DNA from: a virus
Taxonomy: Duplodnaviria > Caudoviricetes
DNA length: 64,000 nucleotides
Strand: one strand, 5' to 3'
Virus record (IMG/VR): IMGVR_UViG_3300028025_001913
Location: 605-64,604 of that record
The first letter of the stretch is position 1. The number at the start of each line of letters is the position of its first letter. The translations under genes and the position numbers were made by a program. The notes under the pieces are model-generated. The model was not told where the DNA came from. It worked only from the letters and a program-made list of their open reading frames with translations, and made no database searches. Of the stretch, positions 1-64,000 are shown one piece after another.

Positions 1-112
1 ATATCAACAGGGCTAGGTGCAACCAACCCCCATCGTTACAGACGTGATACAACGCAAAGCAAAAGCCCATCGTGAATACAATGGCGAACATCAAGGCTTC
101 GTGGTATTTCAT
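1..112 (-). CDS. partial small membrane protein (runs off window start)
   Basis: ATG at 112 after AAAGGAAG SD; manual translation MKYHEALMFAIVFTMGFCFALYHV..., hydrophobic. Confidence 0.55.
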   Translation of the reverse strand, partial: MKYHEALMFAIVFTMGFCFALYHVCNDGGWLHLALLI

Positions 113-126
113 TGTGCTTCCTTTCT

Positions 127-309
127 TTAGTTAAGATGTGCAGTTGCTAACGCAACGGCTAGGTTTGCCAATAGTGGCTTGATTACTTCGGGTGCATCTA
201 CATACTTCACATCATCTACATAATCCAAGGCTAGAATGATGTGTGCTAACTCCTCCGTTGTTACTTGAAGGTATAACTTCGGTGCTACGGCTTGTGGTTT
301 GTTGCGCAT
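127..309 (-). CDS. hypothetical early protein
   Basis: ORF 127..324; ATG 309 preferred (AAAGGA SD just upstream). Confidence 0.65.
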   Translation of the reverse strand: MRNKPQAVAPKLYLQVTTEELAHIILALDYVDDVKYVDAPEVIKPLLANLAVALATAHLN

Positions 310-338
310 GATATTTCCTTTCATTGGTTGATTGTGTG

Positions 339-355
339 GTGCAGAAAACCTGCAC
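339..355. promoter_or_regulatory. GTGCAG-N5-CTGCAC inverted repeat, copy 1
   Basis: GTGCAG AAAAC CTGCAC; one of five copies. Confidence 0.75.
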
Positions 356-419
356 TTGACAGAAAAGCGAACAGCGTTGAAGCCTCGCTCTCTGTCTTGT
401 TGTACAACGTGTTGTCAAA

Positions 420-845
420 TTACTTGGCAAATGCCATCGCAACAGCCTTAAGCACTTGGGCTTTCGTCATGCCCCATGCCTTGATTGCTTTAGCCTTCTT
501 TTCCACAACATCTACTTGCTTAGACGTTGTGCTACTCGTTGTGCTACTCGTAGGAAACATAGTGCGTAGCATCTCTCTAGCGTTATTCTGCGCCTTGCCT
601 ACTCTGCTAAAGCCAAGTGAGCCTTTGTAGATGCCCTTGGTAATCTTGATAGGCTTAACACCACCTTGCTTGATGCCAACAAGTTTTGCAACCTTACTGC
701 GTATATCAAGTTGTGTCTGTACGTCTGCCTTGTTGTACACAGGTATGAGTTTGCTCATTGCGTCTTGCAACTCGATACCCTTTGCAATGTACTGCTCTAA
801 CTTAGTGCAGAAAGTCTGCACCACAACTTTTTGATTCTGATTCAT
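420..845 (-). CDS. first early gene, basic hypothetical protein
   Basis: 141-aa ORF with AAGGAG SD, directly downstream of the leader terminator. Confidence 0.8.
   Translation of the reverse strand: MNQNQKVVVQTFCTKLEQYIAKGIELQDAMSKLIPVYNKADVQTQLDIRSKVAKLVGIKQGGVKPIKITKGIYKGSLGFSRVGKAQNNAREMLRTMFPTSSTTSSTTSKQVDVVEKKAKAIKAWGMTKAQVLKAVAMAFAK
805..821. promoter_or_regulatory. GTGCAG-N5-CTGCAC inverted repeat, copy 2 (intragenic)
   Basis: GTGCAG AAAGT CTGCAC. Confidence 0.7.
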
Positions 846-863
846 AATGCTCTCCTTAAAAAC

Positions 864-887
864 AAAAAGCCGAGCAAGTGGCTCGGC
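864..887 (-). terminator. intrinsic terminator/attenuator in early leader
   Basis: minus strand GCCGAGC-CACTT-GCTCGGC-TTTTT, between the promoter and the first early gene. Confidence 0.75.
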
Positions 888-926
888 AACACGTCGGCTG
901 ATGTGTGCTTCTCAACCGATAACTCT

Positions 927-935
927 ATTATACCA
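927..935 (-). promoter_or_regulatory. extended -10 promoter for early leader
   Basis: minus strand TGGTATAAT = TGn-TATAAT consensus. Confidence 0.65.
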
Positions 936-1114
936 AATGGGGATTCCTGACTAGGCTATATTGGATACCTGAAACCCCACGGGGTGGGTATAGACCTGTT
1001 TTGTGTGTGCCGTAGCGTAGACAGTACAACACTGTTCCTGACCCGCAAATTTAAAAAATGTCAAATTTTGTAAAAAAATAGCAGACTCATGTCAAACTTT
1101 ATACACTTCCACCC

Positions 1115-1142
1115 AAAAAAAGTCCCCGGGGTTGCCGGGGAC
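1115..1142 (-). terminator. intrinsic terminator
   Basis: minus strand GTCCCCGG-CAACC-CCGGGGAC followed by T7. Confidence 0.8.
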
Positions 1143-1197
1143 AATCAATCTAAATCAAGGAACACACCAACCAAACGAAGGAGAAAAGCCAGTGTTG
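1115..1197 (-). ncRNA. putative ~80-nt sRNA with two anti-SD segments
   Basis: TATAAT at 1208-1203 (no good -35), U-rich body with UCUCCUU and UUCCUU, strong terminator. Confidence 0.5.
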
Positions 1198-1228
1198 CAA
1201 TTATTATATAACAAATCTAAAAAATGCG

Positions 1229-1237
1229 TGATACAAT
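1229..1237 (+). promoter_or_regulatory. extended -10 promoter for late operon
   Basis: TGATACAAT upstream of the GGAGG SD of terS. Confidence 0.45.
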
Positions 1238-1280
1238 AAAATTTAATCGTGCCCCCCACGCTACCAAGGAGGACTTGAAT

Positions 1281-1859
1281 TTGTTTTTGGAACACCTAGT
1301 AAATCAGAATGCCGCAGATTTTGTACCAGAACTAGTTTCTGGCGAGGACTTCGTTTCCCTAGATAACCTAAACGCTTCTCAAACCCTCAACGCCCAGCTA
1401 AAGACAAGTGATTGGTTAAAGAGCCTGTCTGAAGATGATGACGATATACTTAATGATGCTCAAGAAAAAAGTGCCACCGACGCATTTAACGCTTTAGTCA
1501 CAAACAGCCCCGACGCAAAAAACAAAGTACTAGCCCTAGAAGTGCCGGAAGAGATTCGGTCTATTGTGGGAATGGTGACGGCTTATCAGTGGAAGTTTGT
1601 CGAGCAAGCGCAAGAATTGCGGAGCATGGCGGTGACTAAAATAGTTAAAGATACGGACCACCCAGACGCACGGATTCGGCTAAAAGCCTTGGAGATGCTG
1701 GGTAAAGTTACTGAGGTAGCCCTGTTTACAGAACGGGTACAAGTTAAGACTGAGGACATAAGCGACGAAGAGCTAGAAAAGCGTATTAAGGAAAAGCTTG
1801 GGCGTTACATGGGCAAGGCAGACGTAGTGGATGTTACGGCGAGCGAAGTAGATGATTGA
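1281..1859 (+). CDS. terS: terminase small subunit (putative)
   Basis: immediately upstream of TerL; RLKALEMLGK motif; in-frame TTG 1281 follows AAGGAGG. Confidence 0.7.
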   Translation: MFLEHLVNQNAADFVPELVSGEDFVSLDNLNASQTLNAQLKTSDWLKSLSEDDDDILNDAQEKSATDAFNALVTNSPDAKNKVLALEVPEEIRSIVGMVTAYQWKFVEQAQELRSMAVTKIVKDTDHPDARIRLKALEMLGKVTEVALFTERVQVKTEDISDEELEKRIKEKLGRYMGKADVVDVTASEVDD

Positions 1860-3384
1860 TATTCTGTCTCCTCAAGAAGCGATGGCTGCTCAACGGGCGA
1901 TGGCCCACATGACGAAATTTGAGAAGCTAGCGTTTTTAGAAAATTTAGAGCAGAAAGAAAACAGGGCGCAGCTTAAAAAAGCTAAAAACGACCCGATTGA
2001 GTTTGCTAAACGGATATACCCCGGGTTCAAAGTGGGACCCCATCATAGGAAACTAGCTAAAATATTTCAAGACGTAGTTGACGGGAACAAAAAACGGGTG
2101 ATTATTAATATTGCGCCTCGTATGGGTAAGTCTGAGTTCAGCTCTTATCTGTTCCCTGCTTATTTTCTAGGTAATTACCCTGAGAAAAAGATTATTATGG
2201 GCACCCACACTGCGGGGCTATCAGAAGATTTCGGTCGGCGAGTCCGGAATCTGATTGAAAGCGAGGAATACCATGACTTATTTCCAGAAACTGTGGTTGC
2301 GGATGACCAAAAAGCAGCGGGTAAGTGGTCGACCGGCGCTGGTGGACAGTATTATGCTGCTGGTGTTGGCGGTGCTCTTGCAGGTAGGGGTGCTGATTTG
2401 TTTGTTATTGATGACCCACATTCTGAGCAAGATGTAAAGTCTAATTCACGTCTAGCGTTTGATACAGCTTGGTCTTGGTTTCAGACCGGACCACTACAAC
2501 GGCTTATGCCGGGTGGGGCGATTATCGTGATAATGACCAGATGGTCGTTGCTAGACTTGACAGGGCGCTTACTGGACTACCAGATTAAGAATCCGAACAC
2601 AATTCCGTGGGAGTTGGTTGAGTTACCAGCCATATTGCACGAAGATACGGATAAAGAGAAGTCGCTTTGGCCTGAGCAGTGGCCCCTTGAGGCGCTAAAG
2701 AACACTAAAGCCAGTATTGACCCAAGATATTGGAACGCCCAGTATATGCAGAACCCCACATCCGACATGTCGGCAGTTATTGGGCGTAAAGATTGGAAAA
2801 TATGGGAGCAAGATGACCCACCTACAGTAGATTACATTATCCAGTCTTGGGATACGGCGTTTGAAACTAGTAATACAGCTGACTACTCCGCATGTACCAC
2901 ATGGGGGGTTTGGTATAACAACGAGGACAAGGGTAGCCCTAACTTAATACTGCTAGATGCGTTTAAAGACAGGATGACATTCCCAGAATTAAAGGCTACG
3001 GCGCTAAAACACTATAAAGAATGGAACCCCGATGCGTTTATAGTTGAGAAAAAAGCGGCGGGGGCACCACTAATTCAAGAACTGCGGCGGGTGGGCATTC
3101 CTGTACAAGAATTCTCCCCAAGCCGAGGTAACGACAAAATGGTCAGGCTTAACGCTGTAGCAGATTTATTTACCAGCGGTAAAGTATGGGCACCAGATAC
3201 AAGGTGGGCTAGAGAAGTAGTAGAAGAAGTGGCTAGTTTTCCTGTAGGCGAGAACGACGACTATGTGGATACGGTGTCCCAAGCACTATTGCGGTATAGA
3301 CAGGGTGGGTTTATTAGCCTTGACTCAGATGAAAAAGACGACGACCTCTTGTACAAGTACCGCCGTAAAGCGGCTTACTATTAA
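1852..3384 (+). CDS. terL: terminase large subunit
   Basis: Walker A APRMGKS, Walker B FVIDDPH, nuclease motifs QSWDTA and DDYVD. Confidence 0.95.
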   Translation: MIDILSPQEAMAAQRAMAHMTKFEKLAFLENLEQKENRAQLKKAKNDPIEFAKRIYPGFKVGPHHRKLAKIFQDVVDGNKKRVIINIAPRMGKSEFSSYLFPAYFLGNYPEKKIIMGTHTAGLSEDFGRRVRNLIESEEYHDLFPETVVADDQKAAGKWSTGAGGQYYAAGVGGALAGRGADLFVIDDPHSEQDVKSNSRLAFDTAWSWFQTGPLQRLMPGGAIIVIMTRWSLLDLTGRLLDYQIKNPNTIPWELVELPAILHEDTDKEKSLWPEQWPLEALKNTKASIDPRYWNAQYMQNPTSDMSAVIGRKDWKIWEQDDPPTVDYIIQSWDTAFETSNTADYSACTTWGVWYNNEDKGSPNLILLDAFKDRMTFPELKATALKHYKEWNPDAFIVEKKAAGAPLIQELRRVGIPVQEFSPSRGNDKMVRLNAVADLFTSGKVWAPDTRWAREVVEEVASFPVGENDDYVDTVSQALLRYRQGGFISLDSDEKDDDLLYKYRRKAAYY

Positions 3385-3391
3385 GGAAAAT

Positions 3392-3676
3392 ATGACTACG
3401 CAGAAATACATGGGCAAAGGAGTTTTGTTAGAAAGATTAACAGAACAGATGCGTACTCAGAAAAATCCACCTAGTGACCCGGAAGCAGCGGCACGGGCAG
3501 TGTTAATATCAAGGGGTCATATGAAAGAAGATGGCTCATTTACAGAAGGCGGTGAGGTGCGTAATAATATGACTGCCGAAGAGCGAGCTAAAGATAGAGC
3601 GGCTAAACGTACGGGTAAACCGGCTAATGCGTTTAATTACAACCCAAAAACAAACATGGTTTTAAGGAAAAGATAA
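3392..3676 (+). CDS. hypothetical protein
   Basis: ATG 3392 after AAGGA; stop overlaps portal start. Confidence 0.7.
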   Translation: MTTQKYMGKGVLLERLTEQMRTQKNPPSDPEAAARAVLISRGHMKEDGSFTEGGEVRNNMTAEERAKDRAAKRTGKPANAFNYNPKTNMVLRKR

Positions 3677-6132
3677 TGAGCATAGAAAAAAGTTTATACG
3701 AAGCCCCACAAGGGTTAAGCGCTTTAGCCGAAGAAGAACCGGATATTGAGATTGAAATTGAAGACCCTGAGTCAGTAAATATTAAAATGGGGGATGTCGA
3801 GATAGAGATTGACCCCGACGCAGAAGACGAAGAAAACTTTAACCAAAACCTAGTTGAGGTAATGGACGCTGGGGACTTGCAGTTACTTGCAGGAGAATTG
3901 ACAGAAGACATTGACAACGACCTTGCATCCCGTAAAGACTGGGAGAAAATGTATAAGGACGGGATTACGCTTCTTGGTTTAAAGTTTGAAGAACGCACGG
4001 AACCTTGGAGTGGGGCATGTGGTGTATTCCATCCCATGATTACCGAAGCCGTTGTGCGGTTTCAGTCCGACACCATTATGGAGACGTTTCCAGCCAAAGG
4101 ACCCGCAAGAACGCAGATTATCGGGAAAGAGACTCCTGAAAAGAAAGAAGCGGCTATTCGTGTACAAGATGACATGAACTATCAGCTTACTGAAAAGATG
4201 CCTGAGTACAGACTTGAGCATGAAAAGATGCTGTGGAACTTGCCAAGTGCGGGCTCTGCTTTTAAAAAGGTGTATTTTGACCCAAGTTTAGATAGGCAAG
4301 TAGCGGTATTTATACCCGCAGAAGACGTAATTTTGCCGTATGGGGCTAGTGATATTGAGACTTGTTCACGGATTACGCACAGAATGCGTAAGAATAAGAA
4401 CGAATTGATTAAGTTAATGAACGCTGGGTTCTACGCAGAAACCGACTTAGAAGATGAGCCAGATACATTTTTAAACGAAATTCAGCAGAAAAAAGACAAA
4501 GAAACGGGTTTTTCAGCTTCTTTTGACGACCGCTATGAGTTATATGAAATTCATGCCGATTTAGATTTGCCGGGGTTTGAGGATGTAGATGAAGACGGCG
4601 AACCAACAGGTATTGCGTTACCGTATGTAGTAACAATGCTACGTGGCACCGAAGAAATTATGGCTATTCGCCGTAACTGGAATGAAGACGATGAGCTAAA
4701 ACTTAAAAGGCAACATTTTGTCCATTACCAGTACATTCCGGGATATGGTTCGTATGGCTTTGGGCTATTTCATTTAATAGGTGGATACGCTAAGAGTGCT
4801 ACCAGTATTATGCGCCAATTGGTGGACGCCGGAACCTTATCAAACCTACCCGGCGGGCTTAAAGCTAGGGGCTTACGAATTAAGGGCGATGATACGCCAA
4901 TAGCTCCGGGAGAGTTCCGTGATGTGGACTTAGGCTCTGGTAATATAAGAGATAACATATTACCTTTACCTTATAAAGAACCGTCAGTAGTTTTATCTGG
5001 GTTAATGGATAAGATTGTTGAAGAGGGACGCAGATTTGCCGCTACTTCAGATATGAAGGTTGCGGACATGTCAAATCAAGCGCCAGTGGGTACTACTCTG
5101 GCCATTTTGGAGCGAACTCTCAAGGTAATGTCCGCTGTTCAGGCCCGTGTGCACTACACAATGAAGCAGGAATTGCAGTTATTAGCTGCAATTATTAGGG
5201 ATTACACAGACCCAGATTACACATACGAGCCAGAAGAAGGTCGGGCAAGTGCTAAGAAATCTGACTACAGCATGGTCGAAGTTATTCCTGTTAGTGACCC
5301 TAATGCTGCTACGCTTTCACAAAGAGTTGTACAGTACCAAGCGGTTATTCAGTTGGCACAGATGGCACCACAGATTTATAACCTGCCGGTGCTACATAGA
5401 CAGATGCTAGACGTCCTTGGTATTAAGCATGCAGATAAGCTTGTGCCATTGGAAGAAGATCAGAAACCAACTGACCCAGTAACAGAGAACATGAATGCGC
5501 TTAAGGGTAAACCCTTAAAAGCGTTTATTTACCAAGACCATGAATCACACATTAAGGTTCACCAGTCTGCTATGACGGACCCTATCGTACAGCAACTCAT
5601 TGGGCAGAATCCTCAAGCTCCTGTAATTATGGCGGCTATGCAGTCGCACATAGCTGAACACGTTGGGTATGCATACAGACAGAAGATTGAGTTGGCTCTC
5701 GGTGTTGCGTTGCCAAACCCAGAAGATGAAATGCCGGAAGACATGGAAAAAGAAATCAGTCGACTTATGGCTGAAGCTGCTCCGCAAGTCCTTGCGCAGA
5801 GTAAAGCAATGGTTGCGCAACAGCAAGCACAGCAGAATGCACAAGACCCGATACTACAGTTGCAGATGCAAGAGTTGCAGATTAAACAAAAAGAAGTTGA
5901 ATTAAAAGAGAAGAAAGTTATGGCAGACGCAGCGGCTAAAGCTGACGAGCTTGAGATTCAGAAACAGAAAATTGAGTCAACAGAAAAAATAGCTGGTATG
6001 AATGCGACGCTAAAAGATTTACAGGCTAAGCAAGCGTTACAAGCTAGACAAGAAGAATCAGGAGCTAAGTTAGGTTTAGATTTAGCACATAAACGTGCGC
6101 TTTTACAACAACCTAAGAAAACGGAGAAATAA
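3676..6132 (+). CDS. portal protein
   Basis: 818 aa after TerL; GSAFKKVYFD and GSYGFGL motifs; Q-rich coiled-coil C-terminus (P22-like barrel). Confidence 0.88.
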   Translation: MSIEKSLYEAPQGLSALAEEEPDIEIEIEDPESVNIKMGDVEIEIDPDAEDEENFNQNLVEVMDAGDLQLLAGELTEDIDNDLASRKDWEKMYKDGITLLGLKFEERTEPWSGACGVFHPMITEAVVRFQSDTIMETFPAKGPARTQIIGKETPEKKEAAIRVQDDMNYQLTEKMPEYRLEHEKMLWNLPSAGSAFKKVYFDPSLDRQVAVFIPAEDVILPYGASDIETCSRITHRMRKNKNELIKLMNAGFYAETDLEDEPDTFLNEIQQKKDKETGFSASFDDRYELYEIHADLDLPGFEDVDEDGEPTGIALPYVVTMLRGTEEIMAIRRNWNEDDELKLKRQHFVHYQYIPGYGSYGFGLFHLIGGYAKSATSIMRQLVDAGTLSNLPGGLKARGLRIKGDDTPIAPGEFRDVDLGSGNIRDNILPLPYKEPSVVLSGLMDKIVEEGRRFAATSDMKVADMSNQAPVGTTLAILERTLKVMSAVQARVHYTMKQELQLLAAIIRDYTDPDYTYEPEEGRASAKKSDYSMVEVIPVSDPNAATLSQRVVQYQAVIQLAQMAPQIYNLPVLHRQMLDVLGIKHADKLVPLEEDQKPTDPVTENMNALKGKPLKAFIYQDHESHIKVHQSAMTDPIVQQLIGQNPQAPVIMAAMQSHIAEHVGYAYRQKIELALGVALPNPEDEMPEDMEKEISRLMAEAAPQVLAQSKAMVAQQQAQQNAQDPILQLQMQELQIKQKEVELKEKKVMADAAAKADELEIQKQKIESTEKIAGMNATLKDLQAKQALQARQEESGAKLGLDLAHKRALLQQPKKTEK

Positions 6133-6338
6133 TGGATTTAGCAACACTTAATATTATGGAGTCGTTACGGGATAAGCTCCGTACAGACATGAATAATTTC
6201 ACTGACGATTTGGCTAATGGTCAGTGCACTAGCTTTGAGCAGTACAAAGAACTTTGCGGGGTGATTCGAGGTCTAGCCTTCGCAGAGCGTCATTTAATAG
6301 ACCTCGCTGAAAACCTAGAAAGAGCCGACAATGAGTGA
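6132..6338 (+). CDS. hypothetical protein
   Basis: 68 aa, translationally coupled; YKELCGVIRGL motif typical of the post-portal gene. Confidence 0.75.
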   Translation: MDLATLNIMESLRDKLRTDMNNFTDDLANGQCTSFEQYKELCGVIRGLAFAERHLIDLAENLERADNE

Positions 6339-6762
6339 AATACTTGATTTACCGGAAAAAGAATTGGTCTTGCCGCCGGGAGTAAAACCCCCAAAAATAG
6401 ACCATGAGTATGAAAATGCTGAACAGAAAGCCCAGTCAATACCTGACCCTAAAGGTTGGCGTGTTCTTTGCGCTTTGGTTGAAGCAGGCGATACGTTTGA
6501 TAGTGGTATTTTAAAGTCTGAGCAAACAGTCAAGATTGAGGAAATTACTTCCCCTGTTTTGTTTGTTGTAAAGATGGGACCAGATGCCTATAACGATACG
6601 GATAAGTTTCCTGATGGTCCGTGGTGTAAGGTTGGCGACTTTGTAATAACACGCCCATATACCGGAACACGCATCATGATTCACGGTAAGGAGTTTCGCT
6701 TGATTAACGACGATCAAGTTGAAGCAACAGTTGAAGACCCACGTGGCATTAGACGAGCTTAA
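6331..6762 (+). CDS. groES: GroES-like co-chaperonin
   Basis: PKGWRVL, SGIL, VVKMGPDAY, CKVGDFV, EFRLINDDQVEA. Confidence 0.85.
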   Translation: MSEILDLPEKELVLPPGVKPPKIDHEYENAEQKAQSIPDPKGWRVLCALVEAGDTFDSGILKSEQTVKIEEITSPVLFVVKMGPDAYNDTDKFPDGPWCKVGDFVITRPYTGTRIMIHGKEFRLINDDQVEATVEDPRGIRRA

Positions 6763-6774
6763 TAGGAGAAACAT

Positions 6775-7737
6775 ATGGCAGAGAACGACGAATTTAAATT
6801 TCCTCATGAACTTGAGGAAGATGACAACGTAAATATCAATATTTCCGATGAAACGGACGTTGAGATTGAAATTGAAGACGATACCCCTGAAAGAGATAGG
6901 AGAGCGGTACCCCTTGATCGTGAGGTAGAAGACCCTACTGATGAAGAGATTGAGTCTTACGGCAATAAAGCACAAAGTCGTATTAAACAATTAACTCATG
7001 CACGGCACGATGAAAGACGTGCTAAAGAGGCAATTTCTCGTGAAAAGGCAGAGCTAGAGAACATGACTCGGGCTATCATGGAGGAAAACCGTAGGCTTAA
7101 GGAGTATGTTAATTCTGGGCAAGCTAGTTATGCTGAGAATTTACAGGCTAGAGCTGAAGCAGATATGGAGATGGCACGCCGTAAATACAAGGAAGCACAG
7201 GAAAGTTATGATTCCGACGCTATGCTTGATGCGCAAGAAAATTTGACAGAAGCTAAGATGAAACTCGAAGCTGCGAAAAATTTTAAGCCTACCCCTTTAC
7301 AAACCGAAGAAAATGCTGTACAAATACAATCATCGGCACCGGAAGCACCACGACTCGACGAAAAAACCTTGCGCTGGCAAGCAAAAAACCAGTGGTTTGG
7401 GTCACCGGGATACGAAGAAGTTACGGCCTTTGCACTAGGGCTGCACCAAAAACTAGTTGCCACCGGGGTAGACCCCCGCTCTGATGGATATTTCGACCAA
7501 GTAGATGGTCGCTTAAAGCAGGTGTTTCCTGAGATGTTTGGAAACTCTGATAGAAGTACTAAACCCGCTGAGTCAGGCAAAAAACCGGCAACGGTTGTTG
7601 CATCGGCTTCTCGATCTTCGGGGGCTAAAAAAGTGATTAAATTAACAGCTACGCAAGCACGATTAGCGGAGAAGTATGGTTTAACACACAGACAATATGC
7701 AGATGAAGTACTTAAATTGGAGAGAGCAAATGGCTAA
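6775..7737 (+). CDS. scaffolding protein (putative)
   Basis: acidic N-terminus, coiled coil, position before capsid genes. Confidence 0.65.
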   Translation: MAENDEFKFPHELEEDDNVNINISDETDVEIEIEDDTPERDRRAVPLDREVEDPTDEEIESYGNKAQSRIKQLTHARHDERRAKEAISREKAELENMTRAIMEENRRLKEYVNSGQASYAENLQARAEADMEMARRKYKEAQESYDSDAMLDAQENLTEAKMKLEAAKNFKPTPLQTEENAVQIQSSAPEAPRLDEKTLRWQAKNQWFGSPGYEEVTAFALGLHQKLVATGVDPRSDGYFDQVDGRLKQVFPEMFGNSDRSTKPAESGKKPATVVASASRSSGAKKVIKLTATQARLAEKYGLTHRQYADEVLKLERANG

Positions 7738-8182
7738 TACTAGAACACCTCGGGAGTTAGAAACCCGCGAAAAAACACAAACTCGTTATGTTTATAAACC
7801 AGCGAGTACTTTACCGGAACCGGCACCGGACCCAGATTATGACTTCCATTGGATGGCTATAACTGTTAACGGGCAGGAGAATTCATCTAACATATCGCAA
7901 AAGCGACGTGATGGTTGGGTACCAGTAAAGGCAGTAGATTACCCTGAATTAGAAATAGACCCTAACAAGAATGGCGAAGTTGAAAATGGTGGTTTGCTTT
8001 TATGCAAAATACCAAAAGAAATGAACCAAGCTCGTAGAGAATATTTTGAGAAAAAGGCACAAAACCAGATGGATTCTGTGGACAATAGCTTTTTGAAACA
8101 GAGTAACCCAGATATGCCTTTGTTTGCTGAGCGTAAAAGCACAACAACTAGAGGACGTGGTTTTGGTGGTGGTGAAAAATGA
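7730..8182 (+). CDS. conserved head-module hypothetical protein
   Basis: ATG 7730 after GGAG; GWVPV and GGLLLCKIP motifs. Confidence 0.7.
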   Translation: MANTRTPRELETREKTQTRYVYKPASTLPEPAPDPDYDFHWMAITVNGQENSSNISQKRRDGWVPVKAVDYPELEIDPNKNGEVENGGLLLCKIPKEMNQARREYFEKKAQNQMDSVDNSFLKQSNPDMPLFAERKSTTTRGRGFGGGEK

Positions 8183-8207
8183 TTTTTAACTTTTAATGGA
8201 GATTTAA

Positions 8208-9026
8208 ATGGCAGCTTATCCTGTTGTTTCAGGCCCGTATGGGTTTAAGCCCGTTAATCTTATCGGTGGTCAGGTTTTTTCTGGGTCGACTCGCAATTTG
8301 CCGATTCAGTACAACTACGGCACCGCTATTTATTACGGCGATTTTGTAAAATTAACAGCTGGTTATGTAGAAATCCTAGCTAACACTATTTCCAGTAACG
8401 TGGCAGTAGGTGTTTTCTTGGGTTGTTACTATACCAATCCTACAACTAAAAACCGTCAGTTTTCGCAATACTATCCCGGCAATATAACAGCTGGCGATAT
8501 TACTGCAATTATTTGTGACGACCCAGACACCGTATTTAGGGTAGCAGTAACTACTACCGCAGGTGGTTCTACAATTGGCTCAGCTTCGTCAATTCTTGTT
8601 GGTCAAAACATGGCTGGTAACACAGCTACAGGTAACGCTACTTCTGGTAATTCTAACGGCGCTGTAGTTGGTGCTTCTAGTTCTACTGGTAATTTCCGTG
8701 TAATGAACTTAGTTCCTGACACACAAATTAGCGTTTCAGGAACCTATGTATCCGGTGGTGCTGCCGCAGCAACTTCTGTTGTTGTGTCTGGCTTACCTGT
8801 TGGTACATTTTTGCCAATCGGCACTGATGTGTTTAACTTGGTAAGTGGTCAGTTGCAGTTTACTGGCGCTACATTAAGTGCTGCATCAACTGTTACAACA
8901 ACCGGCAACACAACTTTAACTGTTACTGCTATTACAACGCAAGTAGCTGGCACTGTTGCGTTAGTTGAAACCCCAGAGGTACTCGTTAAGATTACTTTTG
9001 GTGCTCACCGCTACTACGTAGCTTAA
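8208..9026 (+). CDS. capsid decoration/minor capsid protein (putative)
   Basis: directly before MCP; PYGFKPV, GVFLGC, DDPD motifs. Confidence 0.6.
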   Translation: MAAYPVVSGPYGFKPVNLIGGQVFSGSTRNLPIQYNYGTAIYYGDFVKLTAGYVEILANTISSNVAVGVFLGCYYTNPTTKNRQFSQYYPGNITAGDITAIICDDPDTVFRVAVTTTAGGSTIGSASSILVGQNMAGNTATGNATSGNSNGAVVGASSSTGNFRVMNLVPDTQISVSGTYVSGGAAAATSVVVSGLPVGTFLPIGTDVFNLVSGQLQFTGATLSAASTVTTTGNTTLTVTAITTQVAGTVALVETPEVLVKITFGAHRYYVA

Positions 9027-9043
9027 CCCTAGGAGATATTTAA

Positions 9044-9952
9044 ATGGCTATTTCACGTGCACAACTATTGAAAGAGTTGCTCCCGGGCTTGAACGCTTTG
9101 TTCGGTTTAGAATATAAGCGTTATGGAGAGCAACACAAAGAGATCTACGAAACAGAGAAATCTGAGCGTAGCTTTGAAGAAGAAACAAAACTGTCTGGTT
9201 TCTCAGCCGCTCCTGTTAAAAACGAAGGCTCTGCCATCGCTTATGACAATGCGCAGGAAGCTTTCACAGCTCGTTACAACCACGAAACAATCGCTTTAGG
9301 TTTCTCAGTAACTGAAGAAGCAATCGAAGATAACCTCTACGACGCTTTATCAGGACGCTACACTAAAGCATTAGCTCGTGCTATGGCTTACACCAAACAG
9401 GTTAAAGCTGCTGCTGTATTAAACAACGGATTCTCCTCCGCTTATCCCGGTGGTGATGGTGTTGCTTTATTCAGCACATCTCACCCATTGGTTAACGGCA
9501 GTACTAACAGCAACACTTTCACTACTCCTGCTGACTTGAATGAGACTTCTTTAGAAGCCGCTGTTATTCAAATCGCTGCTTGGACTGATGAGCGTGGTCT
9601 GTTAATCGCTGCAATGCCACGTAAGTTGATTATTCCGCCAGCATTACAGTTCGTTGCTACTCGTTTATTAGAAACTAACCTCCGTGTTGGTACTACTGAT
9701 AACGACATCAATGCATTGAAGAACAACGGTTCTATCCCAGAGGGTTATACAATCAATAACTATCTAACAGATACAAACGCTTGGTTTTTATGCACCGATG
9801 TACCTAACGGTATGAAGCATTTTGAACGTATGCCTTTGTCTAACAACATGGACGGCGACTTCGATACAGGTAACGTACGTTACAAGTCTCGTGAGCGTTA
9901 TTCATTCGGTTGGTCAGACCCACTAGGAATGTTCGCTTCACCCGGAGCCTAA
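9044..9952 (+). CDS. major capsid protein
   Basis: MAISRAQLLKELLPGLNALFG...RERYSFGWSDP; strong codon bias; followed by a terminator. Confidence 0.9.
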   Translation: MAISRAQLLKELLPGLNALFGLEYKRYGEQHKEIYETEKSERSFEEETKLSGFSAAPVKNEGSAIAYDNAQEAFTARYNHETIALGFSVTEEAIEDNLYDALSGRYTKALARAMAYTKQVKAAAVLNNGFSSAYPGGDGVALFSTSHPLVNGSTNSNTFTTPADLNETSLEAAVIQIAAWTDERGLLIAAMPRKLIIPPALQFVATRLLETNLRVGTTDNDINALKNNGSIPEGYTINNYLTDTNAWFLCTDVPNGMKHFERMPLSNNMDGDFDTGNVRYKSRERYSFGWSDPLGMFASPGA

Positions 9953-9953
9953 G

Positions 9954-9983
9954 AAAAAGGGGAGATAAAACTCCCCTTTTTTT
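9954..9983 (+). terminator. intrinsic terminator after MCP
   Basis: GGGGAG-ATAAAA-CTCCCC followed by a T-run. Confidence 0.85.
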
Positions 9984-10007
9984 ATTTTTTGTAGTATGAT
10001 TAGTTAT

Positions 10008-10087
10008 CTGGGTAATTCCAGCTTATTAAACTGCCCCAGCAGACGATATACCGATTAATAGGCTTAACTTGTATATAGGAGAATCCT
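10008..10087 (+). ncRNA. putative structured cis RNA leader with two pseudoknots
   Basis: stem 10021-29/10055-63, hairpin 10031-42, pairings 10008-12/10035-39 and 10046-51/10071-76 next to the SD. Confidence 0.45.
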
Positions 10088-10088
10088 C

Positions 10089-10574
10089 ATGGGTTTCGCT
10101 TCGCACTTAGGTCCTTGGCTATTAGGTACCGTTAAAAACACAACTGGCACAACTGCTGGAACACTACGCAACATGGGTAACACCATAGTGTCTCAATCTG
10201 TTGCGGTTCTTTACACCGATATTACTGCCGGAACAACCGCATTTACAATCCCTGCTGGTTCACAAATTTTATCTGCTTCGTTTAATACAACTGTCGCTTA
10301 CGCAACTACTACACCTACATACGCTTTATTTGTAAACGGTACAGCTATTAACACCGCAGCTAACGGCAGCGTATTTACTAACACAGGTATTGTTAACTTG
10401 TTGCTTGGTAATAACAACGCAGCTGGCGCAGTGCTTTGTGCTAACGTAGGTACAGGCGATGCGATTATTACATTTACTCAAGCTAACGTAACAGCTACTT
10501 CAGGTGCTGGTATCTTAACTATGACTTATGTAGTTCGTGATTCTGACGGTAACGCTAATCCAAGTCAGGTTTAA
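10089..10574 (+). CDS. virion structural protein (putative)
   Basis: T/A/G-rich 161-aa ORF after MCP, AGGAG SD. Confidence 0.7.
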   Translation: MGFASHLGPWLLGTVKNTTGTTAGTLRNMGNTIVSQSVAVLYTDITAGTTAFTIPAGSQILSASFNTTVAYATTTPTYALFVNGTAINTAANGSVFTNTGIVNLLLGNNNAAGAVLCANVGTGDAIITFTQANVTATSGAGILTMTYVVRDSDGNANPSQV

Positions 10575-10581
10575 TTAATCT

Positions 10582-10599
10582 GGGGGTTCGCCCCCTTTT
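10582..10599 (+). terminator. intrinsic terminator
   Basis: GGGGG-TTCG-CCCCC-TTTT. Confidence 0.7.
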
Positions 10600-10616
10600 A
10601 TTTTAGGAGATTAATT

Positions 10617-10913
10617 ATGGGTATGCAAACCGATGTTTTATCAGCGCATCTTAGTGCTGCTGGTACTCTTTATACTGGTCGTACTCGTTTAAAAGGGATA
10701 ATTGTTGCCCCTAAAGCTAGTACAGCCGCTACTTTTGAAATACGCACAACCAGCGCTACAGGCCCTGTTCTTTTTACAATGGACATAGCAAGCCTTGGTA
10801 CACCAAACACAACTTGTATAATAGTTCCCGGTGAAGGCATTCTGGCAAGTGATGGATTGTATTTAACCACAAGCGTTGGTACTGTAACTGGTATTACGGT
10901 GTTCTATGGCTAA
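10617..10913 (+). CDS. hypothetical structural protein
   Basis: 98 aa, AGGAG SD, PGEGIL motif. Confidence 0.7.
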   Translation: MGMQTDVLSAHLSAAGTLYTGRTRLKGIIVAPKASTAATFEIRTTSATGPVLFTMDIASLGTPNTTCIIVPGEGILASDGLYLTTSVGTVTGITVFYG

Positions 10914-11163
10914 GAAAAAAGGTCCGTCCCTCGCTATTGGTAGGGGTGAGAAGCTACCTGTATCTAAAGGGGCGGGCCTTACTGCCAAAGGCAGAGCTAA
11001 GTACAATGCGGCTACGGGGTCTAATCTAAAGGCTCCGCAACCACAAGGTGGCGCAAGAAAGCGTTCATTCTGCGCTAGGATGTCAGGGATGCCCGGACCA
11101 ATGAAAGACGAGAACGGCAAACCAACAAGGAAGGCTGCGAGTCTAAAGAGATGGAAATGCTAA
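10906..11163 (+). CDS. small basic protein (DUF6321-like)
   Basis: GLTAKGRAKYN...RKRSFCARM...SLKRWKC. Confidence 0.65.
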   Translation: MAKKKGPSLAIGRGEKLPVSKGAGLTAKGRAKYNAATGSNLKAPQPQGGARKRSFCARMSGMPGPMKDENGKPTRKAASLKRWKC

Positions 11164-11396
11164 ATAACATGCTGGAATTATGGACTGGTGGTTTAACCGT
11201 TTTTATGGCGGTTATTGGATATATTGTGCATGAGAAGTTTGACAAAATTAAAGACTTAGACGATAAACTTAACACTACTAGAGTGGAGATAGCCCGTGAC
11301 TATGCAACTAATTCAGAAGTCCAAAGAATTACTGACCACATTGACCAACGCTTTAACAAGCTTGAAGCAAAAATTGACCAGCTTATTTCAAGATAA
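11151..11396 (+). CDS. membrane-anchored coiled-coil protein
   Basis: N-terminal TM segment, then heptads (FNKLEAKIDQL). Confidence 0.65.
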   Translation: MEMLNNMLELWTGGLTVFMAVIGYIVHEKFDKIKDLDDKLNTTRVEIARDYATNSEVQRITDHIDQRFNKLEAKIDQLISR

Positions 11397-11398
11397 AG

Positions 11399-11704
11399 AT
11401 GCCAAGTAGCTCTAAAAAGCAGCACAATTTTATGGAAGCAATAGCTCACAATAAAGCTTTTGCTAAGAAGGTAGGTGTTCCACAGTCCGTGGGGCAAGAT
11501 TTTTCAAAAGCCGATAAAGGCAAAACTTTTAAAAAGGGTGGTGAAACTATGGCAACTAAAAAAATGAATCCATTTATGGCAATGATTGCAAAGAAAAAAG
11601 AAGCTGCTGCTAAAAAGCCAGCTAAATCTGCTGCTATGCCTATGAAAAAAGGCGGCATGGCTAAAAAACCAATGAAGAAAATGACTATGGGCGGAAAGGC
11701 TTAA
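11399..11704 (+). CDS. Lys-rich small protein with KKGG motifs
   Basis: 101-aa ORF in the coupled late operon. Confidence 0.7.
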   Translation: MPSSSKKQHNFMEAIAHNKAFAKKVGVPQSVGQDFSKADKGKTFKKGGETMATKKMNPFMAMIAKKKEAAAKKPAKSAAMPMKKGGMAKKPMKKMTMGGKA

Positions 11705-11709
11705 TAACT

Positions 11710-11904
11710 ATGAAACACGAAGACATTAAAAAAGATATGCCAATGATGAAAAAAGTAGCCAATAAGGCTGTTATGGGTCATGAGAAGCGTATGCATAAGA
11801 TGGCTAAGGGCGGTACAGCCTCAGCTAGAGCAGACGGTTGTGCGCAGCGTGGTAAAACCAAAGGCACAATGGTTGGTATGAACAAAGGTGGGATGACCTG
11901 CTGA
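11710..11904 (+). CDS. Lys-rich small protein
   Basis: MAKGG, RADGCAQRGKTKG. Confidence 0.7.
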   Translation: MKHEDIKKDMPMMKKVANKAVMGHEKRMHKMAKGGTASARADGCAQRGKTKGTMVGMNKGGMTC

Positions 11905-12293
11905 TGAGAGCCTCTCGTGGGATGGGTGACATAAACCCATCCAAAATGCCGGGTGGTGTAAAGAAAGCTCGTAGAGATGATACGGACTTTACTGAGTTTA
12001 AAAAAGGTGGTTCGGTTACGATCACTAAAGGTGGTACTGCATCGGCTATGGCTAAGAAACTCTTATCTAAACCGGGGTCTTTAAAAGCATCTGATATGTA
12101 TAAAGAAGGTGGAAAAACTAAGTCTAAAGTTAATGAAGCCGGTAACTATACAAAACCAGAGTTGCGCAAACGGATATTTAATAGTGTCAAAGCAGCCGCA
12201 GTACAGGGTACGGGTGCAGGACAGTGGTCAGCTCGTAAAGCGCAGTTGATGGCTAAACGCTACAAAGCCGCAGGCGGAGGTTATCGTGATTGA
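11904..12293 (+). CDS. Lys-rich protein with DUF5872-like N-half at its C-terminus
   Basis: NYTKPELRKRI...GQWSARKAQLMAKRYKAAGGGY. Confidence 0.65.
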   Translation: MRASRGMGDINPSKMPGGVKKARRDDTDFTEFKKGGSVTITKGGTASAMAKKLLSKPGSLKASDMYKEGGKTKSKVNEAGNYTKPELRKRIFNSVKAAAVQGTGAGQWSARKAQLMAKRYKAAGGGYRD

Positions 12294-12417
12294 AAATAAA
12301 CACAGTACAACTTGTTTTATATATGATGATGGTCCTTGTGATTGTGGACTGGATGAGTATATAACTGATGAACAAATTGATATGGAGCTTCTTGAAAAAG
12401 AAGAGGCAAAAGATTGA
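12286..12417 (+). CDS. small acidic protein (43 aa, not in ORF track)
   Basis: GGAGG SD then GTG; MIENKHSTTCFIYDDGPCDCGLDEYITDEQIDMELLEKEEAKD; overlaps both neighbours. Confidence 0.55.
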   Translation: MIENKHSTTCFIYDDGPCDCGLDEYITDEQIDMELLEKEEAKD

Positions 12418-12656
12418 AAGCGCCACAACAGTCTTTAAAGTCATGGGGTGAACAGAAGTGGACTACCAAGTCTGGTAAGAAATCATCAGAAACAGGTGAG
12501 CGGTACCTACCAAAGAAAGCAATTGAAGCGTTAAGTCCGCAGGAGTACGCAGCAACTACACGGGCAAAGCGGGCAGGTAAGGCAAAAGGTAAGCAGTTTG
12601 TTCCTCAGCCAAAAAGTGTTAAGTCTAAGGTTAAACCTTATAGGAAGATAGGATAA
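12414..12656 (+). CDS. basic protein, DUF5872-like C-half
   Basis: QSLKSWGEQKW...GERYLPKKA...GKQFVPQP. Confidence 0.65.
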   Translation: MKAPQQSLKSWGEQKWTTKSGKKSSETGERYLPKKAIEALSPQEYAATTRAKRAGKAKGKQFVPQPKSVKSKVKPYRKIG

Positions 12657-12659
12657 AAG

Positions 12660-13412
12660 ATGACCGTAGTTGCAAGCACCTCGTTTAACTTAGACCTAGC
12701 TGAAATGGTTGAGGAAGCCTTTGAGCGTTGTGGTTCACAGTTACGTACTGGTTATGACCTTAAGACTGCTAGGCGTAGTCTTAATTTGTTGTTTGCCGAT
12801 TGGGCTAACCGTGGTATCAACTTGTGGACAATTGAGCAAGGTCAGATTAACTTAGTTCAAGGCGTAAACACGTACGATTTACCTATTGACACAGTTGATT
12901 TGTTAGAACACGTTATCCGTACTAACGCAGGTAGCACCGCTAATCAAACAGACTTATCAATAACAAGTATATCTGTGTCTACCTACGCAACAATACCAAA
13001 CAAGTTAACACAATCTAGACCTATTCAAGTCTGGTTTAATCGTCAGTCCGGTGCTGATTATGCAGGTACGGCAACGTCTTCTCCTCCGCTTGGTATAGAT
13101 TATCCTAAGATAGTTGTTTGGCCTACTCCAGACCAAGGTGCTGTCGGTGACCCATATTACACGTTTGTATACTGGCGTATGCGTAGAATTCATGACGGCG
13201 GTAACGGCGTTAACACTATGGATATACCGTTTAGATTTATGCCTTGCTTGGTAGCAGGGCTTTCGTATTATTTGGCATTAAAAATTTCAGGGGCAGAGCA
13301 ACGTATTCCTTTGTTAAAACAACAGTACGATGAGGCTTGGGAACTAGCCGCTACTGAAGATAGGGATAAGTCAGCTATTCGTTTTGTTCCTCGACAGATG
13401 TACATTTATTAA
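12660..13412 (+). CDS. head-tail adaptor-like virion protein
   Basis: EEAFERCG, ARRSLNLL..WANRG, VWPTPD; gene position. Confidence 0.6.
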   Translation: MTVVASTSFNLDLAEMVEEAFERCGSQLRTGYDLKTARRSLNLLFADWANRGINLWTIEQGQINLVQGVNTYDLPIDTVDLLEHVIRTNAGSTANQTDLSITSISVSTYATIPNKLTQSRPIQVWFNRQSGADYAGTATSSPPLGIDYPKIVVWPTPDQGAVGDPYYTFVYWRMRRIHDGGNGVNTMDIPFRFMPCLVAGLSYYLALKISGAEQRIPLLKQQYDEAWELAATEDRDKSAIRFVPRQMYIY

Positions 13413-13420
13413 AGGTTTAT

Positions 13421-13849
13421 GTGGGTAATAGATTTGCATCAGCTAAAAACTCAATTGCCCAGTGCGATAGGTGCGGGCAAAGATTTAAATTAGTTGAATT
13501 AAAGAAAGAAATAAAAAAGACCAAGATATATGATTTAAAAGTTTGTTCAGCGTGTTGGGACCCAGATCAGCCGCAGTTGCAGTTAGGTATGTATCCGGTA
13601 GATGACCCACAAGCGGTACGGGAACCAAGAACGGATAATACATACTACCAAGCAGGACGTACGGGTTTACAGACTAATGTAAATGGTGGCGATACAACAG
13701 CAGGCTTAGGAGTTGTCTCAGTTGGTAGTAGAATATTTGAGTGGGGCTGGGCACCAGTAGGCGGCTCTAGCGGTTTTGATAGGATTTTAACTCCCAATGC
13801 GCTTGTGGCAACGGGGACTGTAAATAGTGTAACAATCTCAACAACATAG
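13421..13849 (+). CDS. CxxC zinc-ribbon hypothetical protein
   Basis: CDRCG...VCSACWDPDQPQ. Confidence 0.65.
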   Translation: MGNRFASAKNSIAQCDRCGQRFKLVELKKEIKKTKIYDLKVCSACWDPDQPQLQLGMYPVDDPQAVREPRTDNTYYQAGRTGLQTNVNGGDTTAGLGVVSVGSRIFEWGWAPVGGSSGFDRILTPNALVATGTVNSVTISTT

Positions 13850-13858
13850 GAGTGTATA

Positions 13859-14059
13859 ATGGGATATAAATCAGGCGCTGATGGCGTAACAAAAAAAGGT
13901 AAAACTAAAGGTACAAACTTAGGTGATACTGGACCTAGCGTTGGCATTAAGTCAGGTGCTAAGGGTGGTAAAGGTTCACTTAGAGGCGGCAAAACTAACG
14001 AAGCTATGAAATCTATGGGACGTAATATGGCTAAAGTAGCTGCACAAAGGGGTAGATAA
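13859..14059 (+). CDS. Lys/Gly-rich small protein
   Basis: ADGVTKKGKTKG, related to 11710..11904. Confidence 0.7.
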   Translation: MGYKSGADGVTKKGKTKGTNLGDTGPSVGIKSGAKGGKGSLRGGKTNEAMKSMGRNMAKVAAQRGR

Positions 14060-14319
14060 TGGCTAAATACAGCATGAAACAAAACGGTAAAGAAGTTGGG
14101 CCTGCGTCTGTTTACGCAGAACCACATACTATGGACGGTAAAAAGCTAACCGCTAAAGACGCTGGTAAACCTCAAAGTGTTAATTTTGCAGACGAGATTA
14201 AAATGTCTGTTGGGCGTATTTCAAAAGGCCAAAACACAGAAGTTAAAACATCAGGCATTAAAATGCGTGGTGCAGGAGCGGCTACCAAAGGCTTTATGTG
14301 CAGAGGGCCGATGGCATAA
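14059..14319 (+). CDS. small basic protein
   Basis: RGAGAATKG motif; coupled. Confidence 0.7.
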   Translation: MAKYSMKQNGKEVGPASVYAEPHTMDGKKLTAKDAGKPQSVNFADEIKMSVGRISKGQNTEVKTSGIKMRGAGAATKGFMCRGPMA

Positions 14320-15251
14320 TGAATTATGTGACGTTGTACCAAACAATCCAGAACTACGCTGAGAATACGGAATCGCTCTTTGTATCGAGCATTCCTACGT
14401 TTGTACAACAGGCTGAAGAACGTATCTTTAACATGATACAGTTTCCTTCGTTACGCAAAAACGTAACAGGGACTTTAACTGCAAGTAATCAGTACCTCTC
14501 TTTACCAGATGACTTTTTATCTACCTACTCGCTGGCTGTAATAACATCTAATGGTTATGAGTATTTACTTAACAAAGATGTAAACTTTATTAGACAGGCT
14601 TACCCTAAAGCAACTGATACAGGTACTCCACAGTATTACGCTTTATTTGGTCCACAGTACACAGCAAACACTGAGTTATCAGCTATTTTAGGACCGACTC
14701 CTGATTCTAATTATTCTGTAGAGCTACATTATTTCTTCTACCCAGCCTCTATTGTGCAGGGCATTATTACCTTACTAAACACCGCTTCTTTTACTGGTGG
14801 AACTTTATACACTAACGGCACTTACACAAATATCCCGTTAACAGGTGGTTCGGGTGCAGGAGCTGTAGCTACAATAACTATTGCTGGCGGTATAGTTACA
14901 ACAGTAGCTTTGACTAATGGTGGCAACTTCTACAGAGTAGGCGACAACTTAAGTTTTGACGCAGCTAATATTGGCGTTGGTTCTGGTTCTGGGTTCTCTA
15001 TACCCGTATTAACAATCAATAATGCTACTGGCACTTCTTGGCTCGGTGATAACTTTGACCCTGTTCTTCTTTATGGCTCGATGCGAGAAGCTATGATATT
15101 TATGAAGGGTGAGCAGGATATGGTCACTTATTACGAGCAGAAGTTTACTGAAGCCGTAGCCCTAGCTAAACGTCTTGGTGATGGTCTGGAGCGTGGTGAT
15201 GCGTACCGTGATGGTCAGACTAAACTTAATGTGAGCGGACCTAACTCGTGA
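14319..15251 (+). CDS. tail/adaptor protein with inserted Gly/Thr beta domain
   Basis: FVQQAEERI, GPTPD, LLYGS motifs; ATG overlaps the preceding stop. Confidence 0.6.
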   Translation: MNYVTLYQTIQNYAENTESLFVSSIPTFVQQAEERIFNMIQFPSLRKNVTGTLTASNQYLSLPDDFLSTYSLAVITSNGYEYLLNKDVNFIRQAYPKATDTGTPQYYALFGPQYTANTELSAILGPTPDSNYSVELHYFFYPASIVQGIITLLNTASFTGGTLYTNGTYTNIPLTGGSGAGAVATITIAGGIVTTVALTNGGNFYRVGDNLSFDAANIGVGSGSGFSIPVLTINNATGTSWLGDNFDPVLLYGSMREAMIFMKGEQDMVTYYEQKFTEAVALAKRLGDGLERGDAYRDGQTKLNVSGPNS

Positions 15252-15679
15252 CCATAGTTCAAGGACAAACTACAAAGTTTAAGACTGATGCACTTAGTGG
15301 ATTGGTTAATTTTGCTGTTGGAACTTCTTATACTTACAAAATTGCTTTGTATACTGCAAATGCTAATTTAGATAATTCAACGGCTGCATATACGACTACG
15401 GGCGAGGTTGTTGGTACAGGATACACAGCTGGAGGGAAGCCGTTAGTCATATCAACTAGACCTACTGGGGACACCACAAACAATGTGGCTTACATATCGT
15501 TTGACCCAGTAACTTGGACGGGGGCATCCTTTACTTGTAGAGGTGCGTTGATTTACAATAGTACAACGAGTGCAACAGTAGCAGTTTTAAACTTTGGGTC
15601 AGATAAAACAACAACGGGTACGTTTACAGTTACTTTCCCAACACCATCATCAACAACAGCAGTAATAACAATCTCTTAG
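15248..15679 (+). CDS. tail-associated structural protein
   Basis: KIALYT, GYTAGG, RGALIYN, FGSDKT. Confidence 0.65.
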   Translation: MTIVQGQTTKFKTDALSGLVNFAVGTSYTYKIALYTANANLDNSTAAYTTTGEVVGTGYTAGGKPLVISTRPTGDTTNNVAYISFDPVTWTGASFTCRGALIYNSTTSATVAVLNFGSDKTTTGTFTVTFPTPSSTTAVITIS

Positions 15680-15687
15680 GAGTAAAT

Positions 15688-16287
15688 ATGCACAAAGAAA
15701 TTCAAGGTTTTGGCGATAACGCTACAGCCACATTACAAGCAAACGCTGTTATTCCTGAAGGAATGGGCGTTGATGGTCAGTATATTGTTGAGTGCCGTGA
15801 CGCTGCTGGCAATCTAAAGTGGGAAGAAGAGTTTCCTAACTTAGTTGTAGCTGTAGGTAAACAGCTAATGCTTGATACATTACTAAGAACATCTGGCACA
15901 TACACAACAGTTGGACCGTTTTTAGGTCTAATTAATAACAGTACAACCTTTGCTGCCGCAGATACAATGAGTTCTAAAACATGGACTGAGCTAACAACTT
16001 ACACAGTTGGCGGTTCAGCGGTTCGTGGAACAGCAGTATTTGCAGCAGCAACCTCGTCTGGAACAACTCCATCAAACGTCACAACATCAACCGCAACTGC
16101 AATTACCTACACAATGACGGGTTCTGCAACAGTTTATGGATGTTTCTTGGTTACAGGTTCAGGCGCTGTTAGCACAATCTCAAGCACAGCTGGAACTTTG
16201 TACTCTGAAGGAAACTTTAGTACAGCCAAGACTGTGACTTCAGGTGATACTGTTACTGTTACATATAGTACAACCGCAACAAGTTAA
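15688..16287 (+). CDS. tail-associated structural protein
   Basis: GNLKW...NLVVAVGK; T/S-rich. Confidence 0.65.
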   Translation: MHKEIQGFGDNATATLQANAVIPEGMGVDGQYIVECRDAAGNLKWEEEFPNLVVAVGKQLMLDTLLRTSGTYTTVGPFLGLINNSTTFAAADTMSSKTWTELTTYTVGGSAVRGTAVFAAATSSGTTPSNVTTSTATAITYTMTGSATVYGCFLVTGSGAVSTISSTAGTLYSEGNFSTAKTVTSGDTVTVTYSTTATS

Positions 16288-16297
16288 GGAGTCCTAA

Positions 16298-17650
16298 ATG
16301 GCTCTGGCGCTGTATAACCGGGTTCAAGAGACCACTAATACCACTGGTACGGGGACAATAACCCTTGCTGGTGCTGTATCTGGGTTTCAATCTTTTGCCG
16401 TAATTGGCAACGGAAATACAACGTATTACTGTATTACTAGTGGTTCCGCTTGGGAAGTTGGTCTTGGTACCTATACATCATCTGGAACTACTCTTGCTCG
16501 TACTTTAGTATATTCAAACTCTTTAGGGACTACATCACCAATTAGTTTGACAGGTACTTCTAACGTATTTGTTACTTTGCCAGCAGAGCAATATCCGGGC
16601 ACATCTTACGCAAGAACTGCATTTACAGCAACAGCTTCACAAACAACATTTACCGTAAATTATACGGTTGGGTACGTTCAGGTTTATGTAAACGGGGTTT
16701 TACTAAATGCGGCAGACTATGTAGCGTCTACAGGTACAAGTGTAGTTTTATCAGTAGCTTGCGCCTCTGGTGATATTGTTGAAATCATTGCCTTTAATGC
16801 GACTAATTTAACTGGCACTTCAAGAACGGTTACTGACTTTACAGCTACAGCATCACAGACTACATTTACTGTAACTTATACACCAAATTTTTTAGATGTT
16901 TACAGGAACGGTTCTAAATTAGCTACTGCCGACTATACAGCAACTAATGGGACAACTGTTGTGTTGGTAAACGCATGTACTTCTGGAGATATAGTACAGA
17001 CTGTAGCATATAGCCCTTCGTTGATAAGTAGTGCTGCTGGTGGCTCAACTACACAGATTCAATATAACTCTGCCGGTGGATTAACAGGTTCTCCTAATTT
17101 AACATTTGATGGCACTTATTTATCAAGCAATACAGGATTAGTTCCGGGGCAGTTAATCTATCGTTTAAATACTGCTTATGTAGGTTCAACAACAACATCC
17201 GCTCAATCATTTTTAGGTGTAGGTGTAACTGTTTCAACTTCTACTGTATACCAGTTTGAAGCTGTGTTTGCAATTTCAAAATCCGCAACCGCAAGCGCAC
17301 ATAACATTCAAGTAGGGTTTGGTGGTACGGCTACATTAAATAATATTGGGTATATATGGTATGGACCCCAGTCTAGTATTACATCATTTAACGATACAAC
17401 TAATGGTGCTTTATATGGCGGGTATATACAAACTGCAACTGCTACAACAGTAGCGGCTAGTTCCGCTGCGGCAGTGTATAAAATATTTTTTATTAAAGGT
17501 ACAGTATCTATTAACGCAGGTGGTACATTAATTCCTCAATATACGACAAGTGTAGCTATTGGTCCGTACACCACAGCAATAGGAAGTTATTTTAAACTAT
17601 CTCCAATGAGTGCATCAGGTGCAAATACAAGTATAGGAACATGGGCATAA
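16298..17650 (+). CDS. tail fibre protein
   Basis: RVQETT..TGTG N-domain, two FTATASQTTF..VYxNG repeats, IQYN motif. Confidence 0.75.
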   Translation: MALALYNRVQETTNTTGTGTITLAGAVSGFQSFAVIGNGNTTYYCITSGSAWEVGLGTYTSSGTTLARTLVYSNSLGTTSPISLTGTSNVFVTLPAEQYPGTSYARTAFTATASQTTFTVNYTVGYVQVYVNGVLLNAADYVASTGTSVVLSVACASGDIVEIIAFNATNLTGTSRTVTDFTATASQTTFTVTYTPNFLDVYRNGSKLATADYTATNGTTVVLVNACTSGDIVQTVAYSPSLISSAAGGSTTQIQYNSAGGLTGSPNLTFDGTYLSSNTGLVPGQLIYRLNTAYVGSTTTSAQSFLGVGVTVSTSTVYQFEAVFAISKSATASAHNIQVGFGGTATLNNIGYIWYGPQSSITSFNDTTNGALYGGYIQTATATTVAASSAAAVYKIFFIKGTVSINAGGTLIPQYTTSVAIGPYTTAIGSYFKLSPMSASGANTSIGTWA

Positions 17651-17651
17651 T

Positions 17652-18023
17652 ATGACACAAGCAGCCAGTTTAGCATCCGTTGGGTCAAGTGCGTTATCGT
17701 GGGGTGGAGCCCCCGCAGCCGCTTGGGTGAATTTTAATGGAACTTTAAGTGGAACAATAACACCAAGAGCATCACTTAATGTTTCGTCAATTACTGATAA
17801 CGGGGTTGGGGACTACATAATAAACTTTACAACTGCAATGCCTAACACAAATTATGCTACGTTATTAACATGTAGTACTGATTCAGAAAACCCAACAATT
17901 ATGAATTTACAAGGTACTACGGGTTCAGCTACAACGTCTAGTATAAGAATTCAAACTGCAAGACAAAATAATGGAGCTTCTGCTGATAGAACTACAATAT
18001 GTGTAGTTGTATTTAGCTTATAA
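17652..18023 (+). CDS. AWVNF-family tail-fibre tip-like protein, paralogue 1
   Basis: AWVNFNG...NVSSITDNGVGDYIINFT. Confidence 0.65.
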   Translation: MTQAASLASVGSSALSWGGAPAAAWVNFNGTLSGTITPRASLNVSSITDNGVGDYIINFTTAMPNTNYATLLTCSTDSENPTIMNLQGTTGSATTSSIRIQTARQNNGASADRTTICVVVFSL

Positions 18024-18032
18024 GAGAAAATT

Positions 18033-19916
18033 ATGACAATATCTCGTAACTTATCTATTTTAGCTGACGGAGTAAGTGCTTCTGGTGTGCTTGATGTAGC
18101 TAGTGGCGGTACAGGCGTAACGGTTTCTTCAGGCGCTAGTTCGGTTATGTTGCGGGATACTAACCAGAACGTAGCTATTAATAGACTTAACCAAGCAAAT
18201 ACAAATACAGCGGCTGCTGGTGGCGTAACTACATTAACTGCGGCTTCTGCTTATTCACAGACTTTAACAGGTACGGGCGCTCAGACTTACAGGATGCCTG
18301 ATGCAACTACCCTTTCTACAGGTGTAGCTTTTATATTTAACAATAACGCTACCGGCACATTAACACTTCAAGATAGCGCATCTGGCGCAATTGGTACTAT
18401 TACAGCTGGTGGTGCAGTTGAGCTAATTTGTGTGTCTACAGCAACTGTGGCTGGAACATGGGATTACCACGGGTTCTTACCTGAGAACGTCACTTGGGGC
18501 ACAAACGCTTTAGCTATGGGTTCTACTGTAGTTACAGGCGGTACATGGCAAGGTGGGACAATCGCTTCTGCTTATGGTGGTACAGGACTAACTACATTTA
18601 CTGCGGCTAATAATGCTCTTTACTCTACATCCGCTAGTGCGTTAGTTGCTGGTACTTTACCTGCCGCTGCTGGTGGCACAGGTCAATCTTCTTATGCGGT
18701 GGGTGATGTACTGTACGCATCTACTACAACTGCCCTTTCTAAACTAGCAGACGTAGCTACAGGAAATGCTTTAATTTCGGGCGGTGTTGGAGTAGCTCCT
18801 AGTTACGGAAAAATTGGTTTAACGACACATGTATCGGGTACTTTACCTGTTGGTAATGGTGGTACAGGAGTTGCAACACTTACATCAAATGGTGTGTTAT
18901 ACGGCAACGGTACATCCGCTGCTGGCATAACCGCTGCTGGCACAACAGGTCAAGTTCTTATAGCTACAACAAGTGGCGCTCCATCTTGGGGTTCGGTACC
19001 TACTACTGCCGCAGTAACCTCAATTACTTTTGGTACAACAGGTTTAACTCCAGCAACTGCAACAACAGGTGCGGTAACTGTAGCAGGTACTTTAGCCGTA
19101 GCCAATGGTGGTACAGGTGTAACTACATCTACTGGTTCTGGAAGCAATGTATTAAGCACTTCACCTACTTTAGTATCCCCAGCTCTTGGAACACCTACTG
19201 CGCTAGTAGGTACAAATATTACTGGAACAGCTTCAGGGTTATCTATCGGTGGTAATGCAGCAACTGCTACATTAGCAGCAAATACATCATCTATTAGTAG
19301 TGCAACTGGCGGAGCATATACTTGGACGGCAGCTAATTTCTTTCAGTCAAATTCAAACACTGGTACTACTACTGGTGGTACACCATTACAAGCGTATTCA
19401 ACTAGTAGCCTTGGAGCAATTATGTCGTTCCATCGTGCTGGTGTTTATGCCGTTAATATGGGTCTTGACTCAGACAACGTATTCCGCATAGGTGGTTGGT
19501 CTGCCCCAGCAAATCTGCTTCAGATGACAATGGGTGGTGCACTCACAATGGCATCGTCTGTAACCGCAACTTCATTTAGCGGTGCTGGTACAGGTCTAAC
19601 AGGAACCGCATCTTCTTTATCTATTGGCGGTAACGCAGCTACAGCCACAACTGCGGCTAACGGTGGAGTAACTTCTATTGTTGCTGGTACTAACGTAACA
19701 ATTTCAGGGGCTACTGGCGCAGTAACTATTAACGCTACAGCAGGTACAGCAACGGCTGTGACATTACCTTCGACCAATCCGTTTGTACAAAATGCTACTA
19801 CGTTGTCAGCTAACTTAACTATTTCAACCAATAACGCAATGGCAGCTGGTCCAATTACTATTAATACAGGCGTAACTCTAACTGTTTCTACCGGCTCTAG
19901 GGTGGTAATTGTATAA
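18033..19916 (+). CDS. tail fibre protein
   Basis: repeated LxVxxGGTG motifs; G/T/A-rich. Confidence 0.75.
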   Translation: MTISRNLSILADGVSASGVLDVASGGTGVTVSSGASSVMLRDTNQNVAINRLNQANTNTAAAGGVTTLTAASAYSQTLTGTGAQTYRMPDATTLSTGVAFIFNNNATGTLTLQDSASGAIGTITAGGAVELICVSTATVAGTWDYHGFLPENVTWGTNALAMGSTVVTGGTWQGGTIASAYGGTGLTTFTAANNALYSTSASALVAGTLPAAAGGTGQSSYAVGDVLYASTTTALSKLADVATGNALISGGVGVAPSYGKIGLTTHVSGTLPVGNGGTGVATLTSNGVLYGNGTSAAGITAAGTTGQVLIATTSGAPSWGSVPTTAAVTSITFGTTGLTPATATTGAVTVAGTLAVANGGTGVTTSTGSGSNVLSTSPTLVSPALGTPTALVGTNITGTASGLSIGGNAATATLAANTSSISSATGGAYTWTAANFFQSNSNTGTTTGGTPLQAYSTSSLGAIMSFHRAGVYAVNMGLDSDNVFRIGGWSAPANLLQMTMGGALTMASSVTATSFSGAGTGLTGTASSLSIGGNAATATTAANGGVTSIVAGTNVTISGATGAVTINATAGTATAVTLPSTNPFVQNATTLSANLTISTNNAMAAGPITINTGVTLTVSTGSRVVIV

Positions 19917-20824
19917 TGTTTGGCATATCTGCCTTTGCCCAAACAACCTTTGCCGGTTTGGCTGGAGGGGCAAACTTTATTTTTAGTGTTGATGAAAATA
20001 TTGGAGTGGCTGACTCTAGTACTCAGCTTTCTGTTTTTTTACAAAACCAGATTGAAAACATTATTGTAGATGATGTAGATAATGACGCAGGTCTTAATTA
20101 TTTTGGTAGTGCTACAGAAACAATAGCATTTGACGACTCAAGTACCGCCCCTGCTCAGTTTGCTCAATCTATTACAGAAGACTCAACATTAGATAATTCC
20201 CAAGAAATATCTGCCCAGTTTAATCCTAGTATTGCAGAAAACATCACAATAGAAGATTCTCAAGTAGTCTTTACTGCTATGTTACAAACAGACACCGAGC
20301 CATTTACTATGGCGGACTCAAATACTCAACAATCTGCTTTTGTTCAGACCCGTACAGAAGATTTTACATCAGAGGATAATATAGCAATAACAGCCCAGTT
20401 TATTGCAAGTATTACTGAAAACTTTACACCAGAGTCCTTACAGGACCTAACAGCCCAATTTGTGCAAAGTATTTCCGAAGCAATTACTGTTGAAAGCGTG
20501 CAGGACGCCATTCTTGAGTTTTATTTAAGTATTACCGAGAATATAACCGTAGATAACGCCCAAACAATAACTGCTCAATTTGTGCAAGCTATATCTGAAG
20601 CTGTTACTATGGCGGATTCTAGTACCCAGCAGTCTGCGTTTTTACAGTCAATAGTTGAGACTTTTGTTCTTTTAGATAGCACTTTTGTTACTGGATGGAT
20701 TACAATAAACGATGACCAAACAATAACTTGGAGTCAAGTTAACAATACTCAAGCTGATAGTTGGACGGAAGTTAATAATGCCCATACTAATGGCTGGACA
20801 GAAATAAATAATTTTCAGGGATAA
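19916..20824 (+). CDS. acidic repeat tail-associated protein
   Basis: MFGISAFAQTTFA start, ~21-aa repeats (AQFxQSIxE), C-terminal W repeats. Confidence 0.6.
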   Translation: MFGISAFAQTTFAGLAGGANFIFSVDENIGVADSSTQLSVFLQNQIENIIVDDVDNDAGLNYFGSATETIAFDDSSTAPAQFAQSITEDSTLDNSQEISAQFNPSIAENITIEDSQVVFTAMLQTDTEPFTMADSNTQQSAFVQTRTEDFTSEDNIAITAQFIASITENFTPESLQDLTAQFVQSISEAITVESVQDAILEFYLSITENITVDNAQTITAQFVQAISEAVTMADSSTQQSAFLQSIVETFVLLDSTFVTGWITINDDQTITWSQVNNTQADSWTEVNNAHTNGWTEINNFQG

Positions 20825-20827
20825 ATT

Positions 20828-22270
20828 ATGGCAACGTATTCAACCTCATTAAAACTAACCTTAATAGGTGATGGCGAGCAAACCGGTACTTGGGGTCAAA
20901 CTACCAATACTAACTTAGGTACTTTACTTGAACAGGCTATTGTTGGGCAGACTACCATTACAATGGCTAATGCCGACTACACCTTAACAAACTTAAATGG
21001 TGCTACGGACGAGGCAAGAAACGCAGTAATTATAGTTACAGGCAATCAAAATGCTACATATAGTGTAATAGTTCCAGCTGTTCCAAAGCTTTACATGGTA
21101 ACTAATAGTTTAAGTAGCTCTGCTATAGCCTATATCAAACCTTCAGGCGGCTCAACCATTCAAGTTCCTAACGGACGGACAATGTATTTGTACTGTACCG
21201 GTACCGCATTTGTTGCTTTAGATTATGCGGCATACGCTCAAAACATTGTATCTGGCGGAACTATTACCACAGGCGCTATTAACTGTACGTCTCTTACAAG
21301 CTCAGGCGCAGTATCTGGCACAACAATAGGCGGTACAACAATAACCGCAGCTACTCAATTCACTGGTCCGGGTACAGGTCTTACTGGCACAGCCGCTAGT
21401 TTAACTGCTGGTAATGCAACTACAGCCGCAACAGTATCAACTACCGTAGCAAGCGGAGCAGTTGGCACAACTCAGACTGCTGGGGATAACTCAACAAAAA
21501 TAGCAACTACCGCTTATGTAGCTACAGCTGTAACTAACGCTACAGGTTCTTTGGGAACAATGTCTACCCAGAACGCTAATAACGTAGCTATTACTGGCGG
21601 AACTATAAATGGTGTTACAGGTACAAATGCTGGTATGACCGTAGGTACGGCTACAACAGCTACAACAGCTACAACAGCTACAACAGCCACAACAGCCACA
21701 ACAGCTACTACAGCTAACGCCCTTAATACTTCTAACGCATATCAAGGTACTACGTTTACTGCAACTACACAGTTTTCAGGTCCGGGCACAGGGCTTACTG
21801 GTACTGCCGCAAGTCTATCTATTGGCGGTAATGCGTCAACAGCTACTACAGCCACAAACGTATCAGGGACTGTAGCAATTGCAAATGGCGGTACAGGGTT
21901 AACTTCTGCTGGCACATCTGGGTATGTGTTAGCTTCTACTGGCTCTGCGTTAGCATATAAAAAACTAGGTCTTGGTATTACTGGCGAAGTTTGGAATAGT
22001 GTTACAGGTAGCCGAAGCTTAAGTACTACTTATACAAATAGCAATGCTTATCCAATTATGGTTAGTGTTATTGTAGCTGGTAATGGTAATATTACAGTTT
22101 CTGGAACGCTAACAATAGGCAGTATTACTGTAGCTACTGGGCTTCAAGCTGTTGGTGGCAATCAAGGAACAACTACCACTATAACACTCCCCGGAATTGT
22201 TCCGCCCGGAGTTACATATAGCGTTACTACATCTAATGCTTCAATATCTTCTTGGTCAGAACTTTATTAA
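20828..22270 (+). CDS. tail fibre protein
   Basis: GEQTGTWGQTTNTN N-domain, DNSTKIATTAYV, LGTMSTQNANNVAITGG, C-terminal YTNSNAYPI tip. Confidence 0.75.
   Translation: MATYSTSLKLTLIGDGEQTGTWGQTTNTNLGTLLEQAIVGQTTITMANADYTLTNLNGATDEARNAVIIVTGNQNATYSVIVPAVPKLYMVTNSLSSSAIAYIKPSGGSTIQVPNGRTMYLYCTGTAFVALDYAAYAQNIVSGGTITTGAINCTSLTSSGAVSGTTIGGTTITAATQFTGPGTGLTGTAASLTAGNATTAATVSTTVASGAVGTTQTAGDNSTKIATTAYVATAVTNATGSLGTMSTQNANNVAITGGTINGVTGTNAGMTVGTATTATTATTATTATTATTATTANALNTSNAYQGTTFTATTQFSGPGTGLTGTAASLSIGGNASTATTATNVSGTVAIANGGTGLTSAGTSGYVLASTGSALAYKKLGLGITGEVWNSVTGSRSLSTTYTNSNAYPIMVSVIVAGNGNITVSGTLTIGSITVATGLQAVGGNQGTTTTITLPGIVPPGVTYSVTTSNASISSWSELY
21650..21712 (+). repeat. 9-bp tandem repeat x7 encoding Ala-Thr-Thr
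   Basis: GCTACAACA x4, GCCACAACA x2, GCTACTACA. Confidence 0.9.
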
Positions 22271-22300
22271 TTTATGTGTGAAACAGCATAAGGAAAAATT

Positions 22301-22687
22301 ATGGCAGGTTCATTAGTAATAAGCACACTAAATAACGATACTGGGGTATTGGCTACTCAGAATGGCATGACGGGTATTGCTAAAGCGTGGGTTAATTATA
22401 ACGGGGCAACACAAACTATTAATGCTTCTTTTAATGTTTCTTCAGTTACTAGAAGTAGCGCCGGCAGATATGTAGTTAATTTTACAACGGCTATGTCTAA
22501 TGCTAATTATGCAACTCAGGCGTTAGCCCGAAGAAGTGGTAATAATGCAGACATAAACACAGCACTTACAGGGGTGTCAGAAGGTGGTGTATATACAACT
22601 GCTTCGGTTAGTATTACAACTGCAACTGCAACTGGGTATGCAGTAGTTGAGGCTGACATATTATGTGTATCAGTAGATGGAACTTAA
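22301..22687 (+). CDS. AWVNF-family protein, paralogue 2
   Basis: AKAWVNYNG...NVSSVTRSSAGRYVVNFT. Confidence 0.65.
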   Translation: MAGSLVISTLNNDTGVLATQNGMTGIAKAWVNYNGATQTINASFNVSSVTRSSAGRYVVNFTTAMSNANYATQALARRSGNNADINTALTGVSEGGVYTTASVSITTATATGYAVVEADILCVSVDGT

Positions 22688-22697
22688 AGGATAACTC

Positions 22698-23093
22698 ATG
22701 GCAGGGACAATCGTAGCGGATACAGTACAAAACGGTGTTGGTGCAAGTACGTCAATGACTAATGTGGTCAGCGGGGCTTGCGTTGCTTGGGTAAATTTTT
22801 ATGGGGTTACTACAACATCAATATATGCGTCTTATAATGTTTCTTCTATAACTAGAAATGGCGCTGGGGATTATACGGTAAACTTTACTAACGCCCTTAC
22901 TGACGCAAACTATGCGGTAGCATTAATGGGAACAGTAGATATAGCAAATGCGGGATTACAATATTTTACGGGTATTAGAGCGTCTAGTGGCGTGCCGCAA
23001 ACAAAAACGTCATCTGCTCTACGCATAGCAACTTTTTCATCAAGTACAGCATCGGTTGATTCACAAAATGAAAGCGTAATTATTCACAGATAA
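22698..23093 (+). CDS. AWVNF-family protein, paralogue 3
   Basis: AWVNFYG...NVSSITRNGAGDYTVNFT. Confidence 0.65.
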   Translation: MAGTIVADTVQNGVGASTSMTNVVSGACVAWVNFYGVTTTSIYASYNVSSITRNGAGDYTVNFTNALTDANYAVALMGTVDIANAGLQYFTGIRASSGVPQTKTSSALRIATFSSSTASVDSQNESVIIHR

Positions 23094-23112
23094 TTTTTAA
23101 AAGGATTTTAAA

Positions 23113-23523
23113 ATGGCACAAGTAATTATATTTACAAACGACAATGGCGGTGTATCAGTTTGCACACCTACCGGAGAATTATCTATTGAAACTGTACAAG
23201 AAAAAGATACTCCGGCTGGTTCAATTATTGTAGACTCATCCATACTGCCAAATTCTGATAATGACTTCTTTAATGCTTGGGAGTTAAGTGGCTCTACTGT
23301 ATCAGTCAATATTTCCAAGGCTAAAGAAATTACTAAAGCAAGACTACGAGCAGAAAGAGAGCCATTGTTACAAGCTCAAGATGTTTTATTTCAAAGAGCC
23401 TTAGAAACTGCCTCTGATACAACTGCAATTGTGGCTGAAAAGCAAAGACTAAGAGATATTACTAACCAAGTTGATTCAGCAACAACTACTGCGCAACTTC
23501 GTGGGATGAAAGTAGAGGCTTAA
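23113..23523 (+). CDS. tail fibre assembly chaperone (putative)
   Basis: LRAEREPLL..QDV...KQRLRDIT. Confidence 0.65.
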   Translation: MAQVIIFTNDNGGVSVCTPTGELSIETVQEKDTPAGSIIVDSSILPNSDNDFFNAWELSGSTVSVNISKAKEITKARLRAEREPLLQAQDVLFQRALETASDTTAIVAEKQRLRDITNQVDSATTTAQLRGMKVEA

Positions 23524-23524
23524 T

Positions 23525-24010
23525 ATGGCTGTTTCTTTGTATGGTAGTGGACAAACAATAGTTCAAGTTGTTCAAGTAACTAAACTTGATAGGTTTTCTA
23601 CAACAAGTACGTCATATACTGCCATTACTGGAATGTCGGCATCTATTACTCCATTTAGTACATCTAATAAAATTTTAGTAATGGTTGATATGAAAGGTGG
23701 GGCAGCAAATTCTTCAGGTGGCGGTGTTCAGTTATTAAGAGGCGGTTCAGCTATTTATACACCAGCCGCTCAAGGCTCAAGAAGGTTAGCAAGTCTATCT
23801 AGTGGGTATGATGTAAATACGTCTACAGTTGCACAAATGTCAGCAGTTTTTTTAGATTCTCCTGCTACAACAGCAGCAACAACTTATTCTTTACAATGCG
23901 TTACTAATGGTGGTACTTTTGGCGTAAATAGTTCTTCCGCTTATACAGATTCAACAGATAATATGGCTACTGTAAGTTCAATTACTTTAATGGAGGTAGC
24001 ATATGCTTGA
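23525..24010 (+). CDS. tail-fibre-related protein
   Basis: IVQVVQ...SITPFSTSNKILV...LDSPATT...ITLMEV. Confidence 0.6.
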   Translation: MAVSLYGSGQTIVQVVQVTKLDRFSTTSTSYTAITGMSASITPFSTSNKILVMVDMKGGAANSSGGGVQLLRGGSAIYTPAAQGSRRLASLSSGYDVNTSTVAQMSAVFLDSPATTAATTYSLQCVTNGGTFGVNSSSAYTDSTDNMATVSSITLMEVAYA

Positions 24011-24260
24011 TTATCATTTAATACTTAGAATAAATTATTTAGACAAACAATGGTCAATGAATGGCGATGATTATGAAGGTTTAAATTGGTTAGATTCTTC
24101 ACCAAAACCAACTCAAGAAGAATTAGATGTTTTATGGGAATCTACACAAGCAGCAATAACCGCACAAGCCGCACAAGCACAAGCAACAAAAAATTCTGCG
24201 TTAGCTAAACTAGCGGCACTTGGATTAACCCAAGATGAAGTTAAAGCACTACTAGGATAG
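24003..24260 (+). CDS. small fibre chaperone-like protein
   Basis: W..PKPTQEEL, KLAALGLT. Confidence 0.55.
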   Translation: MLDYHLILRINYLDKQWSMNGDDYEGLNWLDSSPKPTQEELDVLWESTQAAITAQAAQAQATKNSALAKLAALGLTQDEVKALLG

Positions 24261-24261
24261 T

Positions 24262-24408
24262 ATGGATTTGTTAGATACAATCTCTAAGATGTCTAGCCTT
24301 TTGATAGCGTTTGTTACGTTGGTTATTGTATTGGCTAAGATGCACAATCAAATTGCTGTTCTTGAGGAAAAAGTAAAAGCTTTATTTGACTTGGTAAACA
24401 AAAAATGA
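24262..24408 (+). CDS. small membrane protein (48 aa, not in ORF track)
   Basis: MDLLDTISKMSSLLIAFVTLVIVLAKMHNQIAVLEEKVKALF...; fills the gap, ATGA overlap. Confidence 0.6.
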   Translation: MDLLDTISKMSSLLIAFVTLVIVLAKMHNQIAVLEEKVKALFDLVNKK

Positions 24409-24668
24409 ATATACAAGACATTTTAAAAGCAGTTTTACCTGTCATAGTGGCGGCACTTGCTTGGTTACTTGGTCAAGTGTCTGACTTCTCTACACGGCTG
24501 ACTAAGATTGAAGGGCAGATGCCAGCACTAATTACTAAAGAAAACGTGCCGACTGACTCACCACTTTCAGCCGAAAAGCGCCATGCAATGAAAGAAGAAA
24601 TTTATCGAGATATTCACCAGCTACAGGTTAAAGTGCAGTTACTTGAAGAAAGAGAAAAGAGGAAATAA
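24405..24668 (+). CDS. membrane-anchored protein of the lysis region
   Basis: N-terminal TM plus coiled coil. Confidence 0.6.
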   Translation: MNIQDILKAVLPVIVAALAWLLGQVSDFSTRLTKIEGQMPALITKENVPTDSPLSAEKRHAMKEEIYRDIHQLQVKVQLLEEREKRK

Positions 24669-25066
24669 TGTTAGGACTCGATGCAATACTAAATATTGGT
24701 GGTAAGTTAATTGATAAGCTGATACCCGACCCGGAAGCTAAGGCTAAAGCACAGCTAGAATTAGCAACATTAGCCCAAAACGGAGAGTTGGCTCAGTTAC
24801 AAGCAGATGTAAGCGAGCAACAAGAACTGACTAAACGGGTTCAAGCCGACATGATGTCAGACTCTTGGCTATCTAAGAACATTCGCCCAATGACGCTAGT
24901 ATTTATCTTGGTAACTTACACTACTTTTGGTATGATGTCTGCATGGGATGTTGAGGTAAACAATAACTATGTTGAGCTGCTAGGTCAGTGGGGTATGCTC
25001 ATTATGTCCTTTTACTTTGGCGGCAGGACCCTCGAGAAAATCATGGATATGAAAGGTAAAAAATGA
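24668..25066 (+). CDS. holin (GTA 3TM-holin-like)
   Basis: DSWLSKNIRP...FYFGGRTLEK; precedes endolysin. Confidence 0.75.
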   Translation: MLGLDAILNIGGKLIDKLIPDPEAKAKAQLELATLAQNGELAQLQADVSEQQELTKRVQADMMSDSWLSKNIRPMTLVFILVTYTTFGMMSAWDVEVNNNYVELLGQWGMLIMSFYFGGRTLEKIMDMKGKK

Positions 25067-25509
25067 ATCTAACTGCTCACTTTACCCTTGATGAATTAAC
25101 ACATACTGACCACCGCACGTTAGATAACACACCAAATGATGATGAACTTAAAAACCTCACCCGTCTTGCAGAGTTTTTGGAGCAAGTTAAAACACTTTTG
25201 GGAAACAAGCCCATTATGGTTAATAGTGCTTTCCGCTCTAAACTGGTTAATGATGCTGTTGGTTCTAAAGATACTAGTCAGCATCGGATTGGTTGCGCTG
25301 CCGACATAAGAGTTCCGGGCGTAACTCCGGATGAAGTTGTGCAAGCCGTAATTGCTTCAGACTTAGCGTATGACCAGATTATCCGTGAGTTTGACAGATG
25401 GACTCACATTAGTATCCCTAATTCTATTCATAACTCACCCCGTAAACAAGCGTTAATTATTGACAAACAGGGAACTCGGTTGTATGCCACTGCAAAAACT
25501 ACAGTTTAA
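25063..25509 (+). CDS. endolysin, peptidase M15 family
   Basis: HFTLDEL, SAFRS, SQHRIGCAAD, WTHIS. Confidence 0.85.
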   Translation: MNLTAHFTLDELTHTDHRTLDNTPNDDELKNLTRLAEFLEQVKTLLGNKPIMVNSAFRSKLVNDAVGSKDTSQHRIGCAADIRVPGVTPDEVVQAVIASDLAYDQIIREFDRWTHISIPNSIHNSPRKQALIIDKQGTRLYATAKTTV

Positions 25510-27577
25510 ACCCGGAATTAATCGAGAGGGTACTAACTACTCTAATGAGGGTGGCTGGTATGACTGCGACAAGATTCGGTTCCGTTCAGGCTTTCCTGAA
25601 AAAATAGGTGGTTGGTCACAACAAAATACAGCTCAGTTTTTAGGTACGGCTCGTTCTTTATGGACTTGGGTTGACTTAGCTGGTAACAACTATATAGGCG
25701 TTGGGACTAACCTTAAGTACTATATTCAGCTTGGTAGCTATTATGATATAACACCTATTATTACAACTAGCACTTTAGTTAATAAATGCGCCACGGCTTT
25801 TTCTACACTTAATGGTGGTATTACAGCTACTGCTACGTCCTTAGTTCTTACTTCTGCCGCAAGCTTTCCTACAACAGGCGGTATTATACGGATTGATTCT
25901 GAAGATATTTCTTACACAGGTGTAAGTACTAATACATTAACAGGTCTAGTTCGTGGTATAAACGGCACAACTGCCGCTATTCATAACACAGGCGCTAACG
26001 TAGGCGCATATACAGTAACCATAACCGATGTTGGTTATAACCCTTTTGCTGGGGATTACTTAACTATTACAGGTGGTTCGGCTTTTGGTGGCATTACACT
26101 TAGCGGTGAGTATGTTGTTACTGGGGTACCTACTTCTACTACCTATACAATTACTGCGGCTACATTTGCTACTTCTCAAGTAAGTGCTACGGGGGGTACT
26201 ATTGTTGTTGCCTATCAACTTCCTGTAGGTACAAACATAGCTACGTTTGGTACAGGTTGGGGTACGGGTGGATGGAGCCGAGGTTCATGGGGTTCTGGCT
26301 ATTCTTCTGTATTAAGTGCGCAATTACGCCTTTGGTCTAATGATAACTATGGGCAAAACTTATTTATTGCCCCCCGTACTGGCGCTGTATATTATTGGTT
26401 AGCTGCTGGTGGTACAGGTACAAGAGCGCAACCGTTAGATACTTTGGCTACTGCGGCTGGAGAAGACGGCACTTATGTACCTAACAATACGTTGCAAGTA
26501 TTAACTGCGCCTATTCAACAATTTGTTATTTGTATGGGGGCAAACCCATATGTTTCTGGTACTCCTAATACAACATTTAATCCGCTACTTGTACGCTGGT
26601 CTGACCAAGCAAATGAATATCAATGGGTGCCAGAAGTAACTAATCAGTCAGGTGAGTTTGCGTTGTCTAATGGCTCAGAGATTATTGGTGCTAAATCAAC
26701 ACGACAAGAAATACTTATTTGGACAGATACCGCCCTGTATTCAATGCAATACTTAGGCGCTCCATATGTTTGGGGTTTTCAAATGCTAATGGACAACTTG
26801 TCTATTATGTCGCCTAATGCCATGATTACAGTCAATAACGTAACGTACTGGATGGGGCGTGATAAGTTCTATATGTATACAGGTCGAGTAGAAACCCTAC
26901 CTTGTACCATCCGTCAGTATGTTTTCCAAGACGTTAACTTAGACCAGAATTATCAAATATTTGCGGCTTCTAACGAGGGGTATAACGAAGTCTGGTGGTT
27001 CTATGTAAGTAACGATACTGAAGGTAGTACGGTTATAGACAAGTATGTTATTTTTAATTACTTAGACCAAGTTTGGTATTTTGGTTCTATGTCCAGAACT
27101 GCTTGGTTAGATTCTAGTTTACAGTCTTACCCAATTGCTACTGACTATAACAACAGGATTCTTTTCCATGAGAGCAGTGTAAACGACAACGCAACTTCAG
27201 CTACTTTACCAATAACAGCGTACATACAATCTTCTGACTTTGATATTGGCGATGGGCATAACTTTGGTTTTGTATGGCGGATTCTGCCTGACCTTAATTT
27301 TAACGGCTCTAATGTTGACTCCCCGTCTGTAACAATGACTGTAAAACCTAGAGTTAACTCTGGTACGCCTTATGGTGCGGCTAATAACCCAACTGTACAA
27401 AGCTCTAACGTCTACAGCAACACACAGAACTTCTATAACATTCAAGAGTTTACTGGACAGGTTTATACCCGCATTCGTGGTAGACAGATGGCGTTTAAGA
27501 TTGAGTCAAACACCGTTGGGGTGGCTTGGCAACTAGGTGCGCCTCGTATTGATATTAGACCTGACGGCAGAAGATAA
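25484..27577 (+). CDS. tail nozzle / DNA-stabilisation protein (P22 gp10-like)
   Basis: PGINRE, KIGGW, VRWSDQ, EVWWFY, RTAWLD, RGRQ; follows lysis genes. Confidence 0.65.
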   Translation: MPLQKLQFKPGINREGTNYSNEGGWYDCDKIRFRSGFPEKIGGWSQQNTAQFLGTARSLWTWVDLAGNNYIGVGTNLKYYIQLGSYYDITPIITTSTLVNKCATAFSTLNGGITATATSLVLTSAASFPTTGGIIRIDSEDISYTGVSTNTLTGLVRGINGTTAAIHNTGANVGAYTVTITDVGYNPFAGDYLTITGGSAFGGITLSGEYVVTGVPTSTTYTITAATFATSQVSATGGTIVVAYQLPVGTNIATFGTGWGTGGWSRGSWGSGYSSVLSAQLRLWSNDNYGQNLFIAPRTGAVYYWLAAGGTGTRAQPLDTLATAAGEDGTYVPNNTLQVLTAPIQQFVICMGANPYVSGTPNTTFNPLLVRWSDQANEYQWVPEVTNQSGEFALSNGSEIIGAKSTRQEILIWTDTALYSMQYLGAPYVWGFQMLMDNLSIMSPNAMITVNNVTYWMGRDKFYMYTGRVETLPCTIRQYVFQDVNLDQNYQIFAASNEGYNEVWWFYVSNDTEGSTVIDKYVIFNYLDQVWYFGSMSRTAWLDSSLQSYPIATDYNNRILFHESSVNDNATSATLPITAYIQSSDFDIGDGHNFGFVWRILPDLNFNGSNVDSPSVTMTVKPRVNSGTPYGAANNPTVQSSNVYSNTQNFYNIQEFTGQVYTRIRGRQMAFKIESNTVGVAWQLGAPRIDIRPDGRR

Positions 27578-27870
27578 TGGTTACTCCTAATAAAACGATA
27601 CGCCCATTACCGTTAAAAGCCCCGAACTTACCTATTGGTCCGCTTAACTATAATCAAGAATACATAAACCAGTTGCTCAACGTATTGCGGCTTTACTTTA
27701 CTCAGGTAGATAACTTTTCTTTATCTTCATCTACACCTAATTCTGGAACAACAGCAAGTAGACCAACTGAGTATCTTTCTGTAGGACAGTTTTACTATGA
27801 CACAACGCTTGTAAAACCAATTTATTGGAACGGAACTGTATGGAAAGATTCCGCCGGAACAACGGTTTAA
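27577..27870 (+). CDS. hypothetical virion protein
   Basis: APNLP...LRLYF; YYDTTL.KPIYWNG. Confidence 0.65.
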   Translation: MVTPNKTIRPLPLKAPNLPIGPLNYNQEYINQLLNVLRLYFTQVDNFSLSSSTPNSGTTASRPTEYLSVGQFYYDTTLVKPIYWNGTVWKDSAGTTV

Positions 27871-27905
27871 TATGATACTATATGAGAAATTAAACGAGGT
27901 CTAAT

Positions 27906-29528
27906 ATGAGTTTACACGCAGCTGCTAAACATATGGCTACTAAAGGACGTGGGTCCGATAGTATGCTGGTGCACATGACTCCAAAAGAAGTAAATGGATT
28001 GCAAGCGCTTGCTAAAGCTAGTGGTGGCTCGTTGACTATTAACCCTGATACTGGCTTAGTTGAAGCTGGGTTTTTATCTGATATTCTTCCTGTTATTGCC
28101 GCTGCTGGATTAACATATTTGACTGCTGGAGCCGCTGCCCCTGCTCTTGCTGGCGCTTTAGGTACTGCTGGTATGGGTGCCGCCGCCGCTACAACAGCTG
28201 GTGGTATCTTAGCAGGCGCTGGTTCTGGTGCTTTAATTAATGGCGGTATGGCTGCTTTGCAAGGTAAAGATGTTGGTAAAGCTGCATTGTCTGGTGGAAT
28301 TGGTGGTGCTATATCTGGTGGTCTCGGTGCTTACGGAGATGCTAACGTATTTGGAGTTGGTGCTCCAACCCCTCCAACAGGCGAACTTGCTGGTGTAGGA
28401 AGTGCTGCTGTACCAGACTATAGCAGCGCTTTATACCAAAATCCACCCACTGCGGCTGCAATACCGCCTGTTGCGGCACCACCGGTACCAACACCAAACG
28501 CAGCGCAGTTGGTAGATAGTAGTATTTATGGTGGACAGGGCATGTCTCCCACCGATGCATTGACACAAAATGTTGGGCAAGCAGCACAACCCGCAATACC
28601 TAATGCCGTTAGTGCTGTTCCAAAACTAGACCCTTATGAAGTTGAAGGGTTGTCCGGAATGGCTAGAGATACCAATACTGCTTTAAATCCGGGCGGTATG
28701 ACAAAACCCGGAGTTCTATCAGGCAACTATTACCAAGGTCTTGGCGAGGGTGGTGTAGACACAGCAAAAAAACTAGGTATTCAAGCATTACCTGTTATGT
28801 CTATGTTAGATGAACAACAAAGTCTTGTACCTACCGCAGAAGACCCTAGTAGATTAAAGCGTATATCTCCTAACTTCCGAGCACAAGAAGCAGTAAAACC
28901 AGACCCTTATTACAGAGCAAAATATGCGGCAGGTGGCGGTTTAATGGACCTACGCCCTCAAACAAACTTTGCTAATCCCGCAGCTTCTGAAATGGGCACT
29001 TCGCAGTATTCTATGGCTACAGACCCAATGAGCGGAAACATTGCACAACGCATGGCGGTGGGCGGAAGTACGACTAAAAAGAAAAGAGCAACATTAACTT
29101 CTGACAGAAGTTTAGCGGCAATGGACCCATATGAAGCTGGGCTTGCAAATCTTAATAACGCTCGTTATGGCGCAAACATGGCTGGTATTAGTAGCCCAAC
29201 TGCAATGACTAGACTTGGTGAAATACCCACTGCGGCTGGTGGCGGTTTATCCCATTTAGGAAGTTATTCGGATGGTGGGCGTATGCTTAAAGGTCCGGGC
29301 GATGGTATGAGCGACAATATTCCAGCTATGATTGGTAAGAAACAACCTGCTCGTTTAGCTGACGGTGAATTTGTTGTACCCGCAGATGTAGTTAGTCATT
29401 TAGGTAATGGTTCTACCGATGCTGGAGCCAAGAGGTTATACGCTATGATGGACAAAGTAAGGCGTGCAAGAACAGGTAAAAAGAAGCAAGCTCCTGCGGT
29501 TAATACTGGCAGGTTAATGCCAGCATGA
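27906..29528 (+). CDS. internal virion (ejection) protein
   Basis: GRGSDSMLVH, TINPDTGLVE, GPGDGMSDNIPA, LADGEFVVPADVV. Confidence 0.65.
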   Translation: MSLHAAAKHMATKGRGSDSMLVHMTPKEVNGLQALAKASGGSLTINPDTGLVEAGFLSDILPVIAAAGLTYLTAGAAAPALAGALGTAGMGAAAATTAGGILAGAGSGALINGGMAALQGKDVGKAALSGGIGGAISGGLGAYGDANVFGVGAPTPPTGELAGVGSAAVPDYSSALYQNPPTAAAIPPVAAPPVPTPNAAQLVDSSIYGGQGMSPTDALTQNVGQAAQPAIPNAVSAVPKLDPYEVEGLSGMARDTNTALNPGGMTKPGVLSGNYYQGLGEGGVDTAKKLGIQALPVMSMLDEQQSLVPTAEDPSRLKRISPNFRAQEAVKPDPYYRAKYAAGGGLMDLRPQTNFANPAASEMGTSQYSMATDPMSGNIAQRMAVGGSTTKKKRATLTSDRSLAAMDPYEAGLANLNNARYGANMAGISSPTAMTRLGEIPTAAGGGLSHLGSYSDGGRMLKGPGDGMSDNIPAMIGKKQPARLADGEFVVPADVVSHLGNGSTDAGAKRLYAMMDKVRRARTGKKKQAPAVNTGRLMPA

Positions 29529-29941
29529 CGTTAAGTGTAAGGGTTATCCCTAGTAATAGTGTTAGCCAAAACTGGCATTTAGTTGAGGCGTTTATTAAAA
29601 GTGCGGAAGAAAAGTTTGGTGGGGCTGAGTATACAACTGAACAGATTAAAGTTTACTTAGTACAAGGGCAGTGGATGTTGTTGGTAGCAGTTGATGAAAG
29701 TAACGAAATACACGGCGCAGCTACCGCATCATTTATTAATTACCCTAATGATAGAGTTGCATTTGTAACTGCTGTTGGTGGAAAATTAATGATAAACCCA
29801 GAAACTGTTTTGCAGATGTGTGAAATATTTAAAGCTAACGGCGCTACCAAAGTTCAAGGTGTAGCAAAAGAATCGGTAGCAAGGTTATGGAAACGGTTTG
29901 GCTTTGAAGAGAAAGCAATTTTAGTGGAAACTAAACTATGA
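29525..29941 (+). CDS. GNAT-like protein
   Basis: size and pattern ...GVAKESVARLWKRFGFEE; lies among internal virion genes. Confidence 0.45.
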   Translation: MTLSVRVIPSNSVSQNWHLVEAFIKSAEEKFGGAEYTTEQIKVYLVQGQWMLLVAVDESNEIHGAATASFINYPNDRVAFVTAVGGKLMINPETVLQMCEIFKANGATKVQGVAKESVARLWKRFGFEEKAILVETKL

Positions 29942-31479
29942 ATATGTTAAAACTTTTTACGTGGTTACTAGTAGACCAATTTAAACTCAGCTTTGGTGGC
30001 GGAGGTGGGGGCGGTCCGCAAACTTCTACAACCAATACAGCTAACGTACCTGAATACGCTAGACCGTATGTAGAGAACATGTTGGGGTCTGCACAGACGC
30101 AGATTTATAACGATGACATGACGACTTTTCGTCCGTATACACCATTTAGCAAAGACCCTAACGACTATACGGCAAGTTATTCGCCTTTACAACAAAACGC
30201 ACAACAAGGTGCTGCTAATTTACAAACTCCAAGTCAATTTGGTGCAGCTACTAATTTAACAGGTCAAGCAGCGTTAGGTTCTTTAGGTGCAGCCGACCAA
30301 TCAACTGGTTTACAACAACAAGCGTTGGGTTACGGCAATGCTGGCGCTTTATATGGTGGGGCTGGAGCTGAATACGGCGCACAAGGTTCACAACAAGCTG
30401 CACAAGCAGCTCAACAAGCGGCACTAGGCGCAGGACAATACGGTGCTCAAGGCAATAGAGCTGCTGGACAAGCGGCTGGTTTATCTAGTTTATACGGTAA
30501 TTTAGGTTCACAAGCTGGGCAACAGGCTTCGGGTTTATCTAATATGTATGGCGGGTTAGGTGCGCAAACTGGGTTAAGTTATGGTCAACAAGCGCAAGAC
30601 CCCAGCGCAGTTCAAGGGTTTATGAACCCGTATATTCAAGCTTCATTACAGCCACAACTTGCTGAGATGGAACGGCAGTATGGTATTAGTGGCGCACAGC
30701 AACAAAGTCAAGCCGCTAAGTCTGGTGCTTTTGGTGGAAGCCGTGAAGCATTAATGGCTGCGGAGAATCAGCGTAATAAAAATACAGCTATGAATCAAGT
30801 AATTGGTCAAGGCTATAACCAAGCATTTAACAATGCTCAGCAACAAATGGCTCAAGCCGCTCAGCTTGGTATGCAAGGCGCTGGTATGGGGTTACAAGGC
30901 GCTGGACAGGCTGGTTCTCAAGCTATGCAAGGCTACGGCATGGGTTTAACAGGAGCTAATCAAGCTGGTAATTTACGTTTACAAGGTGCTCAAACTGGAC
31001 TTCAAGGAATAGGGCAACAGCTTGCTGCTGGTAATTTAGGTCTTGCCGGTACTGCGCAAGGTATGCAAGGTGCTGGTTTAGGTATGCAAGGTGCGCAAGC
31101 TGGTATGCAAGGCGTTCAAGGTGCGATTGGTGCTGGGCAGTATGGTTTACAAGGTTTAGGTCAAGCTGGGCAAATGGGTAATCAGCTTGCTAATATTGGT
31201 CAGCAACAGCTAGCTGCTCAACAAGGTATTATTAGTACACAGAATCAAATGGGTGCGCAGATGCAAGCTCAAGAACAACAGAAGATTAATCAACAGATTC
31301 AAGATTACGCTACACAACAGCAGTATCCGTTTATGCAGTTGGGTATTATGAACTCGTTGCTACGTGGATTACCACTGCAAACAACCACAACTCAATCGTA
31401 TCAGGCACAACCCGCTTTAGGACAACAAGCTCTTGGTTTAGGACTTGGTGCTTTGGGCGCATCTAAAGCGTTTGCTTAA
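29938..31479 (+). CDS. internal virion / DNA transfer protein
   Basis: Q/G/A-rich; FMNPY and GAFGGSR motifs. Confidence 0.65.
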   Translation: MNMLKLFTWLLVDQFKLSFGGGGGGGPQTSTTNTANVPEYARPYVENMLGSAQTQIYNDDMTTFRPYTPFSKDPNDYTASYSPLQQNAQQGAANLQTPSQFGAATNLTGQAALGSLGAADQSTGLQQQALGYGNAGALYGGAGAEYGAQGSQQAAQAAQQAALGAGQYGAQGNRAAGQAAGLSSLYGNLGSQAGQQASGLSNMYGGLGAQTGLSYGQQAQDPSAVQGFMNPYIQASLQPQLAEMERQYGISGAQQQSQAAKSGAFGGSREALMAAENQRNKNTAMNQVIGQGYNQAFNNAQQQMAQAAQLGMQGAGMGLQGAGQAGSQAMQGYGMGLTGANQAGNLRLQGAQTGLQGIGQQLAAGNLGLAGTAQGMQGAGLGMQGAQAGMQGVQGAIGAGQYGLQGLGQAGQMGNQLANIGQQQLAAQQGIISTQNQMGAQMQAQEQQKINQQIQDYATQQQYPFMQLGIMNSLLRGLPLQTTTTQSYQAQPALGQQALGLGLGALGASKAFA

Positions 31480-31488
31480 GGAAAGAAC

Positions 31489-33063
31489 ATGATTAATCCG
31501 TCTTCAGCCCCTACTTCCCCTAACGCTATGCCAGCAGGTTTAGGAGCGTTAACTCAAATGGGACCAACGCCTAGAGGTAAAAGCCCTAGTAATATGGGTC
31601 AAGTTATGGCACTGGCTCGTAAAATGAGCGACATGCAGTTAGCGGATGTTTTACAAGGTAAAAGTTTAGCTGTTCCACAGTTTGCAGCGATGACCGAAGC
31701 TATGGGGCGCAAGAGCTTGCGCAACGCTATGCAAGGGGCTGAAGCACAAATGCAGGCTAAACAGCCTAGCGTTAAAGATAAATTACTTGCCGAAGAAGCC
31801 GCACAACAACTACCTGAAGCTAGCGGCATAGGTCAAATACCTGCTCCTAATATGGAGTCAATGGGTATGGCTGGTGGCGGTATTATTGCGTTTGATGATG
31901 GTGGCGAAGTCCCTCGTTTTCAAAACAGAGGGGCTGTTAGTTTAGACGAGTTAACTGATGAAGAAATTAGAGCGCTATCAAAACCGGCTATGTTTAACGC
32001 AGAGAAACCTTTTCCTGCATTAAAAAGGCGTGTTGCAAGTGAAAAAGAACGGCAGATGCTTGACCCGTATGGTATGGCAGCTAATGCGCCTAAAGCACCA
32101 CCGGGGGGAGTTCCATTAGTATCAGAACCTGCCGGTGCTGAAGTAGCTGTTCCTCCAGTAGCCCTTAATGCTCCCCCTGTTCCTAATGCTGCCGTTCCTA
32201 ATGCAGCTACTCGTCCTACTGGTGGTGGCGGTGGTTCTCCTGTAGTTGACCCTTTTGCGGCTTTAAATTTTGATACGTCAAAATACGATGAAAAATACAA
32301 AGCGTTATTTGGCGCAGACCCTACGTTTACAAAACGAGATAGTCCTTATTACGGCATGAAATATGAAGGCGAAGACGCTGGCAAAGTAAAAGAACAAGGT
32401 ATTGGTTTTGGTTTAATGAAAGCTGGACAAGCATTACTTAAAAATCCTACGTTTGCTGGTGGTTTGGGCGATGCTATAGGTGCGTTTGGTGACCAAGGCT
32501 GGTTAACTGCTAAAGAAATTAAAGCCGCTAAGAAAGATGAGCGTGACTACAACTTTAATATGGCTAAAGCAAATGAGTTGTTTGAGCAAGGTGAAGGAGA
32601 CAGAGCACTTAAAATTCAAACATTAGCTCAAGCTAAACAAGCAAAAGTAGCAGAACTAGGACTTAGCGCATTAAAGAATGAAATTGAAGGACTCAGCGCA
32701 AAAGATTTAGCTAAATACAGAAAAGACTCTTTAGACGTACAAAGAATGCAAATTAACCAACAAACGCCCGAAATACGCAATGCTTTGTTTGCTTATCAAA
32801 ACCCAAATGTAGCTCCTTTTATGTCTTCTGTTGCTAGAGCGCAAGGTACGTATACAATCGAAAAAGCAGTTGATGATTTTAATAGATTAAAAAAAGAAGC
32901 GGCTGAAAATCCAACACTAGCAAAAGACCTTAAAAGTTTAGGAATAAATTCACCATATGAATATCAACAATACGTACTGCGACAAGGTACAATGGGAAGT
33001 GGCGGTAGTACACCACAAAGCCAAGCGCTTGCTATAGCAAAAGAACGTGGTCTTATTAAATAA
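31489..33063 (+). CDS. internal virion protein
   Basis: MAGGGIIAFDDGG motif; position. Confidence 0.6.
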   Translation: MINPSSAPTSPNAMPAGLGALTQMGPTPRGKSPSNMGQVMALARKMSDMQLADVLQGKSLAVPQFAAMTEAMGRKSLRNAMQGAEAQMQAKQPSVKDKLLAEEAAQQLPEASGIGQIPAPNMESMGMAGGGIIAFDDGGEVPRFQNRGAVSLDELTDEEIRALSKPAMFNAEKPFPALKRRVASEKERQMLDPYGMAANAPKAPPGGVPLVSEPAGAEVAVPPVALNAPPVPNAAVPNAATRPTGGGGGSPVVDPFAALNFDTSKYDEKYKALFGADPTFTKRDSPYYGMKYEGEDAGKVKEQGIGFGLMKAGQALLKNPTFAGGLGDAIGAFGDQGWLTAKEIKAAKKDERDYNFNMAKANELFEQGEGDRALKIQTLAQAKQAKVAELGLSALKNEIEGLSAKDLAKYRKDSLDVQRMQINQQTPEIRNALFAYQNPNVAPFMSSVARAQGTYTIEKAVDDFNRLKKEAAENPTLAKDLKSLGINSPYEYQQYVLRQGTMGSGGSTPQSQALAIAKERGLIK

Positions 33064-33088
33064 TTTAGCTTTTGAGAAAGCCTAAAAC

Positions 33089-36000
33089 ATGGATTTGAGC
33101 AAACTCTCAGACAGTGACATACTTGCGCTAAGTAATAATAATTTAAGGGCTATGTCGGATGCTGGATTAAAACTTCTTGCATCTGATGAAGACAAACCAA
33201 AAGCTAGAAAAGGACTTGGCGCTGCTCTAAGTAAAGGTACAGAAGCTACAGTAGGTGGTTTAGGAACCGGTTTTAAAGGACTTTTTAGTCCCGAAGAAGC
33301 CGCTAAACAAGGTTTAGAACGTAGTAAAGCACTTAACGAAAAATACGAAGAACAAGTTAGTTTAGATAAACTAAAAGAAGCCTACGAGAAACGTGGGTTT
33401 ACTGGTGCAGGCGGCGAATTATTACGTCAAATTCCTTTAGCTATTGCTGAACAAGCGCCTAACATAGCTACTACTGTTGGTGGTGCAAGAATTGGTGCTG
33501 GTTTAGGTTCATTTTTTGGTCCTGTTGGCGCTGGTATCGGTGCTTTAGGCGGTGCAGTTGCCCCTAGTTTATTGCAGATGTTTGGTAGTAACATAGAACG
33601 CCAAGCTGCTACACAAGAAGAAGCTGGTCAACCAATAGATATTAGCCGTGCCCGTGCATTGAGCGCTGCTGTACCGCAAGCTGCGTTGGAAACAGCCGCT
33701 AGTGTTATACCACTAGGTGGTAGAGTTGCTGGCAAAATATTTGGTCCGGAAGTTGAAAAGCTATTGGCTCGTGGTGGTACTAAAGCGGCTGAGAAACTAG
33801 CCCAAGAAAAGTTTGCAACAACAGTAGGTAAAGGTCTAGCTACCGGCGCTATTGCAGAGATACCGACTGAGATTGCACAACAGGTTTTGGAAAGAGCGCA
33901 GGCTGGGCTAGACTTAACAAGTAAAGACGCATTAAAAGAATACGGCGAGACAGCATATCAAGTTGGGTTGTTAGCCCCGATTGGTGCTGGTGGGCGTTTT
34001 ATAGATAAGTCTGGCGCTAAAACTAAAATAGCCGCCGAAAATAAAGAAAAAGAAGCTAAGCTAGCCCAAGAACAACAAGCGCTTAAAGAACAAGAGTTAT
34101 TAGCTAAACAAGCTGAAGAACAGCAACTAGCGCTACAGCAAAGACAACAAGAAACAGGTGATTTATTTGGTGATGCTGCTTTACAGACCGAAGCTACAGG
34201 TAAAAAATTAGTTGAAGGGGCGGTAAGTCCGTTAGCTAACCAACCTGAGTTATTTCAAATAGGCGTAAATGAGAAAAACGAACCAATATATGGCGCTAGA
34301 CAAACTGCTCCCGATACTCGCACAGTAGCAGAACGTGAAACTGAAGCCAACAAACCGCCTGAAATTACACCTCAAGAAATATTTAAACAACATGACTCAC
34401 TTAAAAAATATGTAGATGACTTACAAGATAGGATAGCTAAAGCTGCAACTAACGGCGAAACAGATGTTCTTCCTGATTTAAGTGCGCAGTTATCTAATGC
34501 ACAGAAAGCGTTAGTAGAATCTAACAAGCGTGTTAAACAAACAGCGCCCGTAGAACAGGCTGGTGAATTAAAAACTGCTGAATTAAAAGGTCAATTACGT
34601 AATAAAATTGCTGCGCTTAAAAAAGCAGGCGAGCTTGGCGACTTTACAGCTATTGGTAAAATAAGTAACGAAATTAAAGAAATTCAAACTAAGCTTAAGG
34701 ACTTACCTCAAGGTGAAGATTTAATTGCTCAAGCAGAACGCTTAAAAACAGAAGCCGTAGCTCAACAAGGCGAACAACTACAGCAACAACAAGAAGATTT
34801 GTTTGCTCAGGTAGCTAAACCAGAGCCTAAAAAAGAACAGGCAAACCAAGAAGTTTTAGACCGTTATCAAAAAGGCGTACAAGATATTGAAGATGCGTAT
34901 GCTGCTGGCGCAACTGAAAGAACTATTAATAATTTAATAGACGAGCTACGTAAAACTGCTGTTGAAAAAGAAGCAAGTAAAGCCAGCATTGTATCGGGCG
35001 AAACAGTAGAACAACAAGCACAACGGGTTGATAGAGTAAACAAAGCTCTTGAAGCAGAAAAAGTTAGATACAACGAAGCTAAATCCGATGAAGAAAGAGC
35101 CGATGCGCTTAAAAATATAGGCGTTTTACAAGATAGGTTAGCTACTGCTGAAACTGAACGTGCGCAGGGTAGACCCGAAGTTGCTGAGAAAGACGCATTT
35201 ACCCGACAAGAAGAAGCTAAACTTAATGCTATTGAAACAGTAAGACAGCTTTTAAGTGGCGAATACTTTAATAGTAAAAACGTAGACGTAGCATCGTCTA
35301 TGAAACCCCAGTTAGAAACAAAAATACAAGAAGCTGGTAATGAATATGCTAAAGCAGCTATTGATGAAATTAACGCTGTACGTGCGCAATCTAAACAACA
35401 GTCGCTTTCAACTGATGACGGGTTAAAACTTACAACTGCTATACAAGATATATTTGATAGTATTGCTAGAGACCCTACGTTTTTTGCAAACAGAACTACA
35501 AAACTAAGACAAGACTTAGCAGTATCGGAACAGTCTTTAAAAAATAGCAATTCTCCAGAAATAAAAATTTTATTAAACGCTAAAATTAACGCTATTAAAG
35601 CGCAAATAGAAGACGCAAGTAAAAAGCAACAAGCTAACATAAAGACTTTTGAAGACTCTCTTGAACGTGTTAAAGCAGACTTTTTTAAAGGCGCTAGTAA
35701 AGTACAACGTGGACCAGAAGTATTACGTCAAGAACGCAACCCTATTGAGATGTTGCGTACAGAACAGGCTAAGAAAAAACCTAATCCTAATGTTGTTGCA
35801 GGGTTAAAACGTGAAATTGAAGCTGGTAAAAAAGAAGATGACCGTATAGCAGCTGAAAAAGATAAGCAAGAAAAAATAGCTACGGAACAAAAAACTCCGT
35901 CAGGCGTTAACCCCGACCAGCTTAGTTTATTTGGCGAAAAAGCGCTTGAGCCACTTGCTACCGTTCGTGCTACTCCTGAAAATTTTAGAAAGTTTTTAAG

Positions 36001-39000
36001 TTCAAAAGCTGTATTTAGGCTAAGAGAGTTAATTAAACAAGCTCAAGAAAAAACACAAGAAATTATAGCAAAAGTTAAACAAAAAGAAACGCAGCCAAAC
36101 CAAGGTAAAGTACGTCAGCTAGAAGCGTTACGTTTAAAAATAGAAAACATAAAGCTTGGTCGTCCTCCCGAAGTTTACGTGCCTACCGCTAAAGATAAAA
36201 AGCGGTTACCAGCTGCCCGCATTACTGCAAATATTGAGCGCTCTAAGAAAGAACTTGAAAAATACACTAGTAATTTAAAAAGTTTACAAGAACAAGAAAA
36301 GCAACTTGCAGGGGAAATTCGTGGTAGCGGAGCAGAAATTACTACTTTGTTTGATGACTTGCAAGCGCAGCGTTCTTTTGTTGAAGAACTTTTTAAAGTA
36401 GAAGAAAACGCTAAAAACTTACAAGATAATGCTGCACAGCTATTTAATCAAAGACAAAACTTACTTAAAACAATACAGAATATTAAAGGGGATATGCGAA
36501 GAGCATATCAAGGCATATCTGTAAGTGCCGATATTATTAAAACTAGAAAAGCGTTAAAAAAAGAAAAAAATATTGAGCAAATAAACAGTTTAAATAAATT
36601 TTTAACTTCCTTGTTAGCAAAGAAAGAAGACAAAAATGACACACTTTCAAATTACAGAGCTAGGCTAAAAGAAGCTGAAAGTACGTTAAAGGAATTAGAT
36701 GAGGGCGGTCCAGAAGTTAGAGCTAAAGTTTTAGCAGAAGTAGATAGTCTACACGCTCGAGCAAGACAGTTACTAGACGCAAACGTAACAGAAGAAAAAG
36801 CTTTATTGGATAGGCTAGAAAAAAGATTTGAAAAAACAAAACAACTTTCTCCTGAAAACAAAGAGTTTATTAATAAACTAGAAGAAGAACGTAAAAAAAC
36901 TGGAATTAACGAAATTGCTGCTGAAAATTTATTGGCAAAACGCTCAAAAGAAAGAAGAGAAGCCGAACAAAAAGCAGCAGAAAACTTAGCTAAACTGCCA
37001 AGCATACGTCAAGAAATTATTACAACTAACATTAAAGCTCCCGGTTCTGATGTAAAAGGTACACGTAAACAAATTATTAAAAAAGCGGCAGCTAAAACAA
37101 AAGAAGAAATAGCTGAAGACTTTAAGCAAACGGCTATTGAAGCTGCTCGCCAAATGGCTGAACTTAAAAAGATGCAAAACAACAGCCTTAAGTTAAAAGA
37201 AGTTAAAAAAATTGAGTCACAACTTAAAAAAGATTTAGCTGCTAAAAAAGAAGAAATTCAAAAAGATATTACTAACCTTAGCGCTTTAACAAAAGCACTA
37301 GAAACAACTAAAACGTCTAAAGGTAAAGCCGAGTTACAAACGCAATTAAATACGCTTAATAAAAATATTGAAACTAAACAGCTTGGTAAAGCTGTTGATA
37401 TTATTGAAGGTAATTTAAAACTACTTAAGAGTGTTGGGTCAGATGTTGAAAGAGCGTTAACTGTTTTGGGCAATATGCCTGCTAGAACTGAACGTAAAAA
37501 ACCATTAAAAACTGGCGTTTCTAAAGTTGAAAAAGATTTTGAAGAATCGGGTGCTCTTAAACGCTATGGCGATGAAAAGTACGTAGATTCAGGGTTAGAA
37601 AAAGAACAATACGACAGTATGTTTAACGACATTCGTAACAGAGATGTTGATTTCCGTATTGAAGAAACTGATAAAAACGCTACGCCATTAACTAAAGTTC
37701 AAGTTGTAGACGTTCTTTCTAGAATAAAAATGCCTAAAGGGCTAAATGTTCTTGTACTAAACAAAGTACCTGCTGAATTAAAAGCTCAGTTTGAAGCTAT
37801 GGGGCATGATGCAAGTAAAGTTAAAGGGTGGGTATCCCCTAACGGTACTGTGTTTATTGTTGCTGAAAATCATACAAGTATTCCAGACGTTAACGAAACA
37901 ATTGCGCACGAACTTATTGGGCACCTTGGTGTTGAGGCGTTGCTTGGTGAAAAGGGTATGCGCTCTTTAATATCTAAAATTGTAGACCAAGATGGCGGTA
38001 TAATAGAGTTAGCTAAAAAACTTGGCATAATTCCGGAAGTTTACGGTACATATCATGCCGCTAAAAACCAAGGGCTATCTGAGTTTGAAGCTCAATCTGC
38101 GGCTGTACGTGAACTGCTTGCGCATACTGCTGAAAAAGAACCTAACAAGTCAACGACTCAAAAAGCTAAAGATTTTATTAAGCTAGTTGTTGCATATGTA
38201 CGTGATGGGTTACGTAGACTTGGCGTTAAGCTAGACGTATCTACAAGCGATGTGTACAAAATAATTTACAAAGCACGTAAGAGTTTTGACTCCATTACGC
38301 CCGGAGCGTTTGTTAATACTGACGGCGCTATTAGATTTAATGTAGCTCGCCCTAAAGCTACCCCTGCGTTTGAAGGCGTATTAAACTCTACTAAAGGTAT
38401 TGTTGCAGAACAAAAAAGTTTAAAAGATAAAATTCTTGGTGAGGCTGCGGGTTTAATTTTTGAAACTAAATATATTGATAGATTTGCTCCTGTACAAAAA
38501 GTATTTGAGCATATGAAAGAATCTTTAAGAGCTACGCAAGTAATGTACTTCTTGCGTATGGCAGACCAGCGTATGGCTTTTACGTCTGAAGTATTGTCTA
38601 AAGGACCGCTTGACCTTGTACCGGCTAAAGATGGTAAAGGTTTTATGATTGAAAGCCAAAAAGGAACTAGCTTTATAGACGTAGTTAATGCATTAAAGCC
38701 TGCTAATGTTGGAGATGTTAACGCTACTAACCGTGTATTTACAATGTATTTGCTTGCTAAACGTGCGGCTGACCCTAAAGTAGGCTTAGCTAAACTAAAT
38801 TTCTCAGGCAAAATAACACAAAAAATGCTTGATGATGCAATATCAACAGTTAACAGCGACCCTGCTACTAAGGCTGCGTTTGAAAATGCGGCGGCTATTT
38901 ATGCTAAGTACAACGAAGGGTTAATTAATTTTGTAGTTAAGTCGGGCGCAATTAGTAAAGACATAGCTGACATAATGCTTAAGAACAAAAATTACGTTCC

Positions 39001-40936
39001 GTTCTATCGTCAAAAAGAAGACGGCTCGGTAATGTTAGAGATTGGTGGGGCGCCTGCTATTAAGATTGGTAACTTAGCAGACCAGCCATACTTGCATGAA
39101 CTTATTGGAGGAGACCAACCAATATTTGACGTGTTTACCAGCGCATTACAGAACACATCTATGCTTACCGATATGGCGTTGCGTAATATAGCTACTAAGA
39201 ATACAGCTAATGCGCTTGCTGAACTTGGGTTACTAGATTCAACTAAAACCGGCAAAGATAACGGCATACACAAGGCAACTAAAGATAGCCAAGGACCAAC
39301 AGGACCTGATGTTATACACTTTAAAGAAAACGGCATAAACTATTGGGCACGAGTAAAATCAGAATCCGCAGGTGTGCCGTCTCAGTTATTGGTTAAAGGG
39401 CTAGAAGGCGTTAATACTTCGTTACCAAACATAGTTAAAATTATGGGCGGTTTCTCAACTACTCTACGTAAATGGGTTACTCGCAACCCTGCTTATAACT
39501 TACGTCAGCTTGTACGTGACCCGCTAAACGGCGTAATTGTTGCCGGTCTTGACACAACGCCTATTGCAAGTTCGTTAAAAGAAGTTTACAAAATGGTTAG
39601 GGGTAAGAGCGAAGGCGAAGCTATTTTGGGAAGTCGTGGTATTTTAGGCGGTCAAGTACTGACTGGTACGGCAGAAGATATGCAGCTTATGCTTAAGTCA
39701 ATAATGTCAGGCGAAAAGGGCTGGGATTACCGTATGGCTCAGTTAGATATGCTGGCTGTTAAAGGTGATGCCGCTACTCGTGTTGTTATGTACAACAACT
39801 ACCTCAAGCAAGGGCTTTCAGAAATAGAAGCCACGTTGGCTACGCTAGAGTCTATGAACTTTAGTAAGCGTGGTATTTCGTCTAGTTTATTTATGGTATC
39901 TACAATGGTGCCGTTTATGAATGCACAGATTCAAGGTTTGAATGTTTTGTATAAGGCGTTTACTGGCAAGATGCCGTTTAACGAAAAGCTACAGATTAAG
40001 AACAAGTTAGTACAACGTGCGTCTATGCTGTTTGCTTCTTCTGTTATGTATGCATTAATGATGCAAGACGATGAGGCTTATCAAAATGCAAACGATGATG
40101 AGAAGTATGGCAACTGGTTTATGTACTCACCGTTCTCTGATGAACCACTTAAAATACCTATTCCGTTTGAGGTAGGTTTCTTGTTTAAAGCTGTTCCCGA
40201 AGCGCTTGTTAATTTAATGTACGGTGATGATAAAGCTAGAGATGTAGGAAAAGCGATTGCTAAACAAGCATTTAATGCCGTGCCTAATATAACTCCGCAA
40301 GGTATTAAGCCTGCTGTTGAGGCTTTATTTAACTACTCGTTATTTACAAACAGAGAAATTGATTCCGATAGAATGATGCGGTATGAGCCGGGCGAACGCT
40401 ATAACGAACGTACTACTGAACTAGCCAAACTTGTTGGTGGGGCGTTTAACATATCACCAAACAAAATTGAGTATTTAATGCGTGGTTATTTTGGTTCTGT
40501 TCCAATAGCGCTTGCCTCGATGGCTAACCCTATTCTTCGTACAGGCGAAACTGGTGAACAGCCTGAGAGCCGTGGTATTGCAAGTAGCGAGACTCCTATT
40601 ATTGGTACGTTCTTCCAACCTAAAGATGCCGGTGGACTTATTAACCGTGCTTACAAAGACATGGAAGAAATTGAGCAGTTTAAACAAACGTACAAAAAAA
40701 TGGTTGATGAAAACCGTATGAGTGAAGCCGAAGCATACTTAGACGCAAATGCCGATGCTATTTCTATGGGGTCTATGGCAGGCAGATTCCGTAAACAAAT
40801 GGGCAATTTAACTAACCAAGAACGTGCTATTAGAACAGACCCTGATATGTCCGCAGGTCAAAAACGTGAAGCGCTTGATGAACTTAGACAGATTAAAATA
40901 GAAACAGCTAAATTTTTCTCTAGCGCACGCGGGTGA
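33089..40936 (+). CDS. giant polyvalent internal virion protein (zincin-like motif, LPD38-like C-terminus)
   Basis: 2615 aa; coiled coils; AHELIGHLG; PFMNAQIQG and KIPIPFEVG. Confidence 0.7.
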   Translation: MDLSKLSDSDILALSNNNLRAMSDAGLKLLASDEDKPKARKGLGAALSKGTEATVGGLGTGFKGLFSPEEAAKQGLERSKALNEKYEEQVSLDKLKEAYEKRGFTGAGGELLRQIPLAIAEQAPNIATTVGGARIGAGLGSFFGPVGAGIGALGGAVAPSLLQMFGSNIERQAATQEEAGQPIDISRARALSAAVPQAALETAASVIPLGGRVAGKIFGPEVEKLLARGGTKAAEKLAQEKFATTVGKGLATGAIAEIPTEIAQQVLERAQAGLDLTSKDALKEYGETAYQVGLLAPIGAGGRFIDKSGAKTKIAAENKEKEAKLAQEQQALKEQELLAKQAEEQQLALQQRQQETGDLFGDAALQTEATGKKLVEGAVSPLANQPELFQIGVNEKNEPIYGARQTAPDTRTVAERETEANKPPEITPQEIFKQHDSLKKYVDDLQDRIAKAATNGETDVLPDLSAQLSNAQKALVESNKRVKQTAPVEQAGELKTAELKGQLRNKIAALKKAGELGDFTAIGKISNEIKEIQTKLKDLPQGEDLIAQAERLKTEAVAQQGEQLQQQQEDLFAQVAKPEPKKEQANQEVLDRYQKGVQDIEDAYAAGATERTINNLIDELRKTAVEKEASKASIVSGETVEQQAQRVDRVNKALEAEKVRYNEAKSDEERADALKNIGVLQDRLATAETERAQGRPEVAEKDAFTRQEEAKLNAIETVRQLLSGEYFNSKNVDVASSMKPQLETKIQEAGNEYAKAAIDEINAVRAQSKQQSLSTDDGLKLTTAIQDIFDSIARDPTFFANRTTKLRQDLAVSEQSLKNSNSPEIKILLNAKINAIKAQIEDASKKQQANIKTFEDSLERVKADFFKGASKVQRGPEVLRQERNPIEMLRTEQAKKKPNPNVVAGLKREIEAGKKEDDRIAAEKDKQEKIATEQKTPSGVNPDQLSLFGEKALEPLATVRATPENFRKFLSSKAVFRLRELIKQAQEKTQEIIAKVKQKETQPNQGKVRQLEALRLKIENIKLGRPPEVYVPTAKDKKRLPAARITANIERSKKELEKYTSNLKSLQEQEKQLAGEIRGSGAEITTLFDDLQAQRSFVEELFKVEENAKNLQDNAAQLFNQRQNLLKTIQNIKGDMRRAYQGISVSADIIKTRKALKKEKNIEQINSLNKFLTSLLAKKEDKNDTLSNYRARLKEAESTLKELDEGGPEVRAKVLAEVDSLHARARQLLDANVTEEKALLDRLEKRFEKTKQLSPENKEFINKLEEERKKTGINEIAAENLLAKRSKERREAEQKAAENLAKLPSIRQEIITTNIKAPGSDVKGTRKQIIKKAAAKTKEEIAEDFKQTAIEAARQMAELKKMQNNSLKLKEVKKIESQLKKDLAAKKEEIQKDITNLSALTKALETTKTSKGKAELQTQLNTLNKNIETKQLGKAVDIIEGNLKLLKSVGSDVERALTVLGNMPARTERKKPLKTGVSKVEKDFEESGALKRYGDEKYVDSGLEKEQYDSMFNDIRNRDVDFRIEETDKNATPLTKVQVVDVLSRIKMPKGLNVLVLNKVPAELKAQFEAMGHDASKVKGWVSPNGTVFIVAENHTSIPDVNETIAHELIGHLGVEALLGEKGMRSLISKIVDQDGGIIELAKKLGIIPEVYGTYHAAKNQGLSEFEAQSAAVRELLAHTAEKEPNKSTTQKAKDFIKLVVAYVRDGLRRLGVKLDVSTSDVYKIIYKARKSFDSITPGAFVNTDGAIRFNVARPKATPAFEGVLNSTKGIVAEQKSLKDKILGEAAGLIFETKYIDRFAPVQKVFEHMKESLRATQVMYFLRMADQRMAFTSEVLSKGPLDLVPAKDGKGFMIESQKGTSFIDVVNALKPANVGDVNATNRVFTMYLLAKRAADPKVGLAKLNFSGKITQKMLDDAISTVNSDPATKAAFENAAAIYAKYNEGLINFVVKSGAISKDIADIMLKNKNYVPFYRQKEDGSVMLEIGGAPAIKIGNLADQPYLHELIGGDQPIFDVFTSALQNTSMLTDMALRNIATKNTANALAELGLLDSTKTGKDNGIHKATKDSQGPTGPDVIHFKENGINYWARVKSESAGVPSQLLVKGLEGVNTSLPNIVKIMGGFSTTLRKWVTRNPAYNLRQLVRDPLNGVIVAGLDTTPIASSLKEVYKMVRGKSEGEAILGSRGILGGQVLTGTAEDMQLMLKSIMSGEKGWDYRMAQLDMLAVKGDAATRVVMYNNYLKQGLSEIEATLATLESMNFSKRGISSSLFMVSTMVPFMNAQIQGLNVLYKAFTGKMPFNEKLQIKNKLVQRASMLFASSVMYALMMQDDEAYQNANDDEKYGNWFMYSPFSDEPLKIPIPFEVGFLFKAVPEALVNLMYGDDKARDVGKAIAKQAFNAVPNITPQGIKPAVEALFNYSLFTNREIDSDRMMRYEPGERYNERTTELAKLVGGAFNISPNKIEYLMRGYFGSVPIALASMANPILRTGETGEQPESRGIASSETPIIGTFFQPKDAGGLINRAYKDMEEIEQFKQTYKKMVDENRMSEAEAYLDANADAISMGSMAGRFRKQMGNLTNQERAIRTDPDMSAGQKREALDELRQIKIETAKFFSSARG

Positions 40937-41114
40937 ACATAACGCCTAGCCGTCCGTCTATAGTGCCGTACTCGGCTTTGCCTAAACATCCATGATGTAT
41001 TGCCGCACTTAGTCCGTTTTGTTTTGTCTCGTCTAGCTTTAATGTAGGTACAAAAAATACCCCTTTGATAGGGGTATTTTTCCAAGGGTAAAACACTTTA
41101 ATCTTCGATGTCAT
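40920..41114 (-). CDS. hypothetical protein
   Basis: YPW...FFVPTL; overlaps the primase stop. Confidence 0.6.
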   Translation of the reverse strand: MTSKIKVFYPWKNTPIKGVFFVPTLKLDETKQNGLSAAIHHGCLGKAEYGTIDGRLGVMFTRVR

Positions 41115-43950
41115 TCTCGCTAATGGGTCGTGATATGTGCATTACGTTTACCCGCATGGTAGGACCACGAGTCTTAGATAACATGTCTTTGCGCATGTAT
41201 TTAACCTTGTAGTTTGGTAGCTTCTCAAGCCCGTCTTTAAAGTCGGAGTACCCATAACTCATGCCTACGCAATGGTTCTTAAGCAACTGCTCTTCAATAA
41301 AGTAATCTATGTGTCCGGGTATCATATTATGCTCAACCCGTCCTGCTACATCTGACCTCGTTAACGACTGGTCTACTTCTTTACCACCGCCTAGCATAGC
41401 GCTTATAGTACCTTCAACTGCTTTTACCACAACGAATTTACCAAAGAACTCCCTAGTGTATGCGTTCAATATGTCTTCTGGCGTGCGCACACTGCCATGA
41501 ATAATCCCACGGGCGCCGTATACCATTAAACGTAGGACATCCATAATTGGACCTTTGGGTACATCAATTAAGTTAGCGTAGTTCTTGCCAAGCAGTTGTA
41601 GTACGGTTAAGATGCACGCATTACCCGCAATCCAGTAACGCTCGTCTGCATTAGCCTCAAACTCAACCTTGATACGATCTTGGTTTTCTTTAACTAGAGC
41701 CTTGGCAACCTCATGGTTTTTTACCAACCAACGAATCAATTCACGACCTACCACACCATAGTTTTCTTTTAGTAATCCAAGCGTAGCCTCTTCTTCGGGA
41801 TTCCACTTTAGCTTTTTGGTTAGCTGTAACTCAAGCAGACGGAACATCTCGCCCTGTGATGCGTGCTTACGAGAACCCGACAGAAAGTCCATGACGTGCG
41901 TATTGGATGATAAAAGAACTAGTAATTTCCATGTTGAGGTATTGATGCGTTCTTCGTTAGAGCCTTGCTTCATCCTGTCTTTGCCTTTACCCTGCGTTAA
42001 ATCGAGTAAAAACTCAGGCAACCATTCAAAATCTTCACGGCTCTTGCTAGTTGTTTCATCAATAATAAACGGCAGACTGTTAAGTAAACCCTGTCTTTGT
42101 TGCGATGCAACAATAGATGTGCTTTGAGTTACACGATACCCTTCGGGATGTCCAAAGAAACTAGCCGCTAACTCTAGCGAAAGTGACTTACCTGTACCTG
42201 ATTCAGAAGAACCCAAGTGATATACACAGCCGTTAAACTTGGTAAAGTTCATCAGCAAGGATGCCGGTCCAACTAAAGCCATTGCCAATACCTGCCACTC
42301 CCCACGAGCAATCAACATGTTAAATACTTTTTTCCAGTTGTCTATTGTGCCAACGGGTTTGGTTGACTGATTGATGTTGTCTAAGGCAGGAGTTGGTACA
42401 TACGTTTCTTTGCCGTTGGGGTAAAAGACGGTGCTACTATAAACAAACGATTTATCGCTTTGCCACCCACAGTTATTGGGTATTTTGATTGGGCGTTTAT
42501 TGGCGCTAGCATACTCAACGCAGGCACGGACGTACTCAAACAAGTGTTTATCGTTACCTGAACCATACGCAGCTATGATATTTTGATTGGCTAAATGCTT
42601 AACTGTCTCATCTTTACTCACCACAGCACGTTGTGGAATTAAAATATCAATCGGTCCTTCCGGTCTGAACGCAACCATGTGCGCTAGATGGTCGCCACCA
42701 TTATTAAGAATATCCATCGCAAACAAGTCATACGGCAACAACATAGTCTGTTTACGTGCTTTCTTGCCGTCCTCGTCTTCAAGCATCCTGTCCATAAAAA
42801 TACCGCCTTTAGCGCCATAAGTGTACCCCTTCGGTGGAATAGGTTTGCTTATGACAATCTGCTCGGCTTGTGGCTCGGCTGATTCAATTATAATTTCTTT
42901 GGCTTCGGTATTGGTATTTATTTCTCGCCCAAGGGCTAGTGGGTTAGTGATTTTGTTGAAGTGTGGGCACGTTTCGCACACACCCGGATTTGCTTCATCT
43001 AGCTTAATACATGCATAAGGACCTTTAATAGCGTGCCACTTCTGCGCATGTCTTTCGGGTTCATAAGGGTGTAGGGCTGATAAAGCTAAGCCTTCATCCT
43101 CGCCGTCTTCACAATACTTGGCTATGCTTAGTATGCCACGCCACAACGGCTCCATGCCATCTTGACTTGCGTGTTCACGATAATAATTAATCTGACCGCA
43201 CTTGTCCCCAATATTAGACATCAAGGTAAAACTATTTTCTATTAACGTAACGCTATTGGCGTTGGGTATAGCTTTCGGACGTTTGCCTGTTAACTGCAAT
43301 GCGGGTAAACCCTCATACGCTGAGCCGTTCATTTTTTCTTTAAGCGCACCAGCTATGGTTTCAAAGTTAAAAGTCTTGGGCGATGACTCCACCATAATCT
43401 TAACTTTGCGTGGCTTAGCTTGTTTGTAGTTACTTGTGTCGGGCACACGTAGAATACGAGCCGCATCGCCTGTAACCATAGCGTCAATCTTAAGCCCTTG
43501 TTTAACGCACAAACGCTTTAAATTCTCAGCAACAGGTTTCCAAACAGCTATATCGACTTCTTCTGCAAAAGCCCAATATACATGCAAGCCACCACCACTA
43601 GAAATAATCCAAGGCGTGCCTAACTCAGCCAAAGCCGTTGTGGAGAGGAACGTGTCCAAAGCCTCTGCCGCTTCTGCCTTAGTTGCGTAGCCCTTACCAT
43701 CACCACAATCAATATCCAAGAATAAAGACTTAATCTTTAGGGCGTTCTCGGTTAAGCGTTTGCCCTTGTCGTTGAACGTGGCTAGTGCGTAAAATGAGTT
43801 GTATCCTTTTGAATCAAACGCCATAGCGGCGTTGTACAGCTCGTCAATCGTTTGCACGAAGACGTGTTCTTTTTTAGCTGTGCTAATTTCAACTGCGCAA
43901 TACGCACCCGAAGTAGGTAGCACAGTCGCTAGGAATTCCTGCGACGTCAT
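41098..43950 (-). CDS. primase-helicase (AEP/RepB-like primase plus DUF927 helicase)
   Basis: FLDID, SGGGLHVYW, RILRVP, EPLWRG, CxxC, SESGTGKS, IIDE. Confidence 0.85.
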   Translation of the reverse strand: MTSQEFLATVLPTSGAYCAVEISTAKKEHVFVQTIDELYNAAMAFDSKGYNSFYALATFNDKGKRLTENALKIKSLFLDIDCGDGKGYATKAEAAEALDTFLSTTALAELGTPWIISSGGGLHVYWAFAEEVDIAVWKPVAENLKRLCVKQGLKIDAMVTGDAARILRVPDTSNYKQAKPRKVKIMVESSPKTFNFETIAGALKEKMNGSAYEGLPALQLTGKRPKAIPNANSVTLIENSFTLMSNIGDKCGQINYYREHASQDGMEPLWRGILSIAKYCEDGEDEGLALSALHPYEPERHAQKWHAIKGPYACIKLDEANPGVCETCPHFNKITNPLALGREINTNTEAKEIIIESAEPQAEQIVISKPIPPKGYTYGAKGGIFMDRMLEDEDGKKARKQTMLLPYDLFAMDILNNGGDHLAHMVAFRPEGPIDILIPQRAVVSKDETVKHLANQNIIAAYGSGNDKHLFEYVRACVEYASANKRPIKIPNNCGWQSDKSFVYSSTVFYPNGKETYVPTPALDNINQSTKPVGTIDNWKKVFNMLIARGEWQVLAMALVGPASLLMNFTKFNGCVYHLGSSESGTGKSLSLELAASFFGHPEGYRVTQSTSIVASQQRQGLLNSLPFIIDETTSKSREDFEWLPEFLLDLTQGKGKDRMKQGSNEERINTSTWKLLVLLSSNTHVMDFLSGSRKHASQGEMFRLLELQLTKKLKWNPEEEATLGLLKENYGVVGRELIRWLVKNHEVAKALVKENQDRIKVEFEANADERYWIAGNACILTVLQLLGKNYANLIDVPKGPIMDVLRLMVYGARGIIHGSVRTPEDILNAYTREFFGKFVVVKAVEGTISAMLGGGKEVDQSLTRSDVAGRVEHNMIPGHIDYFIEEQLLKNHCVGMSYGYSDFKDGLEKLPNYKVKYMRKDMLSKTRGPTMRVNVMHISRPISENDIED

Positions 43951-43965
43951 ATATACCCCTCGAGT

Positions 43966-44118
43966 TTAGTATTTTAGTTTGTCACTTAGCCGTTTAATTA
44001 ACTCTTTTTGGTAGTCTTCGTTTAATCCACCATTGTTAACATACTCCTCAGCGAATCGCACAAGTTCTTTGTCTGAGAGGGTTCTTGGGTGTATTGTTGT
44101 TACTTGTTCGCTATGCAT
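43966..44118 (-). CDS. small hypothetical protein (50 aa, not in ORF track)
   Basis: MHSEQVTTIHPRTLSDKELVRFAEEY...; fills the gap. Confidence 0.55.
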   Translation of the reverse strand: MHSEQVTTIHPRTLSDKELVRFAEEYVNNGGLNEDYQKELIKRLSDKLKY

Positions 44119-44366
44119 TTTCTCATTGCCTCTTCAACTGTACGGCTAGATTGTAGTATGTTCAACAAAGACTGAACGCTGTTTCTGTATGCGGGTGTTA
44201 CATCCGTTCCGCTAAACCAGTTGTAAACAGTTTGCCTTGTTGCGCCTGTAAATTTTGCTATCTCAATAACTGGGAAGTTTAAACTAATTGCCCAACGTCC
44301 TAGCTGATTGCCTAGCGTTTTGGGTGCTACTTTTGTAGTCTGTTTTATTGTATCTGAATAAGCCAT
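44100..44366 (-). CDS. Cro/XRE-like HTH regulator
   Basis: IEIAKFTGATRQTVYNWFSG. Confidence 0.8.
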   Translation of the reverse strand: MAYSDTIKQTTKVAPKTLGNQLGRWAISLNFPVIEIAKFTGATRQTVYNWFSGTDVTPAYRNSVQSLLNILQSSRTVEEAMRKCIANK

Positions 44367-44384
44367 GATTTTCTCGTTAAGTTG

Positions 44385-44470
44385 TGGGTGGGGGTACTAG
44401 CGTGCGAATTGATAAAACTACAGGCTGTTTAGCGTCGCCGAGCCGACGTGTTCCCCGCTTTCCCCCCGTA
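44385..44470 (-). ncRNA. putative structured trans-acting antisense RNA
   Basis: GGGGG-GAAA-GCG...CGC-UAGUA-CCCCC closing stem with loop-E-like motif; inner hairpin CGUCG-GCUCGG-CGACG; complementary to the leader at 880-899. Confidence 0.6.
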
Positions 44471-44475
44471 ACTAT

Positions 44476-44721
44476 CTACTCATAATAATACGCAGAATAT
44501 GGTACGTCAAAGTTATCCCTAGGCTTATGCATAAAAACCCTATACGGTAACTCGCTTTCAGTTAAAAAAGCTGACGGGTTTTGCTCTTTAATAAACTTTA
44601 TAGTTTCATCCAACAACTCGTTTGGTTTCCCAAACAGTGGATTATCCATGTTATTTATCCTAGGGCTACGTGCAACTGCCTTTAACCTATCCATTTGCTC
44701 TTGCGTAAGTTTACTCATCAT
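44476..44721 (-). CDS. hypothetical protein
   Basis: 81-aa ORF coupled to the SSB-like gene. Confidence 0.6.
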   Translation of the reverse strand: MMSKLTQEQMDRLKAVARSPRINNMDNPLFGKPNELLDETIKFIKEQNPSAFLTESELPYRVFMHKPRDNFDVPYSAYYYE

Positions 44722-45610
44722 CCCACTCCGATACAGTAGCCGCTAAACTACCAGCTTTCTTTTGCGGAACAGCGTTAGCTTTTACGGCAGGCTTGCGCTT
44801 CTCAGGCTCGTCTACCTCAGCTTCTTCCTCAGCCATCGGCTTTAGTTTAGGCAAGCTAGGCTTTTTGCCCTCTAATGCTAGCGGCTTATCAGTCTTTGCA
44901 AACGTAACTGCTACTGCGTTCTTGGCTTCTACTGACGCACCCTTGGCAACAGTAACCTCATACTCCTCATCTTCTAACCAACGTGCAGGTTGAAAGAACA
45001 GCTTGGGCACAGCCGCTTTAGTATCAAAACGTAGACGTGTAACTAGTGTCTCAGGGTTGATGTTTTGAGCCGCTAAGTAACGAGCGTATGCCTGTAACGG
45101 ACGCTTGTCGCCTTCTTCTTTACCAAAGATTGACGTAGCCGCTAGAGTTAACTGCATAACATCACCTTCAATGTCGTTAGCTAATACCACAGCAAGTCGT
45201 TGTGAAAACCGGCAAGCCTTGGAATCGCCCTGACCAGACCCTTTTACATTCATTGGGCATGATGCGCAGTTGCTATGCTGTGGCTCATCAATTGATGCGT
45301 CGGGTGTATCGCCATCGGCTGACCAACAATCAGGGCTCTTAGTCTCGCCCTCAACGTACTGTGATGCGTAGAACGTACGGCTGATTTTTGGTGCCGCATT
45401 AACAATAACAACATCTAAATGGCGGTCGTCGATAGATGTGATTTCTTTACCATCTGCCATCAGACGGAATACACCGCCCTTGATAGAGATACGTTTACTA
45501 CTGCCAGTGTTTATTCCACCCCCTGCAAGGCTCTTGGCTAGTGTTGATATTTCCCCTTTTTTAGCAAATGCGGGGGTTTTGGCAGGATTAAAGTTGGCTA
45601 GTTCGCCCAT
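44711..45610 (-). CDS. ssDNA-binding-like replication protein
   Basis: ISIKGGVFR, PDCWS, CASCP, KACR, acidic/aromatic C-terminus EWDDE. Confidence 0.5.
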   Translation of the reverse strand: MGELANFNPAKTPAFAKKGEISTLAKSLAGGGINTGSSKRISIKGGVFRLMADGKEITSIDDRHLDVVIVNAAPKISRTFYASQYVEGETKSPDCWSADGDTPDASIDEPQHSNCASCPMNVKGSGQGDSKACRFSQRLAVVLANDIEGDVMQLTLAATSIFGKEEGDKRPLQAYARYLAAQNINPETLVTRLRFDTKAAVPKLFFQPARWLEDEEYEVTVAKGASVEAKNAVAVTFAKTDKPLALEGKKPSLPKLKPMAEEEAEVDEPEKRKPAVKANAVPQKKAGSLAATVSEWDDE

Positions 45611-45622
45611 TTGTACAGCTCC

Positions 45623-46033
45623 TTAGTTAGTTGGTTTACGTACCGTTACTGCATACTCCGACATAGAATTTAACCCCGCCGGTACACTTCCGGGGTTCTC
45701 TTCCAAAAACATAGACATGTTCTTTTGTGCAATCCGTTTCTCAAACAAGTCTAATGCATCATGCTCTATTACAAACTGCTTGAACGAATCCCAGTCGTTT
45801 GTGTAGTAGCGTGTTTTCTGTGACAAGATAATAGTGCCCTCGTCTGTTCTCACAGATGAAGTACCTAGCGCCATCATTTGGTCTTTCATGGCGTTCTTAA
45901 TCTCGTCTTGTTTTGCTTTAAGTTCTTCAATCTGACTCTCATACTCTTTTGTCAAGTCTTGAACTTTGGTGTATATCTTGCGATATACCCTTGCTAGTTT
46001 ATCTAGCGGTATAACTTCGTTTTCATCATTCAT
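45623..46033 (-). CDS. conserved coiled-coil phage protein
   Basis: 136 aa; DWDSF...LFEKRI motif; AAGGAA SD. Confidence 0.65.
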   Translation of the reverse strand: MNDENEVIPLDKLARVYRKIYTKVQDLTKEYESQIEELKAKQDEIKNAMKDQMMALGTSSVRTDEGTIILSQKTRYYTNDWDSFKQFVIEHDALDLFEKRIAQKNMSMFLEENPGSVPAGLNSMSEYAVTVRKPTN

Positions 46034-46047
46034 TATTTTAGGTTCCT

Positions 46048-46063
46048 TGTAAAATATTTTACA
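46048..46063. promoter_or_regulatory. 16-bp perfect palindrome, candidate operator
   Basis: TGTAAAATATTTTACA abutting the SD of 45623..46033. Confidence 0.5.
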
Positions 46064-46102
46064 TCATAAAAGACAGCAATACAGCAGAACATAGGGTTTT
46101 CC

Positions 46103-47662
46103 TTATAAATTAAGTTCTTCTTTATATAGGTTAAGCAAGAGATCATGCCCTTCAACACGTTTCTCTAAGCGGTCAAACATTTTCTTCTCTATGTCACTAC
46201 CTTGTAAGTGTATCACAGTTACATTGGTCGATGTCTGACCAATCCTATCTGCTCTTGCGATACATTGCAAGTACGTCTCTACGGAGAACACCGGACCATA
46301 AAACACAACGGTGTCAGCCGCAGTTAATGTTACGCCATGTGATGCGGCTTGTGGCTGAATCACTAATACTTTTGGCGCATCTGTTGTTTGAAAGCGTTTA
46401 AATATATCCGTGCGTTTGTTAACAGACACATCACCATGTATAACTTCACAGGCAATGTTATGTTTTAGCAAGTGCATGTTAATTGTGTCGATGCTATGCC
46501 TAAACGGCGCAAATATAATTACCTTACGGCTTGTTTCCTCTAATACTTCTTGCAAGACGCTAAGCCTTGGTGCGCAATCAAACTCTACTACCTCATGGTT
46601 GTCTGAATAAGCCGCCCCTGCGCTTATCTGCAACAACTTACTTACTCCTGCGGCGGCATTGATAGCCGTAATTGTTTCGCCCGATGTCTGCACTAGCATG
46701 CGGTCTTTAAGCATCCTGTAATACTTAATCTGTTGCGGTGTTAGCGGTACGTGCCTTGTCTCGGTTAACACAGGGGGCAGGTCTGTACATTCTTCTTTGG
46801 TGTAACGTATGGCAGGCTGTAGCGCATCGTATACGTCCTGTTGCGAATTAGCTTTTGGTAGCCACTTAAACTTAGTTAGCTTGTTCATCACCTTATCACG
46901 CCATGCAGTAGCAAACTTAGGTACACCTGTTGGGTTGACTAGTTTAGCCAAGCCGTATGCATCTACAGGCGACTGAGCCGCAGGCGTACCCGTCATCATC
47001 CACAACATAGTGTCAGGCTTTAGCACCTTATTAAGAGACTTCCAGCGTTGCGTTGTTGGGTTCTTGTAAGCGTTAGCTTCGTCAACAATAACTAAATCAA
47101 ACCGACCATCGTTAGCTACTTCGTTTGCCACTAAGTTTAAGCCATCGTAGTTAATAACAACAAACTCGTAGTCGCCTTGAATCATCTCAATACGTCGTGA
47201 TGCTTTGGAATGGTGCGCCGCAACAGCCGACCTATGTATGATGCTCTTGCCAATACTGCTCATCCAAGCGTCGTGCATGATGGATAGCGGACACAGGATA
47301 AGGCAACGTCTTACTTGCTTTAGCTTCATCAAATAGTCAGCCGCCCATAACGCTGAGAATGTTTTACCAGTCCCCGGGTCATTGAAAACAAAGGCTCTGC
47401 GGTTCATTGTCAAGAAACATGACGTATCAATCTGATGTGCAAAGGGTTTAAAGCGTCCGGGCCAATTGTACTGCTTAGTGATAGGCGATGGTACGTTCTT
47501 AACTCCTAGGTTGCGCAACACTCTTGCTTCGTCAAGACCCCAGTAAACAGCTACGTCATACCCACCATCCATGCGCTCAACAATCTTGTGCCTTGGGATG
47601 ATTTTGTATTTGCTTGGGTCTCTTGTACGCAGTACGAGCGCCTTGTTATCAATTATCTGCAT
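46103..47662 (-). CDS. SNF2-family helicase
   Basis: DPGTGKT, IVDEA, MTGTP, HGVTLT, RADRIGQ. Confidence 0.9.
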   Translation of the reverse strand: MQIIDNKALVLRTRDPSKYKIIPRHKIVERMDGGYDVAVYWGLDEARVLRNLGVKNVPSPITKQYNWPGRFKPFAHQIDTSCFLTMNRRAFVFNDPGTGKTFSALWAADYLMKLKQVRRCLILCPLSIMHDAWMSSIGKSIIHRSAVAAHHSKASRRIEMIQGDYEFVVINYDGLNLVANEVANDGRFDLVIVDEANAYKNPTTQRWKSLNKVLKPDTMLWMMTGTPAAQSPVDAYGLAKLVNPTGVPKFATAWRDKVMNKLTKFKWLPKANSQQDVYDALQPAIRYTKEECTDLPPVLTETRHVPLTPQQIKYYRMLKDRMLVQTSGETITAINAAAGVSKLLQISAGAAYSDNHEVVEFDCAPRLSVLQEVLEETSRKVIIFAPFRHSIDTINMHLLKHNIACEVIHGDVSVNKRTDIFKRFQTTDAPKVLVIQPQAASHGVTLTAADTVVFYGPVFSVETYLQCIARADRIGQTSTNVTVIHLQGSDIEKKMFDRLEKRVEGHDLLLNLYKEELNL

Positions 47663-47850
47663 TACTTTTTAATCCGTTCTAAATTTTTTACTAGTACACC
47701 TTTGTTGTGATACCCAAGAAATTTAATTTTTTTTCTTTTAATGTCATAAACAAGCTTTATGTTTGCTGTACTCTCACATTCAAAGTCGGTTAGGAATTTT
47801 TTACTTATTGGTTCATACCAAAAATATAAAGTTTCTTGATACTTGTTCAT
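47662..47850 (-). CDS. hypothetical protein
   Basis: 62-aa AT-rich ORF, coupled. Confidence 0.5.
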   Translation of the reverse strand: MNKYQETLYFWYEPISKKFLTDFECESTANIKLVYDIKRKKIKFLGYHNKGVLVKNLERIKK

Positions 47851-47961
47851 TTCTCATGCCTCCACGCTACAAAATCTTTTGTTGACGAACAACAACATTG
47901 ACTAGGTATTCTGTGGCATTTGCTACAAAAAATATTTTGGTTCATTTCTCACTCGCTTTCT

Positions 47962-48978
47962 TTATTTAAATGTACCGTCTAGATTCCGCTCTCTTAAATA
48001 CCAAGGGGTTGTTAATTTCTTTCTTTCTTGCGCATAGTAATTATCTCTGCAAGGGATAGAACAATACTTGGCTTTTCCCATTGGGGTTGACTGGGTAAAT
48101 TCTATACGACATGCTTCACAAATACGCTGTGGTCCACTACCCATAAATATTCTACTTTTTCTTGCGTGTTCTTTTGACTCGTTAGATTTATAAAAACCTT
48201 TAGCCGAGGCTTTTAGTTTTTCTATGTTATCAAGCCTGTATGGGTTGTGTACTGCTATTCCAACTTTCTCACGATTACTTAAAGTTTCACATAAATCTTT
48301 TGATATTACACCTGTATGTAAATTAAACCCCGCCGCTTTTTTAAAGTCTTTTGCTTCAATACCGTGTGCTTGATTTACGTGAATAGATAAATGTTTTCCT
48401 GTCCATTCACACCCCTCTATTAAACAGTTAAGTTCTACCCTATCTAAAAAGCCATCATATCCTTGGGGTAAAGCTAATTGGTCAGGGTTAGCTATCTGCC
48501 TATCAAATCTTTTATTTAAATAAGACCTATAGCATGGCTTTGTACAAAATCTTTTTTTACCTATTAAACCCTTCTTACAATAAAATAATTTCTTACATTC
48601 TAAACACTCAATATCAACTCCTGTTTTTATAGTCGTAGCTTGTTTTGCCCTTGAGTCAGCACTTAAAGATATATCCCTAGCTTTTTTTGATACTACCTTA
48701 AACTGTTCAGACTTTGTATAACAATCCATACTACAAAATTTAGGGTTATTTCTACGAGTAAAAAATGTTTTACCGCATGTTTTACAAGGCCCTCTATTAG
48801 GAACAGGAGTGCTAAATTTATTTTTTAAAAAGGCATACCTACAAACATCTGTACAAAATAAATTTGAGTTGTTATAAACATAGTGTTCAGCTTGTTTCTG
48901 TGTACCAACAAACATAGAAGCGCAATGAGCGCAAACTAGTTTGTCTTTGATTGAAGTAGCATACGCTCGTTTACTCAT
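47962..48978 (-). CDS. multi-zinc-finger protein (FCS-type repeats plus Ros/MucR-like finger)
   Basis: four CxxC..[FY]C[ST]xxC units; CLIEGC...LSIHVNQAHGI...FKKAAG. Confidence 0.6.
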   Translation of the reverse strand: MSKRAYATSIKDKLVCAHCASMFVGTQKQAEHYVYNNSNLFCTDVCRYAFLKNKFSTPVPNRGPCKTCGKTFFTRRNNPKFCSMDCYTKSEQFKVVSKKARDISLSADSRAKQATTIKTGVDIECLECKKLFYCKKGLIGKKRFCTKPCYRSYLNKRFDRQIANPDQLALPQGYDGFLDRVELNCLIEGCEWTGKHLSIHVNQAHGIEAKDFKKAAGFNLHTGVISKDLCETLSNREKVGIAVHNPYRLDNIEKLKASAKGFYKSNESKEHARKSRIFMGSGPQRICEACRIEFTQSTPMGKAKYCSIPCRDNYYAQERKKLTTPWYLRERNLDGTFK

Positions 48979-49214
48979 TAATCACTTGCCTCATAGTACT
49001 CTACTAGTTTATCCATATTTTGAAACAAATAGGCGCTTCCTAGTTTGTGTAATGAAAATATTTTCATAACAGTTTGGCCCCCAGTCAGCCAAGAATACAG
49101 TTGTACTAGATAAAACCCATTTTCTAATGCATCTAAAATCTGACCTTGGTTTTCTCTTTCCCCATCAGGGGTGTGCGTAACAAAACATAATCCAACTAAC
49201 ATATCTTTTTTCAT
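48978..49214 (-). CDS. hypothetical protein
   Basis: 78 aa, coupled. Confidence 0.6.
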   Translation of the reverse strand: MKKDMLVGLCFVTHTPDGERENQGQILDALENGFYLVQLYSWLTGGQTVMKIFSLHKLGSAYLFQNMDKLVEYYEASD

Positions 49215-49405
49215 CTACTACTCCTCATTTGTTTAGCTTCTTCACATAATTTAGCGTAATCCTTGGGAACATCAGGATGCCACCCACCTAACAACAATTC
49301 ACAATTTAACTTATATACTTCTTCTCTACGGCTTAGTTCTGTTAGGTAAACAATTAACCCGCAGAACACAATCCACATGCATATAGCCCAACTAAAATGG
49401 CGCAT
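49211..49405 (-). CDS. small membrane protein
   Basis: N-terminal TM; C...WHPDVP...C. Confidence 0.55.
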   Translation of the reverse strand: MRHFSWAICMWIVFCGLIVYLTELSRREEVYKLNCELLLGGWHPDVPKDYAKLCEEAKQMRSSR

Positions 49406-49544
49406 CTTCTAACTCCACTTGTTGTTTTGGTTCTTCTTTAAAAAACTTCTTAGTCCAGCCATACGTTTCAACAAAGTATTCAGCTTCTTCTTTGCGTTTG
49501 ACCATGCGTATTAATTCGTCGTATTCGTTATATATTTTGTACAT
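49392..49544 (-). CDS. hypothetical protein (50 aa, not in ORF track)
   Basis: MYKIYNEYDELIRMVKRKEEA...EDAPF; GAAGGA SD. Confidence 0.55.
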   Translation of the reverse strand: MYKIYNEYDELIRMVKRKEEAEYFVETYGWTKKFFKEEPKQQVELEDAPF

Positions 49545-49557
49545 ACTATCCTTCGTT

Positions 49558-49749
49558 TTATACAAAGTCCTCCTTCTTGTATTTTTCGTTAATTAAATGC
49601 TTTAGCTTTCTTATTGCTTTCTTTTCGACTGCATCAACTTGGCTCCTTGACATACCAAGCGCTTGTGCTACTTCGAGTTGTGACATGTAGTTATTGTTGT
49701 TCTGTATAAGTCTTTCTGTGTTGTACCACTCTTCGTCTCTGTACATCAT
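49558..49749 (-). CDS. sigma70 region-4-like HTH protein
   Basis: MSQLEVAQALGMSRSQVDAVEKKAIRKLK. Confidence 0.7.
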   Translation of the reverse strand: MMYRDEEWYNTERLIQNNNNYMSQLEVAQALGMSRSQVDAVEKKAIRKLKHLINEKYKKEDFV

Positions 49750-50114
49750 TCTATAATCCTATAAACAAGTCCTTGTTGGTTCATCTTGTAGTGCTTTTCA
49801 ACTTTGTTAACTGATAGCAACCTCAACAAAACTAACCGCCAAAAATCATCAATCAAAAGGTCTTTTTCTGCTACCCAGTCGCCACCCCAACGCACTGTCC
49901 ACATATCAACTACCGCCGATAACGGCGCTAGCATAGCCTCGCTTTGCAGGTCGCTTTCTGTTACTGCGTAACTACTACCTGTAAATACAGGTGGCGGTGC
50001 TATCATAGCGTTTGCTACTGTTATTCCTAAAACTCCTCGATGGTCAGTCCAGCCGACTACATGTTTATCTCTTTTTGCTATAGCATCAGCCATATCTTTA
50101 TCTGATATGCCCAT
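49746..50114 (-). CDS. hypothetical protein
   Basis: 122 aa, coupled. Confidence 0.65.
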   Translation of the reverse strand: MGISDKDMADAIAKRDKHVVGWTDHRGVLGITVANAMIAPPPVFTGSSYAVTESDLQSEAMLAPLSAVVDMWTVRWGGDWVAEKDLLIDDFWRLVLLRLLSVNKVEKHYKMNQQGLVYRIIE

Positions 50115-50371
50115 TATTTAATAGCCCCTTTAGACGTGCGTTTGTATGAACGGTTCTCGCTAGCTGGCACGGCTTTTAGATTAGAACGTGTTGTAGTACC
50201 GCCCTTGCTTAGTGGCTTCTTATGGTCTACGTCTTTACCATCGCCCTTATGTACAACTCCTTCACGCTCTAGCATGCGCCTAGCTTTATTACGTTGGGCA
50301 CGTTTCTTCTTTACTGCCTCAGTACCATCGTAGCTTGCGTACTCAGCTTTGTAATCTCTTTTGTAAGGCAT
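50114..50371 (-). CDS. small HNH endonuclease-like protein
   Basis: DVDHKKPLSKGG...NL......NR. Confidence 0.75.
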   Translation of the reverse strand: MPYKRDYKAEYASYDGTEAVKKKRAQRNKARRMLEREGVVHKGDGKDVDHKKPLSKGGTTTRSNLKAVPASENRSYKRTSKGAIK

Positions 50372-50380
50372 TTCAATCTC

Positions 50381-51046
50381 CTAATGATTGGGGTTAAATT
50401 CACAACTCTTTACTTGACACCATCCACAGAGCGGTGTGCTTGTGGGATTCCACACGTCGTTGGCATGAGCCTGTTCTAGCCTAGCAACCCTCTCCCGATA
50501 CATCGACCAGTGGAAGTCCTTCTGATCTACGGTCATCGTTTGCGTAACCATAGAACCTTTTACTACGAACAGCAGGGCTGAGTTAACTTGACGTATGTGT
50601 GGGAAGTGGGTAAACACCATGAGAGACATTAGCGTTAGTTGGTCTCTGTCAGGATACTTGTCGTTACCTGTCTTGTAGTCCAACACCTTAGCCTTAAGCC
50701 CATCGTCGTCAATGATAAGCAAGTCAGCAATACCACGTACCCATACGTTCTCATCATCAAAGCTACATGGCTTTAAGTCCACAGTAACTCCCATCAAATG
50801 CTCAGTTAGCTTACGCCCTGTCTTCTTCTTAAGTGCGTCAAGTGTTGGCTGTATGTAGTCATGCTCAGGGGGTAGGGGTGTACCGTCCTTGATATATTGC
50901 TCAGCCGAGTCATGTACTTGTTTACCATAGATGGTGTGCTTGTTCTCAGTAAAGGGGTAGTTCTTTAGAACCTTAACCTCATGGAAACGTCTTGCACAAC
51001 CTTCAAAGTCTTTGAGTCCTGAGTGACTCCACTTGATTGGCTTCAT
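50381..51046 (-). CDS. PD-(D/E)XK exonuclease (RecB/Cas4-like)
   Basis: RGIAD, LDYKTG, QL, C..CGWC..C cluster. Confidence 0.85.
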   Translation of the reverse strand: MKPIKWSHSGLKDFEGCARRFHEVKVLKNYPFTENKHTIYGKQVHDSAEQYIKDGTPLPPEHDYIQPTLDALKKKTGRKLTEHLMGVTVDLKPCSFDDENVWVRGIADLLIIDDDGLKAKVLDYKTGNDKYPDRDQLTLMSLMVFTHFPHIRQVNSALLFVVKGSMVTQTMTVDQKDFHWSMYRERVARLEQAHANDVWNPTSTPLCGWCQVKSCEFNPNH

Positions 51047-51333
51047 TCGAATTTCGCAGTCTTGATTGCTTTATGTAGTCGGTCAGAAAAGTCAGCAACA
51101 AACTCTTCGTCATATGCTAAGCCACTACCCATGTCATGCAAGATAGCGTGCGTAAGCTCATGCCAAAATGTATTACTGCGCTCGTCATCGGTGTACGTAC
51201 CATAGGTGTTGCCCTTGCCTATTTTGATAACACGCCTGTCGTAGTGTATCTTGCCGTGACAACTTGCTACTCTGTCAGGCTCTTGTATTACGTAGACTGA
51301 ATCGCCTACTGTTACTTGCTTTGGTATCTTCAT
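51043..51333 (-). CDS. small HExxH metallopeptidase-like protein
   Basis: TFWHELTHAIL...EEFV. Confidence 0.6.
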   Translation of the reverse strand: MKIPKQVTVGDSVYVIQEPDRVASCHGKIHYDRRVIKIGKGNTYGTYTDDERSNTFWHELTHAILHDMGSGLAYDEEFVADFSDRLHKAIKTAKFE

Positions 51334-53306
51334 TTCGCTTCTCCGTATCGTTTGTTACAACCTGTCTCGGCACCTAGTGGGATGCCTTTCATGTACTTCG
51401 GTTCCTTAATCATCTGCTCTAAAACCCATTGCTCTGCTTCTATGGCTTCGTCCTCGGGCACTAGACATACGACTTCATCGTGGACGGTTAATACACAGGA
51501 ATACCTCTTTTGTATCCTGAGCATGCCATCCGTCATCACACATCTTGCTACTGCTTGTACTACGTTCTCTACTATCTTACCGCCATACAACTTCTTGTTA
51601 TCGTCACCATAAGACCACTGCACTCTGCCTTTAACATCTGCCGAGCCTGTTAAGTTCGGATAACGTAATGATAAGCCATTTGGTAATATTATTCTTTCCT
51701 TGGAAAAAGTCAAGCACTTGTATTCAAAATCTTTACCGCCTACTAAACTACGTTGTATTAGGTGGTTACACATTTCCCAAAAGTCAGTTACGTTATGCGC
51801 CGCCTCACGATACTTATCAATAATCTTCTTGGCTGCCAAACAATGGATTATTAATTCGCTCTCCTTACATGTGTGCGGTATCTTGTTAAGTAGTTCTACG
51901 TTGGTTTCCCAAGACAGGAAGTCATTGGCATACATCTTATCTACCCCAAGCTGTTTTGCAAACGTCTTGTCATACATGGTAGGTGGCGCACCTAGAAACC
52001 CAGTAAGTAACTGCGCTGAGAAGCTAGCCCAACCCATACCATAGCCACACCCTAGCAAGGCTGATTTGGCTGACTGTCTAAGCGTCGGATGGCTTTCTTT
52101 AGTGAGGTCGGGTATTCCAAACATTTGTGCCCCAAACCTTGAATAAGCGTCCTGCCCTGATGCAAAGATTTGTATAAGGCTCTCTGAGCCTGCAAGGTAT
52201 GCGAGGACTCTTGGTTCGATTTGGGAGAGGTCACAGACCACGAGGGTATAACCTTCCGGCGCCTGTATAGCTTTACGTAGGAAAGACCCCCTCTTGAGGT
52301 TTTGTAAATTAAGCCCCGAGCCTTTGGACGCAGACCAACGACCGGTGTGTGCGCCGTAATAGTTGAGTGGTACAGGGAGCGTACCTCTGCCAGCAATGTC
52401 GACAAAGCGTTGCGCTCTCGTACGCTCAAGTGTGCTCTTAACCTTGAGGCGTGCCTCGCAAACAATGGATACGTCTTCGTTGTCGTTATTAAGAAGGGCT
52501 TGGAATAGCGCATCGTTCTTGGCAAACGCATAGGCTTCTTTACCAGTTGTCTTGCTAATTTTCTTAGGGGGTATACATCCGAGTCCAATAAGAACATTTG
52601 CAAATTGATCGTTACTTGCCAATGCCGTTTCTTCAACGCCAATCTTTGCCAAGATTGTTTCTCGCTTTTCTTTCTCATCTTTAATCGCTTCACGTAACAT
52701 ATCCTCGTCTAGTTCTAGCACAGGGTTGGTAAACATCCTGAGCGTCATATCAATTAGTTTAAGTTCCTTAACAGGAAACCCGCCCTCAACTTCTTTGATT
52801 AGCCTTACAAATATTTCCTCACATAAGAACACATCGTGCGCACAATACTCGGCAAGCTCTTGCTCTACTTCATAGCTTAGGTCTGTTAAACCGTTTGTAC
52901 TATGCACAGCAGTGCCTTTCGGCGGTAGCTCATAGTGTTCAGCTAACTTAGCTAGGCTATTGCCTACTTCCACCCCACGTAATGCTCGAGCCATAGACAG
53001 GCTATCGAATATGAAGCAAGGCTTAGCACCATACACCCATGAAAGAATCGCTATATCAAACTGCGCATTGTGCGCAAGCACGGCAGTCCTACTCCAATCC
53101 TGTTCATCTACCCACCCTTGTATGTCATCGTGTGATACCCATTGTGGTGGTACATTTACGTCTAGTGGTTTAAAGCACAAGCCAAAGGCTTTGAAACGTG
53201 GGTCTCTGATGTACTCTTCCGTAGTCATCTTGGATAGCGTGTACTCTTTGCTATCCCACCTCGTCTCAAAGTCTATGACAAGTATTTTGTCAAATGGGTC
53301 ACTCAT
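51330..53306 (-). CDS. polA: DNA polymerase family A
   Basis: exo DFET and AHNAQFD; motif A DLSQIEPR; motif B RQSAKSALLGCGYG; motif C TVHDE. Confidence 0.95.
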   Translation of the reverse strand: MSDPFDKILVIDFETRWDSKEYTLSKMTTEEYIRDPRFKAFGLCFKPLDVNVPPQWVSHDDIQGWVDEQDWSRTAVLAHNAQFDIAILSWVYGAKPCFIFDSLSMARALRGVEVGNSLAKLAEHYELPPKGTAVHSTNGLTDLSYEVEQELAEYCAHDVFLCEEIFVRLIKEVEGGFPVKELKLIDMTLRMFTNPVLELDEDMLREAIKDEKEKRETILAKIGVEETALASNDQFANVLIGLGCIPPKKISKTTGKEAYAFAKNDALFQALLNNDNEDVSIVCEARLKVKSTLERTRAQRFVDIAGRGTLPVPLNYYGAHTGRWSASKGSGLNLQNLKRGSFLRKAIQAPEGYTLVVCDLSQIEPRVLAYLAGSESLIQIFASGQDAYSRFGAQMFGIPDLTKESHPTLRQSAKSALLGCGYGMGWASFSAQLLTGFLGAPPTMYDKTFAKQLGVDKMYANDFLSWETNVELLNKIPHTCKESELIIHCLAAKKIIDKYREAAHNVTDFWEMCNHLIQRSLVGGKDFEYKCLTFSKERIILPNGLSLRYPNLTGSADVKGRVQWSYGDDNKKLYGGKIVENVVQAVARCVMTDGMLRIQKRYSCVLTVHDEVVCLVPEDEAIEAEQWVLEQMIKEPKYMKGIPLGAETGCNKRYGEAK

Positions 53307-53524
53307 CTTATCCTTAGTAAAATTATTGCCACAACAACGAATAGTATTGTTGCTATGGTAGCCCTGATGTTGTATCGCATTTGAAGCAACTCAGGGTCTT
53401 TGATAAGACATTGCTGTAGCTTAAGCATGTCTCGGTCGTTCTCAATGTAGCGTGGCTTTAATGGGTTCATGTAATACGATGAGCCAATCTTAACCTTGCC
53501 GTTGTTATAGGATAGGTCGTCCAT
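53303..53524 (-). CDS. small membrane protein
   Basis: ATG 53524 after GGAGG; C-terminal TM. Confidence 0.6.
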   Translation of the reverse strand: MDDLSYNNGKVKIGSSYYMNPLKPRYIENDRDMLKLQQCLIKDPELLQMRYNIRATIATILFVVVAIILLRIR

Positions 53525-53703
53525 TATTCCTCCCAACGTGTTGGTGTCCATAGACTTGGTACTTTCTTTTCCTCTAGCATGCGTTGTGCATACGGATGAG
53601 GCTTAGGTTTGTACTCTGTTATGGGTGGGTAAGTTCTCGATTGTGCAATCTTGAACTCATCAGGTTTAGGTTTGTATGCGTTAAAGCCTTTATGTTCTTT
53701 CAT
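53524..53703 (-). CDS. hypothetical protein (59 aa, not in ORF track)
   Basis: MKEHKGFNAYKPKP...; TAATG coupling on both sides. Confidence 0.55.
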   Translation of the reverse strand: MKEHKGFNAYKPKPDEFKIAQSRTYPPITEYKPKPHPYAQRMLEEKKVPSLWTPTRWEE

Positions 53704-53936
53704 TAGTTCAATGTCCTATTTTTAAGTTGTTTTTCATGCGCCATTACGTTGGATGCCGCTTCTATTAATAACTCAGGGACGTCATGCCCATCTAGATTTA
53801 AGCCGTATATCTTCACGGTGTTTTCTACGTTATCTACTGATACTATTACTGCTGAGTGATGCGAGTTCTCCACAACGCATAGCTCTAGTGCTTTCTGTAC
53901 TAACTTATAGCCCTCCTCTTTTAGATTGTTGTCCAT
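53703..53936 (-). CDS. hypothetical protein
   Basis: 77 aa, coupled. Confidence 0.6.
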   Translation of the reverse strand: MDNNLKEEGYKLVQKALELCVVENSHHSAVIVSVDNVENTVKIYGLNLDGHDVPELLIEAASNVMAHEKQLKNRTLN

Positions 53937-54223
53937 TCGTTTGCCTTCATCCTTTCTTCTACTTCGTTTACGTTATCTTCGTTAATAACGATTGCTTCGC
54001 CACCTGCAAGGCGTATGCATTTCATTTCATGTTCTTGCAAGGGGGTTGGCTTTCTAGTACCTGCCTTGCACTCTACTGCTAAGAACTTACCGCAGTAGCA
54101 GATGATAATGTCGGGCACACCACTACGCCCATAGCCACCTGTTGCAGGAAAGAAGTAATACGCAGTAGGAAACTTCTTGATAATAGCAACTACTTGCTTT
54201 TTAACTTTTGCTTCGGGGGTCAT
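53921..54223 (-). CDS. VRR-NUC domain nuclease
   Basis: PEAKVK, GVPDII, AVECKA, PTPLQ, AGG. Confidence 0.85.
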   Translation of the reverse strand: MTPEAKVKKQVVAIIKKFPTAYYFFPATGGYGRSGVPDIIICYCGKFLAVECKAGTRKPTPLQEHEMKCIRLAGGEAIVINEDNVNEVEERMKANEWTTI

Positions 54224-54404
54224 AGCGTTTCCTTATATTGTCAATGTGTTCTAAACACATAATGATTTTGCCAATCTGTTCCTCTAACATAGTCGTGTCA
54301 GCAACAGCGTTAGCTTTCACAGCCAAGATAACCTCAGCTTCTAGGTTAGACAAAGCCGCATTTTCATGCATCATAAATAATAATTCCGCATCACTGATTG
54401 ACAT
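54201..54404 (-). CDS. hypothetical protein
   Basis: 67 aa. Confidence 0.55.
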   Translation of the reverse strand: MSISDAELLFMMHENAALSNLEAEVILAVKANAVADTTMLEEQIGKIIMCLEHIDNIRKRYDPRSKS

Positions 54405-54666
54405 TGTTTAAGTCCTTAAAAAAGTTAACGGCTTTGTTTGTCAGTACAAGTATATGGTTTGGTTTAGCAACATACTTCTTCTTGCTTAACGACGTCAGAT
54501 ACTTATGCGTAGTTGCGTGTGACATGACCTTACGTTTCTTAGCGGTGCTAAGCACGCTCATGGTCGTAGGGTTTTCTTCCTTGGCTATCATACCTAGGAT
54601 GTACTCCTCACTCCATGATAAGTCATGCTTATCTCTTACTGCCTGTGTTGTGTATATATTACTCAT
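54391..54666 (-). CDS. winged-HTH-like protein
   Basis: LSWSEEYIL...MSHATTHKYLTSL.KKKYV...LT (MarR-like pattern). Confidence 0.5.
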   Translation of the reverse strand: MSNIYTTQAVRDKHDLSWSEEYILGMIAKEENPTTMSVLSTAKKRKVMSHATTHKYLTSLSKKKYVAKPNHILVLTNKAVNFFKDLNNVNQ

Positions 54667-54836
54667 TCGTCTTCCTCCTCCTCACCTATTTCACCTAGGT
54701 ATTCCATGCGAACACCACCTTCCATAAACTTATCCCAAAATTCTTTATCTATCATTGGGTTTGGTTCATTTACCAATGTCGACATAAAAATTTCGTCATC
54801 CCCATCCAACAATGTGTAGCTATAGTAAGTACCCAT
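54663..54836 (-). CDS. small acidic protein (57 aa, not in ORF track)
   Basis: MGTYYSYTLLDGDDEIF...GEEEEDE; ATGA overlap. Confidence 0.55.
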   Translation of the reverse strand: MGTYYSYTLLDGDDEIFMSTLVNEPNPMIDKEFWDKFMEGGVRMEYLGEIGEEEEDE

Positions 54837-54845
54837 AAACCCCCC

Positions 54846-55718
54846 TTAAAAATTAAACTTAGACAGGATGTCATCGACGTCTGCCTTAACGCTATTACGT
54901 GTACCCATATCCTTGCGCAAGTCTTTGAGGTCTACGCCGTTAAGGGTTCTCTTTAGTGCGATGCGTGCTTCTTCTATTAGTGGGTCGTTGATTATATTCA
55001 AGGACTCTGCCAACTCACACAACTCATGCGCAGTATCTAGCAACGTGTAGTTGAACACTCTAGGCTTTACTTCCCCTGCAACAACATCAACACCTAGTCT
55101 GTCTGACATACGCTTGAGGTGGTCAACAACCTTGAACTTAAACGAACCGATAGCGTGTTCGACTCGCTCGTCAGCAAACTTAGATAGCTTAGCTTTCAAG
55201 TCCTCCTGTGCATCGTTACCTACGTCAACCCTAAAGTCACCCGATGATGGCACAGGCATGTAGTTGACGCTGAACCTAAAGCGATGCGCTATATCATCAG
55301 GTGCGGGGTAGTCGGTACGGTTAAACATATCACCTAGTGCCATAGCTTGTGCAGTAATTAAGGACGGATACACACTAACAAACTCAGTAACAAGCCCGAA
55401 GAACTTGTCCTCAGCTTCTTGTATCTTGCCATTAAACTCCATAAACTTAATGCTTGGCAATAAGCGAATACCCGAGTCACTCCACGGCAACGTGTTGTCG
55501 TACAGATAGCTTCGTGTCTCCGTCACGTACTGGTTGATGGTTTCTAACTCACTACGTCCTGCAAACAAGTTCTTGTTAACTCGAGCCGCACCTTTCTCGG
55601 ATGCGTTCTTGTTGCTAACAAGTTCATCGGTGGTAGACCTGTCTAGTTTCCTAGCAGTCCATTGTGATACGCTAAGTTCCACCAACATAGCGCATGTATC
55701 TATGTTATATCTTGCCAT
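54846..55718 (-). CDS. DUF3150-like protein
   Basis: WTARKLD, TLPWSDSGIRLLP, LGDMFN..DYP; lies after the AAA/vWA pair. Confidence 0.6.
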   Translation of the reverse strand: MARYNIDTCAMLVELSVSQWTARKLDRSTTDELVSNKNASEKGAARVNKNLFAGRSELETINQYVTETRSYLYDNTLPWSDSGIRLLPSIKFMEFNGKIQEAEDKFFGLVTEFVSVYPSLITAQAMALGDMFNRTDYPAPDDIAHRFRFSVNYMPVPSSGDFRVDVGNDAQEDLKAKLSKFADERVEHAIGSFKFKVVDHLKRMSDRLGVDVVAGEVKPRVFNYTLLDTAHELCELAESLNIINDPLIEEARIALKRTLNGVDLKDLRKDMGTRNSVKADVDDILSKFNF

Positions 55719-56110
55719 TATTTAATCCCTAGTTGTGAAAACAAATCTCCCAAATCATCTAGCTTCTCATGTCTAGTGATAAGTACCTTACCATCCTTCG
55801 TTGTAATCGAATGGCTACCAGTACCCCATGACTTACTAGCGTTGGATGATACTGAACGATAGACAGTAGCTAAATCAAACTTACCAACAGGTATCTCAAC
55901 TGTGGTGTTGACCTTGATGTTATCTATATACGGCTTAATGTGTTTAACAACTGCACCATGAGGATACAAAGCTTTGCGTCTCTTGATTTTTGTTACTACT
56001 TCTAAGTTACCTGTCTTGTTGCCATCTGAATCTATGATGGCGTACTGAAAGCCAACTGCGTCAAGTAATTTAACTGCGTTTATTAATACTCTTGTTTGTA
56101 TTGTGTTCAT
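55718..56110 (-). CDS. hypothetical DNA-binding-like protein
   Basis: 130-aa basic ORF. Confidence 0.65.
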   Translation of the reverse strand: MNTIQTRVLINAVKLLDAVGFQYAIIDSDGNKTGNLEVVTKIKRRKALYPHGAVVKHIKPYIDNIKVNTTVEIPVGKFDLATVYRSVSSNASKSWGTGSHSITTKDGKVLITRHEKLDDLGDLFSQLGIK

Positions 56111-56127
56111 AAATCTCTTTCGTTTGG

Positions 56128-57336
56128 TTAGTTTGAATAAATACGTACTGCCTTACCTTGTGGTGGTACGAAGTGGTCGTTGTCTACTACACCCCATAAC
56201 GCAGGCACTTCGACTACTGCGTTGTCACCATCAAGATACCCATCAGTCAACCATATGACACCTTTCGGTTGATACTTCTTCTCCCGAATGTATTGCACAA
56301 CGCACTCAGGAGACGTGCCACCCCCACCGCTAGGCTTGAGGAGTGACGCAATGTTTGCGAACTCATGTGGTTTGAAGTATTGCTCGCCACATACTGAGCT
56401 ATCCCACCATATCAAGCGGACACCATCAGGGTTTACGTTCTGTGCGATGCGTGCTATCTCACCGAACACAGTAGGATAGATACCCATCATTGAACCTGAC
56501 GTATCGCATGCCACAATCAACTCGCCTGTTGACTCCGAGAAGTGTGACGGCATGACAATGCCTAATGGTAGTAAGCGTTTGTTAGGTGGTGCAAAGCGAG
56601 AGTAGTCGTCGCCCTCACATAGCGCAGTAATCCACTCAGTCATATGCTCACGCCAGTTGGTGTCACGCTTCTGTGTTGCCCTGTCAAGCGGATTGTTTGC
56701 TGACTTGTTGCCTGCTATCTTGTCGGCAAGAAGCTTACCCTGACGTATAGCGTCGTCAATCTGTCTGCCTAACTCGTTGCCCTCTTGCTCGCTTAGCTTG
56801 TCACCGAACACGTGCTTGTCTAACGGCTCGCCACCCTCGCCACCACTCTGTAAGATATACGACTGAACAGGAACTTTTGTAGCGTTGCGTAGCAAGTCCT
56901 GTAACACCTCGATGAATGACCAACCCTTGTACTTGATGTTGTATAAAGGCTTAGGCTCAGTAGTGAACTCGATGAAGGTATGCGTTGGGTCAATCTCTTG
57001 TATCGTGCCGTTGACTACAAAGTCCATCGCAATACCTGTCAACTCAGGATGTTTCTTATCTACCTCAGCATAGATAACGCAATGGTGCAACGCCTTGTGC
57101 AACGCTTCATGTGCTACAACAAAGCGTAACTGCTTACGAGTAAGCGTGTTGACAAACTCATTGCTATAGATAACGTCACGTCCGTTGGTGCAAGCTGTAC
57201 CAACAGAGTCGTCAAACTTGACTGCACCTACATACACTACACCTGATAACCCTGCGAACAATGCGTTGTTGCTCAGGTCTACGTGAACGGCAACCACCTT
57301 ATCGTGTGCCGATAATTTCTCCCATGTCTTTGACAT
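56128..57336 (-). CDS. metallopeptidase-vWA protein (DUF2201-like)
   Basis: TACTNG, AHEALH, MIDAS DTSGS, GGGGT, LTDGY. Confidence 0.85.
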   Translation of the reverse strand: MSKTWEKLSAHDKVVAVHVDLSNNALFAGLSGVVYVGAVKFDDSVGTACTNGRDVIYSNEFVNTLTRKQLRFVVAHEALHKALHHCVIYAEVDKKHPELTGIAMDFVVNGTIQEIDPTHTFIEFTTEPKPLYNIKYKGWSFIEVLQDLLRNATKVPVQSYILQSGGEGGEPLDKHVFGDKLSEQEGNELGRQIDDAIRQGKLLADKIAGNKSANNPLDRATQKRDTNWREHMTEWITALCEGDDYSRFAPPNKRLLPLGIVMPSHFSESTGELIVACDTSGSMMGIYPTVFGEIARIAQNVNPDGVRLIWWDSSVCGEQYFKPHEFANIASLLKPSGGGGTSPECVVQYIREKKYQPKGVIWLTDGYLDGDNAVVEVPALWGVVDNDHFVPPQGKAVRIYSN

Positions 57337-57344
57337 ATAGTTCC

Positions 57345-58460
57345 TTATTTAGTTGTGAAGTAAATCTTGTTGTCGTTGAGTAAGCCTTGGAACGGCTTGA
57401 GTGTAATGAACAACGTAGCCCTTGATGACTCGGCTATGTTGTGGCAGAACATACTCTGTAACTCACGACGATTGCGTAATACATACTCAGTCGCCGCCTC
57501 TGCTTCGTCCCTATCGTTAGCCTGTGTAATACACTTGAGCACAGTAATAATCTGTGCAACAGGGTTAGTAGGGATAGGACAAGTGCTAGGGCTAGCGACA
57601 ATCTTAGAGAACGATGGTGTCTCATCACCGAAGCGAATGTATGCACCGAGTATCTCTGCCCCTGCCCGACCAATCGTACCCTCTAAGCAAGCGTGTAGGG
57701 TATCGGCATCCATGTACTCACGCTCAGATACGATGTCGCTTGCTGAGTGTAAAGAACGTGGGCTGATGTAAGCTGACTGCGCTAGCTTGGGGTTGAAGAT
57801 AACATCGTTGTGCTTGTCCTGTGGTGTGCCTGCATACTTGCCACCTACCTCGTAGTCAAGGAATGAGTCGAACCATTGTGGATTCTCTTCTGTGCAAGCA
57901 AGGATAATAGGGTCAATGCCATTGTCGATACCCCATTGATACCACTCTTGTTGTGTAGGCTTGCGCATGTACAAGAACACTAGCCTGTTGCGTAAGTGCG
58001 CCTGTATGCTATCGCCTAACCCCTCGGTCGCTAGGTTAGTAGCACAGAACACAACGCTACCCTCCGTCATCTCATAGCTACCAACACGTTGCTCGTATAC
58101 GATGGGTGCTAGCACGTCCTTGATGTACTGCTTAGCCTTGGCTATCTCATCTAAGAATACTAGCGATGGTCTAGAACCATTGACACCCTTCTGATTGACC
58201 TTGCTCACACCGAACCGCTCGTTAGGTAACTCACGTGACACGCCTGCGTCTCGGTCGATATCAGGCATCCATACAGAACCATCGGACAACTGCGTACAGT
58301 CAAGCTTGACTGATACATGGTTAGCGAAGTGTGGGTCACGCTCTAGTGTGTGGAAGATGCCCGTCTTACCAACGCCATTCTCACCACAGATAACGATAGT
58401 ACGCTTGTGACCAATAGTCTTAACAGCGTTTGCAATTCTTGAAGCATTTAATAATCTCAT
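57345..58460 (-). CDS. MoxR-like AAA+ ATPase
   Basis: GENGVGKT, FLDE, ATN, LRNR, SPRS. Confidence 0.85.
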   Translation of the reverse strand: MRLLNASRIANAVKTIGHKRTIVICGENGVGKTGIFHTLERDPHFANHVSVKLDCTQLSDGSVWMPDIDRDAGVSRELPNERFGVSKVNQKGVNGSRPSLVFLDEIAKAKQYIKDVLAPIVYEQRVGSYEMTEGSVVFCATNLATEGLGDSIQAHLRNRLVFLYMRKPTQQEWYQWGIDNGIDPIILACTEENPQWFDSFLDYEVGGKYAGTPQDKHNDVIFNPKLAQSAYISPRSLHSASDIVSEREYMDADTLHACLEGTIGRAGAEILGAYIRFGDETPSFSKIVASPSTCPIPTNPVAQIITVLKCITQANDRDEAEAATEYVLRNRRELQSMFCHNIAESSRATLFITLKPFQGLLNDNKIYFTTK

Positions 58461-58512
58461 AAGATTCCTTGTTTGTTTTAGATAATATAATTATGATTTA
58501 TAGATACTAATA

Positions 58513-58541
58513 TAGCATAGTTTTTAGAAACTGTAATACTT
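58513..58541 (-). promoter_or_regulatory. putative promoter upstream of AAA operon (approximate limits)
   Basis: minus strand ATTACA-17nt-TATATT with TG extension. Confidence 0.35.
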
Positions 58542-58570
58542 TTTGCACCTCCTTTCATTAGGACTTACCC

Positions 58571-59548
58571 TTAGTAACTGAACTTAGCTGGCAACTTGTT
58601 GGGGAACTGTGGTATGGCAACACGTTGTGAACCTTTAGATAACCCTGCCAACTTTAATAAGTTTGCAACCAGACTCTTCTTAAGTTCGTCTGGCACGATG
58701 TTATGCACGACCTCGTATATTAATTTCCCTGCGCTATCTTTGAGTGCTTGGTCATCGCCGTAGTTATGAACAGCAAACAGATTCCTACTACGCCACCCAT
58801 TTTTGTTGAGTTCAGGTGGAACAGGGTAGTCGTGTATCTTCTTGCTCGCCAACATATCAAACGCACTCTGCGCTAAATCATTGAAGCACGCCATAAACTT
58901 GGGGTCATCTGTCTGCACAACCTCTTCTGCTAGAAAGTTCTGTAAATCACGTGCCGTGCCTCTGTCTAACTCTGACTCACCAAACGCACGCCCCATACTC
59001 TCGTTAACAGTAGCGTTATCTATGAGTGAACCTAGCTTGAACATCTGAAGCGTGACGAATGCATCGAGCTGTTCTTTGAGTGCCTTGCGCTTGCGCTTAT
59101 CTTCTTCGCTAGACTTGTATGTGAATACATCGCAGTGCCACGACTTATCTATAATAAGTTTGCCGTCCTTGTCGAAGGTTAAGACTGCTGAGTAATCTTC
59201 GTCTTGTCCCTTGTAGAACGGATTGTATGGCACTTGCACTCTATCGCCTGTCGTAGTCTCGAACGTCTGCCCACTATGTAGCCCTGTGTATTTGTACATC
59301 TGCTGAATATCAAACGTAGCGTATAGCCCACGCACTAATACCTCAGCCTCACCTAAATCATTGGGTTCACAGAATCTACCCACTTCATTGCCGTTGATGA
59401 TGTATGCGTAGCTATGGTTGTCCTTCTGTAACATGAGCCATGACTCAGTAACCCTACGTAGTGGGCGTTGGAACTCATTGTATTTCTTACTGCGTGGTGG
59501 CTTCTTGGTTTTGTTGTATCGTGCTTCTGCGTCATTGTATGTAATCAT
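58571..59548 (-). CDS. hypothetical early protein
   Basis: long ORF; ATG 59548 follows GAGGAG. Confidence 0.75.
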   Translation of the reverse strand: MITYNDAEARYNKTKKPPRSKKYNEFQRPLRRVTESWLMLQKDNHSYAYIINGNEVGRFCEPNDLGEAEVLVRGLYATFDIQQMYKYTGLHSGQTFETTTGDRVQVPYNPFYKGQDEDYSAVLTFDKDGKLIIDKSWHCDVFTYKSSEEDKRKRKALKEQLDAFVTLQMFKLGSLIDNATVNESMGRAFGESELDRGTARDLQNFLAEEVVQTDDPKFMACFNDLAQSAFDMLASKKIHDYPVPPELNKNGWRSRNLFAVHNYGDDQALKDSAGKLIYEVVHNIVPDELKKSLVANLLKLAGLSKGSQRVAIPQFPNKLPAKFSY

Positions 59549-59718
59549 GATGCTGTAATCTCCTCTATGGTGTATGTACATGGGCTATGCTTATCATCGC
59601 CCTCTTCTAATCTAAACAACACATCCTTTGCTAAGTCATACGTTAGAAATGTACCTACCACTTCTACGTTGCCTAGCATATCTACTGCCAGTATTTGAAA
59701 CGCTTCTTTGTTAATCAT
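59545..59718 (-). CDS. hypothetical protein (57 aa, not in ORF track)
   Basis: AAGGAG SD; ATGA overlap with the next gene. Confidence 0.55.
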   Translation of the reverse strand: MINKEAFQILAVDMLGNVEVVGTFLTYDLAKDVLFRLEEGDDKHSPCTYTIEEITAS

Positions 59719-59720
59719 GC

Positions 59721-59897
59721 TCACTCCTTTGTATTAATAATCCAATCTAAATAATCTTGCGCACGCTTTTCTGTGTCAAACCATTCATTGTCTACAACGG
59801 TATCCGTTTCATTGTCATAAACATACCAATGATTGACCTCATTGTCGTACTCATCGCTTGGCAATTCTTCTTCTTTTACTTCATATCTATCAGTCAT
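59721..59897 (-). CDS. small very acidic protein (58 aa, not in ORF track)
   Basis: GGAGG SD; 19 of 58 residues D/E. Confidence 0.6.
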   Translation of the reverse strand: MTDRYEVKEEELPSDEYDNEVNHWYVYDNETDTVVDNEWFDTEKRAQDYLDWIINTKE

Positions 59898-59911
59898 CTT
59901 ACTAACCTCCC

Positions 59912-60379
59912 TTAATCAAATGATATTTTAATGTTCTCAAACTTCTCTTCTACTTGCTCACGCACCATGTCGTTGATGTCAACGTGGTCGCTCAGTTGAA
60001 ACTCGTAGCTGAAGTAGTTCTCAACTATGCTACTAACTTCATCGCTGACAGCATCTTTGATGGCATCTTCAAAGTCCACACCCTCTACTGCCTTGTTAAC
60101 CTTTTCGGTAAACCAACTACCCTGTTGCAATACAGTTGTAACGCAGTCTTGCAGGGATTGTTGCTCAGCTAGGGAATTCCCTTGGGCTTGCTTGATGACC
60201 GAAGTAAGCAGTTGTAGTTGGCTACAGATTGTATTGATGATGCCCTCGATGCTGACCTCGGGTTGCGTGGTTGTGGTGCAGACTTCCTGCACGTGGGTGT
60301 TGAGTAGTCGTTGCATGGCTTCTTCCTCTTCGTTAGTTACAGGCATTGTATTAATTTCTTGTGAAGTTAGTGTGTTCAT
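59912..60379 (-). CDS. acidic hypothetical protein
   Basis: 155 aa, AGGAAA SD. Confidence 0.7.
   Translation of the reverse strand: MNTLTSQEINTMPVTNEEEEAMQRLLNTHVQEVCTTTTQPEVSIEGIINTICSQLQLLTSVIKQAQGNSLAEQQSLQDCVTTVLQQGSWFTEKVNKAVEGVDFEDAIKDAVSDEVSSIVENYFSYEFQLSDHVDINDMVREQVEEKFENIKISFD
60276..60292. promoter_or_regulatory. GTGCAG-N5-CTGCAC inverted repeat, copy 3 (intragenic)
   Basis: GTGCAG ACTTC CTGCAC. Confidence 0.7.
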
Positions 60380-60597
60380 TGTGGTATCTTTCCTAGTTTG
60401 ATTATTACGTCTTCGTCTTCAAATACAACCCTACCCCCTTCGTTGGTAACAGTTGCTTTCTTTAATGCTAGCTGGCATAACATGCCACCCAAACCAACGG
60501 CTACTTTCATAACCGTCCAGTATCTATAGTGGTAGTAAACGGCACAAGCCGTAGCCACCACACCCCATGCAATCAGGTATATCTCTGCAATACTCAT
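60376..60597 (-). CDS. small membrane protein
   Basis: hydrophobic N-terminus. Confidence 0.6.
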   Translation of the reverse strand: MSIAEIYLIAWGVVATACAVYYHYRYWTVMKVAVGLGGMLCQLALKKATVTNEGGRVVFEDEDVIIKLGKIPQ

Positions 60598-61619
60598 TTT
60601 GCTACTCCTTTCTTATCTTCTAACCAAGGGAATGACTCACGTGCTTTGGCAAAGTCTGACATCACACGCACGAACCAAGACTCATCTATGTAGTCGTCCT
60701 TGAGCAGATAAGTAATCTCGAAGAACGAGTCAAGCCCGAACTTGTTGACGAACTCCCCTGCCTGACGTCTACTCATGTTGCCTGCCTTCTCATACCCATC
60801 GAGACCTAACTCGACAAGCGCATCGTCTATATCTAACTCAGTATCTACGATGTCATCCACCCACTTGGTGTCGTCCCACTCAGAACCATAGCCATGCGTG
60901 TGGTATGGATAGTTGTTATAGTTGCCGTATGTGCTATACGAACTGCCTGCCATAGGTGCTGTGTATGTATACGGCTCAGGCTCAGCGTTGACTTGGCTAC
61001 GTGCTAGCTTCATGTCAAGCATGTCCTTTGCCTTGGTAGTCGTCAGGGTAGGTGCTGACCATGCGTAGGTGTTGGACATCCAACGTCCACCCCAATACAC
61101 ACCTTGACTCTGATTGACCACAGTCTTGCGCCCTAGGTTATCCATGATGACGAAGCGATTGTTGCCGATGTGACCACTGATAAGATACTCGAACGATGTG
61201 GTAAACGCATAGTTAGGATTCTTGGCAAGCATAGGGCGCAGTATGTCATTGATGTAGTGCCATGTATCTGATTTGGTTACATCTGCCTTGTTGCCTGTGC
61301 TGAGCACACCATTGTGCATCATCCACATATCAACGCCATGCTCTTCCTTGTTGAGTATCTCGTATGGGTGGCAGTTGAGCATATCAATATCACCATGCGT
61401 CTTCATGCGCAAGTGAAAGGCACAGTCCTTGCCGTCGATGTGCTTGGTGTAGAACTCGTACAACTCTGCATCAGTCTTGGGCAATGCCTTCTCTACATAC
61501 AGCGTGCCATCTACTGCATACATAACACCGATACCATCAGCGTTGTAGTCATAGAAGTCTGACAACCAATGCTCAGGTAGTGACGGGGATGATACGGATT
61601 GGGTAACTAATAAACACAT
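60594..61619 (-). CDS. class II (Ntn) glutamine amidotransferase
   Basis: N-terminal MC nucleophile, NADGIG, HLRMKTHG, NCHPY, HNG, SDT. Confidence 0.85.
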   Translation of the reverse strand: MCLLVTQSVSSPSLPEHWLSDFYDYNADGIGVMYAVDGTLYVEKALPKTDAELYEFYTKHIDGKDCAFHLRMKTHGDIDMLNCHPYEILNKEEHGVDMWMMHNGVLSTGNKADVTKSDTWHYINDILRPMLAKNPNYAFTTSFEYLISGHIGNNRFVIMDNLGRKTVVNQSQGVYWGGRWMSNTYAWSAPTLTTTKAKDMLDMKLARSQVNAEPEPYTYTAPMAGSSYSTYGNYNNYPYHTHGYGSEWDDTKWVDDIVDTELDIDDALVELGLDGYEKAGNMSRRQAGEFVNKFGLDSFFEITYLLKDDYIDESWFVRVMSDFAKARESFPWLEDKKGVAK

Positions 61620-61649
61620 ATGTAATTCTCCTTGATTTGATTGGGTTGG

Positions 61650-63119
61650 TTAGGCTACACGCTTCTCGATGGGTTGGGATGGTGGGTTGTCCATGCGTGG
61701 GTTAGGCTTGACCAAGGCAAGCGTAGGTAGTGAGTACCCCTTCTCACGTAGGTACTGCCGTAAGAACTTGGTATCCTTACGCTGATTGGGCTGGCATATG
61801 AACTTGATGAAGTTCTCAGTCGTCAACTCGGTAACCCCTGCATCACGACAGAAGAACCACGTTGCGTAGGTAAACTCTAAGCACGCCATCTGTGTCTCGT
61901 AGCGTAGCGTGCCTTTGAATATCCTAAACTCTACAGTCGCAGGGTTGTTGAAGTTAACTGCCTCAGTCCTATCAGGGTTGAGCCGTCGCAGTTGCTCGTT
62001 CTTATTGTTGTAACCCTTAGCGTTCTTGAGCCAATCATACGATGCCTTCTTGTTGTGTATCTTGGCATAGTGGTGGTCGCTACGTCTTGCGATGTCCCTG
62101 ATTAACTTCTGATTGTTGCTGTCGTTGATGAAGAAGACTATCTTGCACCCATGAAACATCGTCATGTCACCCTTGGATATGTGAACGTGTAGCCCACAAG
62201 TCCTAGTATCGTGTGACTTGACGTAACGCCAAGGCTTCTTGAAGAACTGTAGCATCTGAGCATGAACGTCTAGCCCTGTCCAACCTGTAACCATCTCGAA
62301 GCCGTAGTCAAGAGAGCCGTCGTCCTCGATGTGTATGTACTGATGCTCAGTACCATCGTCATGCGTGTAGTGCTTGAGTTGACCATACAACTCCTCGGCT
62401 TTGTCATACCTACTAACCTCATCCCTGTTGACCTCGACCTCTAACTCCATGCCTAGGAATATCTTGGGGTTGCGCTCATCGAAGGCTGATGGGATATGTT
62501 GCAGTATGTCCTTGCCCGAGTGTCGTCCACCTATCGGATAACCATCGTCGTCATCATCGTTATTGCGCTCGTTCTCTTCTTCCTCTTCGTAATAGTCTTC
62601 CTCTGTTACGTATGTGCCACGTCCCTCAGACCAACGATAGTTATTGTCACGACAACTATCGCATACCCAATAGTCGCCATCGTAGCACCAACTACCATTA
62701 TCTACGTGGTCAATGTGATTGCAATCCTCGCAACACTTGGCGTCTTCGTTAAACTTATCCTCTATGACATCAGCCCAATCGGTGCGCATACCATCACGCA
62801 CGAAACGAAACTGCTCTGAGTTAACTAACGAATACATACTATCCACGTCTTCGTCTCTGATATACGAACGTACCATGACACCAAAGGCTGATACTAGGCG
62901 CATCTTCTCAGCAAGAGTCGCTTGGTCAAGCCTATGAGTCGCACTAAACCTATTGCTACGAAAGCGATAGTAGAAGTCGTTGTTGCTTCGAATGGTCTCA
63001 CGACACCGAGACATCAAGTCCTCCCTAGTGAAGTAACTAGGGTCTCTTTCAATACGTGCAACGCCTTCGTTGAAGGACACAAGCACAGGCACTAATGTTG
63101 TAGCAGTTGATATGGGCAT
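61650..63119 (-). CDS. amidoligase (COOH-NH2 ligase, Amidoligase_2-like)
   Basis: GMELEVE, DGSL, GFEMVT, CGLHVHIS, TVEFRIF; ATG 63119 after GAGGA. Confidence 0.85.
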   Translation of the reverse strand: MPISTATTLVPVLVSFNEGVARIERDPSYFTREDLMSRCRETIRSNNDFYYRFRSNRFSATHRLDQATLAEKMRLVSAFGVMVRSYIRDEDVDSMYSLVNSEQFRFVRDGMRTDWADVIEDKFNEDAKCCEDCNHIDHVDNGSWCYDGDYWVCDSCRDNNYRWSEGRGTYVTEEDYYEEEEENERNNDDDDDGYPIGGRHSGKDILQHIPSAFDERNPKIFLGMELEVEVNRDEVSRYDKAEELYGQLKHYTHDDGTEHQYIHIEDDGSLDYGFEMVTGWTGLDVHAQMLQFFKKPWRYVKSHDTRTCGLHVHISKGDMTMFHGCKIVFFINDSNNQKLIRDIARRSDHHYAKIHNKKASYDWLKNAKGYNNKNEQLRRLNPDRTEAVNFNNPATVEFRIFKGTLRYETQMACLEFTYATWFFCRDAGVTELTTENFIKFICQPNQRKDTKFLRQYLREKGYSLPTLALVKPNPRMDNPPSQPIEKRVA

Positions 63120-63141
63120 AACTTTTCCTCGTTTGATTGAT

Positions 63142-63158
63142 GTGCAGGTTTTCTGCAC
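63142..63158. promoter_or_regulatory. GTGCAG-N5-CTGCAC inverted repeat, copy 4
   Basis: GTGCAG GTTTT CTGCAC upstream of the amidoligase RBS. Confidence 0.75.
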
Positions 63159-63211
63159 TTATGTTGTCAAGCATCTTGTGATACTTGTTGTGATACGTTG
63201 TTGTTTTCTTT

Positions 63212-63790
63212 TTACTCCTTTCTTAATAAATTAATACTAACATCCAACTCAAATACTTCACCCTCCCTCGCACGTGCCATCAAGTCTTTCTTAATCTGTT
63301 TGGCTAAAGTGTAGTTCTTGCTATGCTGTTCTAGTAGGGCGTGATGTGTGGTCTCATGCTTTTCTAGACTAGCCTTTAGTTTGCTCTTGGTATTACGATA
63401 CCTGTTGCCGTAGGTTGATACCTGTTTTTGTAAGTTAGCGTTTAGTTGTTTGAGATAGTTGGTTTTCTTGCCCCACCAATACTCCTTCATGATGCGTGAC
63501 CTAATCTTGGGCAAGTCTTCCTTACGCTTACGCAACTCAATCTCAGCAGTTACGCTGTGCATATCACCCGAAGCAACCTTGTTTAGGATTTGCTTGGCTG
63601 TGAGTGGCGTCTTGCGTTTAGACTTTTTCCAACAGTCCTTGCATCTAACGCTGACTACCGAAGTTCTTGTCTTAACCGACGCACGACGTAAGTAGTGTGC
63701 TGATTGTGCGAGAGTTAGCATACGCTTGAACTCGGCTTGAGGTTTAATTTCTTTACACATGGTGCAGGTTTTCTGCACTTGATTAGGCAT
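63212..63790 (-). CDS. basic zinc-finger early protein
   Basis: CTMC...CKDC; ATG 63790 after AAAGGA. Confidence 0.7.
   Translation of the reverse strand: MPNQVQKTCTMCKEIKPQAEFKRMLTLAQSAHYLRRASVKTRTSVVSVRCKDCWKKSKRKTPLTAKQILNKVASGDMHSVTAEIELRKRKEDLPKIRSRIMKEYWWGKKTNYLKQLNANLQKQVSTYGNRYRNTKSKLKASLEKHETTHHALLEQHSKNYTLAKQIKKDLMARAREGEVFELDVSINLLRKE
63762..63778. promoter_or_regulatory. GTGCAG-N5-CTGCAC inverted repeat, copy 5 (intragenic)
   Basis: GTGCAG GTTTT CTGCAC. Confidence 0.7.
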
Positions 63791-64000
63791 GATGTGATTC
63801 CTTTCGTGGTAATAGTCTAGCAAAATACGCATGGTGGACGCTATACTGTGCCATTCGTATAGCCTTATTGTAACAGGGTTTGAGTGACATGAGTATTAGG
63901 TATATACGTTTTTTAGAGAACTATTAAACTAACTAAAAAATAAAACAATAGAGTCAACCATATTTTCTCTCTATTATTATTAGATAAGTATATCTATATT

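Follow-up and report, generated by a model that had tools for sequence, protein, structure and literature searches.

We identified a genuine, previously uncatalogued family of phage small RNAs (sRNAs) with an anti-Shine-Dalgarno loop and strong covariation. The member analysed here is encoded on the minus strand beside the gene for the small terminase (terS), in a stretch of 64,000 nucleotides (the window) that runs from base 605 to base 64604 of one virus record of 64,604 bp. We consider it very likely that the sRNA gene is real. It is a compact cassette with a conserved, covarying structure, it is independent of terS, and its complementarity to ribosome-binding sites (RBSs) is biased toward early genes. 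A preliminary description of this DNA had proposed an sRNA with two anti-Shine-Dalgarno modules that silences early translation. The central idea survives in a narrowed form, in which the loop alone would act, on an early regulon defined by a sequence motif.

Genomic setting of the sRNA cassette

The plus-strand arm of the genome (approximately 1281 to 40936) contains packaging and structural genes, including those for the small terminase, the large terminase (TerL; a match to PHROG 38, E 1.4e-98), the portal and an LPD38 protein of 2615 aa. The remaining genes are on the minus strand and have replication and accessory functions. Their products include a family-A DNA polymerase, an SNF2 helicase, a DUF927 primase-like protein and a PD-(D/E)XK nuclease, and also an amidoligase-like protein, an AAA ATPase and a VWA/DUF2201 protein; a DUF3150 match among the minus-strand proteins was weak and below the cutoff. 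Because no phage RNA polymerase was seen among the 20 proteins scanned, host-type promoters are expected. Throughout, early refers to the minus-strand (non-structural) arm and late to the structural arm, classes that we assumed from gene content and strand. Genes and start codons were called with a simple in-house caller, which gave 85 starts in the window (39 early and 46 late).

The sRNA cassette lies inside a divergent region of 378 nt (846-1223) that separates the first minus-strand gene (start at 845) from terS. Between the sRNA and the first early gene there is another promoter-like box, along with another terminator-like hairpin. Downstream of the cassette there is also a separate conserved TGGTATAAT box for the early genes. 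A megablast search with positions 1-6000 found no near-identical named phage, and the closest named TerL relatives were approximately 50% identical. In three of these closest named relatives, the covariance model of the sRNA described below (R1) had no match within ±4 kb of TerL.

Layout and predicted fold of the sRNA

The sRNA had been proposed from a minus-strand TATAAT (1208-1203), a CU/GU-rich stretch and a strong terminator, all of which we found where they had been placed. The TATAAT is the putative -10 box of the sRNA promoter (1203-1208, minus strand), assigned from its sequence and its conservation. There is a T-rich stretch upstream of it and no recognisable -35 element, and a consensus promoter scan made no call on it; we take it as real because it is conserved in relatives. 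The predicted sRNA (1116-1196, minus strand; approximately 76-82 nt) was delimited by the R1 match and by fold energy. Its 5' end would be at approximately 1196, 7 nt past the -10 box, and its 3' end would be within the U-run of the terminator.

The minus-strand RNA has a predicted fold energy of -24.9 kcal/mol (z -2.61), a value reached by 3 of 200 shuffles. The minimum free energy and centroid structures agree on hairpin 1 (1164-1195, minus strand), in which 1187-1195 pairs with 1164-1172, including G-U pairs. Its loop of 14 nt (1173-1186; module B) contains CUCCUU at 1183-1178 followed by CGUUU. Hairpin 1 is followed by a linker (1143-1163; module A) that is predicted to be single-stranded and contains UUCCUU at 1162-1157, and then by an intrinsic terminator, recognised from its sequence (1115-1142), with a stem at 1142-1122 (8 pairs, 7 of them G-C, and a loop of 5) and a U-run at 1121-1115 (seven T in the DNA). 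The anti-Shine-Dalgarno sequences proposed earlier are exposed in the fold model, in which the CU motifs have unpaired probabilities of 0.88 (loop) and 0.92 (linker). Over six complete genomes, the unpaired probabilities of the CU motifs were 0.82-0.97.

As judged from the sequence, a short non-coding transcript with its own promoter and Rho-independent terminator, which is what is generally expected of an sRNA gene, appears to be present. A conserved accessible seed, also generally expected, is present as well: the loop CU motif is found in 43 of 45 distinct members of the family, on a stem that covaries. There is no conserved open reading frame over the element on either strand. The contigs of the single RNA run that we found (X1; 0.05 share of sampled words) map to coding portions of the terS, terL and portal genes and are mostly less than 90% alike. 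None of its contigs covers 201-1200, and the run is uninformative on transcription either way, and on habitat.

Conservation and covariation among relatives

Using the terS product as a query against IMG/VR, we obtained 71 loci with identities of 57-98%. In 63 of these, the upstream flank of terS is at least 188 nt long; the other eight have less than 50 nt and so could not hold the element. R1 matched the window once, at 1116-1219 (80.6 bits, E 6.8e-14), and gave exactly one match in each of the 63 loci with enough flank. The five complete relatives, which are 64.5-68.5 kb in size, also have a single copy each. The model also recovered, at E 3.7e-5 to 3.1e-3, five loci that had been omitted from its alignment, the motif being absent (L040, L042, L044, L053 and L054). 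A second R1 match in one locus (L087, 11989-12128; 26.3 bits) was rejected as spurious, as it looked on inspection like the reverse complement of an ordinary gene start with a neighbouring terminator behind it. Searches with two exact loop patterns matched 18 and 17 IMG/VR contigs, 34 of which were already among the terS loci; the one new contig has terS alongside too. The family is thus known in at least 65 contigs (the window, the 63 loci and L126).

Inspected by eye, nearly all of the flanked loci have a -10 box (TATAAT, TATACT or TACAAT) that diverges from terS. The sequence of the hairpin stem varies among loci and its pairing is kept, a strong terminator follows, and the loop reads (C)UUUU(A/C)CUCCUU(U)CGUU(U)G, with a second CU motif being frequent. 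Across the family, the CUCCUU(U)CGUU(U)G of the hairpin 1 loop is near-invariant. In the -10 hexamer, the first two bases do not vary (42/42) and the last T is conserved in at least 90%, and the spacing to hairpin 1 is fixed.

We evaluated the structure in a MAFFT alignment of 42 distinct sequences (A2), in which the named structure comprises 608 pair cells. RNAalifold found hairpin 1 and the terminator in this alignment unprompted. Of the cells, 88.0% were paired, compared to 38-53% when the partners were slid by 1-3 columns, and the covariation score was 0.452, compared to at most 0.104 in the slid controls. In 500 column shuffles, neither the observed paired fraction nor the observed covariation score was matched once. 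An alignment fitted to the model, which is biased toward the structure, had 94.5% of cells paired. Covariation in relatives was the check that the preliminary description had called for, and it was found in hairpin 1, with changes on both sides at 8 of 8 pairs in the model-fitted alignment. There are compensatory changes in the terminator stem as well; at one of its pairs, 23 of the 45 distinct sequences have G-C and 20 have A-U. Conservation, covariation and the covariance-model matches therefore support the proposal of a discrete small-RNA gene, at the level of sequence.

The two proposed modules did not fare equally in this comparison. Whereas the CU motif of the loop is nearly universal, only 28 of the 45 distinct members, including the window, have the second one, in the linker, and a whole subfamily is without it. 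Outside UUCCUU, module A of the window is not conserved in relatives.

Strand of the RNA and independence from terS

Several properties of the alignment and the fold point to the minus strand as the functional RNA strand. Among the 608 cells, there were 48 G-U cells and 21 A-C or C-A cells. The U-run after the terminator is on the minus strand only, and the plus-strand RNA does not form hairpin 1.

The cassette (promoter, RNA and terminator) is inverted as one unit in 3 of 64 copies (L040, L053 and L054), and is therefore an independent gene. The inverted cassettes of L040 and of L053/L054 have the same direction as terS. In G005, the complete genome that corresponds to L040, the inverted cassette is flanked by the same conserved upstream block on one side and by terS on the other, and its promoter reads TTGACA-18-TAAGCT.

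The start of terS is TTG 1281, which has its own AAGGAGG upstream. We rejected ATG 1224, the start of the longest open reading frame, since a stop interrupts the upstream frame in ten relatives; these relatives have a conserved terS start at the equivalent place, behind an AAGGAGG-type site. On the plus strand, a TGaTACAAT box (1229-1237) is located 20-23 nt from the -10 box of the sRNA, and a -10-like hexamer was seen at this place in 10 of 10 relatives inspected by eye. The divergent late promoter that had been proposed beside the sRNA is plausible on these grounds. From such a promoter, the terS mRNA would begin beyond the sRNA gene, on its downstream side, and there would be no overlap between the two. 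The sRNA as a cis-antisense RNA of the terS leader was ruled out for this lack of overlap, and neither is it a leader itself. The interlocked -10 boxes suggest that the sRNA and terS promoters may compete or be co-regulated.

Complementarity to early ribosome-binding sites in the window

The pairing first claimed for module B was confirmed: 1169-1184 matches the leader of gene 56110 in 15 of 16 positions (56114-56129, minus strand). This is the best predicted module B target, the RBS region of a gene for a 130-aa protein to which no function is assigned (55718-56110). Its duplex with module B is predicted at -23.7 kcal/mol (rank 1 of 85), and its cofold gain, a measure that charges for opening both RNAs, at -17.9 kcal/mol (rank 3 of 85). 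A homologue of this gene was found in one of the five complete relatives, and we rejected it as a conserved target; it cannot explain the conservation of the loop. A second predicted target is the RBS region (63122-63138, minus strand) of the amidoligase-like gene (ATG 63119; Pfam Amidoligase_2). Its leader forms the top-ranked duplex with the loop plus the stem arm (-29.4 kcal/mol) and has a cofold gain of -17.1 (rank 4 of 85), and the orthologue in G005 has a 13-nt perfect complement to G005's own loop. A third predicted target, based on duplex and cofold calculations, is the RBS region (61623-61645, minus strand) of a gene for a 341-aa protein (60594-61619). This gene had been called a GATase, and a Pfam search found no family for it. 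Its leader scores -23.2 kcal/mol with module B and -20.1 with module A, and has a cofold gain of -16.6 (rank 5 of 85); its G005 orthologue is perfectly complementary to the loop of G005 over 15 nt. The cofold ranks 3rd to 7th of 85 are taken by 56110, 63119, 61619, 57336 and 60379. All seven genes named in the preliminary description (56110, 61619, 63119, 57336, 60379, 309 and 58460) are in the top 12 of the 85 starts for either module.

We compared each module to 200 shuffles in which the anti-Shine-Dalgarno core was kept and the flanks were shuffled. For module B, no shuffle equalled the mean of the top three early duplexes and 5 of 200 equalled the best early duplex. At late starts the same module was unremarkable, with 177-178 of 200 shuffles doing equally well. 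Module A performed at the level of chance, its top-three early mean being equalled by 97 of 200 shuffles and its best early duplex by 50 of 200. The pairings claimed for module A (1146-1163) are real, covering 15 nt with one bulge at the 61619 leader and 13 nt with one bulge at the leader of the vWA gene 57336, but they are no better than those of flank shuffles. The comparison with shuffled sequences that had been called for, early against late, therefore favoured module B at early starts and did not favour module A.

Over all starts, the mean cofold gain was -10.5 kcal/mol at the 39 early and -6.1 kcal/mol at the 46 late starts (Mann-Whitney p 4e-6). The gap of -4.4 exceeded that of all 76 shuffles of the loop and linker in which the stems were kept (mean -2.08 ± 0.65). 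Because these shuffled loops still favour early starts by 2.1 kcal/mol, approximately half of the early/late bias can be put down to composition. In absolute terms, the affinity for early starts exceeded that of the shuffles only modestly, as the early mean was equalled by 10 of 76 and the mean of the top five by 9 of 76. In the window, only 2 of the 39 early starts carry a complement of at least 10 nt to the loop. The strongest non-self site (13076-13105, minus strand) does not coincide with any start and is antisense to late genes.

Complementarity in six complete genomes

The window's genome and its five complete relatives together have 233 early and 284 late starts. The motif ACGA{1,3}G[GA][AG], within 15 nt upstream of the start, was found at 25 early genes and 1 late gene. 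Perfect complements of at least 9 nt to the genome's own loop were present at 31 of 233 early and 2 of 284 late starts, and those of at least 10 nt at 21 of 233 and 1 of 284, respectively. Three of the six genomes are close kin that share one loop sequence, so these totals do not represent independent observations. Loops that kept the core and had shuffled flanks gave complements of at least 10 nt at 3.5 ± 2.3 early starts (maximum 12 in 1000 shuffles) and at 0.64 late starts. When the best 15 non-self sites of each genome were considered, 34 of 90 were at early start regions.

The predicted targets recur in one conserved gene block. The gene for a 290-aa DUF3150-like protein is a predicted target in five of the six genomes, and other recurring predicted targets are the genes for the VWA protein, the AAA ATPase, a 325-aa protein, the amidoligase-like protein and the 341-aa protein. 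The loop of G005, UCCUUUCGUUUGU, has perfect complements of 13 to 16 nt at three early leaders and of 11 nt at a fourth. Loops of the GUUGUG type accompany ACAACGAAAGGA leaders. A genome's own loop had no consistent advantage over foreign loops on that genome's leaders, so co-evolution of loop and leader is suggestive only. The sRNA of the window pairs more strongly with the leaders of every genome once its G/U-rich stem arm is included. The early-RBS preference that had been claimed was thus seen for the loop, which prefers RBSs of the non-structural arm in its own genome and in the five relatives, and does not extend to module A.

Proposed mechanism and alternative explanations

We propose that the sRNA acts in trans and that its loop occludes the RBSs of a subset of early phage mRNAs, a reading drawn from sequence comparisons to which we give an even chance. 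The -10-type promoter at 1208-1203 would drive a minus-strand RNA of approximately 80 nt (from about 1196 to 1116), ended by the strong intrinsic terminator. The 14-nt loop of the covarying hairpin would display CUCCUUCGUUU, and would be followed by the linker with UUCCUU, the terminator hairpin and the U-tail. The loop would pair in trans with the Shine-Dalgarno region and the 4-7 nt upstream of it in a subset of mRNAs from the non-structural arm, the leaders of which share (C)AACGA(A)(A)GGA. The RBS would be occluded by the pairing and translation lowered, making the sRNA an RNA counterpart of protein-mediated early-gene shut-off. A broader version combines early shut-off by RNA, an extended anti-Shine-Dalgarno mimic and a promoter interlocked with the terS (late) promoter in one joint reading, which we regard as possible and rather doubtful. 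The loop would then mimic the anti-Shine-Dalgarno tail of the ribosome plus 4-7 nt and outcompete ribosomes at the (C)AACGA(A)(A)GGA regulon, and the same 30 bp would choose between the silencer and the packaging operon, in a lineage of aquatic tailed phages.

The conservation of the loop could be read in another way. The loop is nearly invariant, although the TerS proteins are 57-98% identical, and this fits a conserved target outside the phage. The anti-Shine-Dalgarno loop might then bind the RBSs of host mRNAs, either specific ones or many, in the manner supposed for the growth-inhibiting CU-rich sRNAs of Burkholderia, and aid host shut-off, and the matches to phage leaders would reflect nothing more than a shared RBS style. 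This reading is in keeping with the lack of genome-specific matching in the own-versus-foreign loop tests, with the weak, sub-threshold resemblance to RF02278 and RF02837 (see below), and with the attenuation of Burkholderia cenocepacia growth upon overexpression of a CU-rich double-hairpin sRNA, as given in the excerpted account (PMC5688073). However, a target found only in the host does not predict that the conserved CGUU(U)G extension should fit a motif present at 25 early and 1 late phage starts, and we consider host direction unlikely. The two exact loop patterns had no matches in 185,579 species' genomes (bacterial and archaeal; exact matches only), indicating that the RNA was not recently borrowed from a sequenced host. 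Strict conservation, and an anti-Shine-Dalgarno hexamer exposed in a U-rich context, would also fit a ligand at the level of a protein or the ribosome. The pyrimidine-rich loop, which we take to resemble the 3' tail of 16S rRNA, could imitate that tail or another pyrimidine-rich ligand and titrate a protein instead of pairing with mRNAs, candidates being ribosomal protein S1, Hfq, and a nuclease or defence factor of the host with the 16S tail as its substrate. Such a decoy is improbable, in that none of the analyses made suggested a protein partner and that, beyond the anti-Shine-Dalgarno core, the loop fits phage leaders better than its flank-shuffled versions, which a pure decoy would not need.

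The position of the cassette invites explanations in which the RNA itself has little or no role in trans. It lies in the divergent control region, where a further promoter-like box and terminator-like hairpin follow, and its -10 box is back-to-back with the -10-like box of terS at a distance of 20-23 nt, so that promoter competition alone could be the role of the cassette. It might also be a promoter-proximal terminator or insulator between divergent units, or make an abortive leader like that of the lambdoid late transcript. An insulator would not need a near-invariant loop of 14 to 20 nt held open by a covarying stem, though, and the loop is kept where the cassette is inverted and co-directional with terS. 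The early genes, moreover, have their separate conserved box downstream. We therefore regard a by-product of this kind as very improbable. Least probable of all, and hardly credible in our estimate, is a role for the other strand or for the DNA. The plus-strand AAGGAG (1178-1183) could be the RBS of an upstream open reading frame coupled to terS, since GTG 1192, 8 nt past it, opens a frame of 15 codons in the window; alternatively, the RNA could be a cis-antisense of the terS leader, or the DNA a pac site, and the sRNA element does always adjoin terS. Yet a start codon 4-11 nt past the SD-like core is present in only 13 of 45 distinct members, and terS starts at its own TTG behind its own AAGGAGG, with an mRNA that would begin past the sRNA gene. 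The excess of G-U cells, the U-run and the absence of hairpin 1 from the plus strand favour a minus-strand RNA, and in three loci the orientation relative to terS is flipped.

Small RNAs of lytic and environmental phages have been little studied, and the well-delimited family described here offers a concrete seed and regulon that can be tested. If early RBSs are occluded by the loop, as in our preferred reading, the family would provide an RNA-based translational shut-off of early genes and a natural extended anti-Shine-Dalgarno mimic with target selectivity built in. If it is directed at the host, it would be a compact translation-interference tool of abundant aquatic phages.

Comparison with known RNAs and regulators

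No description of the element was found in a search of papers proper on phage sRNAs, on CU-rich and toxic sRNAs and on the nearest named phages. In the excerpted account, the phage sRNAs characterised so far are mostly those of prophages in enteric bacteria (PMC12197685). No Rfam 15 family reached its gathering threshold in the window, and permissive searches gave weak matches, over the full length of the models, to two Burkholderia families of CU-rich sRNAs. The sequence at 1115-1186 (minus strand) scored 19.4 bits against RF02278 (E 0.18), below the gathering threshold of 50, as was the best score among 13 relatives (29.9 bits, in L029). RF02837 (anti-hemB; gathering threshold 49.5) scored 13.2 bits in the window (E 2.2), and in relatives reached 29.2 bits in L042, the best, and 27.8 bits in L015, both sub-threshold. 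The C4 model was absent among the 8 Rfam matches up to E = 10 in 800-1300.

Burkholderia sRNAs of the RF02278 type (ncS03, ncS05, ncS27 and ncS62) are 57-92 nt in length and consist of a hairpin plus a terminator hairpin, with unpaired CU-rich stretches that are the reverse complement of RBSs, according to excerpted accounts (PMC5688073, PMC4603805). The growth-attenuating RNA mentioned above is one of these, ncS27 (PMC5688073, in part). The phage sRNA likewise has two predicted hairpins and leaves RBS-complementary CU stretches unpaired in the fold model. The Burkholderia RNAs are chromosomal and present in 3-5 copies per genome, whereas the phage sRNA is single-copy and beside terS; the CGUU(U)G extension of the loop is specific to the phage family, and the predicted targets are the phage's own genes. 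RF02837 (Burkholderia RNA 7, ncS04) is similar in layout, with a CU-rich loop on its first hairpin and then another hairpin and a terminator, but it has no sequence relation to the phage sRNA beyond the CU motif and terminator, and a different genomic setting. From its sequence, the phage sRNA appears to resemble the Burkholderia CU-rich sRNAs on paper without being a member of them.

The c4 antisense RNA of phages P1 and P7 has complementary sequences, probably in loops, that bind the RBS of ant and block its translation (PMC12197685, excerpted account). As far as that account goes, c4 is also a phage-encoded small RNA that pairs near the RBS of a phage mRNA, as is predicted here, and it differs in acting on one operon, in serving the immunity of a temperate phage and in being processed from a longer transcript. 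The phage sRNA has several dispersed predicted leaders and its own putative promoter and terminator. The NmsR sRNAs of Neisseria meningitidis, which we compared by description only, are encoded by bacterial tandem genes and have metabolic targets. RegA of phage T4 is a protein that shuts off the translation of many early mRNAs by binding to their initiation regions. By analogy, the outcome that we propose for the phage sRNA would be alike, with the effector being an RNA that acts by base-pairing rather than a protein.

Candidate regulatory elements between terS and the early genes

The small terminase gene, terS, lies on the plus strand, divergent from the predicted sRNA. The longest terS open reading frame begins with ATG at 1224, which is probably not the real start; we prefer the TTG at 1281, located behind AAGGAGG. 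The plus-strand segment from 1224 to 1280 is conserved at the nucleotide level. Within it are a TGaTACAAT box (1229-1237) and, at about 1250-1262, a small inverted repeat, CGTG...CACG, that relatives have as well. This segment has the appearance of a promoter and 5' leader for terS, arranged back-to-back with the sRNA promoter.

As determined by BLAST, the part of the intergenic region (846-1223) that is most widely conserved among distant relatives is a block at 1015-1105; in one example, 55 nt matched the related phage locus L045 at 92.7% identity. On its minus strand, the block has two copies of TTTGACAT; in one arrangement, TTGACA (1096-1091) and TACAAA (1073-1068) are separated by 17 nt. 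In the complete relative G005, the orientation of the block with respect to terS is unchanged, while the adjoining sRNA cassette (promoter, RNA and terminator) is inverted. The block may serve as a promoter or an operator.

A second promoter-terminator pair in this region is found on the minus strand at 862-945, immediately ahead of the first early gene. It consists of an extended -10 box, TGGTATAAT (941-933), which relatives have kept, among them the complete genomes G001 and G004, and a hairpin with a U-run (887-869) approximately 40 nt beyond the box. Pairing in the hairpin is maintained by compensatory changes in the related loci L002-L005, and the hairpin is immediately 5' of the AAGGAG belonging to the gene that starts at 845. 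The pair could specify a second short RNA, or it could be a regulated attenuator of the early operon.

The sRNA cassette and its predicted partners

Two related loci, L053 and L054, have the cassette co-directional with terS, and immediately upstream of it we read a tRNA-like sequence with a CCA end (plus strand, about 3040-3115 in L053). Three others (L048, L023 and L046) have 2-3 tandem copies of CTTTACAAT upstream of the sRNA. These copies look like stacked -10 boxes, a resemblance that would suggest selection for strong sRNA transcription.

Outside the sRNA gene itself, the site in the window predicted to form the strongest duplex with the sRNA loop is on the minus strand at 13076-13105 (-27.7 kcal/mol). 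This site is antisense to late genes and coincides with no gene start. The match is probably due to chance, unless antisense transcription occurs there.

In G005 (loci L089-L090), three early genes have in common a near-identical leader of approximately 20 nt, TCTCACAA(A/C)(A/C)AACGAAAGGAA, which contains the full complement of that phage's own sRNA loop. The shared sequence looks like a repeated leader cassette.
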